DNA from: Convolutriloba macropyga
Taxonomy: Eukaryota
Direction of reading: 5' to 3'
Length of the DNA: 64,000 bases
NCBI RefSeq assembly: GCF_964194025.1
Contig: NC_134475.1
Location: forward strand, 50,778,001 to 50,842,000
Under the pieces are notes generated by a model. It was given only the letters and a program-made list of their open reading frames with translations. It did not search any database and was not told the DNA's origin. A program made the translations under genes and the position numbers. Positions 1 through 64,000 of the stretch are shown here, piece by piece; positions within the stretch are counted from its first letter, which is position 1; each line of letters begins with the position of its first letter.

Positions 1-327
1 AGAAAATGACGATCAAAACCTAAAGCAGATGTAAATTAGCCTAACAAATTAACACAAAAAAGTATCTTAAATTTGAACATTCTAGACGCAAATCCAAATA
101 TGTTTTATTCTGAAAATACAAGATGAGACAAAAATAGTCTTAATATCGCTTTAGGGTTATCAAAGCCCGTAATTGTTAAAAATGGTAAAATATATGGGCA
201 ACAAAAAACAAAAAATTAAAAACTCTCATAAATCGATGTGAAAATTAAAATATTTGAAATCTTTAAACCTCAATAACTTTCAATCTTACACTCGACGCTT
301 GACGGGTTATCTAGTGCTAGCACTCAC

Positions 328-415
328 AAATATATCGATCAGCCAAAATTTGCTTAGGAAAAATAACTCGTTGAGCATGTAGTCTCTTCCCTCCAAAAAC
401 GGGGTCGGAACAATC
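328..415. repeat. Dispersed repeat family C (copies also near 14270-14372, 25540-25745, and inverted at 39282-39490)
   Basis: Shared core atatatcgatc..ccaaa..gttgag.at.tagt..cct..ccc..aa..gggtcggaacaat. The ORF track shows the same peptide (GFF.LFS.FGRSIYSS) at 25641-25826(-) and 38969-39379(+). Confidence 0.7.
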
Positions 416-820
416 ATCAATCTTTGTTTAAAAGCACTGATTTTAGCAGTTCGTGTTTTAGTTTTGCCTTATCAGACAATTCATTTTTTGTTGAATTGTT
501 TTCTGAGATCTCATTTTGAATTCATCTGATAAATATATCACGAAAAATGTATGTCATGAGAAGTCCGTAACTTTTCTTAAGCAGGTGGCCATTTAGCTTT
601 TGGGATCAAATTGGAAAAATACACATTTTTTTAATCAAATAGTCGGACAACTGGGGCCTTTCTCATCATTACTCCATACGTCACGAATTTATAGCTCCCC
701 CTGAAGGTATATTTACGGTAGTGAGGGCTATTGGGATATGCGTTATCTGAGTACTAAGCTATGGTTGAGGGGTGGGGTGGGATAAGGGCTCGAATGGGAA
801 ACACCCCGACAACTACTCTG

Positions 821-1230
821 TTATTTCAGTTCCACTTTCTTATCATTGAGATTCGCCATCTCCTTTTCTGTGGCAACATTTGATCGGATAAAGCGTAACA
901 ATACACAGACAGCCAATCCAGCGACCAAGTAAAGGGTAACGGACGCTGCATAAGATTCTTTTGCCAGAAATTGAGCACACAAGGGTGACATCGCTAAACC
1001 AGTTCTCGCAAAACTGTCGGCGAAACCCGAAGCTGAAGATCGAGTGAATGTCGGGTATATTTCGTTAATGTATAGACTGAATGTCAGCTCCGTAGCGATA
1101 CAGAAGATTTTGTCAATCAGGGCTGATAATGTTCTGGCCCAGTCTGGCATGACAATATAAAAGGTCAAAAATAAAACGGTGGAACAGGTCATTGAGTAGA
1201 ACATTGTTAAAATACGACCCAGGCGATCAA
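821..1230 (-). CDS. Terminal coding exon of an MFS transporter (SVOP/SV2/SLC22-like), C-terminal TM helices
   Basis: Acceptor ccttctttcag| precedes xTT-GAT-CGC-CTG-GGT-CGT (DRLGR, MFS cytoplasmic-loop motif). EIYPTFTRSSASG matches the ExxPTxxRxxxxG motif of SLC22/SVOP. Four hydrophobic segments follow, then TAA at 821-823. No upstream exons were found; they may lie in the gap. Confidence 0.8.
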
Positions 1231-1917
1231 CTGAAAGAAGGATCTGTTTCAACGATATAGACTAGACTATCGTTGCTAAAAACTCATCTTTTATAATTCA
1301 AATCAATCGACCCGATGCTTATTTTGTTCTCAAAATTTTTCGATTTCTTTTCTCAAATATAGCAAAAAAGTATCTCACCGTCATTGGAGAACAAGGCACA
1401 ACTTTTATCTTTTTTGACCAGCATCATTTAATCTGACAACCTTTTTAGAGACCAATTTAACATAGAATGACAATCCATGTTTTAGAAAAATTACTGTCTG
1501 GGCAAAGTTTTAGGGAAGTATGTTCTTTTAGGTTGTATTTTGCCACTTGCAGGTGTTGTACACGCAATAAAGAATATCAATTTGGGGTAGGAAAATCGAA
1601 AGCGCGTTTCGTATCATTCTTATTTAACTGTATTCAGAAGCATTATCCGCCGTTGCGTCATTATTCTAAGAAATTGCAAGACGATTGAATACATTCTTAT
1701 GGAAAATCCTGATGGAAAATGAGCCAATGAAAAATTTCAAAATGCATGAATTTTTGAGCATTCATTTCTCAGAAAAATGAAAAGGAAGATCCTTAAGAAG
1801 GCAAGCGAAGAGCGGGATTACAGGGGCATTTGAAACAATCCTCCTTGTCACAAGAATTCTTAGATAGAAATGAAGAGAACAATTTTTTACCAATCAGAAA
1901 TTGCAATTGAGTTTCCC

Positions 1918-2117
1918 NNNNNNNNNNNNNNNNNNNNNNNNNNNNNNNNNNNNNNNNNNNNNNNNNNNNNNNNNNNNNNNNNNNNNNNNNNNNNNNNNNN
2001 NNNNNNNNNNNNNNNNNNNNNNNNNNNNNNNNNNNNNNNNNNNNNNNNNNNNNNNNNNNNNNNNNNNNNNNNNNNNNNNNNNNNNNNNNNNNNNNNNNNN
2101 NNNNNNNNNNNNNNNNN
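1918..2117. other. Assembly gap (200 N)
   Basis: Run of exactly 200 N. Confidence 1.
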
Positions 2118-5052
2118 ATGCCCTCTGGGCACTACCTGTTTATCCCGTCTTTGAGGACGAAAAGTCAAATGGGTCAGATGAAAAATCGGTCAAGCAAAAA
2201 ATTGCATTAAAAAACCAGCAGAATAATATAATTGCTACAAACTTTGCTTGAGAGCAATTAAAAACGACTTTGCTTGAGAGCAATTAAAAATGAATTTTAT
2301 TCACCAGAGTCTGCGTGCAAAGTTACAACCTGACTACCGTTACACGAATTGCTTTCAAATGATAGGCGCGGGTTTGACTTTAATTTTAGCTAGCTTAAGC
2401 ATAGGGATTCTTCCCAAAAAAAGTTACTATAAAAGCGAGGGTAAATGTGGAGGAGGGGTAAAAAAGATAATATGGGGTATCATAAAAGTATCATGATGCA
2501 TTTTCAAAGCGATTGAAATCATCAGAACTAAAGACTACCAATAGGGCAAATTACATCACAAACGATTTTAAAAACCTAAAAAGACAAACAAAAGCAATCC
2601 AAAGAACTAAATAAAAAATTGAAAATCCTTGACTTGACCAGCTGAAAAATTGGAAAATCTAGACAACTAGACAAAAATTGACCATTTGAACTAAAATTTT
2701 TTCAAAAAAACTTTTAAAAAAAGCAACAATTTTTGCTATTTTTTATGAAACTTAAGTCTTGACCACCCATTATCTCCTGCCAAAATCTATAGTGTAAACC
2801 TGATTGGACAAATAAAGAGACAGAGGCAAAAACAACAATTTAAAAATTTGAAAAAATGAGCAAAAAGTAGCAACACAAGTTGCCACAGTTATTGAAACAA
2901 GTTTCTTCATCAAGTCTCTGGTGCTACAATCAAACCATCAACTTACTAGCAAACATCAAAATTACCAATTTGTAGTAGTTTCATTTGTACCAACATTGAA
3001 ACAGGCAGAAATTCCAGAAACCTTAGAAATTGAAAACAAACAACTGCGTTGAGGTTGGCATCACCAATACACATTCCTCAATCAGACCCATTTGCGCAGG
3101 CCCTTTCTGACCTGACCAAACAAATTAAAACCCATTAAACGAAATTCAAGTCAAAAACAATGAACTGCACAATTTTGGGCTCTCGAACTTTCGTCCTTTA
3201 ATTAAGACAACCTCGGCAAATTCAGCACACGAAGCAATCGAGAAGCTACTAAAGCCATCTTAGGGACTTTCATGCATGCATCTTCATGCCAACTGTGCTT
3301 TACATGTTTATCCTATGCGTGAACACATCAAACAAAAGCACATAGCCGACAGAACAGAAGAAACAACTTTTATGCTTTCATAAGACATTGGTTGGGATAC
3401 TATATTTCAGATAGTTCAACGCGTTCAATATATTAAACCGTTCTTTTGGTTAGACGGCTCAAAAGCTGCCGGACTTCAAATGAGTTGAAGTTAAATGAGG
3501 TAATAACATAACAGACTAACGACTAACGTCGGGCGAATTGCTATAACACGACCGGCGAACGGTTGGCTTTGTCAGTAGCTAGCTACGTTTTAGTGAGGCT
3601 ATCTTTAGCTTAATTGAAGGGGCGTGAGGTGAGCGCATCGGGGGGGGGCTGATGGTGGCAATTGGGGGAGGGCAACTTTGTTGGGGGGTGGTGGTCTTTG
3701 GATGCACGGGGAATTTACGCCCATAACGATGTGCAGGGGTGTGGATGTGGGGACTGATGTGCGTGGGGAGACTAGTGAGCTAAAGGGCGCTATAATGACT
3801 TAATGCCCTCTGGGCACTACCTGTTTATCCCGTCTTTGAGGACGAAAAGTCAAATGGGTCAGATGAAAAATCGGTCAAGCAAAAAATTGCATTAAAAAAC
3901 CAGCAGAATAATATAATTGCTACAAACTTTGCTTGAGAGCAATTAAAAACGACTTTGCTTGAGAGCAATTAAAAATGAATTTTATTCACCAGAGTCTGCG
4001 TGCAAAGTTACAACCTGACTACCGTTACACGAATTGCTTTCAAATGATAGGCGCGGGTTTGACTTTAATTTTAGCTAGCTTAAGCATAGGGATTCTTCCC
4101 AAAAAAAGTTACTATAAAAGCGAGGGTAAATGTGGAGGAGGGGTAAAAAAGATAATATGGGGTATCATAAAAGTATCATGATGCATTTTCAAAGCGATTG
4201 AAATCATCAGAACTAAAGACTACCAATAGGGCAAATTACATCACAAACGATTTTAAAAACCTAAAAAGACAAACAAAAGCAATCCAAAGAACTAAATAAA
4301 AAATTGAAAATCCTTGACTTGACCAGCTGAAAAATTGGAAAATCTAGACAACTAGACAAAAATTGACCATTTGAACTAAAATTTTTTCAAAAAAATTTTT
4401 AAAAATAGCAACAATTTTTGCTATATTTATGAAACTTAAGTCTTGACCACCCATTATCTCTTGCCAAAATCTATAGTGTAAACCTGATTGGACAAATAAA
4501 GAGACAGAGGCAAAAACAACAATTTAAAAATTTGAAAAAATGAGCAAAAAGTAGCAACACAAGTTGCCATAGTTATTGAAACAAGTTTCTTCATCAAGTC
4601 TCTGGTGCTACAATCTAACCATCAACTTACTAGCAAACGTCAAAATTACCAATTTGTAGTAGTTTCATTTGTACCAACATCGAAACAGGCAGAAATTCCA
4701 GAAACCTTAGAAATTGAAAAAAAACAACTGCGTTGAGGTTGGAATCACCAATACACATTCCTCAATCAGACCCATTTGCGCAAGCCCTTTCTGACCTGAC
4801 CAAACAAACTAAAACCCATTAAACGAAACTCATGTCAAAAACAATGAACTGCACAATTTTGAGCTCTCGAACTTTCGTCCTTTAATTAAGACAACCTCGG
4901 CAAATTCAGCACACGAAGCAATCGAGAAGCTACTAAAGCCATCTTAGGGACTTAAATGCATGCATCTTTATGCCAACTGGGCTTTACATGTTTATCCTAT
5001 GCGTGAACACATCTAACAAAAGCACATAGCCGATAGAACAGAAGAAACAACT
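2118..5052. repeat. Near-tandem duplication of ~1.25 kb (2118-3368 vs 3803-5052, offset 1685)
   Basis: Identical 68-aa ORFs at 2290 and 3975. The first ~590 bp look identical; the rest carries scattered substitutions. The first copy abuts the gap. Confidence 0.9.
3517..3975 (-). mobile_element. HINE/Helentron-like non-autonomous element, family A (G-rich core)
   Basis: Hairpin cgac-taac-gtcg beside subterminal aattgct.. at one end; gagagcaattaaaaa at the other; conserved arm taatgccctctgggcactacctgtttatcccgt. Confidence 0.6.
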
Positions 5053-5399
5053 CGAAGAGTCGTGCAATATAACGTATCCTTACCAAGAAATGTCAAAGAA
5101 AGGATCAAAAAATTTACCACCCTAAAGACTAAGTGTTCGCATGAATTCAGACATTGTTACATGGGCTGTGAGTGTGTAGGAAATTGGGGGGTACGTAGTT
5201 GGGTTGGGGAACATAGTTTGGATGGACTTTATGCGATTAAAACTTCTCTAAATCAACTTTTCACTCTGAATATTACCACAGGTTACTATATACTGAAAAT
5301 TAGAACCACACTGAGTACTCTAAATATATATGCTCAACTTTCGGGAAAAAAAGAACTCAAAAGTTAAAGACACGAACAGATGATTCAGCTGAAACAACC

Positions 5400-5985
5400 G
5401 AATAACGTCAGGCCAATTGCCCTCAAACGAACTGTGAGCGATCTGCTGCTGTAGTAGCCACCTCCGGCTTAGGGATGCTAGAATTAGGGCAGGTACTCCG
5501 AAGTGGGTGTGAGTGCTAGCTTCCAAATAGCCAGGTGAAGGAGGTTGTGGGGGGCTGGTTGAAACTATTAAGAACCGCTCTGCACAATGAATTTAAGGGA
5601 TCTATTCTGTTTCCCCTCCGTGTTTTTTTACGCCCGTTACAAATTATATTTAGTTATTTAGCACATTACTATGTAAAAAATAGCACGTGCGCCTGGTGGA
5701 GTAACAATTATAAGCCCACTAAGCTGGGGGCGGGGGCTAAACAGAACAGATCCAATTTATGTCTCCCCAACAGTTTCGGTTTATCGCAGTCTTAGAGACT
5801 AGTAAGTCATACGGCTCTAAGAGAGCTGCTCAGCCACATAATGGCCTTAAGGCTTAACCTGTTATCCCGTTTTTGATGACGAAAAGTTAAAAGCGTCAGA
5901 TAAAAAATCTTTCGTGCAAAACATCGCACAAAAAAGACCACAGGACTAATATAATTGCAAATTTGTTTCAGAGCAATCAAAAAAG
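5400..5985 (-). mobile_element. Family A copy with a GC-rich core and nested MITE
   Basis: Left arm aacgtcaggccaattgccctcaaacga; right arm cctgttatcccgtttttgatgacgaaaagt...cagagcaatcaaaa. Confidence 0.5.
5596..5753. mobile_element. ~160-bp MITE (TIR agggatctattctg / cagaa(c/t)agatcc); copies also at 47757-47900, 55882-56043, 60316-60462, 61350-61645
   Basis: Terminal inverted repeats plus shared internal tagcacgtg(c/t)gcctg and taagctggggg in five places, in both orientations. Confidence 0.7.
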
Positions 5986-7229
5986 CAGTGTTAAAACTAT
6001 AACCCCTCATTGAGTCGTGAAATGACATAGCATTGCAAAAACTGAAACAGATAACGCTTTTGAGTTCATTAAATTTTTGGCTTTCATTAACACTAGTTTC
6101 AGCGTTGAAGATTTATTATCACTTCGTATGAATTTATATATACTGACAGCTAGTTTTATCTGCAGTTACTATTTACGGTAATGTTCCCTATCCAGTTTCA
6201 CAAAAATAAATATTGTTGTTACTTCTTTTGCTATGTGTTGTTTACAGTTTATGAAAGTACAGGGTGTGCCGCAAAACATTGATTTCTGCCTAGTTCATTA
6301 TTATGATAACTTTAGAGCTATACATATCCAGACGCATTCAAGAGCAGCACTGGTAACTAATGAAACTTGACTTAGCGCAGTTTTATTCGATTATATACTT
6401 TCCCAGCCAATCAAATCTGGAAGTTCAATACGAATTTCAAGCCCATCATCAAAACGACACATTTTTGACATTAACAATAAAACGCAAATATTTCTAACCA
6501 GGTCGGCTCTCAAACGACAGACGCGGGTCAATTGAGCCTTTATCATAGCCATTAAATGAATACAATGTCACTACACTCATATTAAAAGCCTCTCGGAAAG
6601 TCGAACGGTCAAACGAAAAATGCATCCAGCGAAAACGTGCATAAAACGATCAACAGAAATAATGTAATTCCAGCGAAATCAATTATGATAGATTTGAAAA
6701 CTTGCACTCTTAACGAAACGAAATAATAATTTTTGTATTCAAAAATGCATTAAGTTCACCAAAAAATTTATAGCAAAGTAAACCTACTTTTTTTGCTGTT
6801 GGTCGATTTAGCGAAAAACTGCAGAATTAGTGAGCCTTATAAATCGCGAAGATCAATTTCTCATTTAAAATAACCAAAATTTTGCTATAGCCATTTGCAT
6901 TTGAATTTCTGAAAACTGTCAAATATTTAATACTTACAGAATAGAGTGTTCTCGTGGTTAAAAGCCATTACTAGTGTCATTCGAATTGGGGAAAAGTCTT
7001 ATTGTAGCTTGCTTTAGCTGAGCCGTTCAGATGAGGCAAAACTCATGAAGTCAAGGACGCAAAGTCGTCAATCGAAAAGTCAAACAGTCAAGAAAAAATG
7101 CTGCATAAAAACAAACATTTTTTAAGAATTTTTTTAAACATGTAAATTACTCAGAATATAAACCTAAGGTTGGATATCTATATGCTTTAAAATGCTTAAT
7201 AAATTAATCAGCATTGTTATTAAAATAAT

Positions 7230-9490
7230 AATCTTCAAATTGTGGCTGTCCGTTTTCATAGGTAAAAATAGGATCTGAAGGCTCCTATTTGTCTATTAAC
7301 GGGTACTTTCTTGTGCTGATCGAGCAAAAACTCGGTCAAAACATTTTTAAAGCAAGTTTTACTGTTAAAATTTCTTATTGAAGAGGGTATTTTGTTCCAT
7401 TTTTGAACGCTTTTCAAGATTAAAGATTTGTTACTCCACTTCGTTTTCGTTCTTCTTTATAAGAATTTGACTTGTTCTCCTGTTCTGTCCAGCATTAAGG
7501 CGACTAGTAATCATTTTAAAATTTTCGGATATTTCCCAGTGTCTTATATCTGTTTGTAGCTTCATTAGGCTAACTTTTGAGATAAACAATTCCGCTGGCA
7601 GTATACGATCCTTAATGAGATCAATGGAGTGGTCAATTTTTTGTCGAAAATAACAAACTTTTATTCCCCAGTTGATTGGCCTGTTTATTCGGTTTATGTT
7701 TTTCGCTGTAAGAGTTTGAAGGAATACTCCACTGAAAAAAAGATGAGAGAGTACAACTGACTTGAAAACATCCATTCTTACTTACAAAGGAATTTGATTT
7801 CTTACAAGATACAAAGAACGAATTACATTAGCCATTTTGCTTAAAACTGAGTTCAAGTGACTTTCAAAGGTAAGGTTTGAATCAATTTGTACTACCAGAT
7901 AACGACAAACATGAGCTGGTTTGATAACTTCACCTTTAAAAGTAAACTCTGGATCCGAATAAGTATGATTTTTAAAAAATAACATCTGTTTTATCTGTAT
8001 TTAGAGAGAGTTGATTCACCGTCAGGTATTTGTCTGTTTGTTCTAATATTTTTCTCAATTTTTAGCGGAATTTTTTGATCGCTGTCAAATTTGTTTAAAA
8101 AAAAATGTCATCCGCAATATGAACAACATCAATTTCACCTTCCGGTTTTTCAAAGAAATCGTTGACATATAACAGAAAAATAAGAGGTCGTAAGACAGTT
8201 CCTTGTGGAAGGCGAAGATTAATAATTATTTTATCTGATAAGTCGATACCCAGTTTTACGCATTGTGTTCGATTTGCGAGAAAAGAATTGAGAAGTAAAA
8301 TTGTTGATTGAGAGAGAATGAAATTTAAATGAAAGCTTTTGCAAGATCTAAGAACAAAGCACCTGTGTCGTTATCTTCCATATTTCCTATGATTTTTTCA
8401 ATAATGTAAGCACAACGTCAGTAGACGACTACCTAGATTGGAAACCGAATTGTTTTTTGTTCAAGAGCGAATATTTTTCAAGATATTCTACTAACTGATT
8501 AAGTAAGTCTTTCCAAAACTTTTGCAAAAGTTGGTGTTACGGAAATTAGACGATAAATAGTTACAACAGAAACATCTCCTTTTTTGCAATTGGTGTGATG
8601 TGTGCATCCTTAAGAACTGTTGGAAAAACTTTTTCCTGAATACAATCATTAAATATAATGTGAAGATGAGTCCCAATAGCATATTTTCCGAACTTCAATG
8701 CACAAGCATTGATATATCCCGTCCCTGGTGCTTTGTTGTTGTCTAGATTGTCAATAACTTTATAGATTTCCCTGAAAGTAAAAGGTCTAAAGTTAGGCTC
8801 AAAATTTCCGCTCATTTATACGACGTTCAAAAGGAACAATCTGCCCTCTGTAGATGCCCATTTCACTGAAAACTCTTAGAAGCGTTATATATTGAATATT
8901 TGTCTTTCATTTTTTGACCATTTTCATCAATCTCAGTGATGTTTGGACTGTTGTTTTTCCAATTTTTTAATGAATTTCCATTTCTTTCGCGGTTTCAATT
9001 TTCTTAAATCCTCTGAAAACTGATTTTGTGCTTCTTTTAACTTTCGATTTTCAAGGGTGCAACACTTTTTGAATGACACAAATGATTCAGCATTTTGTGT
9101 CTTTGTAGTCATTGAAGCAACGATGTTTCGCAGCAATTAACTGTTTAATTTCTTTTGTCACCCAAGGTTTATCTGAAGTAGTCTTTTTTATATTGGGAAC
9201 TAGTTTCTTCTGTTGGTGCGTTTTTCTCGAATGTTGTCAAAAAAAATTCTATTAAATTCTGCAAACATTTCACTGCAGTTTCTTTGTAGATAAACTCTTC
9301 TCCAATCTGCAAGAGCCAGATCTCTATTAAATTTTTCATCGACAAAAATTTTCTCGTTTAATAAGATTGTTTTGTTTTCCTTCTAACAAAAAAAAGTTTG
9401 CTCTGAAAAAAAAATATATTATGATCAATATCGAAAAGAGGTAAGCAGATTTTCCAACTAGTGATTTGCTAAAAACAGTGATCTATTTGC
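7230..9490 (-). mobile_element. Decayed CR1/L2/Jockey-group LINE (RT ORF remnant)
   Basis: Fragments EIYKVIDNLDNNKAPG..IFNDCIQEKVFP, QFGFQ, ALFLDLAKAF, PQGTVLRPLIFLLYVND and RYLVVQIDSNLTFESH, broken by many frameshifts and stops. Confidence 0.85.
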
Positions 9491-12400
9491 TAAAAACTAG
9501 CGATTTGCTAAAAAGAGTCAAAAAACAGTGAGCTTCTCAGCAGCTCAGGTTATTTAAACCTACTTAATGCCCCTCGGGCTTTACGTTATCACATTTTTGA
9601 GGACAAGTCAAAGTCAGACAAAAAGTTGGTAGTACGAATAATTGCATGTGAAAAGACCGACAGGACTAATAGAATTTTATCGTTTGAGAGCAATTAAAAA
9701 TACACATGACAACAATTATTTCATCAAACTTCGTTCGAGAGCTACAAAAAACAGGCGTAGTTGCTTTTTATTTTTTTAAAAAATACATTTGCAATTGTTT
9801 TTATTTGTATATCCACAATATAATATCCAGCAGCTTTCTGCTCGAAGCAATAGTTAAATTGAAATTGGCGCACTATGAATGCCAGCATCTAAGAGTTAAA
9901 CGTCACTTAGCTTTAATTGCGTCATTCATTTAGACTTAGATAGACAAATATAAAGCAATGATCCACATGAGGGACGGCTTAACGACTAGACAGCTAGATC
10001 TTTATGGGTAAATACTATCTCAGCCTTATTAATATTCACTTGCTCTCCAAAACAAAGACCTCTTAGTATGCTATTTGGTCTCTCAGGTTGCAAAATAACT
10101 ACGCACTTTCGAATGTTATGTCGCATTTAGAGAGGCAAACACAATATTGAGCATGAAAAATAGGTTGACTTTAACCTCGATCAAACGGTAATAGGAAAAG
10201 CTAAAAAAAGACGCGTAGTTGTATTGAAGTTAGCGTTTAAACGGTCTGACTTAGCTCCGTTAATCAATACATGCACCAAAAAGTTGATCTAGAAGCCGCT
10301 GAAGGACTTGAAAGAGCTGTGCAGCTATGTCAGTGCGACTAAAGCGATCCAGATCAAAACAGTTGAACTAGAAACAAAAACAAAATTGTTGTCGCTTTCA
10401 GACAGCCGGTAAAAGTGAAAGCCAATTTTATGAAAACAAAATCTCTACTTGAAACTTCGTCACGACTCTTAGTTATTATGCACCAGAGAAGTTTACCACA
10501 CCATTATGGCCGCTCAATATAGAGAATAATAGTTAACATAACACCCCGCTAGCTTTCACAGGAGGGTTTCAAACACATTCATTCAGTGTTCACATTCAAG
10601 TCATGCGAGCATGAAAACTGACTTTGCTTCTAACCACTTCCATAGCTTCCAAGTCTCAAACTCTAAACGAACAATCACGACTGAATGAACAATTCAAAAT
10701 TGAGGTGCCGCGCAAGAACGGAAACCAATTTGGGAACGTCTGGTTACAATTTCCTTATAGCTGGTTAATAGTACTAACCACAGGGTGATCTAAGCGATCG
10801 GTATTGGAAGTTTATTCTTAGTTTATTTTAAAGAAAATTCTCTGATATTCCGGGATTTGCCCTAATAGGTATTTCATATGAACGTTTTATATTTCACATT
10901 AGCAGAGGCAACTATTTCATTACACGTAGCCTTCTCCAAGCGGGGCATGTGAACGGATTTTAAGCGTCTCTAACATAAAATCGGGAAATCTCGAATTTCA
11001 GATATAATTCACAAAATTTGCAATTCGCAAACTGGAAATAACCAAATGCAGACAAATTCCAAAAGCAGCCGTCAAACAAACTTCGGCTTAAAAGTAAATA
11101 GCTGAGTAAAAACAATTGATTTGCTAGTAAAATGTTAAACCGATAGTGCGTTTGAGCGAAGTGCACTTTTAATAGCAAAATTTTATCAAATTAAATCAAG
11201 AGCAGCCGGCTAAAATCACAAAAAATACCATCTGAACAATAAATTAGCACCTTAGACACAATTGAGCGCTACCTTTTCACTATGAAAGAAACCTGTACTA
11301 AAAAAATTGCGGTTGTACTTGACTTAAGTTGTCAACGTTTGGTCGGTCAAAATGGAAATGGATAAACTCCATGTGTTTCAAGAGCAGGAACAGTGTTAGC
11401 TAAATATTAGGGCAGCTAAACAACCACATGAAAGGAAGTTTAGGATTGTTTTCAGCCTCCTGCTCACAAGGCGGCCATAAAAAGTTCAAAGCCGTGCCGC
11501 TTCAATGACGACAATTGGTGATCAACAATTACCATTTATGGCCTCAAACCAGCTGCGAGTCACAACCATCAGACAAATCAGCAGCTTGCTTCTCAAATTA
11601 GCCAACAGTGCAAATTTTGTAACCAAAGCTTGTGTTTAATTAGATTTGACAAGTTTGCAATGACACCATTGCAAATTTCATTATTAAAATACCATACCCT
11701 TTCCCCGTCCAACGACCACAACTTGTCAAATAACCCTTTCACCCCCCCCCCCCCCCCCACAACGATTTTGCTCCTTACAGCAGAGAAAGTAAATTTGTAA
11801 GACTTCGCCTGTTGAAAATCAGGTTTAACATTTCCACGCCAACATCATAATTTAGTAATGTGTGTTTGCACAAAGTTCAAAAACTTTTACGTTTTATTCA
11901 AAAACTTCCCTCATACAAAAACTTTTACGTTTTATTCAACGTGTGAATGATAAGATTCATAGGTTTATCAAACTGGAAAGAACATTTCACTAAACTGTTG
12001 TACAAAATTTTCAAAGTTTGTCGGAACAATAAGTAGAGCAGGAAGTAACGTGTTTTGGAGTTGCAAGCGAATTTAATGAGTTGTCAATGTTCATTCTCGT
12101 GAAATCATAAACATGAAAAATCACTGATTGTGTAAGTTATTATTATGAGAATGTTGACATTTCTGTGTTGCTAGAGTTGCAGCTATAAAAAGAATAATTG
12201 GACAGAAAGAGAAAACATGTTTTGACAAAATTTTTCAAAGGTCTTAAAAAATAGTCAGAGGGTGTTATACTGAAACATTAAAATGAAAAATGACAAAGCT
12301 TTTAATTTGGGTTCATCTTTGAGGTTCCAGTATCAATTTATATTGAACATATTGGATAAAAGAGTAAACCTACAAAAAACCTTTCAAAACTATATGGTTA

Positions 12401-15400
12401 TAATAACATCTTTCTTTAAGTGAACACAGCAACTGGCAAATCCACTGAACGAATTTCAAACTATTTTCTGAGTCTTACATTTGCAATTGAGATTAAAATG
12501 ATGACAAAAATTAAAAACTGCATTTGGAAAAAAAACAGCATGACTAAAATCAAGGCTACAACATCGTTTTAGGGCAATTAATCAGCTAAAGAGCTAATTT
12601 TGCGTTAGTTTTCAAAAGAAAAGGCAATTCAATAAACAACGCTGGCAGATTGCCAGAAAATAGCCGCAATAGCTTCGTATATCAGCAGTCTAAAAAAACA
12701 GCAAAAAAGACAGACCAAAAAATAGTGTTTTCATTGAAGGCTGAGCTGTTATAATTTGATTAAGAATCTGCTTAAGTTATAGCTGCCTCTATCAGTTACT
12801 CTTAAAAAACCTTCATTTAGAGTGACACATCCACTTGACCTTATCTCTTTGAATTATAGTAAACGAAAGTCAATTTCAAAGTCAGGAAGTCATTTTTGAG
12901 AGTGAAGTAAGTCACGTAAGACCAAATATATAATCACGCAAATGAACAAAAAACTCGCTCCACTAAGAGCGGAAAATGAAGTCACGCACGCGTTTCAGTT
13001 GAAATTGCATGAACGAATGAACAAAAAGTGGTTGTGACATCCTATGGTCGTAACAAAAATCTTGACGACGAAATAAAAACATAGCATGACAAGTCCTGAA
13101 ATACAATTCTAAGAAATTCTATGACCTGAAAATCAATTACTCAGCTTTGAAAGGCAAATGAGTGCTGTTAGTAATGAGACTAAGCAACAAAACAAAACAA
13201 GAACAACAAAAACAAGCATCACTAAAAAATCATATTTTTTTTGAAAAGACAGGATCAACATCAAAAAACAACTGCTAGGAACTCAAATTGCCAAGTATAT
13301 TCATCACACTGCCAACTACATTCCTCTAATTCTCATTAGCAACCTGTCGCTAAATGTCGATGATTCCTCTCACTAATAATATTTAATGATAAGACAAAAA
13401 TAACTTAAAAAACGCAATAAAACTCGCTGAAACTTTGTGAAAACACTTAGGATAAAAGTCACAGAACGCAACAACTACTGGCGGATACAATAACATCAAT
13501 TGATTGACTCTTCAATGACCGCCTTTGAGACCTCTCATCAATCAGACTAAGTGATAAGACAGCAATAAGTACAACAAATAATAGCAAAACAAAAAAAAAT
13601 CCTTAAGATTTTTTTTAAACGAACAAGCGAATAAGTCACAAATAGCAATATTTGTGAACTAAAAAAACTTGCTTTAATTGAAGCTTTTTCAGCAACCAAT
13701 AAGACCTGTCAACAGTGACACTAAAGGTTAAGACGACAAAGTTGAAAAAAATCTAAATCTGAAAAAATTTGATAATTATTATTGGAATTAATTAGTGTCA
13801 AAGTCATAGAAAGCACTTGCTTTGATCAAAACACCAATATCTCATTCCACTTTAAAGGTATTTTGAAAAAGTAAAGCCTCAAACCTACTCGATTTTTCGC
13901 TTCAGTGAAAAAAAAGAGAAGGCTACTAATAGCCCCAACTATCGCTAGGCGGCAATTTTAAAAAATCAGGCAACATTTAGCACACAGAGTCTGACGAAGG
14001 TTTTAAATAATCAACAGCAAAAAGTGGTTCGACCCAATGGGATCTTAAAACATGACAAAAATAATGTTCCGGCGATCAATTTCAACATTTTTTTTTGTAT
14101 ATAGACTTACTTGAATACCAAGCATTGAAAAGTGACCACAACAAAATCAGCCTATTTTCACAAAACTTTAAAACCTAGATCCCTTCTCGAAAGAATTAAA
14201 CCTAGAAGACTTCTCGAAAATAATACAATTAAAATTTTCTACTCTCGATGGGCTTTCTAATGATAGTACTCATATTTTTCTGCGTCAAACGTATCAATCG
14301 ACCATGATTGCCCGGGCAAAAAACCAGTTGAGCATGTTGCGCCTCCCCCACCGAAGTGGGTCGGAACAATAAAGGAATCAAAACCGCACAAAAAACTCCA
14401 ATTGGACAGATGAATAAAATCTCCCAAATCTGCCTTACAGATAAACTCAAGCCTCCAGCAGTTTCGGCGACTAAACAATTAGAGACAAAAAGTTTTTACA
14501 GATCTGCCATCTGTGCAGCGATCTACTGCACATGGAATTTGTCAATTTAGCCCACTTCAATAGAGAAAAATTAACTCGATCAAGAAAATTAAAAGAAACA
14601 AGATAAAAATAATTTCTACAACAAACTTAGTTTGAGAGCAATTAATAAACACTCGAGTTTTTTTTACATAAACTTTAGTATTTACAAAGCATGAAAAGAT
14701 CAATTTGAGACGAATTTTCAAAGAGCGTTCAACTAAGTAACAACAAATAGGTGAGGTGTCTCAATTAAGTGAGACAGTCCGTATCTAAATGGCCTTAATG
14801 CACATGATACTAACAATTAACTCAAGAACACATTACTTCGAGTAAGAATTCGATCAATGAACTTGGTGCTTGTCAATTGTGACAGCATTAATGCTCACTC
14901 GGTTTGTTAACAAGCAGTGGGATTTAAGATCGAATATGGCACTATGCTCCGCTTGAACAAACAAAAACGTACACAAAGCGAATTAATCGTAAAAACTTAA
15001 AAGTCAACGAAGCTTAATTTTGGTCTCTAGCTTACTCTTACAATCGCGTAAAAACTTGAGTAAAGGTTAAATTACTCAGCATAAGTTGAAATCAATTAAT
15101 TAGCTCGTTAGAATTTCCAGAGAAGAATCCTAATTAAACAAAAATCAGAGCCAGAAAACGAAGCAACGATTTTCGGCAAATATTAATCACAAAAATTAAC
15201 ACAAACGCAATCGTTATTGAGCCTAAAAGAGCATTCTCTCCCACAAAAGAATCTGAAATTAGGCAGAAAAGTATCTGAAAAGTACGGGGGCATATTTGTG
15301 CTGACCTCATTAGCCCTAACTCTGAGCCAGGAAGGCTACGGAGAAGCAAATAAGTGTTATAAAAATTCGAATATCAGCCCATCAGATATTTCATCAGCTG

Positions 15401-16053
15401 GGAACATCTCGACTAAATTAAATCCTTTGGTTATGAAAGAGGCGAATAGGTTATAAATGCGTCATTCCACATGAAATAAAAGCGGGAGTTTTGATTGAAT
15501 CGATTGCTAACTGAATTGGGCCTCTTATCCTGAATAAACGTGACCATATGAACGGCTATTTTACTTTACTCATCTTCAACACAAACACATTCCCACCATT
15601 TTTCCTCCTAATAGGCAAACAGTGCTTCTTCACGCGAAGACAGACTTTATGTAGAGGGAAAGTGAGGGAATTAGGAAGAACAACAAAACTGGGGAACAAA
15701 GTCTGTTCTATCCTTTTATTGTACTTGTATCGACTGGCATTCGTTTCTTTTCTCAGCTCAGGTTTCCTCTCTCACTCATCTATCTTTTATTTGCCTTTAT
15801 TTCCCAATTCTTTTAGCTGCGTGTTGTCTTAAATTAAATGAGTGAAATAGCAACAGTAGCTGCTATTAGAAGCAGTGCTAGGAGCAGAGGAAATAAATAA
15901 GAAAAACAGGCAAGATACACAAAATATGACTACATGAGATAGGAGTTTAAAATGAATGAGGGGGAAATTAAACAACAGCAATAGTTGCAGTTGTAGTAAT
16001 AGTAGAAAAAAAAGAAAACAAAGCAGAAGCAGAAAGTTTATCATCAGTTCTAC

Positions 16054-16101
16054 CGCATCCTTAACCGCCTCAGGAAAATTGGAGAAAATTCTTGTAATCG
16101 A
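16054..16101 (-). CDS. Candidate further exon of the SEA-like proteoglycan gene (SITRIFSNFPEAVKDA)
   Basis: Acceptor tgttccttgtaatgtgcag|, phase 0 as required, and it would extend the SEA-like helix; possible donor GCG|gtagaa. Weak support. Confidence 0.25.
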
Positions 16102-16889
16102 CTGCACATTACAAGGAACACAGACACAACGCACATTTCTCTCTCCTCGACTAATGAATCTGTTTTAACTCCAAGTGAAGAGCGAAATTGCCATCAAAGC
16201 GCAAATCTATACTTGGATACCGCACATGTCTTAGCACCCGAAAAGTATATAAACGTGTGTATAAATGAGAGTACGTATGTACCTATGTAGTAGTAGTAGC
16301 CGTCTTTCAATTAATGTTGAGCATTGCTCGCTCTGTCTGCCGCCTGGAATTATCGAGTATTTCAGTTGGACAGGAAAAGACAAAGGATACCACAAGAGCC
16401 ATTGGCCAAAATCAATTCACATTCTATCCTCCCTAATAAGGTTAAATTAAATGGCAATGCAACCAAGCTACAATGCTGACCAATTATCCGAATGTTTAAG
16501 ACAGGTGTTTGTACTTGCTATTCAACAATACAAACTCCATAATCTTGCAATCCAAAACTTTTTCAAGAGCATATTTAGAAGTACAAATCCAAATTTTTTA
16601 CCTAAGTTTCGACTAACTAACGGTTTTGAGGCGCCATTCCGACTCCCAATTTTGACCTCTCAATCTATTAATTATGCCAATTGGGATATATGTGTTGAAA
16701 ACTGAGAATAACGGCGATACTGCGATCAGTTCGGATCAGATTTGATTGGTGGTTATATATTGAAATTGAACCAGTAAATAGCCAAGATTTTGAAATATTT
16801 TTGCTTAAAAAACTAAAACAAATAAGAAATTCAACTTCAAAGCAGTAGTTGAAAATTGAATTTGTTAGAAGCCTTGAAACTAAAAAAAA

Positions 16890-17370
16890 CATACCCGGCA
16901 GATTGCCGGAAAATAGCCGCCGTTGATTCAAGCATGATTGGGATTGAACGAATAGAATATATTGAAAAAAAAAGATTTTTGTACAAAAATTTTTGTTAAG
17001 TCCGATTTATTTTGATGGCATTTCGTAGTTGAACATACTTCTGTTTCTTAGAGAGAGGCTACAGGGGCTACTATCAACACCAATAAGCATTAGAAGTGGT
17101 AACTAAGACTTATAGGAACGACGTTCAAATAGCGGGCATCTAAAATTGGGCTTTATGGGTTTATCCCGTTTCTATTTCTGACTTCAATTTTTTATACTGA
17201 CTCTGTTCATTTTGAATTGCTTTGCTGAGCAACTGATGTTCAAATTCACTTTTAGCAGAATGGGAGAAGAGAGAAATTAGCCTAGAGAAGTCAAAAAGAT
17301 TTTCGGCAAAATGTCGAAAAAGCGGCAAAATGGTAAAGCGAAAAAAAGTTTGACGAAGTAAAAAAAAAAC
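16890..17370 (-). mobile_element. HINE/Helentron-like family B copy, interrupted (its other terminus may lie at 19198-19233)
   Basis: Begins catacccggcagattgccggaaaatagccgcc and is colinear with 27386-27911, but lacks the terminal atagccggctgagaagatgagggcggctatta, which occurs alone at ~19200. Confidence 0.65.
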
Positions 17371-17649
17371 ATAGCAGGACAAGTCCAGAAACACAATTCA
17401 AAGAATTGAATGAAAAACTCAGACATACTCTACCTGACCAGCAGATCAATTGAACAATTCCAGCCAGAACACAAACAAAGTCATCTAAAAATTGAGAAAT
17501 TAAAAGAATCAAAACTAAACAAAATATACTCATTGCTAAAACTCGAAGCTTATTTTCCCTTTAAAAATACATATTTCAACAATATGTTCAAAATCAAAAA
17601 CACTTTCAAAAACATATGTTCAAAAATATGTTCAAAATATGTTCTCAAA

Positions 17650-18800
17650 TCGGTCCAGTATTATTTCTACAACACCTGAAAAATTTTCATTGGCCCTGGA
17701 AGATTGATGATTAACTCGAACATGACCAAAAAATTTCAGAAAAAAAGAAGAAATCAATTGCAAATTATCAGAAAATGTTGCTGAAAATCGTAATATAAAT
17801 ATCTTCAGAATCATTTCTATGTCCCTGTAGGCTATCCAGTAACCCAATTCCAAGCTTCAAAAAACTCATTGGCTCATAGATCGATAGGCTCAATTAACTC
17901 ATTGGCTCATAGATCGATAACTCATTGGCTCAATAAATTTTAGAAAAAATTTCAAACTTCAAAAAATAGAAATTCGTTCTATTAAAATGTTGAAAGCCAT
18001 TCAATTGCCCCCTAGCAATTAATAATTATTTAATAACATACTATCAAACACTGGAGGAGGTTACCTGTCTACTGAGACAAGAAAAAATAAAAAAAATACA
18101 AATGTTTTGACAAAACTTGAAAAAAATTGCAAATTTTATCAAAAAACTTCCAAAAGTCGAAAGGTTAAATTGTTGAAAACAAATCCATTGAAACTAAAAA
18201 CCATGCAGTACCTTTTTTATCAGAGCGTGGAATAGGTTTTCTCGCACTTGAGAATGGACGAATATCAAAAACTGACAAAAACTTTAGGAAACCTTAAAAA
18301 AATGGCTATAATTCCAGACACAAAAATGTTAAAAACCATTCCTATGTTACTAGAAACTATGAAGTACCCTATTAACAAACCTGAAAGAAGATTGCCTGGT
18401 CCTTGAAGCTGGAAAAACTGAAAAAATCACAAATATTTTCAAAAATCTGAAAAAAAAATTGCTAAAACTTGTGATATTCAAAAGTTGAAACCTATTCCAT
18501 GGCAACTTAAATTTTTCAGTAACTTATCATCCAATCACTAATGATGTTTTCTGGCCCCTGCGACTCAGACAACTTGAATAATGACAATAAATGTCAAAAA
18601 AATAAGAAAAAATTGCAAGCTTGTCAAAAAATGCTAAAATTCATGATGGCAAAAAGTTGAAAACGATTCCATTACCAATAGAAACTATGCAGTAACCTAT
18701 CATCAAACCCTTTATCAAACTCTAGAAGAGGTTTCTCGGCACCTTGGGCTAAAAAACTCAAAAATGACAAAAATTTTCAAAAAACCTGAAAAAAAAATTG
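17650..18800. repeat. Degenerate ~150-165 bp tandem repeat array (related arrays at ~30850-32030 and ~32700-33570)
   Basis: Recurrent a(a/c)tatgcagtaac.tattatcaaa...ctggccc.tg motifs about 160 bp apart (near 18200, 18355, 18517, 18680), with A-tracts. Confidence 0.55.
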
Positions 18801-19725
18801 CAGAAATTAGTATCCTTTCGCAAGTTTGTGTTTGTAGTAACAAAACTTATAGCTCATAAAATGGTCATAACAAGCAATTTTGGGTCGCAAATAACCTTAA
18901 TCAACTATTAAAAACTTCAACCTAAGACTAATCAAACAAAGAAACTCGACCTAAAAATGACCGTTTAACCTTAATTGAAGGCCATCCCAGCAGCTGCACC
19001 ACTATTAGCACTTGAAGGACAACTAAAGCCCACTTTGGGCCTCTAATGAAACTTAATGCCCGCTGGGCTTTACCTGTTTATCCCGTTTTGAACGATCAAA
19101 GTCATTGAAAAATGTGTGAACACATCTTAAACAATTCAAATTCAACACAGCGCACCAAAACAATTCAAATTCTTTGAATTGTAAAAATACGCGCGCAATA
19201 ATAGCCGGCTGAGAAGATGAGGGCGGCTATTAATCAGTTTAATCCCAAAGTTGCTTTTAAACAGATTTGGGGAACAAAAGTTGTGGGAAAATTGCACTTC
19301 AAACAATTAATCTATACCTTCCCAGCCTCTAAAAGATTTATACAACGACGTAACAACTTCAGACCAACAATATCCCCCGTTTCTCAAGACGAAAAGTCAT
19401 TCGATCAGAAAAAAACAACATAGCTGCAGATTGCCAGAAAATAGTAAAAGAAACATACCAAAAAAACAGACCTTTTTAAAATGCTGAGATAATATATTTC
19501 GAATAAGAATCTGTTTTATTTAATGTTGTTTATTAGCTGCCCACAAATACCCTTCAATTAGAGTGAAACGTAAATTTTATAGTGAGGAAGTCATTTTTGA
19601 GAGGGGTAAAACACTTGTCACCAAAAACTTAATCAACCGAAAGAACAAAAAAACTCTCTTCACTAAGAGTGAAAAATGACGTCAAGCACGCAGTTCAGTT
19701 GAACTTGCATGAAAGAATGAACAAA

Positions 19726-20252
19726 CATACCCGGCAGATTGCCTGAAAATAGCCGCCGTTGATTCCTATAACTCTATTGGGATTGAAAGAAAAGAAAATA
19801 TCAACAAAAATTGATTTTTGTATAAAAACATTTTTAAGTGCGATTTATTTTGATGTCATTTCGTAATTGAACATACTCCTGTCTCTCAGTGAGAGGCTAC
19901 AGGGTCTAGTATCAATACCAATAAGCATTATAGATAGTAACTAAAACTTATGAGAACAAATTTCAAGTACCGGGCATCTAAAAATGGGCTTTATGGGTTG
20001 AATCCCGTTTCTATTTCTGACTTTGATTTTTCTAATACTGACTCTCTTCATTTTGAATTGCTTTGCTGAGCAGCTGCTGTTTAAAAAGACATTGAGCAGA
20101 ATGACAGAAGAGTGAAACTAGCTTAGAGAAGTCAAAAAGATTTCACGCAAAATGTCGAAAAAGCGGCAAAATGGGTAAAGCGAAAAAAAAGTTCGACGAA
20201 TTAAAAAAAAAGAGCGCTACACTAGCCAGCTGAGAAGATGAGGGCGGTTATT
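19726..20252 (-). mobile_element. HINE/Helentron-like family B copy
   Basis: Same termini and core as 27386-27911. Confidence 0.7.
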
Positions 20253-21091
20253 AAAAAGCAGATTTGAAGTGGTTGTGACGTCATATGGTCGTAACAAAAA
20301 TCTTGACGAAGAAATACAACAAAGATAGCAGGGCACGTCCTGAATTACAATCCAAGGAATTGAATTTACTAATGATCTGACAACGAACATTTTTACATAC
20401 ATATCGAACTAAGACAGTAAAAAATCCGTTAACCTATATTGCCAAAAACGCACAAAAAATTTGAAGATTTCTGCTTCCAGTATCCAGTGTTCTTAAAACT
20501 AAAATGACCAAATTATGAAAATTGGCTTCGCTCGTCCAAAAATTCAGTACAAATTACAATAACGGAGGCAAAAACAATATGAATAGCGAAAACCAATCTG
20601 GTAAAAACACAATACTTTTGACAGTCAGAGGCCTCAAAGCAAGCAATCCGCATAACTACAAGCCAAAAAACTTAACCAGAGCATTAAAAAACTTTAGAAT
20701 TCATCAGATATCTTATAGCAGTTCTAATGGTAGGAGTAGCGTCAATATAGCAAAAAAAAGTTGGCGAAAATTTGGAGATAATAAGTTGACTCAAAGAATG
20801 ACACATTTGAAAGCCAAGGCGGACAATTATGTGAGAAAAAGCGATCAGACCATTAAAAATAACAAACACGTGCAAGGCTCTTATGCAAGAACACAAGCAA
20901 GAGCCAACTTTTGGTTTTTCAAAACAGTTTTAGAAGATATAGTCAAAAAGTAAAAAAAAGCCACTTTCTGAAAAAACAAATTCAATAAATTTCACATTGT
21001 GTGTCTGTCATTAGCAACGAATGGCCCAGTCACCGATGAGACTAAAAAATAAGTCAACACATTCGCCAACAAAAGAAATGCAAAACACAAA

Positions 21092-21601
21092 AATACCCGG
21101 CAGATTGCCCGAAAATAGGCCGCCGTTGATTCCCATAACCAAGATTGGGATTGAAAAAAGAGAAAAAACTAATGAAAAAAAATCATTTTTGTACAAACAG
21201 TTTTAAAGTGCGAACTATTTTGATGTCATTATTGAACATACTCCTGTTTCATAATGCGACCACACGTGCTAGTATCAATACCAATCAGCATTAGAGATGG
21301 TAACTAAGAACAATGTTCGAGTAACGGGCATCTTAAATCGGGCTTTGTGGTTTTATCCCGTTTCTATTTATGATTTCGTTTTTTAAAACTGACTCTGATC
21401 TTTTTGAAATGCTTTGATGAGCAACTGCTGTCTAAAAACACTTTTGGCAGACTGAGAGGAGAGTGCAACCGGCCTAGAGAAGTCAAAACGATTTCACGCA
21501 AGTTTTGAACTAAGGTAAGGCGAAAAATTTATATTCGACGAAGTAAAACAATTAGGAGCACTATAATAGCCGGCTGCTGAGAAGCTGAGTCGGCTATTTA
21601 A
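21092..21601 (-). mobile_element. HINE/Helentron-like family B copy
   Basis: Same termini and core as 27386-27911. Confidence 0.7.
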
Positions 21602-24600
21602 AATAGATAAAATTTGAGATTAAATGATAAGACAACAAAGAACGACAAATAGTCGAAAAACTTAAAAAAATCACTGACAATTAAAGTAATGAAAACCAGT
21701 AGCTATTAGCTGAAACCATTAATCATGTTCATATAAGCATCATTAGCAATCATACCTGTCATCTGTAATACTAAGTGATAAGAAAACAGAATTTAATGAC
21801 TACAAATAGTGGCAAATTGAGAACCAGCAATAACTCTCCGTTGATGAGTTCAATCAATTGCGAAAAGGCACAACTAGAACCCATGTATCATATTAAAAGA
21901 ACAAGAGAAAAAAAAACACAGGAAACAAAAGTAAAATTAACGCACGTGAAAAAACTCTCTATCGATAACCGAAAATTTGTTCAAGCACAAACTTCACTCG
22001 ACTTTAAAGGCGGTTTGAAAAACATCACTCCTCGAGCCAATTCAATTTTTTGCTATATTTACAACTTCACCGTGACTAAAATCACCACTCTTATTTGACT
22101 TCTCACTGACATGAAAAAGCCGATGACGGAATTCCGGAAGCGACTCGAAGACGTATTTCCCAAAAGAACTGGCTTTTAAAATAGCTAATATCATGTCGCG
22201 GAACGCGTCGATACAGAGAAACTAACAATCGTAAGTCAAATATCAAAAGAATATTTAGTCTAAATTAAGATGAAAAATTAGGAGAATCCAATTTCTTTTT
22301 CAAAAAGTACGCATAAGAACAAAAACCGTTGTTTCATGCAACGGAAACTAGAAATCTCGCCAAAAAACATTAGCTAAGCCTTAATTATTTCACAGACATC
22401 GCTATTTTTGAAAACGACAAAAACGAAACAACAAATCAAGAAAATTTGTGTTACATCTCTCATCTTTTGTCAAATTTCATAGAAAAAGCCAACTTCATAC
22501 AAATATAAAATTGTATTCATTGTATCAAACACTGCCTAGAGTCATTGCGCTTTAAACCATTTACCAATAAATTCAATAAATCGTTACAATGGGACAAATT
22601 TGAAGAATTATACCAAAAAATCAGCAAAATTGTTGAAAAACCTTCAAATCAGCTTTCAATTCCCGTTATTTACAAAGATTCAAAGAGTATCAAAACAGAC
22701 TGAATATAACTACTTTAATCTTCAATAACCTGTTAGACGACAAATTTTTTTTAAAAAGTGCCTTAAAAGACGCGCGTGAACAAAAAAAATTGATCGCTTA
22801 GTACCCACACTTTTTCACACCCACATTTTTCGCTCTGTTTCAAAAGAAGGTATGAACAAAAGAAGGTATGAACAAAAGAAGGTACTCTCTTTTCTGTGCT
22901 CTTTGAATTTGATCCTAGAAAAAACCTTTTCAAACTTTATTCACTCCCTAAACTTCCGGTTCCTTTGCTCGCTCACTTATCAAAAAAAAAAACGTCTCTC
23001 CGAGTAGAAAGCCAGCTTAATAATACAATTCAAATTCTCTGAAATGTCAGAAAATAAGAGAAGGCCAATAATACCCTCAGTTATCGCTTTGAGGTTATGA
23101 AGAAACAATCCTGCGAATATATATCCAGCAGAAAACCAAAAATTATATGAAGACTCGTGCGACACACAAACTGTAGAACCAACTACAAGGAGGCTCGGTA
23201 ATGAGCGTTTGCACGTTAAGTTAATAGCTGATCACTAAAAACAATAAAAATCTTCGTTTGCCTTTTTCAAAGGCAACAAAATTTCTAAATCAAATGACGG
23301 TCATTATTGTGATACTGTGAAAAGAGAACAAAAACCGACACAAAAGGGGCAAATAGGCAAAAATCACGAAAATTGGTTTTATGAAAACTGGTTGTTCCAA
23401 GGAGAAAGCCCATTTGAGGAAAATAAAACCGTTATGAAGAGCAAATTGTATTTCAATAGATAAATGATGTGAATTGTATATAAGGATGCTTAGCTACAAT
23501 TTAACAGAAATAAAATTGGCAGATCTCAAAAATCAATTTTTTTTTATTAAAAACAAATAATTTCAAAATTCTTAGCCAACAAAAACTTTCGACTAAAAGA
23601 ATACACAGTTTGTCTTGCAACTACTCAAAAATTCATTGCGACTGTTATCAAGGAGACTAAATCATAAGACTATAAAATAACATTAAATACAAGCTGAACT
23701 ATTAATTTTCAAACAACTTTACAAAACCACAGTTTTGAAGCCCTTAAATTTATAAGATATTAACCGCGAGAATAAAAAACCGTCATTTGCGTCTCCTTTG
23801 ACCATCATAACGTCTTTTTGTAAAACGACTATCACAAAATGACAACAAAAAGAAGGACAAAATCTAAAAATTATCTAAACTTCACAAAATTCTTCTGAAA
23901 CAAATTGTCTAAGCCCTGACATCATTTAAAACGTTTAAACAACAGAAAAATTACTGTTTGATTCAACAAACCATTAAAAAGAGCTCTAAATAATGAGCCT
24001 AACAACATGTATAATGAGGCTAAAATGATACATTGTATAATACGAAAAAAACGCAAACCAGAACAAAAAGGGATAAGTTGAAGAATACTATTACTCGTTT
24101 TTTTTAAAATTCAATTCGAAAGTCAAAACAACCATTAGCTATTTACCGGTATCAGCTATTAAGTTCATTTGTTTATCTATACTTGGCCACTGAGACCTTT
24201 AATTACACAATATTTGGCATATGACAACAAAAATTAATAACAAATAAAGGGCGAAAATAAAAACTCTACCAATTTCTACAAGAGAACGGTGTCGCAGCTC
24301 TTCAAACACATGTTATGAAAACGAAAAGATTTTCAGTTTCAAATGTTGCAAGGTTTTTTTCAGTTATATAGTTAAATGTTACAATTTACGAAAAAAAAAA
24401 CAAAAACAACAGCAAACATGGGAAATTATGCACAAAAATCAGAAAATTTTGTATGAAAACTCGTAGTAGCAAAAGCAAAATAACCTTCTGTTAAAACACA
24501 AAATTAGTTTTCTAAATTAGTCTTCTATACCGAGGAGAGTTCGACCTGTACTTACTGAAAAAACAATATGTTGACTAAAATATTATAAAAAATTGACAAG

Positions 24601-27385
24601 TTCAAAAAATCACAGAAATTTCCCTAAAACAAATACATTCAATAACATAAGAGACATTAGGTAACCACCGAATGAATAGAAAAGGTCCACCTGCACCTCT
24701 TGAGGAGGAAATTTAGATCTTTGAGTGGTTAAACTTAAAATTCAGACTGCCAAAAGAATAACAATTGAAGGCAAAAGACAAAATTTCAGTTAAATTTTAC
24801 TAAAACTCTTCCTCAAAGCCATAAAAACCCTTTGGTTCTCTGAAAACAAACTATATCTACATTCGGTCTGAAAGTTACGTAAATTAGAGCGATCATTAAC
24901 GGAGCCGTGAATAAAAATGTCCGTAAGTAACATTAAAAAAACAAAAGCAAAATATTTTGAAAAAAGGCAGCATCAAAAAAAACCAAAAAGTCTCTGATTC
25001 TAAGAATACATGATATTGTCGAACCTCTCCCTGATTTTGTCGCGCGCCCAGAAAACCAACCAAGTGTTCCAAGTGTTTGCGAATTAGACCAATTGTTGCG
25101 TGGAATTCTTCAAATATTATTAAAAAGATTGATGCATTTAGTATAATTATCGAGACAAATCTGCAAAACACGGCAAAGTTTTAATCTCAGAAGACTTTCA
25201 TACGGCGCCTAATTGCAACTAGCGCTCTTTTGAGATTAGGGAGTCTGTTTTAAGGTCTCTAGGTCACTAAGTCTGGCAAACTTTAACGAAGTGGACCAAA
25301 AAAGCATATTTTGTGCCATTTTTGATGAAAAAAGTTAGAATTTTGAAAATTTCAACAAAAAATTTAGCCAAAAAAACTTCAATCAAACAATTCAGCAACG
25401 CTCTTCTATCTCTAACGGTAAAAACAACACTATGCCGTTAAAAATTTTAACTTATTTTGAACTATATTAGCGAAATTGTGCCAAATTTTAGCAAAAATTA
25501 CTGAAAATGTGAACAAAAACAGTCGAATGTTCAAACTTTAAACATCGATATCTCCCTGTAAAAAACCAAAATCGAAAAAAATCTTTTTAATTCCGTATTT
25601 TACGCTGGACGGGCTTTTCAATGATACAACTCACAATTCTCTACGATGAATATATCGATCGGCCAAATTGACTGAACAAAAAAAAACCCAGTTGAGTATA
25701 TAGTTCCTCCTCCCCACTAAAGTGGGGGTCGGAACAATAAACAAAGCATATTGAAGTAAGAAAGGGAAGCGACGAAAAACTAGTAGAATTCCTAACTTTA
25801 ATCAGAAATTTATTAAAAGCAGACAATATTTCAAATACGGGTAAGCGAGAGTCGCAGGCCAGTGCGTGGGGGAGGGGTTAGGGTTGGGCGTGGTGTAGTA
25901 CACGGGGGGTCAAGGTGGATCCGCAAGGGTCATAATGACATTTGTACATTGCGCAATACCAGCGGTTCCCAAATACAATATACACTAAAGCGTTCAATAT
26001 ACGAACAAAACTTTTTTTTTTAGATTTCTGCCACAGAAAAAGCTGCAAGATCTGTCATTTTAAATTGTAGATGCTACATTTGAGCATTTTTCTTATCCGC
26101 ACGTTTCCTCCTTCAGTTATTTCAATAAAAAGATCAGCTAAATCTGACAGCACAATTTACCTGGAGCAACCCCCCACTCAAAAGAAAACATACCGAACAC
26201 ACCAAAGACAAAGGATCTTGAATCAATCAAAAGAGCAATAATATAAGCCACACCAATCAGAATATCGCTTGCTTTGTATTTTCATCGCCCCACAAAGGAG
26301 CTTAAACTCGGCCTTTTTTCATGCTTTGCCAAAATTCATTTTTCAAAACTGCTACAAAATAATAGATTCAAAACGTTTCACCATCAGTTATTTGTCGACA
26401 GAGCAAAGTAAGATGAAGAAAATATCAATTCAGAATATCGCTTTGTTGTTCTTTTCATCGCTCCACAATAGTAGAACTTAAACTCGGCCTTTTGTCATCA
26501 TGTTATCAACGGAATTACTGCAAACAAGTTTTAAGAACACGAACACACAACAATGTCGAACTGATCAAAGACCCGAGATATTTCATTAAGAATTTCACAA
26601 GCTGTAATCAACCATATGGAAGAAAACGAAAAAATAACCAAGTTGAGATGACCACAATTTCAATTTTTCACTAGCTACGTACAATCTATCAATAGATCCT
26701 CGCTAGATGTTACTTCTTAAGTGGCCATCTATCAACCGTCGTTTGAACTTCAGGTCACAAATAGGAACTTAATTGTGGTATGAATTCGCAACTTTTCCGT
26801 TCAAATAATGTATAATTTAAAACTAATGCCAAAACTGAGTACAAAAAGTCACCCAATTATAAATGAACAAAACTTGAACTGCAGAAGTATGTTACCACCT
26901 TAGTTTTTGAAAAAATAATTTTTTCAAAAACTAAGGTAATAAAGAGATAATAAAGAGATTCTAGCCGTAACAGGAAAACTGACAACTTTTGCAACACAAT
27001 ATTTCCATGCATTGTAAAAGATGCATAAGAATTCTTTACTCGCCAGTTACATCATCTGTTAATTGGGGTATAAAAAGCTAAATTTTTAAAGAATATTTCA
27101 CAAATAAAGTTTCCATTATAGGCTGCTAATTGCCACAAACGAGGAATCAATATAAATGGTTGGCTATTTTTCAAGAAACGAATTGAGCCGTGGGAATCAA
27201 TTTTCCAAAATTGTCAGTGTTTTTGCACTCCTTTGGAACGAGAACAACGACCGCATATTATTTGCGTTCCAAACTACTTATTATCAAATAGCTACCTAAC
27301 AAAAAATGCATGGCACGTCAAATGGACATTACGATATCTGACCAGCAGGAGTTGTATAATTTTTCAAATTCTTTGTAAATAAAAA

Positions 27386-27911
27386 CATACCCGGCAGATT
27401 GCCGGAAAATAGCCGCCGTTGATTCCAATAAGCAAGATTGGGATTGAAATAACAGAAGATATTGAAAAAAAAAGATTTTTGTACAAAAACATTTTTTAAG
27501 TCCGATTTATTTTGATGGCATTTCGTAGTTGAACATACTTCTGTTTCTTCGAGAGAGGCTACAGGGGCTACAATCAAAAACAATAAGCATTAGAGATGGT
27601 AAATAAGACTTATAGGAACGACGTTCAAATAGCGGGCATCTAAAATTGGGCTTTATGGGTTTATCCCGTTTCTATTTCTGACATCCATTTTTGTACTAAC
27701 TCTGTTCATTTTGAATTGCTTTGCTGAGCAACTGATGTTCAAAATCACTTTTAGCAGAATGAGAGAAGAGAGAAACTAGCCTAGAGAAGTCAAAAAGATT
27801 TCACGAAAAGGCGGCAAAATGAGGTAAAGCGAAACATTTTTTATTCGACGAAGTAAAAAAAAAAATAGGAGCGCTATAATAGCCGGCTGAGAAGATGAGG
27901 GCGGCTATTAA
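27386..27911 (-). mobile_element. HINE/Helentron-like family B, most intact copy (~525 bp)
   Basis: Subterminal inverted repeats aatagccgcc / ggcggctatt. One end has a short internal IR (taatagccg...cggctatta); the other has the stem-loop ccggca-gat-tgccgg next to an A/T run. This is the DINE-1/HINE architecture. A degenerate copy lies at ~28500-28910. Confidence 0.7.
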
Positions 27912-29185
27912 CCACTAAAATACCAACCATTGTAGATAATCTTACCAGTTTTTGTCTTCATACATCAGCAGAGAAACTTCGAAATCACCGAAGAAAACGA
28001 ATTTTCTCAAAGACATCTAATTGAAAGTACAGTTGCATTCACAATTTGTTAAATCCTTCAATCACGAGTTTTTATTCTTACCTGACCAAAGTGGGGAGAA
28101 TATAAACGAACATTTCACGCGTTCAAATTTGAAATGGACAGTTGAATTTAGAATTATTGAACTGCTGATCTGTTGAATTAATTAACATAGTTATGATAAC
28201 CAAGTTAATTATAATTTAATTATAACTCAAAAAAAAACCATTGTAGCGACCAATCACTGGCGAAAAATTAAGCTTACTTCTCTGTATGATCTGCTGTATG
28301 ATTACCGATATTGCTTCACGACAATCAATGAACATAACCCACTAATGCCGGACGACTTGCTCTCAAAAGGCCGGTCGGAAGGATAATCAAATCGAAACCG
28401 CATCAGCAGGGGGCATTACTTAAGGGGATTTTAAATGTTTTTATTCAACATACTTTTAGAACAAAATATATAAATTGAATAAAAATATAAAATTGAAACA
28501 GACTGCCGGAAAATATGATTCATGACCCGAATGGGATTGATTCAAAAAAGTTTTTTTTTAAAAAAAATGGTAAAGTGCGTCCTATTTTGATTGGACAAAA
28601 ACAACACTTGGTGAATAACAAATTAGAACAAAGACCAAACGCCGAGCATCCAAAACTAGGATTAAAGGTTCATCCCGTTTTAACTTTAGATTTCGTTTTG
28701 TGAAACAGACTCTGATCAATTGAGATTGCTTTGCTGAGAAATGGCTGCTTCAAAGCACTTTGAGCAGAATAAACAAAGACTGAAAATAGCCTAGAGAATT
28801 CAAAAAGGTTTCCAGCCAACTGTCGAAAAAGCAGCAAAATTAGGTAAACCGAGACAACCTTTTTCACGTAGTCCGAAAATAGGAGCTCATTAATAGGCAG
28901 CTTAGAAGATGACAGAGTTAAGATGCTTAAACTCTGAGTAAGAGCAATTTAATACGCAAAAATGAAGAAGTCAAACGCGAAAAATTCACTTGTATAACAG
29001 TAATCGGTTGTACAAAAAATCGCAGAAAAAAAACAACAGGGCTACAATAATAGTCAATAATATTTGTCTGAGAGTAATTAGAAGCTTCACTCATTTAACC
29101 TCTTTTTGAAGTGCACAGCAGGGTGGAGCTTTCCACAATAGGAAAAGAATGCAGACAAGTTTAGGCAAGTGGGATTTTGACTAAC

Positions 29186-29310
29186 CGCTCGGAGTAGCTG
29201 TTCCACAACTTCTGCCAAGAAGTCAGCACTGTTTGGAGAGTTTGAGAAGTCAAATTTGGTAGAGAATTTCAATTCGATCCTCTTGTAGGCCACCCCATCC
29301 TTCTCAGGGA
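29186..29310 (-). CDS. Coding exon 3 of a secreted SEA-like proteoglycan gene ((V)PEKDGVAYKRIELKFSTKFDFSNSPNSADFLAEVVEQLLRA)
   Basis: Acceptor ttgttaattttag|, donor GCG|gttagt, 125 nt, phase 1 to 0, in frame with the previous exon. Strand-then-helix pattern resembles the N-terminal half of a SEA domain. Confidence 0.65.
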
Positions 29311-29481
29311 CTAAAATTAACAACAGATCCGATAAAATTAAATCCAATCAATTTTTGAGCTTCCTTTATAAGAAATAAAGGTAGAGGAGTTAATACGGAA
29401 AAAAAGTATTTTCACTTCTCCATCCAACAAAGCTTTCTCCACCTATCAGTCTCAACTTAAACAGGTCAATGGATCGCTTAC

Positions 29482-29560
29482 CAGGATCAATCATCCCTGA
29501 CCCGCCGGACGAGTATGCATCTGGTCCATCATCAATGTACTGGGCAAGGGTAAGACGTAG
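29482..29560 (-). CDS. Coding exon 2 (LRLTLAQYIDDGPDAYSSGGSGMIDP): end of signal peptide plus acidic Ser-Gly GAG-attachment-like motif
   Basis: Acceptor ctttctttgttgcag|, donor CCTG|gtaagc, 79 nt, phase 0 to 1. Confidence 0.7.
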
Positions 29561-30240
29561 CTGCAACAAAGAAAGTTTTGAACATGAATCAGTTAGAGGT
29601 CCATGAAAACTCAAATTGCTACCCAGGTAAACTTAAAATTTATCAAGGAAGCTCACGCATCTGTGGTTTGCAAAATTAATTCCGACCTCCTCTCTCCAAC
29701 TAAACCATTTTTTACATGTAGGCCGAAACAAATTTACAAAAAATTCATTTTAGCTGTCGAAATGCATCAAAATTTTTAATTGTGATGCCTGTACCACACC
29801 TAAAATTTACTCATTATCTGTACCACACCTAAAATTTACTCATTAAAGCAGCAAGTTCAACTAAACACACGATTCTTTGTCTCAACAAGATAGTAAAAGA
29901 AACAGAAAAAAATTTATTTTTATTAAATGCTGTGATATTATATAATGAGTCTAAATCTGTACAACTTATTGCTTTCAGTTAGAGTGACACGCACTCAGCT
30001 GACCTTATCTCCTCAAAATGAAGTGAAGTTAAGTCATTCTGAAAGTCATCTTTGAGAGTGAGGAAATTAACGTGTGACAAAAAACTTAAACATGCGAATG
30101 AACACAAAACTAGCTTCACAAGGATTGAAAAAAGACATCACACGCAATTCTGTTAGAAGTTCATGATCGAATTAACAAAGGCAGATTTGAAAAGATGGTG
30201 ACGTCATACGCTCTTAACAAAATCTTGACGACCAATAAAA

Positions 30241-30463
30241 AACATAACAGACTAACGTCAGGCGAATTTCTCTCAAACGACCGGTTGCCTTCGTCAGTAG
30301 CTAGCTAGCCACGGTTTAGTGGCCTCTGGGCGCTACCTCTTTGTCCCGTTTCGGAAGACAAAAGTCAAATGGGTCAGATGAAAAAACGGCCAAGCGAAAA
30401 ATTGCATAAAAGAGACAAACAGGATTAATATAGTTGCTACAAATTGCTTTTGAGAGCAATTAA
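30241..30463 (-). mobile_element. Family A minimal copy (arms almost directly joined)
   Basis: gactaacgtcaggcgaatttctctcaaacga...gtcagtagctagcta runs almost directly into ctctgggcgctacct...tttgagagcaattaa. Confidence 0.6.
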
Positions 30464-30586
30464 CAATGATTTCCTAAAATGTGACTGTAAGGTCATTTAT
30501 GATTTAAAAAACCTACTATAGCTCATTGTTAATGAGGATCAGAGATGACATTACGCCATATAACAGCAGCTGAAGTGAGTCATCAA

Positions 30587-30589
<3 letters not shown>

Positions 30590-30618
<29 letters not shown>
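30590..30618. repeat. (GA)n microsatellite
   Basis: About 14 GA units. Confidence 0.95.
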
Positions 30619-30621
<3 letters not shown>

Positions 30622-32049
30622 AACGCGAACGAGAAAGAGAAGGAAAGGAATCCTAAGACAGGGAGAGAAAGAGAGACAGGAAAATTTTCCATGATGGGAT
30701 TCGACTCTGCAACTTCTAATTTTCTAGCCTTGTTAATAACTAAATCAGAAAAAACTGAAAAGGCAAAATTCAAAAAAAGTTCTCAATTTCAGTAAAAAAG
30801 TTTTTTAAAAAAAATGTCTCATAATTTAACAGGTAACACATCGCCGAGACTTGAAAAAATTTGTTGGCCAGTGATAGTCGTTGAACTCAGAAAGCACAAA
30901 ATATTAAAATTTTGAAAAAATTGCAAACTTTAACAAAATCTTGCCAAAATTCAAGATATTAAAATCCTAAGTACAATTTCATTGTCTCAAGAGACTATTC
31001 GGTATCCCTGTTTCAAGCCTGAAATAGTTCCACAGGCTCATAGAGATCCATACACTTGGAACACGAAAATTTTCCAAAAATTTGAAATTTTATCCAAAAA
31101 TTACAAAAACTGGAGTCATAAAAAATGTTGATCACCATCCCATTAAATCTAGGAACTATGCAGCAGCTTATTATCAAATCTTTGAGGAGGTCCCAGGGCC
31201 TATGCTGCCCGAAAAAAGTCAAAACCATAAAAAAATGCAAACAATTTAAAAAATTAGAATTCTAGATATTAAAATCTTGAAGAACATTCCATTACATCTA
31301 TAAACTATGCAGTAACATATTATCAAACCCTAGGGGAAGTTCCGTGGCTCTTTAGCGGGAGAAACCTAAAAAATGACAAAAAAATTAAAAAACTGAGAAA
31401 AATTGCAAGTTTTATAAAAAAAATTGCTAAAACTTGTGATATTAAAAAGTTGAAAAGTAATCCATGACCAACAAAAATTTTCCATTAACTTATTATCAAG
31501 CTCTAACGGAGGCTTTTTGACCATTGAGGCTCAAAAAACCTGAATAATAACAACAAACGTCAAAAAATTGAAAAAATTTTGTAAAAGTTTTGTAAAAAAA
31601 AATGCTAAAATTCGTAATGTTAAAATTTTGCAACACATTCCATTTAATCTAGAAATTTTGAAATGAAAACTTGAAAAGCAATTTTATCAAAATATTGCTA
31701 AAATTTGTGACATTAAAAGTTGAAAAACTATTCCATGGCCAATAAAAATTTGTCAGTAACTTATTATCAAACCCATATGACGTTTTCTGGCCCCTGGGAC
31801 TGGAAAGACCTGAATAAGGAAAAAATGTAAAATTTGAAATTGCACGTTTTGTCAAAAAATTTCTATAATTCGTGATGTTAAAAAGTTGAAACCATACTAT
31901 TATCACTAGAAACTATGCCATAATCTATTCTTAAAACCTAAAGGATGTTCCTTGGCATCTAGGGCTGATAAAAATCAAAAAACGTCAAAATTTTTCGAGA
32001 AGCTTGAAAAAAATTGCAAAATATAAATTTGCGTTTTTAGCAAGCGTTT

Positions 32050-32422
32050 GTTCGTCAGTAGTACGCCAGGGGGGGTGGTTGCACCGGGGGCTGATGGGGT
32101 GGGCCAACAGTGGGGTGGGGGGAACAGCGCGATGGGGGGTGGGGGACAATAGTGGGGGGGGGGGGTGGGTCAACAGTGGGTGTGTCTTCCAACCTCTAAG
32201 ACCCGCCCTTCACACCATACGTATGAGTCTCCAAAACCGTGTGAGCTGAAGCAGAGCTGAAAGGCTCTAAGAGCACCTAATGCCCGCTGGGCGCTACCTG
32301 TTTATCCCTTTTTGAGGACGAAAAGTCAGGCATAAAATCGGTCATTTGAAAAATCGCATGAAAAAAAAAAGACCAACATGACTAATATAATTGCTACAAA
32401 CTTCGCTTTAGAGCAATTAAAT
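32050..32422 (-). mobile_element. Family A copy with a G-run core
   Basis: cgtcagtag, then multiple G-tracts (32068-32180), then taatgcccgctgggcgctacctgtttatcc...agagcaattaaa. Confidence 0.55.
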
Positions 32423-35400
32423 ACAAGAGGACAAGTCCTGAACACAATAAAAAGAATTGAATGAAAAAACTTAGAAAAACTGCACCTGACAAGCAGATGA
32501 ATTGAAAGATGCCAGCCAAAAGTAACAATCTAACAATTGAGAAAAAAACTAAACAATATAATCATTGCTGAAAACTATTGAAATATTTTACCTGAAGCCG
32601 AAGTTTGATTCAATTAAATAAATCCACTAAACAACGCATCAGCCTTGAAAGAGGTTTATTGGCCAATAAAGTTAGAAAAAATGAGAAAAAGGACATACTT
32701 AAAGAAAACTGTGCAAAAATTTAGAAATAACGCAAAATTAAAACGTTCGAAACCACTTTCTTGCCTCTGGAATCTTTCCAGCAGCCTATGGGCAAGAATT
32801 AAAAAAGCTTCATTGGCCAGTAAAGATCAATAAACTCACAGAAAATTGACAGAAAACTACAAAATATTTGAAAACAATTGCAAATTTTAATGAAAAGTTG
32901 CAAACCTTTCCGATAATATAATCTCCAGCACCATTTCATTGTCTCCAGGGACTATTCGGTAGACCAAATTTAAGCTTCAAAATGCTTCGTTAGCGCATAA
33001 AAATCAATGAAACAGGAACATGACAACAATTTTTTCAAACATCTGAAAAAAATAAAATTTTATCAAAAATTGCAAATATTTGAGTTACGAAAATGTTCAA
33101 CATCACTTTATTGCACCCATTAACTATATAGTAACAAACAATCAAAATCTACATGGCGTTACCTGGCCACTGAGACAAGAAACACTAAAGACAAAAAATT
33201 TCAAATTTTTATTTTAAAATTTCTAAAATTTGTGATATCAAAAAGTAGAAAGCAATGCAATTCCTACTAATAATTATGCAGTAACACATTGTCACCCTTT
33301 GAGGATGTTTTTACGTCCATGAGACTAAAAAAACTCCAAAAATGTTGAAAAAAATGCAATCTTCAAAAAAAATTACTCAAATTGATAATGCAGTGACATA
33401 TAGCAGACACTTCAGCTGCCCCTGACGCTGAAAAAACCTTAAAAAGACAAAAATTTTTGAAAAACTTGAAACGACAACAAAGTTTTACTAAAGTTTAAAA
33501 AAATGCTGAAATTCTGAAAAAATTAAGACCGTCCCATTGCCAATAGAAACTATGCATCAACCTAACATCAAAAAACATTTTCAGTTCTCGTGTTTCTGTT
33601 TGCAGCACCAAAATTTATAGGTCTTAAAATGGGCATAAAATGTAATCTTGCTCAAGACTATTTTACGTCAATTTAAGACTGATAGTTTTTTTATCGCTCG
33701 ACAGTAGTATAAAAAGTGATTAAAAGCATGAGCTACAAGCTGAAAGATTTTTTTTTCAACTGAATATGTCTTTATTGCCAAACTCCATTGCCTTTCATTA
33801 TTTAGAATAAGTGATAAGACAGCAATAAGTACAAAGAAAGTACTTAGAAAGCGTATATTCACTGATATTTTATGACTGATATTTTATTAAAGTCAAAGTC
33901 ATAAAAAGCTATAGCTGCTCGTTGATGAATTTGAGCAACTGTCATTAGGCACAATTAGAGCACATATCATTATAAAAGCACTCAAAAAGAAAAAAACCCT
34001 GTGCGAAAATGCCTCTGAAAAACTGAAACTTTGTTCAAACACCAAATTTTCAATCCACTTTAAAGGTAGTTTTTGACTAAAAATCAATCCTCAGATCTTC
34101 CAAATTTATCGTCCCCTTTAGTATTTCAGCCTGACTAAAATCACCACTTTGATTTGACATTTCATTGGCGTCAAAAGACGAAAACAGTGAACAGATCTTA
34201 AAAACATAGGACATGTCTTGAATAACAAAATGACTTAGCTAATAACCTTAAAAAATCTTACAGCAAAATCAGTTGAAGACAGTCAACAAAGTCCCTGACC
34301 CTATAGACCCAAAAAACCAACATAAAAATCTAAAAACAATTAGAAAATATCTTTGTTTCCAAGATTTAGTGCTTTAAGAATCCATAGTAACAATTTTTGA
34401 AATTATTGACTACATGCTTCCATTGGTACAAAAAACAACAATTTCGCGTGAATTAGTGACAAACAAAGCAAAAAAGACAAAAACAGCATATTATAAAGTA
34501 CTCAACAAAGTCATTGAAAAGTTTTCGGCAATTCTAATAGCTGAAAAAGGGACAATATAACTAAAACTGAAGGCATAATTCGCAAATACACTTCTTAAAA
34601 ACAAATGATATTCAGTGAAGTGAATAAAACATAGCTAAAAGTTGGAGCCAAAAAAGACAAAAATTATATCGCACTAGAAAGCAAATAAGAAATTATTGTT
34701 GTTGTTGTTGTTGTGACAACGCGAAGACCACAACAATAACAACAACAGACCAAAAAATCCATTTATTTTTTTTAAAGCAGGTATCAAAATCTTAAATTGC
34801 TGTGAATCCAATCCACTAATTAGATTCACCTGCTACTCCTTACTAAGCGATGAAATGTGCCATGAATGAGATTGAATGATAACACAGTAATAAGTACAAA
34901 TACTAAAACTCAAAAAATCATTAGTTTTTGGAAACGAAAAGCGTATCATTCAAAGAAAAGAGCAGCTAAAAAAGAAACGATTAAATTGGTTTACATGGGA
35001 TGAGAATGGGATGAGTTGCCAAAGGATGAGAACTGTCATTAAGGACACTAATAGATGGTAACGCATTGAGCAATGAAAACTTGTAAACCCGCAAATGTTT
35101 GATAATAATTCTTCGAAAGAACTTAAGTCAAAGGGATATAAAGTACTAGTTTTCAAGCAAAACAATTAAATCTACTAAAAATAAACAATTTTAGCAAATT
35201 AAGATACCTTTAATGAGATTAAACGATAAGACAACAAAAAGTACAACCGATACTCATAAAAGTTTGAAAACAAATATTGTCAAAGTCTTAAAAAACCAAG
35301 GGGCAAAAACTCAAACACTTGATTAAGTTCGCTTGTGCCTCATTAGCAACTAATACTGTCATTAATGACACTAAGTGATATGACAAGAATAATAAAAGAG

Positions 35401-37188
35401 GGGCAAAAACAAAATTTTCAGCAATATTTTACAACATCAAATAGTGGAATTAAAAAAGCATTAACAAACTGCTGATGAAATCAAGCTATTGCAAATAGGC
35501 GCAATTAGAACTCATAAGTATCACTATAATAGTACTAAAAAACTGAAAACAGAAGCGGAAGTCAATTGCCACACGTGAACAAAAAATCGCGTTCAAAAAC
35601 CTGAGTTTGTTCAAATACAAACTTCTCACTCCACGTTAAAGGTACTTGAAGAAAATCACGATTCAAACCTACTTGCTTTTCTGCTCCAAATACTACTCCA
35701 ACGTGATTAAAATCACCACTCTAATTTGAATCCTCAATGACGTGAAAAAGTCGAAAAAGCGTCAACAGATCTTAAAGAAAATAGCACACCAATACAATCC
35801 AAATACTTTGGATTAAAAAACCCAAGAGAAGGCCAATAAGAGCCCCAGCTGTTGCTTTGCTGCCATTAAAAATCTAACTCAATAATCAGCAGTTAACTGG
35901 GATGTAGATGGTATGTTTTTTTCTACCTAAGAAGTATGAAACGCTGGAGATCTTCTGATACAGAAAAAAAATATTTTACTTGCTGAGCTTTAGTCACTAC
36001 GTTCAATTAAATCAGATTTAAATGTGATATAAAGCCATGCCCTTCACAAACATGCAAAGTTTCTGATTCTTCAGTAAAACTCATTCAAAAGAAGTTTGAC
36101 ATCAAGCAAAATATCAAACTAAAATTGAACAAGAAGTCAGCTGCTTGTCAATGTGTCTGAAGGATGAATACACCAGCACCAGCATCTCCTTCAGCACCAA
36201 TAAACAAGAACTTTCCAAGGAAAAGCCGAACAAATCGTTAATCTGTCAATATGAAAGTATGAAATCATTCAATAACAGTAACAATGGGGTTCTTAATATT
36301 GTACTGTTGTTTTTAAGAAGAAGGCAAGCTACGTAGATCGTTTTTGTAATGCTGTTGTAGCTTCATTGTAAAACTAGCATTACAAAAATATTTCCTGGTT
36401 TACATTATATTTTTGAGGAAGAATGTTCAACCATTTGGTTAAATTTTTAATGGACTTGCTTTAAAAACCTAAGGGAACATTAAACACAAAATTGAAAACA
36501 CGGTAAAATCGATCTTCCAACTCAAGGAATGCATTTCAACTAGAAACAATTTCTGCTTCAAACAATTTCTGCTTCATACATACCAGCTTCAAACTTTCAA
36601 CTCCAAGATTAAAAATTCTCATCATTTTGCGTTAATAATTGCAAACATTTTCGAATTTTCAGAAAATTCCGAGAGAGGTTGTTTTTACGTACATTCCCGA
36701 CTACGACAATTTCTTAGGACTGATGTCAAAATAAAGCTTCATTTTCCCCAAAGATAACACGATTTTGAAGACGGATGACCAACTCAACTTTATAGAGCTA
36801 TCAAATTATATCATCGACTTTTCTGAGCAGTACATATGAATCGGTCAAAATTGTGCCAGCAAAAACACGACCTGCCTCGCAATTCTTTCCTCGGTTCATC
36901 AGGTCTGAATAAAAAATGATCAAGAATTTGCAAAATTGGTCGCGCAAAAAATTATAGATAACAGCGTAAGAAAGACCACACAAATAATCACTACAAGTCC
37001 GATTTTACAAGTCAGTTATGATATTCAAAAATACTTGGAGAATCCTAGATCTAGTAAAACTGAAGTAGAAACAAATATGCCGATGTACACACCATTGTTA
37101 AACTCTTCAATTCATAAGAGTAATTAATGAAGTTAAGCAACAAATTAAGGAGTTATAGATAGCTATTTGATGAGATGATGTTGGTTAC

Positions 37189-37242
37189 CTTTGAGATGCA
37201 GACTAGCCCGAAGAGGACGAATAGCGAAGATGATGGCTTCAT
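37189..37242 (-). CDS. First coding exon (signal peptide MKPSSSLFVLFGLVCISK) of the secreted Ser-Gly/SEA-like proteoglycan gene
   Basis: ATG at 37242 (aatATG context), 54 nt, donor AAG|gtaacc in phase 0. Joining to exon 2 gives a complete signal peptide ending LTLA-Q. Confidence 0.6.
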
Positions 37243-38829
37243 ATTTGGTATGTGGTGTATTTGTTCTGTGCTCAGATCAGCTTCAGTAGTAATAAAAGTT
37301 GATGTTGTGGCACTAGAGAGTAAGTGGCCTGCCTGTCCCCTCAGGCGTTCCTGGGTACTTTCGTTTCTCTCTCCTCTAAGACTGAGGTATTAATTTGCAG
37401 TAGAATAACTTGAGTAGTATCAATATTAATATTTAGCACAGTGAGAGCAACAAGTTAGCTGGCTACGTAAGTTCTCTTCTCAGGATAACCATCAGTCGCA
37501 CTTTCATCTGAAAAAACAAACAAGCATTAACACTCTTTACCTTTGGACACCCAAATAAGAATTGCTACACGCGGGGAGAGGGCAATTATTTAAAAACCAA
37601 CATTCAAATTTTCTCATCTAATTAATAATGCTTTCAAAAACGATGACCGGAAAAAATAAAAGCGCTTCAGAGGGCGAGGAAAATTTTGCATCTTAAGTTT
37701 AGAAAACCGATTGATGACTTCATATACAATTAAACTGATAATTTGGATACCAAGCATTAAAAGAAACGCGAGTTTCGTAAGATTTGACGAGTGACCCTAA
37801 AATCACATGTTAAAGTTGCATCTCTGGCTCCTCGTGATACTGCACTTTACCAGTTCGGGTAGAACATTTCACCTATACAACATTTGGTGTAGCAGAAGGC
37901 CGAAAAGATCAAAGGGCGAACCAACGACAGATATCTTAACAAATGAGATGGCCGAAATTTGTTACGGAATACTTAAATAACAGTTAGAGTGGAAATGGTT
38001 TTAAAAAGCCCTCCAGGCACATCTTAAGTTTTTTGTTTATTTGACATGCAAAGTCTAAGCCATTAAAAAAATTGCATAAAACGGACCAAAACTGCCAGAC
38101 TGCATTTGCATCAATTAAATATCCATCAAAATCCGCTTTTGAAGTAAACTTCAAACTATTTATGGATTGTGGTTTTATTGCAAAGCAAGACCTCAGTTTT
38201 CTCAACATGCAACAAATTTGACAGGCCTGAGAGATATGTTAGAACATTCCGTTCCACGAACAAGGTCTTGTTTAGCCACAGAAAAGCGACCAATCACTAC
38301 AATGTGAAAACAAAGCTTGATAGAGTGATCTAAGGTACATTTAAATGGAAGCACATCTATTGTCCTCCACCATCCGTCTTAAGTAGACTTCAAACTATCA
38401 GTGAGATCCCACTGAACCTTCACTCATTGTAACAACAAAAATGTTCTTTAGCTTCATTTTTAATCCAATTTCTTCCCTGTTACTATTTAGATTGAAATAT
38501 GTTTTTCCTAAGTTTTGCCTGCAGGATTAGCTAGTCTCTTTGTGCTGTTAAAACAAGACAGCTATTTTGCTGCATTGTATATCCACAGTTACTGGCGCTG
38601 TTCAATTATTGAAAAGAGTAAACCTCTTAGGAATTTCTATATACCACGGAGAAACCATCTGTTAACCTACAAACAGCCAATTCTGAAAAACTGTTTTTTT
38701 TGTGGTCAATTAATCAAAAATTGATAAATACGATTCTGTTTTTCCTCGAACATATCTCGTTAATAATCCCAATTCATTAAAACAGTTCATAATTGAAAAC
38801 TTCAGTTTGTTTGCTCCGGTAGTTTTAAA

Positions 38830-39123
38830 ATGACGGCTTGCTATATTTTTCTAGTGTTTTGTGTCTATTTGCTTACAATTGCATCGTACCCAGTGTTAAC
38901 TTCCACGATCGAAGAACAACGCGAAATGTCTACGGAAATTCTTTTAAGAAATCAATTATTGATCAATTATGACTATTACGTGCGCCCTGTCCGCTCACCA
39001 AAATCAACCGTTGAAGTCAAGTACGAAAGTTCTATTTACCAGCTGGTTGGTATCAATACCAAAGATCAAACTATCAAGATGCTCATGTTCCAGCGATTGT
39101 CATGGACTGACGAACTCCTTAAG
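38830..39123 (+). CDS. Cys-loop ligand-gated ion channel (nAChR-like, non-alpha) exon 1
   Basis: Signal peptide, then LRNQLLINYDYYVRPV, YQLVGINTKDQTI and WTDELLK. The exon end is inferred from the conserved WxDxxLxW motif; the donor reads AAG|gaactg. Confidence 0.9.
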
Positions 39124-40159
39124 GAACTGTTTCCTCCTCCTACCTAACCCCGGGTGCAATCTGACACACTATAATGATAATTCTACACCCTTACAATGCA
39201 AATCAATAGAAATAATAATTATGCTTTTTCGATCAATCACTGGAACGGCTCAAATCCGAAGCAGCCCATTTCTCCTCCCTTGTTGTTCCGACCCCACTTG
39301 TGGGGGAAGGAACTATATACTCAAATGGGTTTTTTTTTTTTGTTCAGTGAATTTTGGCCGATCGATATATTCGTCGTAGAGAAATGTGAGTGGTATCATT
39401 AAAAAGCTGGTCCAGCGTAGAATTCAAAAGTAAAAAGATTTTTTTGAATTTCGTTTTTTTCGAGGAGTTATCGAGGATTGAAGTTTTGTGTGAACAATGG
39501 GATCTTTAGCATGATTGTTCACTTTTAGTACAATTTTCTTCAAACTAAGATCTTTTTTACGAAAACATTAATTCAAATTTCTATAAAAAGAATAAATTTT
39601 GAGTTCGTAAAAGTTGAATGCAAGGCGATAGAAAGACTAGTTCTGGTCTCATAGGGAAGTTCACTATCAAAAAAAAATCGAACTCTAATTGAGAGCCCTT
39701 TTTTTAATAAAACTTTTCTCTTTTTTGCTTTTTTAAGTCACCTAGAGACAAGTCACATTTTATATCGACGTTCTATTAATGACAAAACTCCTTTATAGTC
39801 GAATGAAGCGCAATGAACAAAAAACGTCGTTTTCAAGGAATTGCTCATGTTTTTTTTTGGCTTCGATTCTGAGTTTTCGTAATTTTGAATGAAATTTTGA
39901 ATTTCTTTTTGAAGTTTTACTATTTTTTTTGGAGTCCTATGGTAGGGATTCATTGACTAACAGTGCAATATGTTCCATAATGAGCATTAAGTGAACATGT
40001 CTATTTCATTGAGGGGGCGGCTAATGGCTGTTAAGACTTAAAAAATAATTTTTCGAATTTTTTTTTGAATATTAAAGAATCATAATCTTATTATAGTGAA
40101 TTGTAAGTCAGTCCAGGGGTGAGAGCACCCTCTTCCTTCCTACTGCAACCAAAATTAAA

Positions 40160-41620
40160 CTGGTTAGCGGTTTTATCTTCTATCTATTGGTTATATGACT
40201 TCAATGACAAAAAATTTCAATTTTTTAAAATTTTTTTTGGATTTTTACGTATTATTGGTTACTTTTGAAATCTTATCACATTATCCAAATATTGACAGTT
40301 CCCATTAGCTTAAAAACGATGTTCTGTGGATGACCAATAAAAATTTTAAACAAAAATTTATGGTTTAAATGGCTTCGACACGTTCTTCTTGCACTTTTCT
40401 ACTGATTTTTTGGTTTTCTCCTGTTTTTTTTTTGTTGTTTTAATAGTCATTATACTTACTGTGATCTCATAATGAATACCTATGCATGACAAACATAAAT
40501 GTACTGCCACCGGGGCATCTTTGAGCGTTTTTATTGACTTCCGTTGAAAGCTATTGAATTTAATGTCTGTTAAAATAAAAATCATTTTTCGAAAATTTTA
40601 TTTGAACAATAACAATTCCTAAATTTTTCTTGAACTGTTAGTGAGTTTCAGTATTGACTGGACCCACTTGCTTTTTACTGCGACTAAAAATATTCTGTTT
40701 AGCTGTTTTATCTTCTAGCTATTGGTTATATGACTTCAATGACAAAGATTTCAATTTTTTTTTAATTTTTTTTTTGGATTTTTTGAATTATTGGTCACTT
40801 TTGAACTCTTTATCACATTATCCAAAGATTATTGTAATCCAATTGGCTTAGAGAGGACGTTCAGTGGATCACAGAGAAAGTTTTCAGAGAATAGCTAATG
40901 GTTTAATTGTCTTCGACACTTTCTTCTCGCATTTTTCTACTGAATTTTAGTTTTTGCTGTTTTTGTTATTGTTTTCTGTCATAAGACTTATTGTGATGTC
41001 TTTCTAACTATCTATGCATGACAGACATCATTTTCCTCCCTATGGGTTATATCTGAGCATCGTCATTGAGCTCCGATGAAAGATTGAGTTTACTGGCTGT
41101 TAAGGGTTTAAAAATAATTTTTCGAAACTTTTTTGAAATTCAACCATTCCTAATTTTTTTTCGTGAATACTCTTGGTCATTGTTGGTTCTAACAGAATCC
41201 ATTTCCGTTCTACTATAGCCAAAATTAATCTGGTTAGCGGTTTTATCTTCTACCTATTAGTTTTAAAACATCAATGCCACGAGAATTCATATTTTTTTTG
41301 GGTACTTTATTTTGTTTTTCGATCCTTTTGAAATCTTATCACATCATCTTACTGCTGAGAGTCCCTATTGGTTTAGGGAAGAAGTTCAACGGATCATAAA
41401 TAAAGTTTTCAGGGAAGAGCTTATGATTTGAGTTGCTTCGACATTTTCTTCAGGCACTTTTCTACTGAATTTGTGGTTTTTGCCTCTCTCTGTTGTTGTT
41501 TTCATAGTCATTAACTTGTTGTAAGGTCTTATTGATGAAATACGATTGGCAAAAAAACTTATTGTCCCCTCGAGGCATCATTTATTGTATATACTGGCTT
41601 CCGTTGAAGGCTAATGAATT
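40160..41620. repeat. Three degenerate tandem copies of a ~535-bp unit in intron 1
   Basis: (g/t)ttagc(g/t)gttttatcttcta.ctatt.gtt at ~40161, ~40697 and ~41231, with colinear downstream cttcgaca...tttctactga motifs. Confidence 0.75.
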
Positions 41621-43281
41621 TAATGGCGTTGATAATACGTGTTTTCCCGCAATTTTCGTGCGTCTAATGTATTTGTTTATATTTGTTGATTTTTTGAAAT
41701 TATATTGATAAAAAAGGTTTTCCCATTGCTCCTGAAAAATTAATTTAAAATTGAAGAGTGTTTAGTGAAAAGTTCATTTTTTTAATGCCTTCGACCCTTT
41801 TGTCGCTCAATTTTTTTTCCTGAATTCGCTGTTTTTGTTCTTTAGGTAGCCGTAAATTGCTCACAGATCTCATAGGCTTGTAATTGAGGACTGAATGAAT
41901 GATGTTGCTCGAAACATTCAGTATATAGCGAATAGGTTCCTTTCGTCAAATTTAACTTCTATTCATCAATCAGATGTCCCATCGAATTTCGTGTATTTCA
42001 AGAAATAACATATATATTGATATTATGTGCCACTGTTGTTTCGTTTTTCTGAACGTTTATTGAATGGCCATTTTTTGCGTTTCTTTTTCTCTTCCTTCAG
42101 AACAATCGCGTAATAACAGATCCCAATGGTTTTTAAATGTGGCCCAAGTAAACTTATTTAATCTTTCAGTATAAATCCTTCAACTGAAATAGCAGAAATA
42201 ACAACTGAATTAAAAATACATATTCAGATGATAGCTATTGATTTTAATGGTAGCAAAGGTTTGTGTTTTCGCAAATCGTTTGTAATTTTTTGAGTTTCTC
42301 TTTAGTTTGTTTCTATGGCATAGTCTGACCACAGACGGGTGCTTTTGGTTTTGTAATGACTTTTTAGTAATTTATCAAGGATTTTTTTATTAAAAACCAA
42401 TGTTTTTTAAGATTTTTGAATTTTCTTGGTGCAAAAAATGTTGATTAATTTTTAAGTTTCGCCTCACTGTTCGTTCTTTTTGTCGGCTTGTTACCTAGTC
42501 TCGTTAAGAAAACTTTTCATCTGCTGTATAGTTAGTAAAAGGTAAACTTGTGTAGTTAAGGTTTTATCTGACTGCATTTTGACGTTGTTACCAGGTGCTT
42601 TTAAATTTAGATATTCATTTTTTGCCGCCAAAATTTTGTTGGTGCTATTTTTTTTTCTAGTCTCTTCAATGTCAGGTCACGTTGGTGCTGTAATGAAGCA
42701 TGGCATTAGTAATTCAATTAGTAGATAGAATGTGTAACGATTGTTTTAAACTCAAACATCTATTTTTGTTATCTCTTGATTTGGTTGACATTTTAGTCAA
42801 AAATGTAGATGAGCTCGGGTCGGAACATCATGTGCGAACGCACATTAACGAGCCGCCTTGTTCTTTTTAATAATTCTACTCAAATCAAACCGTTTTTTTT
42901 TATTCAAGGTTCTTTTTAAGTGACATCTCGGTAACGACGCTCTTTTTATCTGTAATGTTATGATCCACTTCGTAGCAAGGCACTTCGGTCCGTAACTGCG
43001 CATTGGCACGTATGATTGCTAGTCTTTTTTCAAATCTCAAACATGTAAATTCGAATAACCACAAGGTTAAAGTTACACGTTGTAATATTATAAATCAATC
43101 ATACTACATCTTTGCTTTGAATAACTAAATAAAAACTAAGGTTCAGTGTCCGGCTTGCGTGAACTATTTTGAAAACTTTAAAAGCCGTCAATTTTTATCC
43201 GTTGCAACTCGTCCAATTTCACAGACTCTAGGTAACAACATCATTTGCAGGGTAGGGGGTTGAAAAAGTTGCCTTCTACAG

Positions 43282-43624
43282 TGGGATCCTGCAGAATACG
43301 ATGGAATTGAGATACTTCGTTATGACCGGTTGTCAATTTGGACTCCGGACATTTTGCCATACAATGACGTAGGAACACACGACCAGGAGAAATACGACTT
43401 CACAATACCCCTTCTGGCTCGCTACACTGGAGAAGTTAACTGGCACCGTCCTGTAAACTTCGAGACCACTTGTTCCCTCGACGTCACAAACTTCCCTTTC
43501 GACACCCAGACATGCACTATAGAAATTGGCTCGTGGCAGTACAACAAATCAGACGTTAATGTGTCCTGTTTGAAACAAGCGGACCGGGATTTCTTTGTAA
43601 ATGACAGTTTGTGGGACCTTGAAA
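43282..43624 (+). CDS. nAChR-like subunit exon 2 (loop A, Cys-loop, loop B)
   Basis: Acceptor ccttctacag|, then WDPAEYDGI..IWTPDILPYN..CSLDVTNFPFDTQTC..GSWQY; donor GAAA|gtaaac, phase 1. Confidence 0.95.
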
Positions 43625-45937
43625 GTAAACACTTAAGACTTCTTACTTATATTGTTATGAGAAATTATATTGTAGTCAGCACCAGCGTTAACAAAAGTAC
43701 ATACAATACAGCCGGACGAAGTTTTATGCTTCAAAGTCTGCCTTAAAATAGCCTTAAAAACATAAAATAGCTGAAAGATTGCCTCAAAAAATGTGCAATA
43801 GCTGCGTACAGCTTCAGCCTAAAATACCAATGAAAGAATGAGACCCATTTTTTTCAAAATTCATTTTCCAAATAGTTTTTACTTATCTACATTTAGTTAA
43901 AGTAAAGCTTCACTCAAATAACTTCCAACTAGGTTCAGATATTCTCGATTTACCTCAACTCCTCGAATTAAAGTGAGCAAAAATCATTTAGAGAGGAAAA
44001 GTCATTTTTGAGAGCAAGGTAAGTCACGTCTGACCAAAACAACTAATCACGAAAATGAACAAAAAAAAACTTGCTTCAATAAGTTAAAAAAATAACGTCA
44101 CGCAAGCATTCAGTCAAAAGTTGCATGAATGAACAAAAACTGATTTGAAGTGAGCGTAACGTAATATGGTGATAACAAAACTGTGGAGATGAAAAAACAG
44201 CAGCGCACGTCCTGAACAACAATCTAGAGAATTAACAAGTGGCTCGATAATCAGCAATTTCTCAATATCAAAAAAACTTTGGTAGTCAAGAAACCATCAT
44301 CCTAAATACAAAAACAAACAAACAAATCTAAAAACAATTTAAAAACTTCCTTCTGCAATAACAAGAGTTGTCAAATTTATCAAAAAACATTACGAACATG
44401 TTATAAACTAAAAGGAAAAACGAGCCCTTAAAATGCATTCACCAAAAGTAAATAATATTTTTACTCACTCATGAACCATTAGGAAACAATGAGACTTGTT
44501 GCTAATGGGTCGGAGTTACAAGACAAAAAAAAACATGTGAAAGTTAAGAAAAACCCTCAGCAATCAACTGAGGACAATAAATGACTTTTCTAATATCTCA
44601 ATAGAACCAGCAACTGCGGTCACTAACTGTTAACACAACAAAACATACAACTTCAAAAAAAATCTCGGTTACTTTTATATAACCAATAGTGTTAAAGTTA
44701 TTAAAATTTACGAAAGAAAATTTACGAAATCTAAGCCTCATTAGCAAGCATCAAAGATACCAATTGATCAGACAACAACAAACACGGGCAAAATTTAAAA
44801 CCTTTCTAATACTGTATAACATATGGAGCGAAAATCACACAAAGCATTAGCTGCCCATTGAGAGATTAAGACGATTGTAATTGCTCATATTTAGAAAACC
44901 TTTTAATTTTAATAGCGGTTTTGTGAGAAGAAAATTCCCAAACAAAAACTCAAAATTCCAATCGCGAAGCAGTTTGAAAAAACCACTTAGAACTTATTCG
45001 CTTTTTTGCTCCATTTACTCCAGCGTGACTAAAATCTACACTCCAATTCGACTTGTCATTTAAATGAAAAAAAAATCGAAAGTGTGCACAGATCTCAAAA
45101 AAGTAGCTCACAGTCTGCCAAAATAGCTGATAAATAAAGTTTACAATGCGAACAGCAGCAGCGCTCAGCTCAATTAAAAGAATTATCACAAAAAGTCGAA
45201 ACAATCCATAGAAATTATTGGAATACCCAACAATTTTTATTTAAAAATCAAGTGTTTGCTGAAAATTTCATTTCAGTCGCCAAGTCTTAATTTTGCTAAC
45301 TCTTAACCAGCAATTATCCTTTATTGACATTGCAAGAAATTAGAGTCCTCTGAAACAACCTAAAAAACAAAGTCATTCAGATAGCTCACGAACAAAATTT
45401 CAGCTTAAAAAACCAGTAGAATGCCAACACTCCTCTTCAAATTGTAACAATACCACAGTAATATTATAATTGTTACAAACTTCGTTTGGGAGTAATTAAA
45501 AATACGGTACAACAATAAGCAATTAAAAAAATTCCGTGTCACAATTTTGAAAATTTTCAGTTTGTAAGCGAACATCATAACTAATTGAAATTCTTGATTA
45601 CAAAAGTTGCTTTCATCGACACAAATACCAATTTGACCACTGGAATCAATAAAAAACAAAATAACAGAAGCGGCACTATCATGATACATCTAAAGCTTTG
45701 TACAAGTCTCCAACTATAAATTTGATAAACTCATTTTAAATATCCTATTTTTCGAAATTTTCATCTGATCATTACGGACTCTAAAGAGCCCTGAAAGTCG
45801 TGCCATAATCACGACAGATCGTTTCTGCATGTTATATCTCGGTTGCAAACTTCAGTATAATGTTTTCACTGTTTCCTACACATTTTCACAATACTGAAGT
45901 TTTCTAGTTGAATCCACTAGATGGAATGAAATGAACA

Positions 45938-46285
45938 AACATAAACCGACTAATGTCGGAAGAATTGCTCTCAAACGACAGGCGGGTAGAAAACCAATTG
46001 ACCCCGCCGGGATCCGAACCACTGCCCTCCCAGATGAACTGACCACTCGGCTATCGGGCTCTTATTTTTGCTATGCTGCAACCGACTTTATATTAGCAAC
46101 AACCTTACTTCGAAGTGAGATCAATAGAGATCTCTCAAAAATGAAGAACGAAAGCATGAAAAGTCACTTGAGAAGTCAAAGAAGGTTCTAGAAGAAAAGC
46201 GCAAAATGGTCAAGCGCAAAGTTTGCATTAAAAAACAACACGTTTACAATAATTGCAATGAACTTCGTTCAAGAGCCATTAAAAA
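45938..46285 (-). mobile_element. Family A copy carrying a tRNA-like core
   Basis: Hairpin ccgac-taat-gtcgg plus aattgctctcaaacga at the left end; degenerate right arm ending aagagccattaaaaaa. Confidence 0.5.
45998..46061 (-). pseudogene. tRNA-derived fragment / SINE head
   Basis: Minus strand reads gagcccgaTAGCCGAGTGGtcagttcatctgggagggcagtGGTTCGGATCCcggcggggtca: Pol III A and B boxes, anticodon arm apparently deleted. Confidence 0.6.
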
Positions 46286-47009
46286 ATTCGAGTTTTGGGG
46301 AATCGTTATGTCTACAGTACTTTCAAAAAACAAATTTTCATTCTGAGATACATACTTTTTCTCAACACTTCGTATAAATACGATTTAATGTATGAACATT
46401 CTTTTCTGCAGCCAAATGAAATATTATACAGAATCTGACACGATTAAAGCGAATTTTGAAAACTTCAAATTCTCGCAATTTCGATGAGGGAAACACTAAA
46501 TTTTTTAGGTCTCTCCAAACTCCCTTCCTTATAGTAACACAAATAGCCTATTGTTTTATAAGTCAGGGAAGGCAAACTAACTACTGGTAGAATTTCATGA
46601 AGTATGCAATAAGAATAAGAAGAGGAAGAAAAATATTTGGAAAACTAACTTGGCGGAAGCACTTCTGGCCTATGCTCTTAATCTGACATTTGGCCTATGC
46701 TCTTGATAAGTCATCTGGCTGTTTACAGTAAAGTTTTTTACAGTCAAAAATATTTAGAGTAACTAAAAAACAATTTTTAATATCAATTGATTGACTAACG
46801 ATAGAGAATTGGGGTGGTAAAAAAAAATAATTTAGAAAAAACAGCAAAGATAGTTACAGCTGTCTGAAAACCAGATTTTACACATTTTCAGAAATAATCA
46901 ATTGTTGACTAACATCCAACGCTTACAGAAAACAAAATTTAATCTTTACCTAGAAATAATTATAAATTCTTCCTAACTACGGAGCTTCTTGAGTCAAATT
47001 TGATTTCAG

Positions 47010-47608
47010 GCGTAGAGTGTAAGGACATTTCACATGAGTACACGAATGGAATTTTCGGACTGGTCCATCTTACAGTCATATTCAAACGTCTTTCAAAGTT
47101 CTACGTTCAAAACCTAATCCTCCCAAATGCAGTCCTCCTATCCCTGTGTACCCTAACATTTTTCATTCCGGGAGAGATTGGGGAAAAGGTCAGCTTTGGA
47201 GTTACGGTCACATTGGCTCTCTGCGTGAACTTGATGATAGTTACGGACTTTGTACCGCAAACATCTAAAACGTTTCCCAAAATTTGCACTTATTTCCTGC
47301 TCAGCATAGTGCTGTCGTGTTTATCCTTACTGATAGCTACCTTGTCGATTAATGTCAAACCGAAACAGATTCAGGAGAAAACATACGAAATATCAACCCT
47401 AACATCTCAGAATGGATATGCCTCTCACGAAAGAAATGGATCTTCGCTTCCAGGCGAAATAGAAGACAAAAATTCATATATTCAACGTCAAGCAATAAAA
47501 CTATTATCCAAAATTACCAGGAAAAGGCTAGATATGCTTTTGGGAGTCATATATTTGACCGGGACTCTTCTGTTTACACTACTGTTTGTAAACTCAATGA
47601 TCAATTAA
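47010..47608 (+). CDS. nAChR-like subunit exon 3 (loop C, M1-M4, stop)
   Basis: Acceptor tttgatttcag|, then FKRLSKFYVQNLILP (pre-M1), GEKVSFGVTVTLALCV (M2), PQTSKTFPKI, M3 and RLDMLLG (M4). The three exons total 1236 nt = 411 aa + stop. Confidence 0.95.
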
Positions 47609-47705
47609 AATTTACAGAAACCTATTAGGGTTTTTTATTTTAAAAATCGATTTATATCAGCCAACTATTGTATAGTACTTCATTGCATGGATATTATTCG
47701 ATTGT

Positions 47706-47711
47706 AATAAA
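47706..47711 (+). promoter_or_regulatory. Putative polyadenylation signal of the nAChR-like gene
   Basis: AATAAA ~100 nt after the stop, followed by T-rich sequence. Confidence 0.45.
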
Positions 47712-48129
47712 TTTACATTTTTAATATCCATTCTTTTCTAACATTTATTTCTTGTTGGGATCTATTCTACCCCCCCCCCTTGTTACAAATCATGTATTGT
47801 CATACAGCACGTTACTATGTAAATAATTAGCACGTGCGCCTGTTGGGCGTATAAGATATATATACACACTAAGCTGGGGGGAGGGGGGCAGAACAGATGC
47901 TCATGCTGATATCTGATTTTGTTGTCTGAAGGGCACGATCTCAGTTTAGTATATCCACGACGTTCTTTTTTCAGGTCAAATCAGCTCACATGTACTTAGT
48001 AGTAGTAGAACATGCCGATATATGCGGAGAAACATCGAGGTCTCATAGCTAGATTATTTTCACGTTGTGTGGTTTTGAATCAATATTACCGTTCACTTGA
48101 TGACACTTTTCCATTTCGAAAGGGGGGAG

Positions 48130-49644
48130 CAAGTCAACTGATATGTATATTTATAAATCCTGACAGTAGTAAAACATTTAAGCATCAGAAAAGAAGGATA
48201 GACAAAGTCACAAGCATCAGAAGTATAATCAATACAGATATGATAAAGGGCAATGAAGATATAATGTGCAGTTATTTTGAATCAGAAAAAGAAAATTATC
48301 GAAACTTTTAGGACAAAAGCCTCCATTCCTCTACAATGGTTCCTATTGACGCTTGGCCCATGGAGGCAAAGTATGGAGCTTCGCAAAAGTGCGAAATTTA
48401 TTTTTTGTCCAAAATTACATGTGAATATGAAAGTACAAGTCACCTCCGAATATGAATCTACTTTCTTATCGCTGATCCTGGAAGCCAATCTCTGTATGGT
48501 GTTCGAATTTGCCGGACCGGCTCCTCCTGTGCATGAGGAGCTTATTGCAAAGAACATGGCTTTCTCGACATCGGTTATCCTTTGCTCGTATTTCAGCATA
48601 TTGAGGGAATCGTGATAATTTTAGGCAATCGGAATCCGGTATGTTTCTAGGGCAAATCTTAGCATACGGATTAAAGACCTTGACGTCAGAATGTTCTGCT
48701 GAATCGTAATTCGGGGAAGCCATAAACTTTGACAACCAGTAGAGAGTCGTCATCAGCAGTAGTACTTCTATTTGCGATGGTTTCACGCTGCAAAATCTGA
48801 AGACAGGTATCTAATTCAATATCATCGCAAACCTCATTGAAAAGGCTGGCAAAAGAGTCACCGATGTCATTAAATCTGATGTGTGAATAGCCAGCCACCT
48901 TTCGGGCTATGAGGAGCATGCGCTACATTAATTCTCAACATGCGCATGTTGATGGCAATTTTTGAGTTTCCTATCAATATCTAAAGGCAATTTCAACTCT
49001 AAACTCACCCTTGGTTAAATGGAAAAGATTTGTTTTCGATGGAAGTGCGTTTCCAAAGCATGACGCTTCTTTTCCATAGCCAATTCTAGAGCCTTAACTT
49101 CCCTTTCATTGAGAAAAAATTTAATCGCCGACGTTTTGGTTAGAGCTTGTTCTTGATTTTTGTTTCTGATTTTCTGAAGAATTTTTTTTTCGATGAAATT
49201 CTGCATCTATAACGTTATGATTTTGTAACGGCACAGCGAAGCACTGATGACAAAACTTGACAAGCCCCTTAAGGACGCTCCACCACACAGAAAGGCAAAT
49301 CATCAGCATAACTATTTAATGTGAGCAAAACCTTGATAAGTTTTATCAAAATCGTTACTCGTAAACAACCACTGCAACCTCTGAGACATGTATTTTCTTA
49401 TTAAATAGAGGATTTCACGTGACAATGATCAGTTTTGTCCGCGGGTGTCTCTCAACAAAATGGCTTTGTTAACCGACTCTGGTATGGACAGTGTGATCCT
49501 GGCGGCACAATGTACAAAATTTTGCGAAAAGACTTCTTCTGAGAGAGGATGTGAAACAGAGATCCAGAACCTTACGAAACAAAATTGCATTGAGGCCTCA
49601 GATTCAACCCCAATGACCCGAATTCAGCGAAACGTGCTGCAATC
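48130..49644 (-). mobile_element. Decayed CRE/NeSL-like (restriction-like endonuclease) non-LTR retrotransposon 3' part, copy 1
   Basis: Fragments GYSHIRFNDIGDSFASLFNEVCDDIELDTCLQILQRE, DVKVFNPYA and LKYEQRITDVEKAMF..SCTGGAGP match the RHN..RD / D..V.NP / K..KY endonuclease region. Confidence 0.7.
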
Positions 49645-50079
49645 AGACAAAAAGAGATAATCAAGGGAACCCCTACTTCACTCGCATTGAGTATTAGATT
49701 GCTAACTTTTCATTTGTCTTCCAATATCCTGTCACTTAACACTAATTGATATTGAGAATTAGAACAAAATAGGAAGACATGAGTTAATTTATAAACAAAA
49801 ATAATATTAAAATTCAGTCATAAAGGAGGTATGAACCACCCAATGGAGGGAACAGGGAGGACTCACTGCAAGCATCACAACAGCGATTAAAATTACGAGA
49901 AAGAAACTTTCTGCATTTTGAACTTACAGCAATATGTTAGGCTCTTTGCGCAGTTTAAAAGCCTTAACAAATGCTACACTATTTAGGTGTCAACGCTTGC
50001 CTTCCGCACAACAATAAAAGACTTATTTAGAAGAAAGCCCCTCCTCTATTAAGTAGTCGGAAAACTTGGGGGGGGTGCA

Positions 50080-51800
50080 GCAAGTGAACTGATATGCATA
50101 TTTATAAATCCTGACAGTAGTAAAATATTTAAGCATCAGAAAAGAAGGATAGTCAGAGTGACAAGCATCAGAAGTATAATCAATACAGATGTGATATATG
50201 ATAAAGAGCAATGAAGATATAATGTGCAGTCATTTTGAATGAGAAACAGAAAAAAATTATCGAAACTTTTAGGACAACTGCCTCCATTCCTCAAAAATAA
50301 TTCCTTTTGACGCATGGCCCATAGAGACAAAGTATGGAGCTTCGCAAAAGTGCGAAACTTATTTTTGGTCAAAAGTACATGTTCCACTCCGAATTTGAAT
50401 CTAATTTCTTATCGCTGATCCTGAAAGCCAATCTCTGTATGGTGTTTGATGCTGCCGGACCGGCTCCTCCTGTGCACGAAGAGACTGACGCACAAAAATG
50501 GCTTTCTTGACATCGGTTATCTTTTGCTCGTATTTCAGTTTATTGATTGAATCGTGATATTTTTAGGCAATCGGAATCCGGTGTTTTTCTTGGGCAAATC
50601 TTACCATACGGATTAAATACTTTCACGTCAGAATGTTCTGCTGAATCATAATTCGGGAAAGCCATAAACTTTGACATCTAGTAGAGAGTCCTCATCAGTA
50701 GTAGTACTTCTATTTGCGATGGTTTCACCCTGCAAAATCTGAAGAGAGGTATCTAATCCAACATCCTCCTAAAACTCGTTGAGAAGGTTGGCAAAAGAGT
50801 CGCCAATGTCATTAAATCTGATGTGTGTATAGCCACCTTTTGGGCTATGAGGAGCATGCGATACATTAATTCTCTACATGTTCATGTTGATGTCAATTTT
50901 TTAAGTATCCTATCAATATCTAAGGACAATTTCAACTCTAAACTCACCCTTGGTTAAATCAAAAAGATTTGTTTTCGATGGAAGTGCGTTTCGACAGCAT
51001 GATGCTTCTTTTCCATAGCAAGTTCTGTAGCATTAACTTCCCTTTCATTGAGAAAATAATTAATCGCCGTCGTTTTCTTTAGAGCTTGTTCTCGATTTTT
51101 TTTCTGATTTTCTGAAGAATTTTTTTTCGACGAAATTCTGCATCTATAACGTTATGATTTTGTAACGGCATAGCGAAGCACTGATGACAAAACTTGACAA
51201 GCCCCTTAAGGACGCTCCGCCACACCTAAAGGCAAATCATCAGCATAACTATTTAATGTGAGCAAAATCTTGATAAGTTTTATCAAAATCGTTACTCGTT
51301 AGAACCACGGCAACCTCTGAGACATGTATTTTCTTATTAAATAGAGGATTTCACGTGACAATGATCAGTTTTGTCCGCGGGTGTCTCTCAACAAAAGGTC
51401 TTTGTTAACCGACTCTGGTATGGACTGTGATCCTGGCGGCACAACGTACAAAATTTTGCGAAAAGACTTCTTCTGAGAGAGGATTTGAAACATAAATCCA
51501 GAACCTTACGAAACACAATTGCATTGAGGCCTCAGTTTCAACCCCAATCACCCAAATTCAGTGAAGCGTGCCGCAATCCTATCTGAACCGAAGTTGATTC
51601 AGCCGCAAATCAGTTATCGTTCACAAGGTAATTCCCTGGGGAAATAACTAAAACCCCGGATTCCGAATTGCCCGCATTAAAAAGCTGGTTGATATTTTTC
51701 TCAGTCTTAAAAACCAAATCACTGCCATCTTTTATCCGCAGTAAAAAAACACCAATAACGTTGAACAAAATTTAGTGCATATAAACCAACATCGTCAAAA
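50080..51800 (-). mobile_element. Decayed CRE-like retrotransposon, tandem copy 2 (50080-51578 duplicates copy 1)
   Basis: Colinear with 48130-49644 at an offset of ~1.94 kb; extends somewhat further towards the element 5' end. Confidence 0.7.
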
Positions 51801-52184
51801 AGCAAAATCCTTCGTTAAATATAACAAGGAACGGACCGAAGATTTGTCATAGAAAACAATACAAAGGGATAAACGAACAGAAGTTCATCAACACAATCCT
51901 CAGACATATAGAGCAACCTGGAGGATGGTTCAAAAAAACTTTCTATCTCAACAAAAACTAATTAAAAAAATTGAATAATCGAGCAGCCGAGTTCCTATAA
52001 GCAAGCCGGCTTTGTCAAAATCCTTGTTGACAGCCTTCAAGGCTGCACCAAAATGTTAGTTTCCCTCACGTATTTGAAATAGATGAAGTTAAACATGAGT
52101 CTAAATGCTAAGCTTTGGATTAAACATCAACACAATCCTCTTAGTGACTTAGGTGATTGTAAGAAGCGATTTAGGTCATTGTTG

Positions 52185-52857
52185 AAATCCAAATGACCGG
52201 GACCTGACCAAATCTACTCAATGGTTTTGAACGAAGGAGCCGATAACCTAAGCGAGCCGGTGGCATTAATCTTCAGGAAATCACTGCAAGAAAGAAAGCA
52301 ACCAGACGATTGGAAGAAGGCCTCAATAACAGCCACCTTCAAGAAAGGTGACAAGAAGCTTGAGAACTACCAACCAGTGAGCCTGACCAGTATAATATGC
52401 AAGATACTAGAGGGCAAAATATGGAACGTTTTAATTGAAGAAATGATGTAGAATGACCTTTTCTCATGTGGACAGTTCGACTTCTTCTCTAATAGATCGA
52501 CTACGCTGGTGGTGGAAGACTGGACATAAAAGCTTGATCGTGGAGAAAACATAAACTGCATCTATACAGACTTCAGGAAAGCGTTTCACAAAGTACATCA
52601 CGAAAGACTTCTCGCCAAGGTATGGCAATACGGGATTTGAGGACGAATGTACAACTGGATAAAAGACTGCCTGTCACAACGCACTCAGCAGGTGAGTGTC
52701 CACGGCAAGAAGTCAAGACCTGCCCTTGTAACCAGCGGGATACCTCAGGGAAGCGTACTAGGACCCCTGCTATTCGTCATTTTCATTAATGACTTGCCCA
52801 AAGTGGTTGATAGCACAATGCTCATGTTCGCATATGACACAAAAATCTATGGAAGAA
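52185..52857 (+). mobile_element. CR1/L2-like LINE RT, 5' part (interrupted)
   Basis: GPDQI, PDDWKKASITATFKKG, NYQPVSLTSIICKILE, IYTDFRKAF, VTSGIPQGSVLGPLLFVIFINDLP, MFAYDTKIYGR. Confidence 0.9.
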
Positions 52858-52904
52858 TGTAAAAGAAACCAATTTGTCAAATTAAAATTACTTCCAATAC
52901 TTAA

Positions 52905-52941
52905 AACAAACGTTTTCGAACTTTACGTTCATCGTCAGGTT
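52905..52941 (-). ncRNA. Minimal type I hammerhead ribozyme in the Penelope repeat
   Basis: aac-CUGACGA-u-gaac-guaaa-guuc-GAAA-acgu-UU-guu: both core boxes, stem II, palindromic stem III (AACGUU) and a 3-bp stem I. Confidence 0.7.
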
Positions 52942-53292
52942 AAAACTGTTTTACAAATTGTTAAAAGATAAAATGAATATGTATTTACATTTGTCTGAGA
53001 TGACAATTAAAACAATTCTAGGAAACATTCTAAAAAATTCAATCGAAAATTTTTCATTATGTACAATATTTAGCCTATTTACAACACATATTTCCATCTG
53101 TTATCAATTTACTTAAAAACATTCCTATTCCGGATTTTTCGATTTTGTCCATGTTCTTGTATTTTTAGGGTTATTCCGAATTTGCCCTAACCATAAGTAT
53201 CCCTCTTGTGGAGGTTTTGCAAATTTCGTTTTGTCATGCACAAAATGTTTTTTGCCCTATGCATTCACATTTAGTCAAAATTATGATTTGAA

Positions 53293-54294
53293 CTAATATT
53301 TTAGCGTGAGTTCCCTCCCCCTATATTCGTCGCGTGTGTTTAGTGCCGGCTTCAGCTTGCTGATATATATAGCTTCGATGATCATTAGTTTTTCTACTGA
53401 CCGACAGGCGTCCAGAATTCTCCATTCAATGTCATTCGTGGCGCCACGACATTCAACTAGATGTTGACCCACCTGTGAATCCTTCTTTTGATGTTCTGTT
53501 ATCCTTGTGGTAACATGCCGGCTTGTTTGCCCAACATAGATGGATCCGCATCCATTACATTTAACTTCATATACCACGTGGGATTTCAGATCTCTATCAA
53601 AGGATGATTTCAGGGTGGGGAGGCACGATCTTAATTTTCGCGTTGTAAAAACTACTTGCAATTCGCATAGTTTCTTCAATTTGCTTGCGAAGTTTTGAGT
53701 GAGGTTGCCTCTGTATTGTAGAAAAATAGTTGGCTTATCATTAGATTTTGTCTTGCTTTTTTGATGCTCTTTTGGTGTTGTTCTTAATTGGTCTTTACCG
53801 CCACTTATTATTGTTTCTAGAGTCTGATTCACAATTTTTGAAGACCATTCCTCTGGATATTGATTTTTGGTCCAGCAAGATTTGTTCTTTTCAAGAGCCT
53901 GATCGAAGGCCAACCAATTAGAGGTTGCATTAAAAACCCTGTGAACCGTCCCTTGAATCACATTTTTCTTATGTTGAAGCGGTGCACAGCTGCGAAAATT
54001 CAGTATTATTCCAGTGTCAGTTGGTTTTTGATACCAATGACAGGTGATATTATTTTTGCTGCTCACATTTACGTTAATGTCAAGAAAAGCCAAACCCCCA
54101 TCCATGTTCACTTTTTCTAAGGTAAATTGCAGGTTGTTGTGTAATGAATTTGCAAATTTTAAATACTCATCCGGGTCACCACGAACCGTGCAGATAATAT
54201 CATCCACATACCTTTTAAACAATTTCATCTCCTTATCGTGTCCCACTGTCTGTTGGTTGCTGCAATAAGTACAAATCCAAACCACATCCTGCAT
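53293..54294 (-). CDS. Penelope-like RT C-terminal part + GIY-YIG endonuclease (N-terminal RT missing)
   Basis: FKRYVDD, FLDINV, WYQKPT, NQYP, and VVYEVKCNGCGSIYVGQTSRHVTTRITEH...IEAIYI...PALN. Confidence 0.9.
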   Translation of the reverse strand: MQDVVWICTYCSNQQTVGHDKEMKLFKRYVDDIICTVRGDPDEYLKFANSLHNNLQFTLEKVNMDGGLAFLDINVNVSSKNNITCHWYQKPTDTGIILNFRSCAPLQHKKNVIQGTVHRVFNATSNWLAFDQALEKNKSCWTKNQYPEEWSSKIVNQTLETIISGGKDQLRTTPKEHQKSKTKSNDKPTIFLQYRGNLTQNFASKLKKLCELQVVFTTRKLRSCLPTLKSSFDRDLKSHVVYEVKCNGCGSIYVGQTSRHVTTRITEHQKKDSQVGQHLVECRGATNDIEWRILDACRSVEKLMIIEAIYISKLKPALNTRDEYRGRELTLKY

Positions 54295-54593
54295 GTTGGC
54301 GTATTAATTTCTGTTGAAGGAGAATCCGGGAACTGATGTTACTTTCCCTAAAAACTGTTTCTTGCTTGAATATGGGAGACTATTTACGGCGTGATGAAGC
54401 GAACTTGCAGCCAAAATATGCACCATCTCGGTAAATCTATAAAATTCATACTCGCTAAAACACTAAAACAGTGAAAACTTCTCAAAGTATTATGTAATGA
54501 GCCCCTCTATAGGCCTTGTTTTCAAAATATTTGACAAAGTAAATAATGTAAAAGAAACCAATTTGTCAAATTAAAATTACTTCCAATACTTAA

Positions 54594-54628
54594 AACAAAC
54601 GTTTTCGAACTTTACGTTCATCGTCAGG
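54594..54628 (-). ncRNA. Second hammerhead copy (5' strand of stem I truncated)
   Basis: Same core in the other terminal repeat; the element begins 1 nt before CUGACGA. Confidence 0.55.
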
Positions 54629-54638
54629 AATTAGTTCT

Positions 54639-55460
54639 TCTATGGAAGAACTAATTCGCCTGGAGACGAGGAGAACTTACAAGAAGACCTAAATGCTATG
54701 GTTGAATGGCAACTAACATACTATCCAGATAAAGCAAACGTCATGGAAGTTGGGAAAAGCAGAGCACAATGCAATCGGTACTCACTGGGGAACGAACCTG
54801 AAGCACCGTTAACGAAAATTGCCACAGAGGAAAAGGACTTGGGAGTGACATTTGACAGCACTCTGAAGTTTGAAGTGCACATTGAGGGGAAAGTAAAGAA
54901 AGCAAAAAGAATACTCGTGATCATCAGGAGGACATTCCGCTTTCTCGACGACGGAACACTGAAACTGCTCTTCTGCCCATTCGTGAGACCACATCTCGAG
55001 TATGCATCAACCGTATGGATTCCGCATCTGGTGAAGATCACGACTATGCTAGAGAACTTGCAAAGACGAGCAACGAGACTACTGAAGAATTCAGAAAGCC
55101 AATCATACGAGGGCAGACAGAGAAGGCTGGATCTTCCATCATTGTCGTTCAGAAGACCGAGAGATGACATGATCGAGGCTTTCAAAATCATGCATCCAGC
55201 AGTGGGATACGATAGCCGAGCATCTGCATCACTGCTCCAGAGGAGTCAACACGAACCAACACGAGGTCACTTTGCAAAATTCAGAATCGAGAAGTTCTGC
55301 CTTAATTGCCGAAATTTTGCTTTTTCGTAAAGGATTGTCAAGGACAGGAGCTCCCTCTAAGAATCAGTTGTGGCCGCCTAAACCGTGCACTTGTTCAAAA
55401 ATGGACTAGATGCAAATCGGAGCACACACCGACTGAAACAGTCACCCCCATAGAAGAAAG
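54639..55460 (+). mobile_element. CR1/L2-like LINE, 3' part
   Basis: Resumes YGRTNSPGDEENLQEDLNAMVEW, then EEKDLGVTFDSTLKFEVHI, VRPHLEYASTVW, LENLQRRATR and TRGH. Confidence 0.9.
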
Positions 55461-56056
55461 GACAAACGAGTACGGACTCCAGGGACATCAAAAATGCGGA
55501 CTCTGTTGATGCGGGAAATCAATCCATTGCTAAGAGATCCTTATGGATTAGCAGAGTGAAATTGGCCACGATCATGACACAGGATCATACACAATTAGAA
55601 AGGATCATGTCAAAATTTCCCGAGATGACCCAAAATAAAACGACATAGGATATTGTCAGTCATAATCAGCTGTGAAGAGAGGACCACCTACCTGCTCACA
55701 GAATTCAACCTATGAAGACCTATGAACAAAAGACCTCAAGCTTGTTGCAACGAGCAGTTGAATTTGCAATTTCATCTAAAATCCTAAAATTGGTTTTTGA
55801 TCAATAAACTGAATTAAACGAAAATAAGAGCTATCTCTTACCAATCAAAGGTCAATATAAGCATGAAAAACAAAACGTTAAAGGGATCTATTCTGATCCC
55901 CTCCCCCAGCTTAATTATTATAAATCTCTTATGACCTCCAGGCACACGTGCTATTTTCTTACAGAGTAACGTGCTATATAACAACGTAGAATTTGTAACT
56001 GGGGGTCAATAAAAACACTGGGGCCGAAACAGAAAATATCCCTTTAAAGTACCAAA
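55111..56056 (+). repeat. Left copy of the ~0.9-kb direct repeat flanking the RTE
   Basis: Colinear with 59576-60476, from gggcagac to cctttaaagtaccaaa. Confidence 0.9.
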
Positions 56057-56060
56057 ACGT

Positions 56061-56118
56061 GGCACCCCTCTAAAAGCCAACAGCCGGTCCCAAGCCCGGA
56101 CAAAGAGGGAGGGTTGCC
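56061..56118 (+). ncRNA. Twister-ribozyme-like motif at the RTE 5' end
   Basis: ggca-cc-cctct-aaaagccaaca-GCCGGTCCCAAGCCCGG-acaa-agagg-GAGGG-ttgcc: twister P4/pseudoknot core with P2 (cctct/agagg) and P1 (ggca/tgcc). The L1 cleavage-site UAA is absent. Confidence 0.7.
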
Positions 56119-57877
56119 CTGGATTGTTCTAGCAAGCCAGCTTGGCAAGACACCAAAGCTAAAAATGGATCAAAGAAAGATCAGACTGCGAAAGGGAGCG
56201 ATTCGAGGACCTTAACCAGTTCTCACTGCCATGGTGACTATCGGAAGAGGATAGTAGGGCCTTCACCACTCGACATTATGAAAATAGGTCAGTGGAATTG
56301 CAAGTCACTTTGCAATGAGAGTGTCATCTCCGTGCTCACAGAAAATATGAAAAAGCGACGAATTAGACTGTTCGCGCTAAATGAAACACATCGATGTTGT
56401 GATGAAAGCACATATGGTGACTACACTCTAAACAACAGTGGTGTAACATATAAAGCAAAAAAACATCAGCTCGTGTCGGTGTGATCTACGACACCAAACT
56501 GGTGAAGATGATTAAGTTCATACCAGTTTCGGAAGGAAATGCGAAAGCTTTCATTGAAACATCGGGTGCAAGATTGAAATTGGTTGTTACCTATGCCCTG
56601 ACTGAAAACGCTGATGAAAGTGAGTATGCAGCATACTTAAAGGAATTGGCGGAATGCACTCGGAGTTCAGACCAGATCTATTATGAAAAGATGCTCATTT
56701 TGGGAGACCTTAATGCAGTGATTGGCCTAGATCTGAATGACCATCTGCTAAGACAGATCGGGAAGGCAGCAGCAAGTGATGAGAGTAGCCGGAATGGTTT
56801 GCTCCTTGCAGAATTTGTCACTGAAGAAAAGTTGAGAGTTGATCATACTTTCCTCTTGAAGTCTGATGTGCGGAAGTGCACATGGAGACATCCGAGAACC
56901 AAGGAGCTGTCTCTGAAAGATTATGCACTGACAAAATTGTCGGCAGCAAAACATCTCAGAGTAAGAGACGTGAGAAGTTCTTGGGAGGATAGTTTGGACT
57001 CCGATCATGCAATGATGATAGTATGCATTGAAAAATGGCCATAAATGAATGCAAGGAAATCTGCGAAAGCGCAAAAGCTGCTGAATGATGTGCGGAGCAA
57101 TTGCTACTCAATCCTTCAATCAGCTCCTGAGCTTTAAAAACTGAAACATATCCTCTCAGAACTAAGATCCTGAATCTTAGAAAAGTTAACACTGTAACTG
57201 ATGTGTTAACAGAAGTAGTCGACAAACATGAGCTCGCAGAAGAGACTCTGTTGATAAAAACTGACTGCTGGGCTGCTCAGATAACGCCGAGCGAAGTAGA
57301 AACACTTCGAAAGAGAAAGGCAGCGCATAATCTGTACCGTTCTGAAAGATCAGAGAGCAGAAAGATCGAACGAGATAAATTGAACAGAGAATTGAAAATA
57401 ATCACCTATGAATGCAAAGAAAGAGCAGTCGAGACAAACCTTAAAAGGTTTGAAAGCAGCTTGATGATAATGAAACCAGAATTCCCTATAAAATCTTGAA
57501 AGAGACGTTACGAACCTACAGGGTAACTTGGTTCGAGCGTAACAAGAAAATGAGCGGCCCCAGCAAAAGTCAATATCAAGAACATTATCAGAAGCTGTTC
57601 AAGCAACGACTGACTCAAAAAGCCACGGTGCTAGAAGCCCCCTCGAAGGAACCGAATAGTTCTAAAGACTTCTGTTAGGAACCCAATGAGGCTGAGGTTA
57701 GAACAACCTTAAGAACCCTGAAATCTGGGAAAGCACCTGGAAGGAGTGGCATTGTTCCTGAAATGTTGAAAGCGCTTTAGAAGGAGTTGAGTCCTCTTCT
57801 CACAAAAGTGTTCCAAAGCATTTGGACAGAAACAACAAAAAGTACCACAGGAATATAGGGACGCGAAAGTCGTTAGC

Positions 57878-59563
57878 TTGTTCAAGAAATGGCTGAAGAC
57901 AGACCCGAAAAACTATCGGTCCTTATTTATGCTTGAAGCCGAAGGAAAATTTCTATGCAAAATTATCAAAAGCAGAGTTGAATCAAGAACAGATCACAAA
58001 CTGGACAAGTTCCATTTTGGCTTCAAAAATGGACGGAGCACTCTGCAAGCCATCTGGGGATTGAGAGAGATCATTCAAGGCTCTAGAGAATCTAGAGAAG
58101 AGTTAGTGATTGTCTTCATCGACCTTGTCAAAGCTTTTGACTCGGTTGATAGAGAAACCACGATAAGATCTCTAAGAGCTTTCGAAGTTGAAAACGCCCT
58201 CAGATGCCTAGTATGGCAAATACATGAAAATGCTCACGGGGAACTAGACTCAAAGATCAAATTCAAATTAGAACGAGGGGTCAGACAAGGATGTGTCATT
58301 GGTCCACAAATATTTAGTTTAATATTTGATAATGTCTGCAAAAGGAGTCTAGCCCAAAAAGATCATCTTGCGTATGCAGATGACTTAGTGACACTGGCAA
58401 AAAGTGAGCAGCAAGCGCAGAGCAAATTGAATAAACTCAGCCTGGAAGTGGAGAAAGCCGGCATGGAAATTTCATTTCCAAAGACAGAAGTAATGACATT
58501 AAACATGGGAAAAGCATGTAGTGTTGCCCTCCAGGGCAAAAGACTGAATGAAGTCACTGAGTTTAAGTATCTGGGTTCGATAAATGGCCAATCTGATATT
58601 GAGGCCGCTGTGAAGAGTAACTGCACTAAAGCTAGAATAGCTATCGTAAAAATGAGACCTGTGCTAGTCAGCTCTACTCTCACAATGAGAATTAAATGTC
58701 GGCTAATTGAAATGTGTTTAAAGCTAGTAACTCTGCATGGGCTGGAAAGAGCCACAACGCGAGAGAAGGACATCGACAAAATGGGCGCTGTTCTCAACAA
58801 AGCCGGTCGCATGGTCGGTGAGACATGCAGCAAGAAAACTTACACATCTGAAGTCCTTGCACTGAAAGTCCCTCTGAGAGATATCAAGATAGAACTCGCA
58901 GTAAGAAGAGCGAAGCTTTGGCTGAGTCTCAAGAAGCTGAAAGATGATGAGTTCATAACGCGAAGGAGAAAGACGTTTTCCAAAGATTGGATGCGTGCAC
59001 TCAAACTTGATCTAGAGAGACTGTGTGTAAAAGATATTGAAGAATGGATAAGAAATTCATCAAAAGTAGAGTATTCGCTGAACGTAAATACTCAAGTAAA
59101 ATCAGGGGGCACGAGAGAACAAATTGTTGCATGCGTGATTGGAAACTGTGCAAGGCACTTTGCAACATCAAAAGAGATGCGTAGACATCTGAGAAATGAC
59201 CACTCTGAAAGTGGCGAAGGATTGGATATGAGTCCTTTCCAAGCAAATGAGCCCACAAGAGCGCCAATGGTATGTCCAGCTACGGGCTGCAAAATGACAT
59301 ACAAGCAAATCAGATGGTGGCTTGACAACATGGAAAAGGCGCACCCTCAGTGTACAATGGTTGAAAGTGATAATGTCACTGAGGAATTAACAGCAGAACC
59401 ACAGAGCACTGACCTGAGTGGGAACACATTGAGACAACAAGAAGATGAAAGCGGAATTTTAGTGCCCGCTATGACCCAGGGCATATACGCTCATCAAAAG
59501 TGTTCAGAACCACTGCTCGACCAAACACAGATGGTCGTACACCAAGAACTGCCCGATTGGTGA
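57878..59563 (+). pseudogene. Largest open segment of the RTE ORF (RT, thumb, two C2H2 fingers)
   Basis: 561-aa ORF with YADD and CVIGNC..F..RRHLRNDH. Confidence 0.85.
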
Positions 59564-59575
59564 AAAATGAGATTG

Positions 59576-60476
59576 GGGCAGACTGAGAAGGCTGGATCTT
59601 CCAACATTGTCGTTCAGAAGACCGAGAGATGACATGATCGAGGCTTTCAAAATCATGCATCCAACAGTGGGATACGATAGCCGAGAATCTGCATCACTGC
59701 TCCAGAGGAGTCAATACGAACCAACACGAGGTCACTTTGCGAAATTCAGAATCGAGAAGTTCTACCTAAATTGCCGAAATTTTGCTTTTTCGCAAAGGAT
59801 CGTCAAGGACAGGAGCTCCCTCTAAGAATCAGTTGTGGCCGCTTAAACCGTGAACTTGTTCAAAAAGGGACTAGATGCAAATCGGAGCACACACCGACTG
59901 AAACAGTCACCCCCATAGAAGAAAAGACAAACAAGTACGGACACCCAGGATATCAAAAATGCGGACTCTGTTGGTGCGGGAAATCAATCCTCTGCTAAGA
60001 GATCCTTATGGATTAGCTGAGTAAAATTGGCCACGATCATGACACAGGACCATACACAATTAGAAAGGATCAAGTCAAAATTTCCCGAGATTACCCAACA
60101 TAACACGACATAGGATATTGTCAATCATAATCAGCTGTGAAGAGAGGACCACCTACCTGCTCACAGAATTCAACCTACGAAGACCTATGAACAAAAGACC
60201 TCAAGTTTGTTGCAACGAGCAGTTGAATTTGCAACTTCACCTAAAAAGCTTAAAATTGGTTTTTGATCAATAAATTGAATTAAACGAAATTAAAAGCTAT
60301 CTCTTACCAATCAAAGATCCCCTCCCCCAGCTTAGTTAGTATAAATCTCTGATAACCTCCAGGCACACGTGCTATTTTCTTACAGAGTAACGTGCTGTAT
60401 AACAACGTAGAATTTGTAACTGGGGGTCAATAAAAACACTGGTGTCGGTCAGAATAGATCCCTTTAAAGTACCAAA
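59576..60476 (+). repeat. Right copy of the ~0.9-kb direct repeat (CR1 3' end + flank + partial MITE)
   Basis: Near-identical ORF-track peptides (SFRRPRDDMIEAFKIMHP; MPKFCFF) in both copies; ~45-bp deletion relative to the left copy. Confidence 0.9.
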
Positions 60477-60559
60477 GCGAACAAAAACATCTTAGCACTA
60501 CAAAAAGCGCACAAACAGAATAAGGGACAAAAATGTGAAGAACGATTTGGAAAAAGTGT

Positions 60560-61240
60560 GCTCTAAGAATCAAGAATCTTTCTATTTCTTAAACAGAAAC
60601 ACCAAAGTAAGTGCAAATTTTAATGCATTTTTAAGATATAGGATTCCAATACTTACATAGGCAACTCAAGCTTGGTTCACAATTAAGAAAGAAACAAAGG
60701 CGATCAAGAGAACTCAAGAGAAAGCTACAAATTGGATCCCAAGTAACAGGGAAAAGAACTACAAGAAAAGACTTCAAAATTTCATTGCGCTTCCCCTATA
60801 TTCACAGATAGAGCTAGCTAAATCACTTGTTTTGATTGCTTTCTACTAAACACCAGATAAAATTAGCAAAATTATATTTTCCCGCGTATATGAAAACAAA
60901 TGAAGTTGAACATGAAAACAAAGAGCAGACGTAAAGCAATACGGAACCTTATGCTTTCTATGCAGAACATCAAAAGATCTGGAAAAACATCTTTGATGAA
61001 ATATGACAAAGTGTTACATAAGAAAAAGGAAACCGCCTGATGTAGTTTGTTGTCATCTACTTAAGTAAACGAAGACAATACAAAAAAATAATCGGCTGAA
61101 AGGGAGCAAATGTGCAGGCGAAAAGTGGGTTAACTCAAGGATCTCTGCCACGTTAGCTTTGTTCGTCATCTTGGTTAATGATCTACCTATGCAAGAGTCT
61201 AAATATAAATCTTTGTATTAAACCAATGACCTCAAGCTTA
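60560..61240 (+). mobile_element. Highly decayed CR1-like fragments
   Basis: Remnants RTQEKATNWI..NYKKRLQ (~60710-60780) and TQGSL..LFVILVNDLP (~61130-61190). Confidence 0.4.
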
Positions 61241-61422
61241 AAATAAACTGAAAAATGATTTGAAATCAATATATTGAAATAAACAAAAAAAAATTGCTAT
61301 CTCTGACAAATCAAAGGTCAAGATAAGCATAGAAAACACAACATTAAAGAGATCAATTCTTCTTCGGCCAACTGCATAGCCAGCATAAATCTATTATGAC
61401 CCGCAGGCACACGTGCTATTCT

Positions 61423-61552
61423 CGGGTCTTTCCCATTTTAGCCCCCATCAAAATATAGCCCCCCCTTATTGTATAATTACCATGATTGAGGGAGAGGGCT
61501 ATGGGTTATATGACCACTAACGTGGGGGGCGGGCTACAAAGTGAAAAACCCC
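61423..61552. mobile_element. ~130-bp MITE nested inside the 160-bp MITE
   Basis: Imperfect TIRs cgggtctttcccattttagccc / gggctacaaagtgaaaaacccc interrupt the host MITE motif gtgctattttctt; flanked by tattct / tatttt. Confidence 0.5.
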
Positions 61553-61654
61553 TATTTTCTTACATAGTAAGGTACTATATAAAAACGTATAATCTAAAAC
61601 TGGTGGTCATAAAAAACACTGGGGGGTAAAACAGAATAGATCACATTAAAATAC

Positions 61655-62115
61655 CGTAATATCCGTTACGGTTTGGGTTGGGGGTTTATTAAGCATTTTA
61701 GACCTCGAAATTACTGATGAAAATTGTCCACAGATTAATTTTTTAAACAGAGTTAGAATTAATGATTGAAAATACAAGAATTTTCAAAACATGAGAAGAT
61801 GAAAAGCTATTTAGAGAATCTTAGAGATTTAGTTTCGAATATGGTCTTTGGTTTCGGTCCTATCAATGGTTGAATATTCTTAGGTTATTTTAACCCATTT
61901 TCTTTAATCTCTTTGGGATTTCCTCATAGTTATTTTTTACCGCACGGGTTCCTGTTTGTTAAACTATCAGATAACAGGTTTACCTGCCTGACGAATCCCG
62001 TCAAGAAACAAACATTCCCTGACGTCTCCCGTCAAAATGAAGTTCCGCGATGTTTCCCATCATTATTTATGATGCTCTCTTTATTTTGTTAAAATCCGGT
62101 TTACTCTTAGTAACA
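61655..62115 (-). repeat. Putative 3' LTR of the env-bearing element
   Basis: The minus strand starts TGTTAC at 62115, just after a purine tract. It contains two TGACG..CGTCA repeats and AATAAA (61685-61690), and ends ..GTAACG / ..ATTACG, a decayed inverted terminus. Confidence 0.5.
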
Positions 62116-62116
62116 A

Positions 62117-62133
62117 TCTCTTTTTGTTCTCCC
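62117..62133 (-). other. Putative polypurine tract
   Basis: gggagaacaaaaagaga, 1 nt upstream of TGTTAC. Confidence 0.5.
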
Positions 62134-62269
62134 ATTTATTCTGAAATTTTAGAATAGTGAGTTCAATATGTATTTTATGAGCATGCCATACATTAATTTC
62201 TATGGTTTACTACACTGCATCCCTCCTAGAAAATTTGAGTGTTCCACTCGCTCCCAAGCAAAATTTTCA

Positions 62270-63100
62270 AAGTTCCATTTTCGAGTTCATAAATTCCTCT
62301 GCTTTTTTCAATCCCGTACTTGTCATAAATATTACGGGCCTCATCGTCTTCTCTATTTTTTTCGCCTAAAAATTAATTTTGAAAATGTCTTTCCGACCAC
62401 CCATGTCCGGATGACAGAGCATTGACAACATTTTGAAGTGTTTCTGGATAGTGCTGGTTATGGCCCCTGTGGGGAATAGAATCTTATAAAAATTTGGAGG
62501 TCGACTGAACGGGCTCTGCGCGTTGATCGGCTCCAGCCTTCTCTGGATGACCTATTTTGAGGTCTGCTATGTTCCTACCCTACTGTTTAGCCTTCTGATA
62601 TCTTCCTCGGCATTCTCCATTTCCCACTAAACACTCCCGTTCATCCAGCAGAGCGATACATTCTGTTGTCTTTCGGCTACATTCACAACCTCCTCCAGGT
62701 CTTGCTTCCATATTTCAACCTTCCTCCTGCAGGAGTGGTGCTGATTCTCAGCGCATTCAAGCAGTCGCTCGGTCTGAAGCAATTGTTCACATAACTTTTG
62801 ACCTTCAAGTTCTAACTGCCGGAGCTCCTCTTCGAGCCGAACCCCGGCAGTTCCCAGCATTTCGCTGTTGTCAGTCTTCATTTGGTGTTCCTCCATTCTC
62901 TGATGCATCTCATGCAACTCCACAAAACTTATTGCTGCTCTATCCGCTATATTGGGTGGTTGCAGCTTCGTCAATGGCACCACATATCTTTTATTTGAGG
63001 TTACTCCAACAATCCGATACACTTGGTGCCTGACTATCGAACTGACCTCGCACAAATCGGGTAGATAGTAGCATTAATCGCCAATTTTTGGTTCTGCCAT
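62270..63100 (-). pseudogene. Intronless coiled-coil + C-terminal J-domain (DnaJ, HPD) gene, decayed
   Basis: One frame from MAEPKIGD through the 142-aa coiled-coil ORF and several in-frame stops to NFYKILF..IQKHFKMLSMLCHPDMGGRKDIFK, then after a frameshift DDEARNIYDKYG. Confidence 0.75.
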
Positions 63101-63109
63101 TCCTGCATA

Positions 63110-64000
63110 TCATACACCTAAACAATCTAATGTGTCGATCTCAATTGCGGCCATATCTTGTACATATTTAGCTTTTTCTGCTTTTATAACTACAATGTTT
63201 GTATTACCATCACATCGTTCAACTGTTCCTTTTCTGGTCAATTTTTGTGCCTTAGAACGTTGTTTTAGATGATGAAAAAAATCCTAGTTCCCCAGTGGGT
63301 TAATGGGTTGCAGTGCAATTACAGAATTGGTGCCACTGCATATCGATTGAAAGAAACACACATACCAAACAAAACATGATTTTAGATCCAACAAAGATAG
63401 TCATTAAACTGATGGTTATTTCCGTGGCCGCATGCCAGATTTGGGTTGCTTCACTACCCAAGTGTTCAAAATTAGCAATTCAGGCCACTGGTGATTATAT
63501 TTCAAGTCCGTGTTGAAATACTCTAAAGTCTCATGATCATATAAACTTCCGTGTCCCAGGAAAATTTTTCTTCCTGTTATTGATTTTCTCGAATGCCTTA
63601 ATCTCTGTGCCGTCTTGCTGAGTCCAGGTCTTTGTCAATGAAAAACCCAGCAGTTGACCAATTGACGTTAACTCTGGAATTAGGTGTATTCTTGGGTTTA
63701 TCAATAAGTTGTTTTCGTGGGCCATATGTTATCCATGACCCATTCTACAATTCCAGAGCGTTCGCACACATGGGGTTGCAATTAATTAGTGTGAAATTTC
63801 TACAGAATACTGTAGAAATAGTGTCCATGTATCTAATTAATTCTTAACTGTTTTCAAAAGACACCTTAATTGATAATTTCTCGGTACAAAACTGGTTTTC
63901 GACAACATTTAAGATAACTTTAGCGCACCTATGGACTTAAAGTATTCCTCCTGCTCTTTCTGCGTGCATACACAGGGTGTTTTGTTGATTTCGGAAAAAT
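63110..64000 (-). pseudogene. Decayed gB-like / chuvirus-like class III viral fusion glycoprotein, C-terminal part (runs off the window)
   Basis: AERAGGIL*VHRCAKVILNVVENQFCTEKLSIKV..RYMDTISTVFCRNFTLINCNPMCANALEL*NGSWI..GFFIDKDL fits the AGxxxxxxxCxxV..C..LPV..C..P..GxW..GIYT pattern; a TM segment (ITISLMTIFVGSKIMFCLVCVFL) and tail follow. Confidence 0.65.

Follow-up and report, generated by a model that had tools for sequence, protein, structure and literature searches.

Retroviruses and LTR elements borrow host chaperones, and in the literature searched there is no report of an LTR element that encodes an Hsp70 co-chaperone of its own. One locus in the genome of Convolutriloba macropyga raises the question of whether such elements exist and, if so, what the co-chaperone would be doing for them. 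The window, as we call the whole stretch analyzed here, comprises 64,000 nucleotides (NC_134475.1, positions 50,778,001 to 50,842,000). An earlier note had read the minus strand of its last part as the 3' end of an invertebrate retrovirus-like family in which an accessory gene with a J-domain is situated between env and the 3' LTR. As that note had also seen, no frame of the region is intact. The accessory gene is here called ORF-J, the family of the window copy family A, and two further families of the same genome families B and C; the layout with an extra gene after env is found in all three.

Structure and Classification of the Element

The minus strand of 61655-64000 carries the 3' end of a Ty3/Gypsy LTR element, approximately 10 kb long and decayed, the rest of which continues beyond the window end:

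61651..61654, minus strand: 3' half of the 4-bp target site duplication (TSD), three of four bases agreeing with the 5' flank
61655..62214, minus strand: 3' LTR of 560 bp, beginning TGTAG (sequence mapping)
62215..62226, minus strand: polypurine tract (PPT), abutting the LTR start, likewise in families A, B and C
extended coordinates 70010-65142, minus strand: gag-pol, between the window and the 5' LTR
from extended coordinate 65122, minus strand: front part of env, beyond the window end

The 5' LTR lies approximately 7.1-7.7 kb beyond the window end and is 81.7% identical to the 3' LTR over 596 columns. Both the matching 5' LTR and a gag-pol region in Ty3/Gypsy order were found beyond 64000, where the earlier note had proposed to look for them. 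The same note had described an LTR of about 450 bp starting at TGTTAC, and here it has to be corrected: the LTR is 560 bp long and starts with TGTAG at 62214, and the TGTTAC (62115-62110) as well as the purine run preceding it are inside the LTR.

The gene order in open copies is gag-pol (1682 aa), env (686 aa) and ORF-J (280 aa). The single 1682-aa frame contains the Pfam domains zf-CCHC, Asp_protease_2, RVT_1, RT_RNaseH/_2, Integrase_H2C2 and rve in Gypsy order, and the Ty3_capsid match in gag is weak (E 0.0065). LTR pairs are 89-93% identical in older copies and 97.7-99.8% in younger ones, and the 4-bp TSD is exact in all four young copies with both ends resolved. Families A, B and C have one primer-binding site (PBS) in common, which complements the 3' end of the host tRNA-Ser(GCT); this 3' end has 53 pattern matches in the genome, and ARAGORN predicted the tRNA at both of the two loci scanned. 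Direct LTRs, PBS, PPT and short TSD, the features by which Ty3/Gypsy elements (Metaviridae) are recognized, are all present. Two other identities were considered and rejected. A BEL/Pao (Anakin-like) element is ruled out by a gag-pol without Pao families, none of which was among its 12 Pfam matches, and a Maverick/Polinton by the direct terminal repeats and by the internal genes, which are gag-pol, env and ORF-J. The LTR element that the earlier note had preferred to a Maverick is thus the right one.

Some minor features of the element ends were observed as well. The LTR ends depart from TG..CA: young family-A copies begin with TATAG and older ones with TGTAG, and family B ends with TATA; the elements remained active despite these non-canonical ends. 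In three copies, L088 of family A and L122-L123 and L138-L139 of family B, the PBS is longer than the usual 13 bases, toward the full tRNA match, an extension that copying of the primer by reverse transcriptase would produce. A region of 100 kb (G000:C10:2701272-2801477) contains 49 of the tRNA-Ser(GCT) 3'-end matches, many of them approximately 300 bp apart, and two of these were predicted as tRNAs by ARAGORN.

The Envelope Gene

In the window env is represented by its C-terminal part, broken by stops and frame changes:

63125..64000, minus strand: C-terminal part of env, residues 388-686 of 686 (tblastn and base mapping to an open copy)
63347..63422, minus strand: predicted transmembrane anchor, residues ~586-611 (hydropathy, mapped to the window)

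These features correspond to the C-terminal half of a glycoprotein with its anchor that had been recognized from the letters alone. The hydropathy peak (19 residues) is 2.18 at residue 587, the N-terminal hydrophobic stretch is weak (1.25), and the approximately 70 residues behind the anchor form a cytoplasmic tail. There are nine cysteines. All three families match PF24664 (Monjiviricetes_fusion) above the cut-off of 27 bits (A 52.7, B 28.6 and C 68.7 bits), and the ESM Atlas placed env with Monjiviricetes-fusion clusters (0.96). The AlphaFold2 model of env is of low confidence (mean pLDDT 44); searched with Foldseek, it found chu-like G and other negative-strand virus glycoproteins at the top (6e-15), followed by GP64, thogotovirus GP and herpes gB. 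Searching the PDB by sequence, with 395 aa of env as the query, gave no match. The Pfam, Atlas and Foldseek results identify env as a fusogen of class III, the type that the earlier note had named.

The TGA (63112-63110), the ATG at 63100 and the HPD codons (62413-62405) described before are all in place. That the ATG is in the frame of env, on the other hand, does not apply to the family: in the 24 of 30 loci (L040-L069) in which the junction is readable, env is closed by a stop of its own, the ATG of ORF-J follows 22 nt later, and the two frames differ. That they coincide in the window results from decay near 63125.

Architecture of ORF-J

ORF-J follows env and consists of three parts:

62267..63100, minus strand: ORF-J, 280 aa, after env; four stops and six indels in the window copy
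62936..63100, minus strand: predicted beta-barrel, residues 1-55, Tudor/PWWP/SH3-like (AlphaFold2 model)
62495..62935, minus strand: coiled-coil segment, predicted helix 59-197 (model and heptad pattern)
62322..62494, minus strand: J-domain, residues 205-263, HPD at 62413-62405 (PF00226 and PDB J-domains)
63103..63105, minus strand: putative splice-acceptor-like AG two bases before the ATG of ORF-J (from the motif)

The earlier description of a coiled-coil protein ending in a J-domain is borne out for these two parts, and it overlooked the N-terminal barrel. In the AlphaFold2 model of ORF-J (mean pLDDT 89, pTM 0.37) four strands at residues 9-42 are followed by a single helix of 139 residues (59-197) and a J fold at approximately 204-275. 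The predicted shape is therefore a barrel, a rod and a J-domain, in which the rod would be about 20 nm long if the helix is straight. In the heptads of the helix, hydrophobic residues occupy positions a and d in 14/20 and 11/19 cases, compared with 2-5 at the remaining positions.

The J-domain matches PF00226 with 52 bits in family A, 61 in B and 41 in C, and its motif reads HPDKGG. In the window copy the second half of the domain contains a frame break, and the match of this fragment to DnaJ is weak (E 0.0018, below the cut-off). The J fold is helical with the HPD between helices II and III, as in class C J-domain proteins, and superimposes on the J-domain of ERdj5 with Z 9.7 and rmsd 1.8. 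By both sequence and fold the best J matches in the PDB are cellular proteins (Sis1, DNAJC5 and DNAJA1). In a quick tree of 63 J-domain rows, the 13 ORF-J rows fell into one open group (support 86) together with four others. ESM Atlas matches of ORF-J (best 0.81) are leads only.

The barrel is more difficult to name. The fold search (VIA) gave the PWWP structure 6kco with Z 8.3 and Tudor structures (6if4, 5yj8, SMN) with Z 7.5-7.8, at rmsd 1.3-2.3 over 49-53 residues; the Tudor matches include SMN, TDRD3 and Tbtudor. On the tool's own scale a Z of 7.5-8.3 counts as common, and the SH3-like barrel of an endonuclease scores level with Tudor and PWWP, so that the fold names no ligand. No Pfam Tudor or PWWP was among the 25 of 42 families listed for the barrel (20 members). 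An origin as a duplicate of the element's integrase C-terminal domain is not supported (hhalign probability 0.1%, no HMM match). The barrel is basic (7 K/R, 5 D/E), and 6kco, the best match, was solved with ssDNA. Inspected by eye, the aromatic residues are kept in strands 1-3 and missing after strand 3, at positions which, we assume, a methyl-reading cage would need.

Selection on ORF-J

Variants common to at least three copies, which arose mostly at the time of replication, were compared with singletons, which are mostly post-insertion decay. Among 43 copies of family A the shared changes in ORF-J are 64 synonymous, 28 non-synonymous and one stop (N/S 0.12), and the singletons have N/S 1.05. 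The shared N/S is similarly low in the barrel (0.10), the coil (0.13) and the J-domain (0.12). For comparison, it is 0.22 in the C-terminal half of env and, in 19 long copies, 0.03 in RT-RH and 0.14 in env. The controls gave 1.84 (shifted frame), 1.00 (LTR) and 1.10 (leader). For families B (18 copies) and C (8 copies), where counts are small, N/S is 0.21 and 0.12, respectively, at three or more copies, and 0.38 and 0.26 at two or more. The HPD is kept in 39/43 copies of A, 16/18 of B and 5/8 of C, and in 7 of the 10 distant database homologs having the J region.

Purifying selection thus acted on all three parts of ORF-J during replication of the element, and ORF-J worked for the element and not for the host at these loci. 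Its architecture and the selection on it are the firmest part of our reading, which we consider nearly certain. The window copy, dead with its stops and indels, could by itself be taken for a captured host DnaJ fragment that is a functionless passenger, or for a chance read-through of env. Such an origin is highly improbable, as purifying selection is seen in three families with neutral controls, the three-part layout and the HPD are kept at approximately 30% identity, and the frame is separate from that of env, with its own ATG in A and C. The shifted-frame controls also argue against an alignment artifact as the source of the selection signal.

Copies, Families and Limits of the Clade

The genome is 1.18 Gb in size, and the window stretch is a repeat with 916 candidate DNA matches. 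In 35 of the best 39 of these 916 candidates (the window itself being one of the 39) the env end, ORF-J and the LTR are covered by a single alignment at 81-85% identity; their linkage is accordingly not due to chance, and the link between env and ORF-J asserted in the earlier note extends to further copies and to two more families. All 150 scored ORF-J matches in the genome have E below 1e-70, which puts family A at a minimum of about 150 copies or fragments. Copies were selected by best score, which biases the set toward young and open ones.

Families B and C were found with distant ORF-J homologs as queries. Family B has an LTR of 430 bp and an ORF-J frame of 308 codons, and the ORF-J frame of family C has 293 codons. 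Env is located upstream of ORF-J in 9/10 family-B and 8/8 family-C stretches, and gag-pol matches are present in 8/10 and 7/8, respectively. ORF-J of B is 26-28% and that of C 31-33% identical to that of A (tblastn), or 30-36% by local alignment. In family B a tandem repeat with units of ~37-40 bp and varying copy number is situated between env and ORF-J (L132:7246-7490).

Distant database homologs, obtained in a search of representative sequences, have the same three parts and are 29-37% identical. This genome matches three of them (P0162, P0140 and P0122) only at 30-50%, and for a fourth (P0180) it gave no match at E<=1e-20; judging from these low or absent matches, all four probably belong to other organisms. 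In viral and metagenome contigs, scans for env gave no match; a scan with ORF-J gave 80 loci, none of which had a barrel, env or pol match.

Searching with PF24664 also revealed other Gypsy lineages with gB-type env in this genome, the pol of which is about 27% identical to that of family A. Within 1.5 kb no barrel or ORF-J match was present in any of 30 such loci, and the three positive controls for this search all matched. ORF-J therefore marks a single clade. The other lineages replicate without a J gene, which is hence not generally needed by Gypsy elements with gB-type env. At least two of these lineages (L199-L206 and L169-L198) have env of about 898 and 769 aa and differing post-env ORFs of 284 and 611 aa without a Pfam match; the 284-aa ORF has a basic patch and a leucine-zipper-like C-terminal end. 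One of the two has 100% identical LTRs of 368 bp. Post-env accessory genes seem to be common among these elements.

Probable Expression of ORF-J

AG acceptor-like sites are found just before env and just before ORF-J in families A, B and C, and in A and C they are accompanied by a branch-point-like CTAAT. The leader contains a donor-like GTGAGT in 12/14 aligned copies of A, 6/6 of B and 3/3 of C, and in A or B no ATG opens into this donor. ORF-J has its own ATG in A and C. In family B the stretch ahead of the first conserved barrel strand contains no ATG in frame, although this strand matches its homologs. Family B may therefore use an exon further upstream or start translation in an unusual way. 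Among six genomic matches with an altered donor no spliced DNA copy was present (five were point variants of the element and one was unrelated). From the donor-like and acceptor-like motifs, ORF-J is likely made from spliced RNA.

Relation to Described Elements

Ty3/Gypsy errantiviruses with gB-type env are published and widespread in metazoans (Chary and Hayashi, eLife 2026; PMC13524379). As far as the available text of that study goes, they share with the present elements the LTRs, tRNA PBS, Gypsy-order gag-pol, gB-like env after pol and many near-identical copies, and the present clade differs by a further gene located after env and ahead of the 3' LTR. The main text of the study does not mention DnaJ, chaperone, accessory, Tudor or spliced, its seven supplements do not mention DnaJ or Hsp40, and the PBS string of the present clade is not among the entries listed in its table (PMC13524379). 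Anakin, too, is an LTR retrotransposon whose glycoprotein is of class III and chuvirus type, but according to the accessible text it is a BEL/Pao element of mosquitoes, whereas the present element is Ty3/Gypsy by its set of Pfam domains; DnaJ is not mentioned there (PMC7642597).

LTR elements with an accessory gene close to their 3' end include Cer1 (CERV) and bdelloid elements (ORF3). In the sections available, these genes replace env, whereas ORF-J is additional to it, and they encode other domains, H/M/G in CERV and a GDSL esterase or DEDDy nuclease in ORF3, in place of a J-domain (Cer1, PMC10309623; bdelloids, PMC5408684). CERV is also spliced, has a coiled-coil part and acts in genomic RNA export (PMC10309623, available sections). 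The polyomavirus T antigen works in a similar way, in that an encoded HPD J-domain is joined to a client-binding part. Its J-domain is N-terminal and belongs to a replication protein of a DNA virus, while that of ORF-J is C-terminal, carried on a barrel and a coiled coil, and encoded by a retroelement (PMC7356129, in the part available). In the literature searched, which does not extend to Repbase, GyDB or most subscription journals, no LTR element was found to carry a gene with a J-domain. Gypsy elements with gB-type env are known, and what is new is the barrel, coiled-coil and J-domain architecture of ORF-J. The gB-type errantiviruses include complex forms bearing accessory genes, which surveys built on three ORFs have missed.

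What ORF-J May Do

A selected J-domain with HPD almost always works via Hsp70. From its intact and selected J-domain, ORF-J very probably engages Hsp70 as well, in which case the other end of the protein would pick the client. The reading that we put forward, for and against which we see equal weight, is that the post-env protein recruits Hsp70 and brings it to the complex that the element's RNA forms with Gag. The leader donor would be joined to the acceptors before env and before ORF-J, and the protein, which has no evident signal or membrane stretch, would act in the cytosol or the nucleus. There the basic barrel, lacking a full aromatic cage, may grip nucleic acid or Gag, the J-domain would trigger ATP hydrolysis by Hsp70, and the resulting work would assemble, export or uncoat the particle. 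That the client is the element's own RNP, taken separately, we hold a little short of an even prospect. It is favored by the basic barrel, by the ssDNA-binding best fold match and by the precedent of Cer1, in which a spliced accessory protein serves genomic RNA export (PMC10309623, available sections).

The similarity of the barrel to Tudor (SMN, TDRD3, Tbtudor) and PWWP folds in the model would suit a role in counter-defence equally well. The barrel would then bind silencing proteins of the Piwi/Argonaute pathway or of chromatin, and the J-domain with Hsp70 would dismantle them or divert the chaperone from small-RNA loading. Chaperones reportedly act in piRNA biogenesis, which fits such a role. 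There is also a precedent for disassembly of host complexes driven by a J-domain, as the J-domain of SV40 T antigen and Hsc70 take a complex apart (PMC7356129, in the part available). Still, we regard counter-defence as unlikely: the barrel has no aromatics after strand 3 (by eye, at the presumed cage positions), and fast adaptive change is not seen within family A, given the low shared N/S of the barrel.

The position of ORF-J next after env in all three families, the env tail of about 70 residues and the long predicted rod, which would suit tethering, are in line with a role linked to the envelope. In budding, entry or uncoating, ORF-J would adapt Hsp70 in the way auxilin does, or connect the capsid with the env tail. 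The other lineages with gB-type env have unrelated post-env ORFs, meaning that this type of fusogen needs no J-protein, and no env-less relative was found in which joint loss could be tested. We consider an envelope-linked role rather improbable.

Returning to the recruitment of Hsp70 onto the element's own complex and seen more broadly, these elements may belong to an ancient clade of enveloped invertebrate retroviruses that are complex, splice their subgenomic RNAs and encode an Hsp70 co-chaperone of their own, with a new architecture of barrel, long coiled coil and J-domain. The clade would occur in several host species and use the host chaperone to remodel the particle or to dismantle small-RNA silencing complexes of the host, and its J-protein would be the first to be encoded by a retroelement. 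We lean slightly toward this broader picture. It opens the questions of which step of a retroelement needs directed Hsp70 and whether transposons turn chaperones against the piRNA defence. Since ORF-J is small, predicted to be soluble and open in many natural copies, they are testable with one protein.

Other Features of the Window

The window also contains repeats of other kinds. A non-LTR retrotransposon is located at 56454-59563 on the plus strand, with an endonuclease-like frame (56454-57044) and an RT frame of 590 aa (RVT_1, 115 bits), and lies between direct repeats, at 55111 and 59576 and 96% identical, of a different LINE-like fragment. Positions 12600-46300 contain degenerate AT-rich dispersed and tandem repeats of several families (D1-D20).
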